A DNA stretch of 10,589 nt from Candidatus Thorarchaeota archaeon (GTDB taxonomy: Archaea > Asgardarchaeota > Thorarchaeia > Thorarchaeales > Thorarchaeaceae), in assembly GCA_048884785.1 (NCBI GenBank), contig JBHLQM010000084.1, positions 1-10,589 of the forward strand. Reading direction: 5' to 3'. Position numbers and translations under genes: made by a program. The notes beneath the pieces were generated by a model that had not been told where the DNA came from, did no database searches, and was given only the letters and a program-made list of their open reading frames with translations. Each line of letters opens with the position of its first letter. Position 1 is the stretch's first letter. Positions 1 to 10,589 of this stretch are shown piece after piece.

Positions 1-354
1 TTGAGGAACTGTTTCATTTGCAGCTACATGTACTCCACTAAACTCACCGCTGGTACCATCTACGTGGATAATTGGCGGATTGTTCAGATTTGGATCTGTT
101 AAAATCTCACCTGTTATAACACCAGACGAGTCAAACACAGCCAACCAACCAGGCATGAGATATGCAGGAGCAACCTTCGAACTAGGCGTTGGATCGTGTG
201 TAATTAATGATGGAGCAAATACTGCCATTCCTACAAAGATAAGAATCAGGCTTAATCCGACTAATCCAACTCTATGTTTGCGATATTCTCTCCAAAAACC
301 AGTGATACTAACGTACCAATTACTATCTCTCCAACCCTTGTGGACCTCGGACAT
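1..354 (-). CDS. dppC: Peptide/nickel ABC transporter permease, DppC/OppC type (5' part only; runs off the left edge)
   Basis: Manual translation of the reverse complement from ATG at 354 is open for 118 codons to base 1: MSEVHKGWRDSNWYVSITGFWREYRKHRVGLVGLSLILIFVGMAVFAPSLITHDPTPSSKVAPAYLMPGW...VAANETVPQ. FWREYRKHRVGLVGLSLILIFVGMAVFAP matches the OppC N-terminal amphipathic helix plus TM1 pattern. GGAGGATGATAG precedes the ATG. DppD/DppF genes are nearby. Confidence 0.85.
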   Translation of the reverse strand, partial: MSEVHKGWRDSNWYVSITGFWREYRKHRVGLVGLSLILIFVGMAVFAPSLITHDPTPSSKVAPAYLMPGWLAVFDSSGVITGEILTDPNLNNPPIIHVDGTSGEFSGVHVAANETVPQ

Positions 355-388
355 CTATCATCCTCCGTTCGATAAACTTGCCAAGCTC

Positions 389-416
389 TCATGAAGTAGT
401 TAAGACTCATTCATGA
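389..416. promoter_or_regulatory. 28-bp dyad (candidate operator) upstream of the permease
   Basis: TCATGAA (389-395) and TTCATGA (410-416) are perfect inverted arms, with an inner AGT/ACT pair on the same axis. It lies 35-62 nt upstream of the permease ATG and is centred on a TTAA element. Confidence 0.4.
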
Positions 417-470
417 TAGTAGCGAAGTCATCTTACTTCACATAATTATTGATGAGCTCGAAAGTGTACC

Positions 471-499
471 TAAAAAAGGAATTGGTTCGGGTACCCGAA
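471..499 (-). terminator. Probable terminator of the 107-aa gene (palindrome plus T tract)
   Basis: Perfect 14-bp palindrome TTCGGGTACCCGAA (486-499), followed on the minus strand by CCAATTCCTTTTTT. It starts about 47 nt after the TAA at 546. Confidence 0.5.
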
Positions 500-545
500 T
501 ATTTTCTTGGCAGAATGTTAACATATAGCATCTGTTCAAAGAAGA

Positions 546-869
546 TTACTCTTCATCATATGTCTCTTCAAATGGATCTTCGATGGGAGGAATATCAATG
601 TCCTCATCAGGGACCTCCTTGAGTTCCTCTTGACGCTCTTTTATGTACTGTTGAGTTCGACGATGTGAAGACCATAGGTCTGCGTATACAGCCCCTACTA
701 GGAATGTGGTAAGTGCTCCTGTCAATGCGATTATAGTTCCAAGGAATTGGAGGAAATAAACAAAGGTCATAGCCCATCCTCCAAACATCAGAATGAACGG
801 AACTAACAGAATACGTTTCGGGGGTTTATTTCGAGTTCTTGGAAAAGCCCTTACGGTCATTCTTGACAT
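546..869 (-). CDS. Small hypothetical membrane protein (2 TM helices, basic N-terminus, acidic C-terminal tail)
   Basis: 107 aa. R/K-rich N-terminus, two adjacent hydrophobic stretches (ILLVPFILMFGGWAMTFVYF; FLGTIIALTGALTTFLVGAVYA), a short charged helix and a D/E/P-rich tail. It fills an otherwise empty gap and is followed by a terminator-like element. Confidence 0.7.
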   Translation of the reverse strand: MSRMTVRAFPRTRNKPPKRILLVPFILMFGGWAMTFVYFLQFLGTIIALTGALTTFLVGAVYADLWSSHRRTQQYIKERQEELKEVPDEDIDIPPIEDPFEETYDEE

Positions 870-1035
870 CTTTTACCACAGACTAACAAGTGTAGGAGTA
901 CCTTTTACTCTTTCTAATTGGGCTACATATTTGATTGAATGCGGATACACATTAAGCAGAAACCGGATTTCACAATTCTGGTACATTAACCATCTTACAA
1001 GTGAAGCTATGAGTCAACATCGATGGAATAATGAC

Positions 1036-1056
1036 TTTGAAAGCAACATATTTAAG
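1036..1056 (+). promoter_or_regulatory. Candidate archaeal BRE/TATA promoter for dppDF
   Basis: TTGAAAGCAACATATTTAAG: a purine-rich block followed by TATTTAAG, about 85-90 nt upstream of the likely ATG at 1141. Confidence 0.35.
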
Positions 1057-1140
1057 CCGACCTCATGGCAACGATAGCCTAAGAAGGACGAGGCCCATGC
1101 CTTGCCCAGAGTCACTATTGGCTCGATGGAGTGTACAATC

Positions 1141-2130
1141 ATGCCCTTGCTGGACATTCGAAATCTTAGGATGTACTACCAAACACAGAAGGGTCTTGTA
1201 AAAGCAGTCGACAACGTTTCCCTGACTCTGGAACCTGGTGAGTCAATTGGACTAGCAGGTGAATCAGGTTGCGGGAAGTCAAGCCTAGCATATTCAATTA
1301 TGCAACTTCTTCCGCCTGCAGCGAACTTAGTCGGTGGAAATGTGTACTTCAAGGGTGAAGACTTAATTCGCAAGACCGCGAAGGAAATGCGCGATATCCG
1401 TTGGAAGAATGTTGCTATTGTCTTCCAAGGCGCAATGAACGCGTTGAATCCTGTCTTTGAGATAGGAGAACAGATTGCTGAAGCTATTCTCATGCATGAG
1501 AATGTGACTGAGGAAGAGGCATTAGACCGCTGTGCAAAGCTCTTTGAGATGGTAGGTCTCGACCCAAGTCGTATTCATAACTATCCTCACGAATTTTCAG
1601 GAGGTATGCGACAGAGAGCTATGATCGCTATGGCTCTTGCATGCAATCCTGATCTCGTTATTGCAGATGAGCCTACTACAGCCCTTGATGTCACAATTCA
1701 AGCGCAAATCTTGAAGCTCATGCAGAAGCTTCAGAAGGATCTTGGTCTTTCACTCATTCTGATTACACATGACCTGAGTGTTATTGCTGAAACCTGTGAT
1801 AAGACCGCAATCATGTACGCCGGAAAAATAGTTGAGCTAGCAGATGTTGTTTCTGTATTCAAGGATCCTATCCACCCATATGCTACTGGTTTAGTAGGTG
1901 CAATTCCTAGTATGGTGAAGGCTGAGCAGAAGAAGCTAACTTCTATTCCAGGATCTCCACCAGATCTTATCTCACCTCCGCCAGGTTGTAGATTCCATCC
2001 TAGATGCCCATATGCTCAAGACATTTGTTCTAAGGAAGACCCATTGCCACTTGAAATAGAGCCTGATAGGTTTGTTTCCTGTCACTTTGCTGAGCAGCTT
2101 AGAGGCGAGATTCAAATAGACTTGGAGTGA
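1141..2130 (+). CDS. dppD: Peptide/nickel ABC transporter ATP-binding protein, DppD/OppD type
   Basis: Walker [10 protein letters not shown]-loop [12 protein letters not shown], signature [12 protein letters not shown], Walker [14 protein letters not shown]-loop ITHD, and a C-terminal HPY domain with GCRFHPRC...C...CHF. Start is placed at ATG 1141 (MPLLDIRNL) rather than TTG 1102 because GGAGTG precedes it. Confidence 0.95.
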
Positions 2131-2133
2131 TAG

Positions 2134-3195
2134 ATGTTGACAATAGACGAATCAAGAGTACTGCAGGGTTCAGATGACATCAAAGATGGCGAAACTCTAA
2201 TTTCCGTCAGGAATATGCGAAAATGGTTTGCAGTAAACACAGGTTTTCTATCATCAATGTTGTATAAACAAGAACTATTTGTGAAGGCAGTAGATGGAGT
2301 CAGCTTTGATATTAAGAAAGGAGAAGTACTTGTACTGGCAGGGGAGTCAGGTTGCGGAAAAACCACAACTGGCAGATGTATTCTCCATCTTGAGATTCCG
2401 ACAGACGGAGATGTAATCTATGCTGGCCAAAACCTAGCAACCCTTGACAGGAACGAAATTAAGGAACTTAGGAAGCGAATGCAAATCACATTCCAAGATC
2501 CCTACGAATCACTCAATCCGAAGCAAAGCATTTTCAATATTGTTCAAGAGCCACTGATGGTTCATAAAATACCCCTAACTCCAAGCCAGAGGCGTCAGAG
2601 AGTCCTTGAGGCAATGGAGAGTGTTGCTCTCACACCAGCCGAGGACTACATTGATAGATTTCCTCACGAGCTGTCCGGCGGACAGAGACAAAGAATATCG
2701 GTGGCTAGAGCTCTTATTTTGCACCCCGAGTTTATGGTGGCAGATGAACCAGTTTCGATGCTCGATGTGTCCATTCGTGCGGAAATTCTGAATCTACTGC
2801 TAAACCTACGTGAAGAGCTTGGTCTCACCTACCTGTTTATCACTCATGACCTTGCTGTAGCAACATATATAGCTGATAGAATCGGAATTATGTACCTCGG
2901 GAAGGTTATGGAATTAGGACCAGCCCATGATGTCGCTTTCACTCCAATGCATCCGTATACGAGAGCCTTGATTTCGGCTGTACCCTCTGGAGACCCAACT
3001 GTGAAAAGGCGTATAGAGTCATTGAAGGGAGAGCCTCCGAGTCCTATCAATGTGCCTTCAGGTTGTCGCTTCCATCCCAGATGTCCTTATGCGCAGGAAA
3101 TCTGTGTGAGAGAGGTTCCTGAAGATAGAAACATAGGTGATGGACATATTGTCGCATGCCACTTCGCTGGCGAATTGCCTGAAGTTCAACTTTAA
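2134..3195 (+). CDS. dppF: Peptide/nickel ABC transporter ATP-binding protein, DppF/OppF type
   Basis: VKAVDGVSF, Walker [48 protein letters not shown], and an HPY domain with four conserved Cys. The RBS GGAGTGA overlaps the dppD stop. Confidence 0.95.
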   Translation: MLTIDESRVLQGSDDIKDGETLISVRNMRKWFAVNTGFLSSMLYKQELFVKAVDGVSFDIKKGEVLVLAGESGCGKTTTGRCILHLEIPTDGDVIYAGQNLATLDRNEIKELRKRMQITFQDPYESLNPKQSIFNIVQEPLMVHKIPLTPSQRRQRVLEAMESVALTPAEDYIDRFPHELSGGQRQRISVARALILHPEFMVADEPVSMLDVSIRAEILNLLLNLREELGLTYLFITHDLAVATYIADRIGIMYLGKVMELGPAHDVAFTPMHPYTRALISAVPSGDPTVKRRIESLKGEPPSPINVPSGCRFHPRCPYAQEICVREVPEDRNIGDGHIVACHFAGELPEVQL

Positions 3196-3201
3196 AATTG
3201 A

Positions 3202-3235
3202 AATTACGGGTGATTCCCTTGGAACGCCCGTAATT
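3202..3235 (+). terminator. Stem-loop directly after dppF (terminator or mRNA-stabilising hairpin)
   Basis: AATTACGGG (3202-3210) pairs perfectly with CCCGTAATT (3227-3235). The stem continues through U.G, G-C, a bulged A and TTCC/GGAA around a CTT loop. No long T tract follows. Confidence 0.55.
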
Positions 3236-3270
3236 GCTTCATTCTATTACATGCGTTCGGCAAAGGTGAA

Positions 3271-3711
3271 ATGATGACAGATACTGCTGACCGACTACGC
3301 ATCTTGCGAGCAATAAGGAAATGCTTGGCAGATGGTGAAGAGTATTTCCAGAAGGCTATGGACATACTTGATGAGATAGGTAAAGGTTCAATCGGTGTAG
3401 GTATGACTCCATTAGTAGGAGGATACGCAATAAAAGATCCAAAAAGCCATTATCGTGGTGCATTGATTGAAATCGACTCAGCTGAAAGGGCACTAGAACC
3501 GCTCATAACTCGATTCAGAGATGGACGAGTTAATGAGTCTCATTTCAAATCAAAAGATGCTATTGTCTTGCTGGGAGATCTTGCTGGTGTAGATTATAAC
3601 TATATTGTGAGAAAACTAGCTGATCAATCAGGTCGAGAGTCCACTTGGTATCGATTGAAAGAACTTAGAGCTAAAATCGAACAACTGCTAGGATTAATTG
3701 CAGATGCCTAG
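3271..3711 (+). CDS. Hypothetical protein, probably a soluble alpha-helical bundle
   Basis: 146-aa ORF with AAGGTGAA directly upstream, amphipathic helical patterning and no competing ORF. No family recognised. Confidence 0.8.
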   Translation: MMTDTADRLRILRAIRKCLADGEEYFQKAMDILDEIGKGSIGVGMTPLVGGYAIKDPKSHYRGALIEIDSAERALEPLITRFRDGRVNESHFKSKDAIVLLGDLAGVDYNYIVRKLADQSGRESTWYRLKELRAKIEQLLGLIADA

Positions 3712-3737
3712 CTCTAATAATCATCCTATCAAACTAG

Positions 3738-3750
3738 GAAAGATAATAAC
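3738..3750 (+). promoter_or_regulatory. Candidate BRE/TATA promoter for the FGase-like/ligase unit
   Basis: GAAAGATAATAAC: a purine-rich block plus an AT-rich box about 55-65 nt upstream of ATG 3804. Confidence 0.3.
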
Positions 3751-3803
3751 GATAGAGCAGAATTGTTGCTTGCCGAGGATAATTCTGAGAGTGGTATGAG
3801 CAT

Positions 3804-4475
3804 ATGTCCAACAGTTTTGAACCGATGAGTATTCTCAAAGAACTTGAACGCGCAGAACACGTTCTCAACAACCTTCTGCATAAACTCTCGAATCTTTACA
3901 CAAATCTCGAGCCGATGGAAAGTGTCCTTAGAGTCAGTGATTTCTCTTCAAGTGGTATGATTGTTCCGGGGTCGATGACTGGGATTGTGTGTGCATTGAC
4001 TGCGGATATTAAAGGTGATCCAATTTACAAGGTCTTAGAATTGCTCAAAGGCAAAGGCCTGAAACTTCCAGCTATCATCAAGGGATCTGATCGAACTGAA
4101 TCAATAGAAACCTGTGATTCAATCATGAAGATTATCAAAGCGCAGTTCAATCAGAAAATAACTCGCTTGCTGGTGAATCTGAGATGGTCATCGCTGCCAC
4201 CTATAATTGAAAATGACAATGTCGTAATTATCGGAACAAGATACATACATGGGAATTCACAAGATATTGCGAGATTTAAAAATAGACTCAAAGAATTGAA
4301 CATAGACGTTTTTGAAGACAACGGCGAATTTGGGGGAGGTTTACTGACATATAAACTGACTACCTTTGCTAGAGAAGTTGATAATGTAATTGTGCTCGAG
4401 CTCACTCTCTCTTCAGCACTTTCGGAAGATGTTTCAATGATGGCAAGGATTTTGGAAGCTATAGCTACGCCTTAG
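3804..4475 (+). CDS. Hypothetical protein with N-terminal helix and degenerate N-formylglutamate amidohydrolase (Zn-exopeptidase)-like domain
   Basis: 223 aa. Motif order RLLVNLRWS / VIIGTRY / EDNGEFGGGLLT / VIVLELTLSSAL parallels the FGase pattern llDcHS / ivlGt.yg / N.pf.GGyiT / vhaiQiEi.r.ly. The CDS itself is well supported; the fold call is by eye. Confidence 0.6.
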   Translation: MSNSFEPMSILKELERAEHVLNNLLHKLSNLYTNLEPMESVLRVSDFSSSGMIVPGSMTGIVCALTADIKGDPIYKVLELLKGKGLKLPAIIKGSDRTESIETCDSIMKIIKAQFNQKITRLLVNLRWSSLPPIIENDNVVIIGTRYIHGNSQDIARFKNRLKELNIDVFEDNGEFGGGLLTYKLTTFAREVDNVIVLELTLSSALSEDVSMMARILEAIATP

Positions 4476-4484
4476 GTGTTCATT

Positions 4485-7400
4485 ATGAGTTCATTCTCAA
4501 ATGCTTCAGAGATGCAATTACCTTTTCCTCATGGAGTAGAGATTGAACTTCAGGTCATTCGCAAGGACGGCACATGGATTCGAGGTGAAGATGTTCTTGA
4601 AATCTTTGACAAGATTGTATCAAGTGCAAAGGGATTGCTGGATAAGAAGATACGAACCTCTTCAGTAGAAACTGTAAGGCAGAAGTATGAGCAATCTTCA
4701 CAAACAGAAGAAGGAGAAAGGGGGTCAAGAATAGTTGCAACATACAAAGATCCAGCAGGAAATCCCAAAGAATACACGCTCCTAGGACATGATCCAAACG
4801 TGGTCAGTCTGACATGGATTTTAGAAGTAGCAACACCGCCATGCACTACGCTTGAAGAACTTGCATGGTGGATTCAAACACTCATAGCAATAACATATGA
4901 ATCTCTACCAAAAGACTCCCAGGCAATTCTCATCTCCACAGGTTTGAATCCAACTCAAGAGTATCTTAGGAATCTGTCCTTTGGGGAACATCACCATATC
5001 CTCAGTGAAGATGTTGATGAAACCATAAAGATTGCTGTGTATAATATGATTCGAAATTTCATCCCACATCTGATTGCTCTGTCTGTAAATTCGCCATTTG
5101 AAAGCAAGAAACCAAGTGATGAAATTAGCATTGATGAAGATGGAATTGTCCGAGCTCCACGCTGTAAGAGATCAATTAGACTCTTTAGAAACACAACACA
5201 GATGGGGCCAACAAATGAGTTTGAATTTATACCCCATATTCGAGTAGCAGATAAAGATGCTTTTGCCAAACATGTCAATAGAAGCTATTCAAGAATGGTT
5301 GACTGTTACCCATTCACAGATTATGGAACTATCGAGCTTAGAGTCTTCGATACACAACTGAGCATCCCAAGAAGAATGGGACTAGCACTAATCCTTCAAG
5401 CTCTAGCTTTGAAAGCAAAACGTATGATTGAGAATGGTGAAGCAATACCTGATGTGGGCGCAAAGTCACTAAGTGCAAACAGAGCCTCTGCTGTGGCGGC
5501 AGGTCTATGGGGACCATTTAGACCAGGAGAGGGTTCCGATGAATATCATACGGTCTATAACCATCAAGTATCTGATGGTGGTAGTGTTGATACCGCAAAA
5601 CGAAACAGATTCCTTGGCGATGCTGTAATATCAATGCTCTATCTTATCCGTGATGAACTTGATGAACTAAAGGTTGTTGAAAATCCATTCATGCAAGCTT
5701 TACTTGTGTCTGTGTTTGGGAGTGAGTACACAAATCCACGAACTACCGAAGCTGATTTTCAACTTGATGTCTATGCTAAATCAGATTACAATATGGTCGT
5801 ATTATTAAAGCGTCTTGCAGAAGTCACAAGAGAATGTAGCACAAATTGGCTTTACGATCCAATAGAGGGAACCCCTCATCTTCCTACTTGGTTATGTTGG
5901 TGGAAAGGACTCGAGCCAGAAATAGTCATAGACACAGACAGAACATTTGCAGGTCAAGAGGCAGAGTTCTCTATCCTAATCCGCAACAGCACGGGAAGGA
6001 ACCTTGATAATCTGACGGTTAAATATTCAGTTGAAGATTCATTAAGAAATACTATAGACAATAATCTTCTTGCAATTGATAGTATTGAAACAGGAGAAAT
6101 ACATGTTTCTCGAGTTGCATTCCCGACTCGAAAGGACACCTCTGCATACAATATTATTATGGAAGTGGGCTTTGCTGGACGCCAAATCAACCTTACAAAT
6201 ACAATTAACATGTACTGGATGAGCGCGTCAGTGCGTCCTGGTACAACAACTCAATTTGCAGATGGAAAAACGCCTGTTCTGTTCAACGGTGAGATTGAAA
6301 CCAATTATGCATCCGACTCACTTGTGAATTGCCAAATCAATATCCTTGCGCCTAATTTGGAGCGAATCATAGTTGGTACTGCAGAGATGCTCAGGGTGGA
6401 TGCTGGGGAAATCACTACGTTTGATAGCTCGTTCTTCCCATCACTCATTATTCCCCCGGATATCGCGGAAGGCGTGGAAAGATGTGTGCTGCAGATACGT
6501 TTGATGAATGAAGAGGGTACTGAGATAGCTGAAAGTACATCAAAGCCCTTCTATGTGGGTTTCGTTAAAAGAGGCCCACAAATCATCTTCGAGTCGGATT
6601 TGAAGAGCAGCTACACACCAGGTGAATTGGTTGTAGGGCATATTGTAGTAAGTGACAGAAATAATACAATTGGACCATCAGCAAGAATGATGGTTGACTA
6701 CTATTCTGAATCCGGGAAAACTACTGATATTGAAACTTTTCAGTATGAGGAATTCATGAAAGGAAGTGCGACCTTTCAGTGGAGAATCCCAAGAGCAGAT
6801 GTCATGCCTCAAATTGAGAGAGTAGGTGTTATCAGAGTACGTGTGATTGAGAGAGGAAATGTCATTACATCGATTGAGTCAGATAGATTCAGTATAGACC
6901 AAGTGACTACTCGAGTCAATCTAGATTCTATGAGAGTTCCTCAGCGTTCTCATATTGGGGGCAAAATATCAGGATGGTTACGCATACGGAGAAACACTGA
7001 ACAGGGAGACCCAGCCTTTCTTACATTATCATTTGTCTTTCCTGATGATGAAGAACATGTTGTTCTTAGACAAGCAGTGAAGCAAAGTAAGAATCTATCC
7101 TTGGCTTTCGGACCACTGACCATCCCAGCCTCAAAAAGAAGCACGAGCCCTAAATCTGTCAAGCTTGTGGCTGTGCTTAGCTATGTAGGTCTAGAGATGG
7201 ATAGACGGTCAACAACCATTGATTTAGTAGGAGGCCCCTCAGCAGATTTTGCGCGGATTGACTTCATTGGACTCCCGAGTTTTACAGTACCAGATCAGAT
7301 GCTTCAAGTGACAATCCAGGTCGAATCTGGTTTGAGAGAAACAATAGATTGCGTTCTTTCAGTGGGACTTGAATCTATTGCGGGCAACTCCATTCTTTTT

Positions 7401-7910
7401 GAGAGGAATATCAATCTTGAACCAGGAAAGCCAAAGATGATTCCGGTACCCTTCAGAGTGCCTCTAGGTGCAGAAATGAGTACTGCTCATTTGAAGGCAG
7501 TGCTCATGTGTGGCTCTCAATCCTGTGAAAACAGCCAGCGCTTTAAGGTAAAAGCAATAGAAAAACCGTTCTTCAATGTTGGATTTTCCATAAGGAATGA
7601 AGCAGGTGAAGAAATACCCGGACTTGTTGCCAGACTTACTCCTGTAGAGATTATTGTGGATATAGAGAGTGCAAGAGAAGATTTGCAGGACCTTGGGATC
7701 AATGTGAGAGTTATATCAAGACGCGACATAATCAAGGAGTTTGATATCCCACTTTCCAATCAAAAGAAGAATACAGTTTCTATGAAATGGCTTACACCCC
7801 CTATTGATGTTGTGACCGGCTATTTTCTAGATGCTGAAATTTCACAACATGGACGCCCTCTCCCGCATCGTGCAGTTGAGATGGTGAAAAAACAATTCAC
7901 TGTCTATTAG
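4485..7910 (+). CDS. Glutamate--cysteine ligase family 2 (GCS2/YbdK-like carboxylate-amine ligase) fused to ~6 beta-sandwich (Ig-like) domains
   Basis: N-terminal motifs in canonical order: GVEIELQV, GHD...ILEVATPPC, STGLNP, FGEHHHI, PHLIALSVNSPF, SIR, YGTIELRVFDTQ. From nt ~5913 the sequence is all beta-strand patterned. Start is placed at ATG 4485 because AGGTG (4474-4478) is suitably spaced as an RBS; the ORF track starts at GTG 4476. Confidence 0.85.
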   Translation: MSSFSNASEMQLPFPHGVEIELQVIRKDGTWIRGEDVLEIFDKIVSSAKGLLDKKIRTSSVETVRQKYEQSSQTEEGERGSRIVATYKDPAGNPKEYTLLGHDPNVVSLTWILEVATPPCTTLEELAWWIQTLIAITYESLPKDSQAILISTGLNPTQEYLRNLSFGEHHHILSEDVDETIKIAVYNMIRNFIPHLIALSVNSPFESKKPSDEISIDEDGIVRAPRCKRSIRLFRNTTQMGPTNEFEFIPHIRVADKDAFAKHVNRSYSRMVDCYPFTDYGTIELRVFDTQLSIPRRMGLALILQALALKAKRMIENGEAIPDVGAKSLSANRASAVAAGLWGPFRPGEGSDEYHTVYNHQVSDGGSVDTAKRNRFLGDAVISMLYLIRDELDELKVVENPFMQALLVSVFGSEYTNPRTTEADFQLDVYAKSDYNMVVLLKRLAEVTRECSTNWLYDPIEGTPHLPTWLCWWKGLEPEIVIDTDRTFAGQEAEFSILIRNSTGRNLDNLTVKYSVEDSLRNTIDNNLLAIDSIETGEIHVSRVAFPTRKDTSAYNIIMEVGFAGRQINLTNTINMYWMSASVRPGTTTQFADGKTPVLFNGEIETNYASDSLVNCQINILAPNLERIIVGTAEMLRVDAGEITTFDSSFFPSLIIPPDIAEGVERCVLQIRLMNEEGTEIAESTSKPFYVGFVKRGPQIIFESDLKSSYTPGELVVGHIVVSDRNNTIGPSARMMVDYYSESGKTTDIETFQYEEFMKGSATFQWRIPRADVMPQIERVGVIRVRVIERGNVITSIESDRFSIDQVTTRVNLDSMRVPQRSHIGGKISGWLRIRRNTEQGDPAFLTLSFVFPDDEEHVVLRQAVKQSKNLSLAFGPLTIPASKRSTSPKSVKLVAVLSYVGLEMDRRSTTIDLVGGPSADFARIDFIGLPSFTVPDQMLQVTIQVESGLRETIDCVLSVGLESIAGNSILFERNINLEPGKPKMIPVPFRVPLGAEMSTAHLKAVLMCGSQSCENSQRFKVKAIEKPFFNVGFSIRNEAGEEIPGLVARLTPVEIIVDIESAREDLQDLGINVRVISRRDIIKEFDIPLSNQKKNTVSMKWLTPPIDVVTGYFLDAEISQHGRPLPHRAVEMVKKQFTVY

Positions 7911-7926
7911 TTATTCATAGAATTCT

Positions 7927-8193
7927 ACACTCATAAAACACTCATAATCCTCTATTTTTAAAAAAAGAACAACATAGAACCGATTATAAAGGATAGAAAC
8001 ATTACGACCATTGTCGATTTGAACTTCACGGTTTTGTCATTCGACTATTGCCGTAGTGCAGATAAAAAACGTTATATTGGCAAATAAATGTCGATGTGCT
8101 GTTATACCTAAGGCAAAGCTATAAATGCAACATTTTTACCGAAATGTGGTAATCGGACACGATAATTAGTTCCTGATATATGCTCATAAAACA
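7927..8193. repeat. Short direct repeats in the AT-rich intergenic region
   Basis: ACACTCATAA at 7927-7936 and 7938-7947; CTCATAAAACA at 7930-7940 and 8183-8193; imperfect GTTATA..GGCAAA..TAAATG at 8071-8090 and 8101-8127. Confidence 0.45.
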
Positions 8194-8260
8194 TTCGAAA
8201 TGATTTGCTAAAATATAACCAAATCTTGAGACATAACGATAATTTATGGATGTGGGATGA

Positions 8261-9187
8261 ATGTTTGAGATACTAGCATATCCGGCAGTTTCCGGATTAT
8301 TGGTGATGGGCGTTGTTGGAGCCTTGGCTTATAAGGCTCATTTTGTTGACATATCAGGTCTAATCAGTGCCTTCATTGTAGGATTTACAATCTGGTACAC
8401 TGGAGGAGTTTCAGCTTTTGTGATCATTCTGTTTTTCTTTCTGAGCGCGGGAGTTGCTACTAAATACAAGTACAAGGTAAAGATTCAGAAGAACGTTGCC
8501 CAAGAAGGTAAGGGCAAGAGATCGTGGAAAAATGTGTTTGGTAGCGGTCTCATTCCGATGATGTTCTCGGTTGCTGTATACCTCACTAGACTTTCTCCTG
8601 ATTTGGCAGCCGCAGGTTGGCCATTCTTTCTATTTGGAGGATACGTAGGTGCAGTGGCAACAACATCTGCAGATACTCTAGCTAGTGAGCTTGGCGTCTT
8701 TAGTAGGAGCAAACCAAGACTTATAACAAATCTTCGACGAAAAGTCCCCAGTGGCACAATTGGGGCGGTATCACTCCTAGGAGAAGCCGCGGCTCTTCTA
8801 GCTGGACTTTCAGTCGGCCTTATTGCTATCTTCTTTGCAGTATTTACCCCTGGATGGGTACCTGCTGTGACAACCACTGAGCATGTGATCTTCCTTGTTC
8901 CTTTGGCTGTCTTAACTGCATTCATTGGATGTAATGTTGATAGTTTCCTTGGTGCATCTTTTCAGAATAGATTCGTATGTGAAATCTGCGGAGCTGTTAC
9001 TGACAAGGATTTCCACTGCGATTACGAAACAAAATATGTTGGAGGCTTCAAGAGCTTTACAAACATGCATGTGAATTTTGGCTCATCAGGAATGGGGGCA
9101 ACACTTGGTGTCCTTCTCGGGGCGGGTTTGTTTGTATGGATACTCGGCGGTCTATTCTTCTGGATTGCAGCATCATCTAGTAGCTAA
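8261..9187 (+). CDS. DUF92/TMEM19 family integral membrane protein
   Basis: Multiple TM helices and the family pattern SGLISAFIVG, FFLSAGVATKYKYKVK, RSWKNVFGSG, SADTLASELG, PRLITNLRRKVPSGTIGAVSLLG, VDSFLGASFQ, FTNMHVNF. Confidence 0.9.
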   Translation: MFEILAYPAVSGLLVMGVVGALAYKAHFVDISGLISAFIVGFTIWYTGGVSAFVIILFFFLSAGVATKYKYKVKIQKNVAQEGKGKRSWKNVFGSGLIPMMFSVAVYLTRLSPDLAAAGWPFFLFGGYVGAVATTSADTLASELGVFSRSKPRLITNLRRKVPSGTIGAVSLLGEAAALLAGLSVGLIAIFFAVFTPGWVPAVTTTEHVIFLVPLAVLTAFIGCNVDSFLGASFQNRFVCEICGAVTDKDFHCDYETKYVGGFKSFTNMHVNFGSSGMGATLGVLLGAGLFVWILGGLFFWIAASSSS

Positions 9188-10530
9188 GTCTTTCCGGTTT
9201 TATCCTCCTCGAATTCTATCCCATATTCAAACGCTTTCTTGATTGTTGAACCATCGATAATCCTTTTCATAAAGCCCGCAACAAACCAACGTGTCAGTTC
9301 AGTAGACTTGCTGCTGCTTTGAACCGACACTTCTTGCTCTTCCACCATATTTAGCTTGTAGATATTCTTCGTTTCTTTGATAATAATCGCTGCATCTGAA
9401 ATTTCCCGGATCTTCTGTATTGGTTTAGGAGTCATAGTGCGACTAAGATGACGCCAGACCTGATTTGAGAGAATGAGTGTATCAACCTGAACAAGAACAG
9501 GTTTCAACCAATCAAGACCCATCTCCCAAAACGGGACAGAACATCTATACACAAGTGGAATTCCATGAGCTTTTGCATATGCAGCGATTGATGCAGCAAC
9601 TTCTACAAACAACTCACCAATGTACACGGCTTTCGCCTTTTCCACTATACTCCAAGGAACCTGAGAGGGAGAGTTAATTGAAAGAGACGTGATTGGGCCT
9701 ATCCCAACAAGCATCCGGGACTTGTTGTTTTCTGAAATAATAATTGACTCGTTTGTAGACTTACCATCCTCGACGACGATGTTTGTGACATCGACATCTC
9801 CTTGAATCAGCTGAGTAATGACTTCCCAACCTTCAAGGTCGTTTCCTACGGATGACACTAAAGATGTGTCAATACCTTCTCCTGCCAAAGCTATTGCAAG
9901 CTCAATTGTAGACCCACCTGGCGACCGAACGGGAGAACTACAACTAGCGAGTCCACCAATGGGTGGAATCTTGGCGCATTCTATTCTGGTATTGTATGCA
10001 GACGCACCAAAGACAACTATGTCAGGTTGTGAATATTTGGAGGAGTCTTCAAGTATTGCCTTTGCACGAGTACGTGCGAAAATTTCAAACAACCTAGATT
10101 CTGGAATACTAAGATCTTTGTAGAGAGTTGTTAGTCGGATCAGATAATCCTCTAATAGAAATGCAGTGAGCTCTTCAATATCTGAGGGCAAGCCTTCAGA
10201 ATAGAACCGAGCAAATCCCCATCCGCTCTTTGTAAGCTCATGATAGACAACACGCTTCCCATTATGAATAGTTGATGCAGTCGTGATTAGACCAAATCGA
10301 CTGAGTATTTTAAGGTACGAGAGAATACTCTTGTTTGAATGCCGGAGATTCTCAATGAGATCCCGTTGCAATACACGACCATCTTCACGAAAGCTTGAGA
10401 GCACGCTACGAGTGATTCGCGATGCCATAACAGTACGGATGAATTCATCTCTGACCTCGTTGTCTGATGGAAGAAAGAGCAGATAGGGCCAGAGAGGTTC
10501 AATTGGATTTACTTCGACCATTCCCAACAT
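9184..10530 (-). CDS. Winged-HTH domain fused to a degenerate PfkB/ribokinase-family domain (probable transcriptional regulator)
   Basis: N-terminal wHTH pattern (VLQRDLIENLRHSNKSILSYLKILSRFGLI...GKRVVYHELTKSGW), a helical linker, then the PfkB scaffold DIVVFG, SPGGS, LAIALAGEG, VSSVGNDLEG, DVDVTNI, FVAGF. The start could be 10536 (TTG), 10530 or 10521 (ATG). Its stop overlaps the DUF92 stop by 4 bp (9184-9187). Confidence 0.85.
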   Translation of the reverse strand: MLGMVEVNPIEPLWPYLLFLPSDNEVRDEFIRTVMASRITRSVLSSFREDGRVLQRDLIENLRHSNKSILSYLKILSRFGLITTASTIHNGKRVVYHELTKSGWGFARFYSEGLPSDIEELTAFLLEDYLIRLTTLYKDLSIPESRLFEIFARTRAKAILEDSSKYSQPDIVVFGASAYNTRIECAKIPPIGGLASCSSPVRSPGGSTIELAIALAGEGIDTSLVSSVGNDLEGWEVITQLIQGDVDVTNIVVEDGKSTNESIIISENNKSRMLVGIGPITSLSINSPSQVPWSIVEKAKAVYIGELFVEVAASIAAYAKAHGIPLVYRCSVPFWEMGLDWLKPVLVQVDTLILSNQVWRHLSRTMTPKPIQKIREISDAAIIIKETKNIYKLNMVEEQEVSVQSSSKSTELTRWFVAGFMKRIIDGSTIKKAFEYGIEFEEDKTGKT

Positions 10531-10589
10531 CTTCAAATATCGGTTTACTACGCTCTACAAGTGTACAATCGTACCTATGTAGTTTACTG

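Follow-up and report, generated by a model that had tools for sequence, protein, structure and literature searches.

Results

Genes and features of the locus

The window, that is the whole stretch of 10,589 nucleotides analysed from a Candidatus Thorarchaeota archaeon, contains the following features, grouped around the gene of a 223-aa protein and that of a large ligase:

1102..3195, + strand: OppD-like and OppF-like ABC ATPases, 342 and 353 aa (Pfam ABC_tran and oligo_HPY; NCBIfam OppD/DppF-like)
3271..3711, + strand: 146-aa helical protein, no family match; Thorarchaeota-specific third member of the module
3804..4475, + strand: 223-aa protein P0001, member of an Asgard orphan family; its alpha/beta domain is phosphorylase/hydrolase-like, without the catalytic residues of its structural relatives
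3831..3938, + strand: N-terminal amphipathic helix of P0001, residues 10-45 (helical in the AF2 model), carrying the conserved L14-E15-R16-A17
4317..4340, + strand: D172-N-G-E-F-G177-G178-G179 loop of P0001, the sole family-wide invariant signature
4473..4487, + strand: junction of stop codon, Shine-Dalgarno-like motif and start codon, with AGGTG 6 nt 5' of the ligase ATG
4485..5834, + strand: ligase catalytic domain, residues 1-450, YbdK/GCS2-type carboxylate-amine ligase (alpha/beta domain in AF2)
5910..7910, + strand: all-beta ligase tail, residues 476-1141, about six to seven beta-sandwich, macroglobulin-like domains (AF2)
8261..9187, + strand: DUF92 integral membrane protein (PF01940, E 2e-64), the downstream neighbour

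The 223-aa ORF spans 3804-4475 (+), and the ligase ORF extends from a GTG at 4476 or an ATG at 4485 to 7910 (+); the database protein for the ligase (P0100, 1141 aa) starts at the ATG. The 223-aa ORF corresponds to a real gene, as indicated by its 53 homologues of near-constant length (best E 1e-129), with 45 representatives at 50% clustering. The first-pass annotation placed the stop of the 223-aa gene 9 nt before the ligase ATG, with the TAG overlapping the ribosome-binding site: both are read directly off the junction ccTTAGGTGttcattATG, where TAG occupies 4473-4475, AGGTG 4474-4478, and ATG starts at 4485. An (a)GGTG motif is found 5-9 nt 5' of the ligase start in most Thorarchaeota loci and in one more distant locus; the distance between the 223-aa homologue and the ligase, evaluated in 14 loci, ranges from -20 to +17 nt. 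The two co-oriented genes appear to be translated in a coupled fashion.

The ligase

The catalytic domain scores 24.2 bits against PF04107, above the cut-off of 21, while its match to TIGR02050 (E 1e-16) lies under the cut-off of that model. Its G-x-E-x-E, FG-x-H-x-H and GT-x-E-x-R-x-x-D blocks align to those of YbdK (1r8g/1tt4), and E19, E21, E114, H169, H171, E284, R286 and D289 are invariant in 25 sequences. Since the scores fall under the NCBIfam YbdK/GshA subfamily and equivalog cut-offs, the protein is classified as a divergent member of the GCS2/YbdK group. It is about three times longer than YbdK/GCS2 (PDB 1r8g), carries a macroglobulin-like tail of about 660 residues, and has no signal peptide. 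The best Foldseek matches of the tail are the MG-domain arrays of C3/C4/C5, alpha-2-macroglobulin and CD109 (E 1e-21 to 1e-16), accompanied by a weak Pfam MG2 match. No sequence repeats were found by BLAST self-comparison of the tail: its repeat nature is visible in the structure only.

Conservation and genomic context of the gene pair

Among the 151 Asgard genomes surveyed, the ligase is found in 63, and a recognisable partner is present in five families. The 31 homologues of the 223-aa protein found in them comprise 29 that lie directly 5' of a co-oriented ligase gene and two located at contig ends. The pairing is kept in at least five Asgard families and in at least four gene contexts: conservation of the pair, a check proposed by the first-pass annotation, is therefore upheld across Asgard families in differing surroundings. 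A literature search returned no report on this pair in Asgard archaea.

The gene order in Thorarchaeota is OppDF-146aa-223-ligase-DUF92. OppDF precedes the module in Thorarchaeota only (loci L001-L008, L011 and L062), with no copy beside the pair in L009, f7, f19 or f9. The DUF92 gene is present in L001-L011, which include Thorarchaeota and L009, and is matched at 72% identity in L062. The 146-aa protein is kept in all Thorarchaeota loci, with 48-86% identity. Two copies of the cluster occur in the source MAG, either paralogues or a binning mixture; both show about 70-71% nucleotide identity to a genome from the same genus.

Outside this group, the order in L009 is EAP30 protein-223-ligase, with 1 nt between the end of the EAP30 gene (807 aa) and the 223-aa homologue. 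In f7 and f19 a gene for a coiled-coil protein of about 400 aa abuts the homologue, here of 250 aa, which is followed by the ligase, with VWA and Amidohydro_2 genes opposite. In f9 the domain makes up the C-terminal end of a larger protein (576-613 aa), whose N-terminal part is Ig-like/helical; the fusion still lies directly upstream of the ligase, which is short (546-573 aa) and tailless. The location of Ig-like domains on either partner, as ligase tail or within the f9 fusion, fits a shared complex. Prediction of such a complex, with ligase residues 1-480 and the 223-aa protein supplied as alignments, gave a score of 0.00, which says nothing either way.

The variety of upstream neighbours, lineage-dependent yet always tightly packed, raises the question of whether the 223-aa protein is simply co-transcribed with the ligase and serves, as a scaffold or regulator for example, other proteins of the module, such as the 146-aa, coiled-coil or EAP30 proteins or OppDF, with no contact to the ligase. 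Its conserved, coiled-coil-like N-terminal helix could indeed pair with helical neighbours. The ligase, however, is the only constant neighbour, and is still preceded by the domain in the f9 fusions; each of the other candidates (146-aa, coiled-coil and EAP30 proteins) is confined to its lineage and without detectable resemblance to the others, and no homology was detected between the 146-aa protein and the coiled-coil protein, the EAP30 protein or the N-terminal region of the f9 fusions. Such a role is considered improbable.

In f7, f19, f22 and f27 the ligase family has a true amidohydrolase (PF04909) as a neighbour, indicating that a genuine reverse enzyme exists separately. In f22 and f27 an active-type Amidohydro_2 occupies the slot immediately 5' of the ligase gene.

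Sequence conservation of the 223-aa family

No Pfam, NCBIfam, PHROGs or PADLOC match was obtained for the 223-aa protein; PHROGs and PADLOC were also negative for the 146-aa protein and the ligase. Members were seen in Asgard archaea only: a profile search with a 50-sequence alignment against a collection of 5.8 billion proteins returned family members, including one added match labelled Candidatus Freyarchaeota, and no bridge to any named family. Against PDB sequences, no match to the domain was found by profile search, the N-terminal helix matching coiled-coil designs only.

This helix had been proposed, as an amphipathic one, from the sequence, and the AF2 model agrees on the helix; residues 9-30 show strong amphipathicity (muH 0.5-0.57) and a heptad-like 3-4 hydrophobic spacing. 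L14 and R16 are kept in 78-86% of 50 sequences. The helix probably serves in protein docking or as part of a coiled coil.

Over the same 50 sequences, the invariant residues are D172, G177 and G178, accompanied by G179 in 98%, in a loop between strand 168-172 and helix 180-191; G144, R146, G179 and T201 are each conserved in 90% or more. Residue 199 is E in 84% of the members, D in f7 and f19 and Q in several others; R146 is missing from f7 and f19. Of the domain signature, [DN]xxFxGG is all that survives in the f9 fusions. No position is conserved as His, Cys, Ser or metal ligand among the 50 members, and the C-terminus is not conserved.

Fold and structural relatives

The AF2 model of the 223-aa protein (pLDDT 83) features the N-terminal helix followed by a phosphorylase/hydrolase-like alpha/beta domain. 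The top structural match is pyroglutamyl peptidase I (PF01470; PDB 4gxh, 1iu8, 1aug), with Z 10.2-11.2 and rmsd 3.0-3.4 over 142-152 residues (model residues 57-223; 23 entries). For FGase (PF05013), 2q7s gives Z 10.2 and rmsd 3.5 over 165 residues, and 2odf Z 8.8; an FGase cluster is also the best named neighbour in the ESM Atlas (TM 0.59/0.62). M42/M28/M20 Zn exopeptidases and PNP/MTAN nucleosidases show the same three-layer alpha/beta fold, with Z 9.2-9.9 (9.4-9.9 for the Zn exopeptidases).

The best matches are therefore tied among pyroglutamyl peptidase I, FGase, M42 peptidases and PNP (Z about 9.8 for the last two), and profile-profile scores are equally weak for FGase (25.8) and Peptidase_C15 (25.2). 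The FGase hhalign score exceeds the values, at most 18.6, obtained in 30 column shuffles, and the motif skeleton is colinear. The initial assignment to FGase/Zn-exopeptidases accordingly holds for the fold, which the search against structures of both groups did recover, but not for a specific kinship with FGase: because of the ties, the label "FGase-like" is plausible rather than specific.

A relationship to PAC2/PbaB (PF09754) is hinted at by Foldseek, where PbaB (3vr0) ranks third (E 5.7e-5, TM 0.48), but gains no support from profiles: hhalign scores against 15 Asgard PAC2 proteins (11.7-14.4) are at background level, and there is no Pfam match.

Replacement of catalytic residues

In an hhalign alignment of low probability (6%), the FGase motifs PH, D.NR, D.H[SG] and Q.E, taken as the consensus of 13 Asgard FGases, lie opposite TA, D..ES, L-R-W and E-L-T of the 223-aa family; W128 faces the D.H histidine, and E199 and T201 face Q.E. 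The replacements NLRW and ELT, reported by the first-pass annotation, are located at residues 125-128 and 199-201, and its statement that the FGase catalytic positions are altered agrees with the absence of conserved PH, D.NR, D.H and Q.E, within the limits of that alignment. In the loop of D172, FGGG is found opposite FGase YsGG, and G178 opposite the Cys of the pyroglutamyl-peptidase nucleophile loop, sAGT[YF]xCN; the local profile match to this peptidase (score 25.2, P 0.005) covers helix, strand and nucleophile loop. The lost catalytic positions are thus assigned by hhalign alignments of probability 6-8% and P of about 0.005.

PF05013 (gathering score 28.9 bits) gives no match to P0001 at E <= 0.1; it matches one of 31 relatives (E 0.015), under its cut-off and not among the ten relatives rescanned, and a whole-genome search retrieved nothing in the source genome and none in the 26 of the Thorarchaeota family. 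Peptidase C15 (PF01470) has no Pfam match to P0001 or its relatives, and the Glu-Cys-His triad is not conserved. The family shows no His/Asp/Glu ligand set for an M42/M28/M20 metal site, only D172 and a mostly acidic residue 199 being conserved, and no phosphate or ribose motifs of PNP/MTAN.

D172, residue 199, T201 and R146 are placed by the model at strand ends, where folds of this kind hold their active sites, and the loop at a helix N-terminus. This arrangement may be compatible with an active, atypical amidohydrolase, reversing, editing or maturing the amide made by the ligase, in which a D172/E199 acid pair would replace the metal or the Cys nucleophile, with R146, T201 and the Gly-rich loop as oxyanion or carboxylate binder. 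The fold is common to hydrolases acting on Glu-derived amides, D172 is invariant, residue 199 is mostly acidic, the pairing of ligases with hydrolases is recurrent, and the same slot holds a genuine Amidohydro_2 in f22 and f27. Against such activity stand the absence of any conserved His, Cys or Ser, the change of E199 to Q, the loss of R146 in two families, the reduction of the f9 domain to its [DN]xxFxGG signature, and the fast divergence and gene losses described below. An atypical hydrolase is accordingly regarded as rather unlikely.

Divergence and gene loss

Across the same loci, identity is 70/49/32/23/25/30% for the partner and 89/83/73/72/70/68% for the ligase domain: the 223-aa protein diverges about three times faster. 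In addition, its gene is missing from two Thorarchaeota genomes which retain a ligase. In G143 a 191-nt gap separates the 145-aa gene from the ligase; in G055 the gene is missing beside a 708-aa ligase paralogue. Both genomes retain the 146-aa-type gene. Fast divergence and loss fit a non-catalytic accessory role, without proving it; small proteins as a class also tend to diverge fast, which weakens the argument.

Fast evolution, a precursor-like upstream position and a single invariant acidic residue might also suggest an acceptor, modified by the ligase at a carboxylate or amine of a side chain or a terminus. Some carboxylate-amine ligases do modify proteins, as PafA does in pupylation. The 223-aa protein, however, is a folded domain of 180 residues, not a short tag; its C-terminus varies, and the ligase persists without it in G143. 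The chances of this possibility are seen as very slim.

Discussion

With a hydrolase fold devoid of catalytic residues, and a gene directly 5' of that of the ligase in several Asgard lineages, the 223-aa protein is probably a non-catalytic ligase helper. The initial proposal of a hydrolase turned into a non-catalytic ligase subunit agrees with the results in three respects, the conserved pair, the shared fold and the lost catalytic motifs. The reading preferred here, to which an about even chance is assigned, is that the 223-aa protein is a pseudo-enzyme of pyroglutamyl-peptidase/FGase-type fold, made together with the ligase as its accessory subunit. The f22 and f27 families speak against it, as their upstream slot could call for hydrolase activity.

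In such an accessory subunit, the amphipathic helix would dock the protein onto the ligase or another protein of the module. The D172-x4-G-G-G loop, at a helix N-terminus, would sit where relatives hold nucleophile or substrate, and may preserve a binding pocket for a small ligand of acidic or amide type, which could be a Glu-derived group. By way of this pocket the protein might present, recognise or gate the substrate or product of the ligase.

A broader and decidedly speculative extension, to which little probability is given, would be an Asgard-specific system for conjugation, in which a ligase of YbdK type, borne on a macroglobulin-like scaffold, relies on a pseudo-hydrolase "reader" to pick an acidic or Glu-type group on peptides or proteins, which is then joined to targets. 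It would tag by amide bonds, with a logic like that of pupylation, and in some lineages would be wired to an ESCRT-II-like (EAP30) protein or else to coiled-coil and VWA proteins.

No known prokaryotes are more closely related to eukaryotes than the Asgard archaea, whose lineage-specific genes are for the most part without an assigned function. The analysis defines a conserved gene pair, so far found in them alone, of an unusually large amide ligase and a protein with a hydrolase fold in which no catalytic residue can be recognised any longer. If this partner confers specificity on the ligase or regulates it as a subunit, it would represent a clear case of a pseudo-enzyme recruited by a ligase, and an entry point to the ligase substrate; if it is an unconventional hydrolase, it would represent a new mode of catalysis in an old fold.

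Comparison with known systems

Compared with pyroglutamyl peptidase I, where G178 takes the position of the Cys nucleophile, the 223-aa protein carries an additional helix, about 45 residues long, at its N-terminus and is paired with a ligase; enzymes of the M42 and M20 families are much larger than it. Gene pairs of a ligase and an amide hydrolase are known in EgtA/EgtC, PuuA/PuuD and PafA/Dop. Such pairing is reportedly a theme of COOH-NH2 ligases, said to have been described by Iyer et al. in 2009. As in these three systems, a ligase of glutamine-synthetase/GCS type lies beside a protein of hydrolase ancestry. Unlike theirs, the partner described here is fast-evolving, has no catalytic residues and occurs in Asgard archaea alone, and Ig-like domains are found on the ligase or, in f9, on the partner.

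Conservation of the gene pair

The pairing of the 223-aa protein family with the carboxylate-amine ligase is the strongest result of the analysis. 151 Asgard genomes were surveyed with the 223-aa family profile and with the ligase domain, and the coordinates of the matches were compared: the ligase domain is present in 63 genomes, and 31 homologues of the 223-aa protein, belonging to five families, are found. 29 of these lie directly upstream of a ligase, on the same strand, the remaining two being located at contig ends. The conservation of the pair, put forward as a check in the first-pass annotation, is thus seen across Asgard families, with surroundings that vary by lineage. The two genes of the window are the following:

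3804-4475, + strand: 223-aa ORF, read from the window sequence
4485-7910, + strand: ligase ORF, from the ATG at 4485; start as in the database protein (P0100, 1141 aa)

The junction between them is ccTTAGGTGttcattATG: the TAG stop thus shares bases with AGGTG, a Shine-Dalgarno-like motif lying 6 nt ahead of the ATG, as already read in the first pass. In 14 related loci the intergenic gap ranges from -20 to +17 nt; most of the Thorarchaeota loci, and one more distant locus, have (a)GGTG 5-9 nt ahead of the ligase start.

Gene neighbourhoods

In Thorarchaeota the gene order is OppD-OppF-146aa-223aa-ligase-DUF92. The DUF92 membrane protein (window 8261-9187, +) is a constant downstream neighbour; its end is overlapped by a wHTH-PfkB-like gene (9184-10536, -), absent at that position in loci L008, L009 and L011. 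Just past the oppF stop (3193-3195), an 8-bp inverted repeat, ATTACGGG ... CCCGTAAT (3203-3234, +), is followed by a T-rich stretch and then by a GGTGA Shine-Dalgarno-like motif ahead of the 146-aa gene: the repeat may mark a transcript boundary, or else a site of processing, between oppF and the module. In one Thorarchaeota genome (L011:4327-6396) the OppD/OppF genes are joined to the 146aa-223aa-ligase block, with no genes for the Opp permease and binding protein next to them; the link of the ATPases to the module may be tighter than that to the transporter.

The locus of the most divergent relative (L009) lacks the Opp and 146-aa genes; upstream of the pair lies the gene (L009:4576-6999) for an 807-aa EAP30 (ESCRT-II-like) protein with a C-terminal EAP30/Vps36 domain. 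This gene stops 1 nt short of the 223-aa homologue. In family f6 a 794-aa protein (L102:5560-7944) occupies the position of the EAP30 protein, followed by a 214-aa protein devoid of the FGGG motif.

Families f7 and f19 share the order conserved coiled-coil protein (about 400 aa), 247-263-aa homologue, ligase (about 1185 aa); VWA and Amidohydro_2 genes face the partner-ligase pair in convergent orientation. The upstream protein (385-452 aa), whose gene abuts the partner gene, has a C-terminal coiled coil and weak ATG17-like and Sec10_N matches. Its loci are:

L063:9175-10371: coiled-coil protein
L064:8820-10097: coiled-coil protein
L065:8524-9681: coiled-coil protein
L066:8752-10110: coiled-coil protein

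Elsewhere, both families encode the ligase a second time, as a longer paralogue (1230-1410 aa, e.g. L099:1618-5817), upstream of which no recognisable 223-aa-family partner is found.

The family f9 partner is a fusion of 576-613 aa, in which an Ig-like domain is followed by a helical region and, at the C-terminus, by the hydrolase-fold domain:

L067:8357-10198: fused partner
L104:4297-6027: fused partner
L105:4458-6245: fused partner

The adjoining ligase is short (546-573 aa) and lacks the beta-sandwich tail. Ig-like domains are therefore found on either gene of the pair, as would be expected if both products form one assembly.

A conserved Amidohydro_2 protein (PF04909, about 460-500 aa) is encoded near the ligase in f7 and f19, and directly upstream of it in f27; in f22 a homologue fills the same slot. 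A 42% identical homologue is present in the genome of the window, unlinked, on another contig (C2). The loci in four other Asgard families are:

L063:1664-3133: Amidohydro_2 protein
L064:1352-2812: Amidohydro_2 protein
L100:4677-6068: Amidohydro_2 protein
L101:4821-6248: Amidohydro_2 protein

The ligase

The ligase matches PF04107 above cut-off, and three signature blocks can be aligned between it and YbdK (1r8g); 25 sequences share invariant Glu, His and Arg residues, and the enzyme looks catalytically competent. AF2 predicts an alpha/beta domain (1-450), then an all-beta tail (476-1141), for which the best structural matches are arrays of MG domains, those of complement proteins and of alpha-2-macroglobulin proteins.

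Family and fold of the 223-aa protein

The 223-aa protein has no match in Pfam, NCBIfam, PHROGs or PADLOC. Its 53 close homologues are nearly constant in length, and every named one bears the label Thorarchaeota; an exhaustive phmmer search of 1.84 billion representatives yielded only 45 relatives, with identities down to 23%, and a profile search one further relative, labelled Freyarchaeota.

The AF2 model, built on a 41-sequence alignment (pLDDT 82.8), consists of a long helix (residues 10-45) and a three-layer alpha/beta domain (residues 50-223). A strongly amphipathic stretch spans residues 9-30 (muH 0.5-0.57, heptad-like spacing), in agreement with the leading amphipathic helix noticed earlier.

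A phosphorylase/hydrolase-like fold is established for the modelled domain. Pyroglutamyl peptidase I (23 entries) matches with Z 10.2-11.2, rmsd about 3.2 over about 148 residues; FGase 2q7s with Z 10.2, rmsd 3.5 over 165 residues; M42 TET peptidases with Z 9.9; PNP and MTAN with Z 9.2-9.8. In the ESM Atlas the best named neighbour is an FGase cluster (TM 0.59/0.62). The matches to the model, being tied, indicate the fold level only, and single out no family: of the FGase-like fold proposed in the first-pass annotation, the fold class stands, and FGase itself is one plausible relative among several.

Fate of the catalytic residues

The 223-aa family profile was compared with alignments of FGase, Peptidase_C15 and PAC2 proteins, each collected from matches in Asgard genomes. 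For FGase the score is 25.8 (P 0.006, 99 columns), against at most 18.6 for 30 column-shuffled controls and 16.7 for the reversed one; for Peptidase_C15 it is 25.2 (P 0.005), with 39 columns aligned in the region of the nucleophile loop; PAC2 scores at background level against this profile. The FGase alignment is colinear, placing D.H on L-R-W, YsGG on FGGG and Q.E on E199 and T201, and leaves the PH and D.NR motifs without counterpart in the family. The earlier motif mapping is thereby reproduced, including NLRW (125-128) and ELT (199-201), both found in the protein. In the C15 alignment, the catalytic Cys is opposite G178. Judging from these alignments, the catalytic residues are gone, whichever family was the ancestor.

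D172, G177 and G178 are shared by all 50 family members; G179, G144, R146 and T201 are conserved in at least 90% and E199 in 84% of them, and no conserved His, Cys or Ser is present. In the most distant homologues E199 is replaced by D and R146 is lost, and in the fused forms [DN]xxFxGG is the sole surviving motif. The invariance of D172, the mostly acidic position 199 and the occurrence, in other lineages, of a real amidohydrolase in the same slot leave room for the main rival explanation, an unconventional acid-based hydrolase, which we regard as possible, though doubtful.

Divergence, loss and second copy

At six loci the identity to the window copy is 70, 49, 32, 23, 25 and 30% for the 223-aa protein, and 89, 83, 73, 72, 70 and 68% for the ligase domain; it is 82-41% for the ligase tail, 86-48% for the 146-aa protein and 86-98% for OppD/F. 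In genome G143 a 145-aa gene is followed by a 191-nt gap and the ligase, the 223-aa gene being absent between them; the family was not found elsewhere in this genome (94% complete). In G055 a 708-aa ligase paralogue lies behind OppDF and a 142-aa gene, again with the 223-aa gene absent.

The 146-aa helical protein (window 3271-3711, +) has no family match and is better conserved (48-86%) than the 223-aa protein; its gene is kept in both Thorarchaeota genomes from which the 223-aa gene is missing. This protein is probably a third module component, confined to Thorarchaeota.

The genome of the window carries two copies of the cluster, other genomes one. The second complete cluster (contig C6, L062:3453-8106, minus strand) includes OppDF, 146-aa, 224-aa, 1151-aa ligase and DUF92 homologue genes; relative to the window the 223-aa protein is 30% identical, and the ligase domain 68%. 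It may be either a true paralogue or a binning mixture (MAG contamination 5.4%).

Interpretation and comparison with known systems

The most likely reading, advanced with moderate confidence, is that the 223-aa protein descends from a hydrolase of the pyroglutamyl-peptidase/FGase type and serves as an accessory subunit without catalytic activity. The protein and the ligase would be translated together, its N-terminal helix would act as the docking element, and the D172-FGGG loop, at the N-terminus of a helix, would still form a putative pocket for a small ligand. Glu-derived amides are the substrates of the structural relatives, and carboxylates, e.g. Glu, are activated by GCS2 ligases, which makes a ligand of the Glu type a reasonable guess. 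Two other readings are less likely: that the protein works with other module proteins only, which seems improbable, and that it is the ligase's own substrate, which seems very improbable.

A literature search for the 223-aa family and its ligase pairing returned no describing paper. That ligases occur paired with proteins of hydrolase fold is a known theme, reportedly treated by Iyer et al. in 2009. In such ligase/hydrolase neighbourhoods the COOH-NH2 ligases are called peptide synthetases (PMC2938197). New features of the present system are an orphan family, so far seen only in Asgard archaea; the apparently complete loss of catalytic residues in the hydrolase-fold partner; its divergence, extreme relative to the ligase partner; and Ig-like domains moving between the genes of the pair.

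Follow-up and report, generated by a model that had tools for sequence, protein, structure and literature searches.

A putative carboxylate–amine ligase with an Ig-like tail, genomically coupled in Asgard archaea to a metal hydrolase and a Cdc48N–vWA protein

A single gene in the stretch of Thorarchaeota DNA analysed here (the window; 10,589 nucleotides, contig JBHLQM010000084.1) encodes a protein in which an apparently intact ATP-dependent carboxylate–amine ligase, placed by its fold and conserved residues with the YbdK/GCS2 enzymes of the glutamine-synthetase fold, precedes a predicted tail of Ig-like β-sandwiches (Table 1). The gene represents, in Thorarchaeota, a ligase family specific to Asgard archaea, and this family is genomically coupled to an Amidohydro_2 hydrolase, usually to a Cdc48N–vWA protein, and to a p223-like domain. 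The ligase, the metal hydrolase and the vWA docking protein constitute an undescribed Asgard-wide gene set, for which we favour a macromolecule-directed modification that would write and erase an amide, possibly on a protein. No known organisms are more closely related to eukaryotes than Asgard archaea, whose conserved, lineage-specific systems are for the most part uncharacterised; the present one stands out as an apparently intact amide-bond ligase that is Asgard-restricted in the samples, near-universal in several classes and not found in the sampled genomes of other families such as f5, f12 and f14.

Table 1. Coordinates of the ligase–Ig gene, its predicted domains and motifs, and neighbouring genes in the window.
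Feature	Positions	Strand	Remarks
OppD and OppF-type ABC ATPases	1102..3195	+	Head of the same-strand gene string; Thorarchaeota-specific neighbours
p146, 146-aa helical protein	3271..3711	+	Thorarchaeota loci only, always between OppF and p223
p223, 223-aa partner gene, α/β domain	3804..4475	+	Stop codon abuts the ligase start
Whole gene, 1141-aa putative ligase with Ig-like tail	4485..7910	+	>120 full-length homologues at 49–95% identity
Putative carboxylate–amine ligase domain, aa 1–475	4485..5909	+	Glutamine-synthetase fold, YbdK/GCS2-like
GhExE metal/ATP motif, G17-V-E19-I-E21	4533..4547	+	Aligned to YbdK GIELE
LEVAT strand with E114	4821..4835	+	Aligned to YbdK LELAT strand
GEHHH (H169, H171)	4983..4997	+	Aligned to YbdK GQHVH
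Family-specific insertion of ~50 aa, aa 205–255	5097..5249	+	Missing from the YbdK alignment, kept within the family
TIELR strand (E284, R286)	5328..5342	+	Alignment to YbdK and family conservation
Predicted β-sandwich D1, aa 476–577	5910..6215	+	AF2 strands; weak sub-cutoff Pfam MG2 and CARDB matches
Predicted β-sandwich D2, aa 578–695	6216..6569	+	
Predicted β-sandwich D3, aa 696–808	6570..6908	+	
Predicted β-sandwich D4, aa 809–918	6909..7238	+	
Predicted β-sandwich D5, aa 919–1026	7239..7562	+	
Predicted β-sandwich D6, aa 1027–1141	7563..7907	+	AF2 strands
DUF92 membrane protein	8261..9187	+	Downstream in every Thorarchaeota locus; likewise in f2 locus L031, which has the same gene order

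Results

The N-terminal domain retains the active site of YbdK-like ligases

Consistent with the original prediction of a GCS2/YbdK-type ligase, Pfam GCS2 (PF04107) recognises the N-terminal domain above threshold, by a small margin and over aa 162–205 only (24.3 bits, cutoff 21). The same model is matched by all 29 aligned homologues at E ≤ 0.05 (best 1.2e-06), and PF04107 is present in the precomputed annotation of most database homologues. The protein scores well under the cutoff of every GshA and YbdK equivalog model, the best value among the NCBIfam models (TIGR02050, NF0100xx) being 60.9 bits for a cutoff of 176.4. The ligase domain is superposable on YbdK and adopts a glutamine-synthetase-type fold; fold comparison and alignment both group it with YbdK, GmaS is also among the fold matches, and its own family provided the sole matches in an Atlas fold search.

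The four motifs first noticed in the sequence (GVEIELQ, LEVAT, GEHHH and TIELR) are all found, at G17-V-E19-I-E21, L113-E114-V-A-T, G167-E-H169-H-H171 and T282-I-E284-L-R286, and their key residues are near-invariant in 51 diverse family members. E21 is invariant, E19, E114 and H169/H171 are at least 90% conserved, and E284 and R286 are invariant or conserved to at least that level, among members that share 25–40% pairwise identity. The GhExE motif (for its role and definition, see PMC2588565) is followed by the Glu, His and Glu-x-Arg residues of catalysis and metal binding.

The active site also shows differences from YbdK. The arginine of the YbdK ‘DIRP' loop, located before core strand 5 and a little ahead of the TIELR strand, is replaced by Y275 (D273-C-Y275-P276), a tyrosine at least 90% conserved in Thorarchaeota ligases. 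The family-specific insertion contains an invariant R232, plus S230 and N236, and R232 may substitute for the lost loop arginine. Compared with YbdK (PF04107; Escherichia coli 1r8g, Salmonella 1tt4), the Asgard ligase is ~110 residues longer, a difference made up of this 50-aa insertion and a longer helical C terminus, and it is further distinguished by the arginine-to-tyrosine replacement, the six Ig-like domains and its fixed gene partners.

The tail is predicted to form six Ig-like β-sandwiches

In the full-length AF2 model, residues 476–1141 are all-β with pLDDT values of ~80–90, in an inter-domain arrangement that is unreliable (pTM 0.34). The strands fall into six blocks that coincide with the limits proposed for six modules of ~100–115 aa, and each terminal strand singled out in the original prediction is the final strand of one block (E566-575, E689-692, E802-804, E903-914, E1012-1022 and E1136-1140). 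The modules are two-sheet sandwiches that match solved Ig, FnIII and MG-like domains in Foldseek comparisons. The model and these matches support a tandem array of six Ig-like β-sandwiches, as had been proposed. A recent origin by tandem repetition was rejected, as the modules cannot be recognised as repeats of each other by sequence: hhalign detects weak profile similarity among D3, D4 and D5 only (probability 23–29%). On D1, Pfam MG2 scores 18.5 bits, short of the cutoff of 32.8 for assignment to the MG domains; sub-threshold MG2 matches recur in 10 of the 29 homologues, and no other A2M domains, thioester or bait regions were detected in the protein. Several further architectures likewise place D1 after the ligase, one of them a giant of 3551 aa. 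Some lineages possess a ligase devoid of the Ig tail (570–590 aa), which makes the tail dispensable for the chemistry.

The open reading frame may start at ATG 4485 or at an alternative GTG (4476) that sits right after the stop of p223; homologues begin at the ATG, which gives the 1141-aa protein, and its N-terminal domain is the best-conserved part. No transmembrane helix is predicted because the Kyte–Doolittle 19-residue mean reaches a maximum of only 1.41, and there is no space for a signal peptide because the catalytic GhExE motif begins at residue 17. The absence of both elements, and with it the proposed cytoplasmic location of the protein, is thus supported.

The fusion recurs in several Asgard lineages

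More than 120 full-length homologues of the fusion exist in Thorarchaeota, and the same uninterrupted ORF, of 1130–1153 aa, recurs on >100 independent contigs, which come from many samples and include some of >1 Mb as well as closed chromosomes. The same domain order is present in Odin-, Frey-, Jord- and Asgardarchaeum-type genomes, the Odin protein keeping D1–D4 (30% identical from end to end) and the Asgardarchaeia protein D1–D3 (28% identity). On this evidence the fusion is real and old, which disposes of the concern that it might be a chimera confined to one genome. The ligase domain of ~460 aa defines an Asgard family whose appendages vary, total protein length ranging from 470 to 3944 aa; in the giants it is tethered to 2000–3400 residues, and Pfam recognises nothing but GCS2 in these proteins. 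The premise that GCS2 enzymes are stand-alone proteins therefore needs qualifying for this distinct, longer Asgard subfamily, which is nearly always fused. Among the genomes searched, the family was found only in those labelled or classified as Asgard, in several classes of which it is nearly universal. A second copy on contig C6 of the source genome is better explained by mixed binning than by a true paralogue.

p223 is a conserved partner in a fixed gene string

The genes OppD, OppF, p146, p223, ligase and DUF92 form a fixed same-strand string in the window, in the C6 locus and in 12 further Thorarchaeota loci, with OppC divergent and upstream of the string where the flank allows. p223 is kept immediately upstream of the ligase in Thorarchaeota, Frey and Jord loci. 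In an Atlas structure comparison it resembles FGase, γ-PGA hydrolase and M28-type folds as well as a 620-aa Asgard protein (TM 0.54–0.61). The likeness to FGase is at the level of the fold only, as no sequence-level match is found in Pfam or the PDB: p223 has no PDB sequence match at E ≤ 10, no above-threshold Pfam match and no match to FGase or related hydrolase Pfam models at E ≤ 1, unrelated weak matches lying at E 0.03–0.2. p223 also lacks an invariant His and conserved metal-binding histidines. A function as an N-formylglutamate amidohydrolase or PghP-type enzyme was accordingly rejected, there being neither a sequence-family match nor conserved His/Glu metal ligands. Residues L126, D172, G177 and G178 are invariant across all lineages, and G144, R146, Y183, E199, T201 and S203 are additionally invariant within Thorarchaeota.

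The 620-aa family, to which p223 is related by hhalign (50%, E 1.6e-4), is encoded upstream of the tail-less ligases and joins a p223-like domain to an Ig domain homologous to D5. The occurrence of both on one polypeptide is a Rosetta-stone link, and the Ig and p223 domains shift between subunits in different lineages. BLASTP of p223 gave no match to the Odin-type 235-aa and Jord-type 501-aa upstream proteins; hhalign relates it weakly to the Odin-type group (25%).

The ligase is linked to a metal hydrolase and a Cdc48N–vWA protein

An Amidohydro_2-type hydrolase gene adjoins the ligase or lies within ~11 kb of it (9–11 kb in Thorarchaeota) in 32 of 34 related loci, and the other two loci end ~0.3–1.4 kb beyond the ligase. 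The window and the C6 locus (L007) likewise end too early to show the hydrolase: the window contig stops 2.7 kb past the ligase, leaving the hydrolase and vWA genes off the contig. In the orthologous Thorarchaeota loci L021–L030, the vWA gene lies ~6–9 kb past the 3′ end of the ligase. From these orthologous loci (for example L023), and from the single hydrolase–vWA pair present elsewhere in the same bin, we infer the same linkage for the window.

A Cdc48N–vWA protein is encoded in most ligase loci; no copy of 425–500 aa was seen in loci of families f9 and f27, and the f24 locus encodes a 764-aa vWA protein 3.6 kb from the ligase. Frey and Jord genomes have two ligase paralogues, each with its own hydrolase–vWA pair, and the giant ligases of 2740 and 3944 aa are also flanked by vWA and Amidohydro_2 genes. 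Over 301 Asgard genomes the family tallies of ligase and hydrolase are nearly identical, both genes being not found in f5 (28 genomes), f12 (19) and f14 (11), nor in eight of the Thorarchaeota genomes searched, six of which are 91–99% complete. The ligase is thus linked to the hydrolase and vWA genes by location and by matching presence and absence: the metal hydrolase and, usually, the vWA/Cdc48N protein share its inheritance, duplications and losses. The HxH/H/H/D site of the hydrolase and the MIDAS motif of the vWA protein are intact, with invariant site residues, and the hydrolase profile gave one marginal match in the PDB, 3nur.

PADLOC returned no match for the ligase, p223, p146, hydrolase or vWA protein, and an anti-phage defence system was rejected on this ground and because the conserved syntenic position speaks against a defence island. 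No description of the gene set was found in the literature on Asgard archaea with YbdK, GCS2, vWA or amidohydrolase, including the asCOG preprint, and no paper on the ligase–Ig fusion was found, in keeping with the first impression that the architecture had not been described.

Discussion

The explanation that best accommodates these observations, which we advance tentatively and with slightly less than even confidence, is an Ig-tailed amide ligase acting in a modification system that writes, erases and possibly reads a mark. The ligase would phosphorylate a carboxylate with ATP through the acyl-phosphate chemistry of the glutamine-synthetase fold, the carboxylate being most simply the γ-carboxylate of glutamate or one on a peptide or protein, and would then couple it to an amine of a large substrate that the Ig arm and p223 hold or position. 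The metal hydrolase would remove or process the mark, and the MIDAS motif/Cdc48N protein would dock the marked or unmarked partner. A macromolecular substrate or docking on a large scaffold, as originally suggested, is consistent with the giant fusions, with the pairing of a D5-like Ig domain and a p223-like domain on a separate 620-aa protein, and with the linkage of the ligase to a metal hydrolase and to Cdc48N and vWA, which are protein-binding modules; however, none of these results demonstrates it, the product may instead be a small molecule, and the analysis turned up neither a substrate nor a product or tag protein. The more specific proposal that the ligase writes an Asgard-wide protein mark of isopeptide or glutamyl type, with the hydrolase as eraser, the Cdc48N–vWA protein as reader or dock, and the Ig arm and p223 selecting the target, appears doubtful.

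The strongest competitor is small-molecule metabolism, unlikely on balance and yet a serious contender, in which the ligase makes a free amide (γ-glutamyl-cysteine, another thiol precursor or a γ-glutamylated amine, as in Puu/GmaS-like pathways), this metabolite is also the substrate of the Amidohydro_2 enzyme, and the tail serves for oligomerization or anchoring. Tail-less ligases exist, characterised Amidohydro_2 members are mostly small-molecule decarboxylases, lactonases and hydratases rather than protein amidases, and ligase–hydrolase pairs are known in γ-glutamylation catabolism. Against this stand the usual linkage to a Cdc48N–vWA protein-binding module, the fusion of ligases to giant Pfam-unannotated regions, NCBIfam YbdK and GshA scores well under their cutoffs, and the replaced DIRP arginine, which together with the conserved insertion bearing R232 makes the substrate site unlike that of YbdK.

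The fixed gene string raises the alternative that the Thorarchaeota ligase, p146 and p223 modify, extend or recycle oligopeptides transported by the adjacent Opp ABC system. We consider this improbable: Opp adjacency is seen in Thorarchaeota loci only and may therefore be a lineage-specific synteny with no shared function, whereas Frey, Jord, Odin and other ligase families lack Opp and yet keep the linkage to the hydrolase and usually to the vWA gene. A purely structural protein with a pseudoenzyme domain would fit the recognition by Pfam of a 44-residue stretch only and the loss of one canonical loop arginine, but is very improbable given that the metal, ATP and catalytic residues are all (near-)invariant at 25–40% pairwise identity, in the N-terminal domain, where the protein is best conserved. 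An assembly or gene-calling artefact, with a ligase gene and an unrelated Ig-repeat gene run together, has nothing but the unusual length in its favour and is refuted by the recurrence of the ORF on >100 independent contigs and closed chromosomes.

If the favoured macromolecular system modifies proteins, it would add a new ATP-dependent tagging chemistry to the ubiquitin-like, SAMP and Pup systems, and, should the mark also be read, would give the prokaryotes most closely related to eukaryotes their own archaeal equivalent of pupylation or glutamylation; if instead the enzyme makes a metabolite, it would define an Asgard-specific compound. The question is directly testable because the enzyme is soluble, with clear catalytic residues to mutate.

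The Asgard ligase is structurally farther from the Pup ligase PafA and the depupylase Dop than from YbdK, and its candidate eraser is a TIM barrel of the amidohydrolase superfamily, unlike a paralogue of PafA. The neighbourhood of the ligase yielded no Pup-like gene ending in a conserved Glu/Gln, and no proteasome gene was seen in annotated ligase neighbourhoods. p146, the sole small conserved neighbour (no other small conserved ORF was found in the gene string of the window), was rejected as a Pup-like tag and leaves nothing Pup-like visible, because its C-terminal residue varies (E, S, A, Q, K, D, H, L or I; 13 distinct sequences, 12 Thorarchaeota loci).

In PuuA/PuuD, GmaS and similar systems, the hydrolase acts on the amide made by the paired glutamine-synthetase-fold ligase. 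The Asgard genes resemble these systems in the pairing of a ligase gene of this fold with a hydrolase gene, but PuuA/PuuD and GmaS are GS-type rather than GCS2-type, stand-alone, and devoid of Ig tails or a vWA partner. The best whole-tail Foldseek matches are the MG arrays of α-2-macroglobulin and complement C3 (E 1e-21 to 1e-17, with TM-scores of only 0.1–0.2), which share a string of six or more β-sandwiches and, at D1, a weak sub-threshold MG2 match, and imply no family membership; A2M and C3 are secreted, whereas the Asgard ligase is probably cytoplasmic and has no thioester, bait or CUB regions. The likeness to eukaryotic transglutaminases (factor XIII, TG2 and TG3), whose unrelated catalytic domain is papain-like and performs ATP-independent transamidation, is limited to the generic Ig-like fold.

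Architecture of the ligase

A single long open reading frame on the + strand of the window, starting at either a GTG or an ATG codon, is directly abutted by the TAG stop (4473–4475) of the preceding 223-residue gene; since homologues begin at the ATG, the product is taken to be 1,141 residues long. The motifs from which the original prediction recognized a GCS2-type ligase are all found (GVEIE, residues 17–21; LEVAT, 113–117; GEHHH, 167–171; TIELR, 282–286), and the Pfam GCS2 model, as expected, passes its threshold, although only just (24.3 versus 21 bits) and over residues 162–205 only. Scores of every NCBIfam model for YbdK and GshA lie far under the respective cutoffs. The predicted lack of a transmembrane helix and of a signal peptide holds: a simple hydropathy scan finds no transmembrane-like segment (maximum 19-residue mean of 1.41), and the catalytic GhExE motif begins at residue 17, too near the N terminus for a signal peptide to fit in front. 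The ligase is cytoplasmic.

The ligase domain (residues 1–480), folded with an alignment of 51 diverse family members, gives a predicted model with pLDDT 94.7 and pTM 0.95. In an exhaustive structural comparison, with which the Foldseek ranking agrees, the YbdK-type protein 1tt4 ranks first (score 32.6; 331 residues, r.m.s.d. 3.0 Å), followed by plant glutamate-cysteine ligase (25.5), Dop (20.1), PafA (19.0) and glutamine synthetases (9–16). YbdK is also found by sequence with the family profile (E 1.9e-16), in an alignment that pairs the GhExE, LE and G.H.H strands, the 'PH.IALS..SP' helix and the 'GT.E.R..D' strand. Across the 51 members, which share only 25–40% identity with one another, residues E19, E21, E114, H169, H171, E284 and R286 are each either invariant or at least 90% conserved. 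Because these catalytic residues are conserved and GhExE is the Mg/ATP signature of carboxylate-amine ligases (PMC2588565), the domain is regarded, from its sequence, as an active ATP-dependent ligase. Fold and motifs place it in the GCS2/YbdK superfamily; relative to YbdK, it has about 110 extra residues, a conserved 50-residue insertion (205–255) with an invariant R232, and a tyrosine in place of the arginine of the YbdK 'DIRP' motif. Sequence score, insertion, architecture and context define it as a distinct subfamily, and literature searches found no publication describing this Asgard family or its module.

In the full-length predicted model, built with a 29-sequence alignment, residues 476–1141 are all-beta and form six blocks (pLDDT about 80–90), which coincide with the six modules and their terminal strands proposed originally; the pTM of this model is low (0.34) and the relative placement of domains is therefore unreliable. 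For the tail, Foldseek ranks highest the MG-domain strings of alpha-2-macroglobulin and complement proteins (TM 0.1–0.2, lowest E 1e-21), and domain-level realignment matches RbmA as well as the Ig domains of GH2 enzymes. Model and fold matches thus bear out a tail of tandem Ig-like beta-sandwiches. Pfam yields only sub-threshold matches (MG2, CARDB, Mannosidase_ig), so that no specific Ig family is assignable from Foldseek, domain-level realignment or Pfam. Apart from a weak similarity between the third, fourth and fifth domains (D3, D4, D5), no mutual repeat signal is detectable among the six; the array is therefore old.

Distribution in Asgard archaea

A word-indexed search returned 154 relatives, named 'hypothetical' or 'glutamate-cysteine ligase family protein'; the best 120 are 1,130–1,153 residues long or fragments, share 49–95% identity and are labelled Thorarchaeota nearly throughout. 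In an exhaustive representative search, the domain of about 460 residues occurs in proteins of 470–3,800 residues (3,944 for one cluster member), with named members from Odin, Jord and Asgardarchaeia, to which a scan of species-representative genomes adds the labels Frey, Sigyn, Asgardarchaeum and Hermod. Three contigs with the domain are titled Thermoproteota or Bathyarchaeia; the two with a Thermoproteota title belong to a genome placed among Jord-type genomes. The domain is carried by 184 of the 301 genomes of the phylum (E ≤ 1e-10); about nine of these are weak matches (E 1e-11 to 1e-15; families f10, f16, f17 and f20), probably generic GCS2 proteins, and about 175 are strong. It is present in 65 of 76 Thor genomes (f1), 64 of 68 in family f9, 17 of 21 in f22 and all of those in f27 (11/11), Frey (f19, 6/6) and Jord (f7, 5/5); at the same threshold it is found in none of the 28, 19 and 11 genomes of f5, f12 and f14.

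The Odin homologue keeps the Thor-type order D1-D2-D3-D4 and onward at 30% identity, and the Asgardarchaeia homologue keeps D1–D3 at 28%. The fusion therefore recurs, mainly in Thorarchaeota, and an assembly chimera is ruled out by the same architecture in many genomes. The f9 ligases, of about 580 residues, lack an Ig tail and are extended at the N terminus. Several giants carry the domain close to the C terminus, behind 2,000–3,400 residues for which Pfam gives no match beyond GCS2; two on metagenomic contigs (L041 and L042, of 2,740 and 3,944 residues) have more than 2,000 such residues before it.

Within its own bin (G000), the window is one of two contigs with an OppDF-p146-p223-ligase-DUF92 string, and the two ligases are 53% identical. 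The window ligase is 73–80% identical to single-copy orthologues of Thor genus g9 and only 52% to those of its own genus, g1, whereas the second copy, on contig C6, fits g1 (71–73%). On these identities the window contig is probably mis-binned, a co-binned contaminant rather than the carrier of a paralogue; contamination of the bin is 5.4%.

Conserved partners

The OppD-OppF-p146-p223-ligase-DUF92 string is fixed in Thor loci. The window contig ends 2.7 kb past the ligase, and so lacks two further genes revealed by HMMs built for this analysis in 30 further ligase loci from ten Asgard families (36 in all). An Amidohydro_2-type hydrolase gene (about 470–525 residues) directly adjoins the ligase in f9, f22, f24 and f27. 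In Frey, Jord and Asgardarchaeum it lies one gene away and adjoins a gene for a Cdc48N-vWA protein of about 425–500 residues; there are two ligase paralogues in Frey and in Jord, and a separate hydrolase–vWA pair accompanies each. In Thor the pair is also present, with about 6–9 kb from the ligase 3′ end to the vWA gene in the 11 loci with enough flank (L021–L030 and L003); L001 ends within the vWA gene and includes its start only. Both giants examined likewise have vWA and Amidohydro_2 genes at their flanks. The vWA linkage is common, not universal: the f9 and f27 loci fetched hold no 425–500-residue copy, and at the f24 locus a vWA protein of 764 residues is encoded 3.6 kb away from the ligase.

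The hydrolase retains its HxH, H, H, D residues (H29, H31, H182, H248 and D306 in the alignment's first sequence). The vWA protein retains the DxSxS MIDAS motif, and sequence searches confirm its VAT/Cdc48-N and vWA parts. A hydrolase profile run on the same 301 genomes (E ≤ 1e-40) gives nearly the tallies of the ligase (f1 65/76, f7 5/5, f19 6/6, f27 11/11, f9 62/68) and finds none in f5, f12 and f14. Of eight Thor genomes devoid of both genes, six are 91–99% complete and the others 62% and 74%. The distribution is consistent with ligase and hydrolase having been inherited, duplicated and lost together, a pattern rather than a statistic because related genomes are not independent samples.

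An ORF of about 875–890 residues adjoins the hydrolase–vWA pair in Thor and also occurs in the window's own bin. It matches the hydrolase HMM in L024, L026 and L027 (E 1e-17 to 1e-19) and the vWA HMM in L025 (E 7e-24), in a scan table that keeps the best family per ORF only; these matches would fit a copy of the pair that has fused and diverged. A relative of 840–851 residues, divergent from the ligase operon, is present in Odin-type loci. In two annotated Thor loci (L001 and L003), genes for Band_7 (stomatin-like), NfeD, a Rce1-like CAAX protease and a HEAT-repeat protein lie downstream of DUF92, between the ligase and the pair.

Sequence searches of Pfam, NCBIfam and PDB give no match for p223, the 223-residue protein encoded directly upstream of the ligase. 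The Atlas model of the exact p223 sequence resembles alpha/beta hydrolase-type folds (TM 0.54–0.61), with likenesses to N-formylglutamate amidohydrolase-like proteins, poly-gamma-glutamate hydrolase, M28 and pyroglutamyl peptidase. L126, D172, G177 and G178 are conserved across all lineages, and G144, R146, Y183, E199, T201 and S203 in addition within Thor; none of the conserved residues is a histidine, which makes a canonical zinc site unlikely. With the p223 HMM, homologues are found in Frey and Jord (E 1e-11 and 1e-9), encoded immediately before the Thor-type ligase paralogue. The nearest Atlas entry is a 620-residue Asgard protein, and in f9 a 620-residue protein is encoded directly upstream of the tail-less ligase. 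Its C terminus aligns to p223, D.G.F.GG motif included (hhalign 50%, E 1.6e-4), and its N-terminal domain to D5 (85%, E 6e-6); such 600–620-residue proteins comprise a D5-homologous Ig-like domain, a long helical middle and a p223-like domain. Depending on lineage, the Ig and p223 domains thus belong either to the ligase itself or to the neighbouring protein, Rosetta-stone evidence that ligase, Ig arm and p223 work as one assembly.

Coordinates of the ligase gene and associated features
Feature	Locus	Position	Strand
107-residue ORF	Window	546–869	−
p146	Window	3271–3711	+
p223	Window	3804–4475	+
Ligase	Window	4476 (GTG) or 4485 (ATG)–7910	+
PfkB-type protein	Window	9184–10536	−
Second copy of the bin	G000, C6	3456–6878	
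Giant ligase	L041	6001–14223	
Giant ligase	L042	6001–17835	
600–620-residue protein	L011	5866–7728	
600–620-residue protein	L012	6496–8358	
600–620-residue protein	L019	10320–12122	
875–890-residue ORF	L024	16655–19333	
875–890-residue ORF	L025	16839–19475	
875–890-residue ORF	L026	2422–5046	
875–890-residue ORF	L027	1949–4582	
875–890-residue ORF	G000, C2	near 127668–128075	
840–851-residue relative	L008	1118–3673	
Band_7/NfeD/CAAX protease/HEAT genes	L003	13631–17875	
p146, tandem copies	L021	2184–2621, 2754–3191	

Functional interpretation

The ligase combines an intact active site with an Ig-domain arm and conserved partners whose catalytic or binding sites are intact. It would turn a carboxylate into an acyl phosphate and ligate this activated group to an amine; the product would be processed or removed by the linked hydrolase, and a partner docked by the vWA/Cdc48N protein. 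We put this scheme forward tentatively as a whole, with a large substrate favoured because protein-binding or very large regions are repeatedly found attached to the ligase, its accessory proteins are protein-interaction modules and the substrate side of its pocket is remodelled relative to YbdK. The main rival, a small-molecule pathway, is considered less likely. In its favour are the structure of the ligase, which is closer to YbdK and glutamate-cysteine ligase than to that of PafA, the existence of tail-less forms and the chemistry usual for Amidohydro_2 enzymes.

Other genes of the window

The 146-residue p146 is all-helical, with a strongly conserved 'G.GM.PL.GGY' loop and no family or fold match. 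It was seen in loci of Thorarchaeota only, in every case placed between OppF and p223, and L021 holds two tandem copies. Its variable C terminus argues against a Pup-like tag, and no such tag was found. A 450-residue protein has a PfkB carbohydrate-kinase match (55 bits, residues 172–338) behind a weak winged-HTH match. A 107-residue ORF without a family match separates OppD from the divergent OppC gene; the same place is occupied by a 107-residue gene in L003 and a 104-residue gene in L004.
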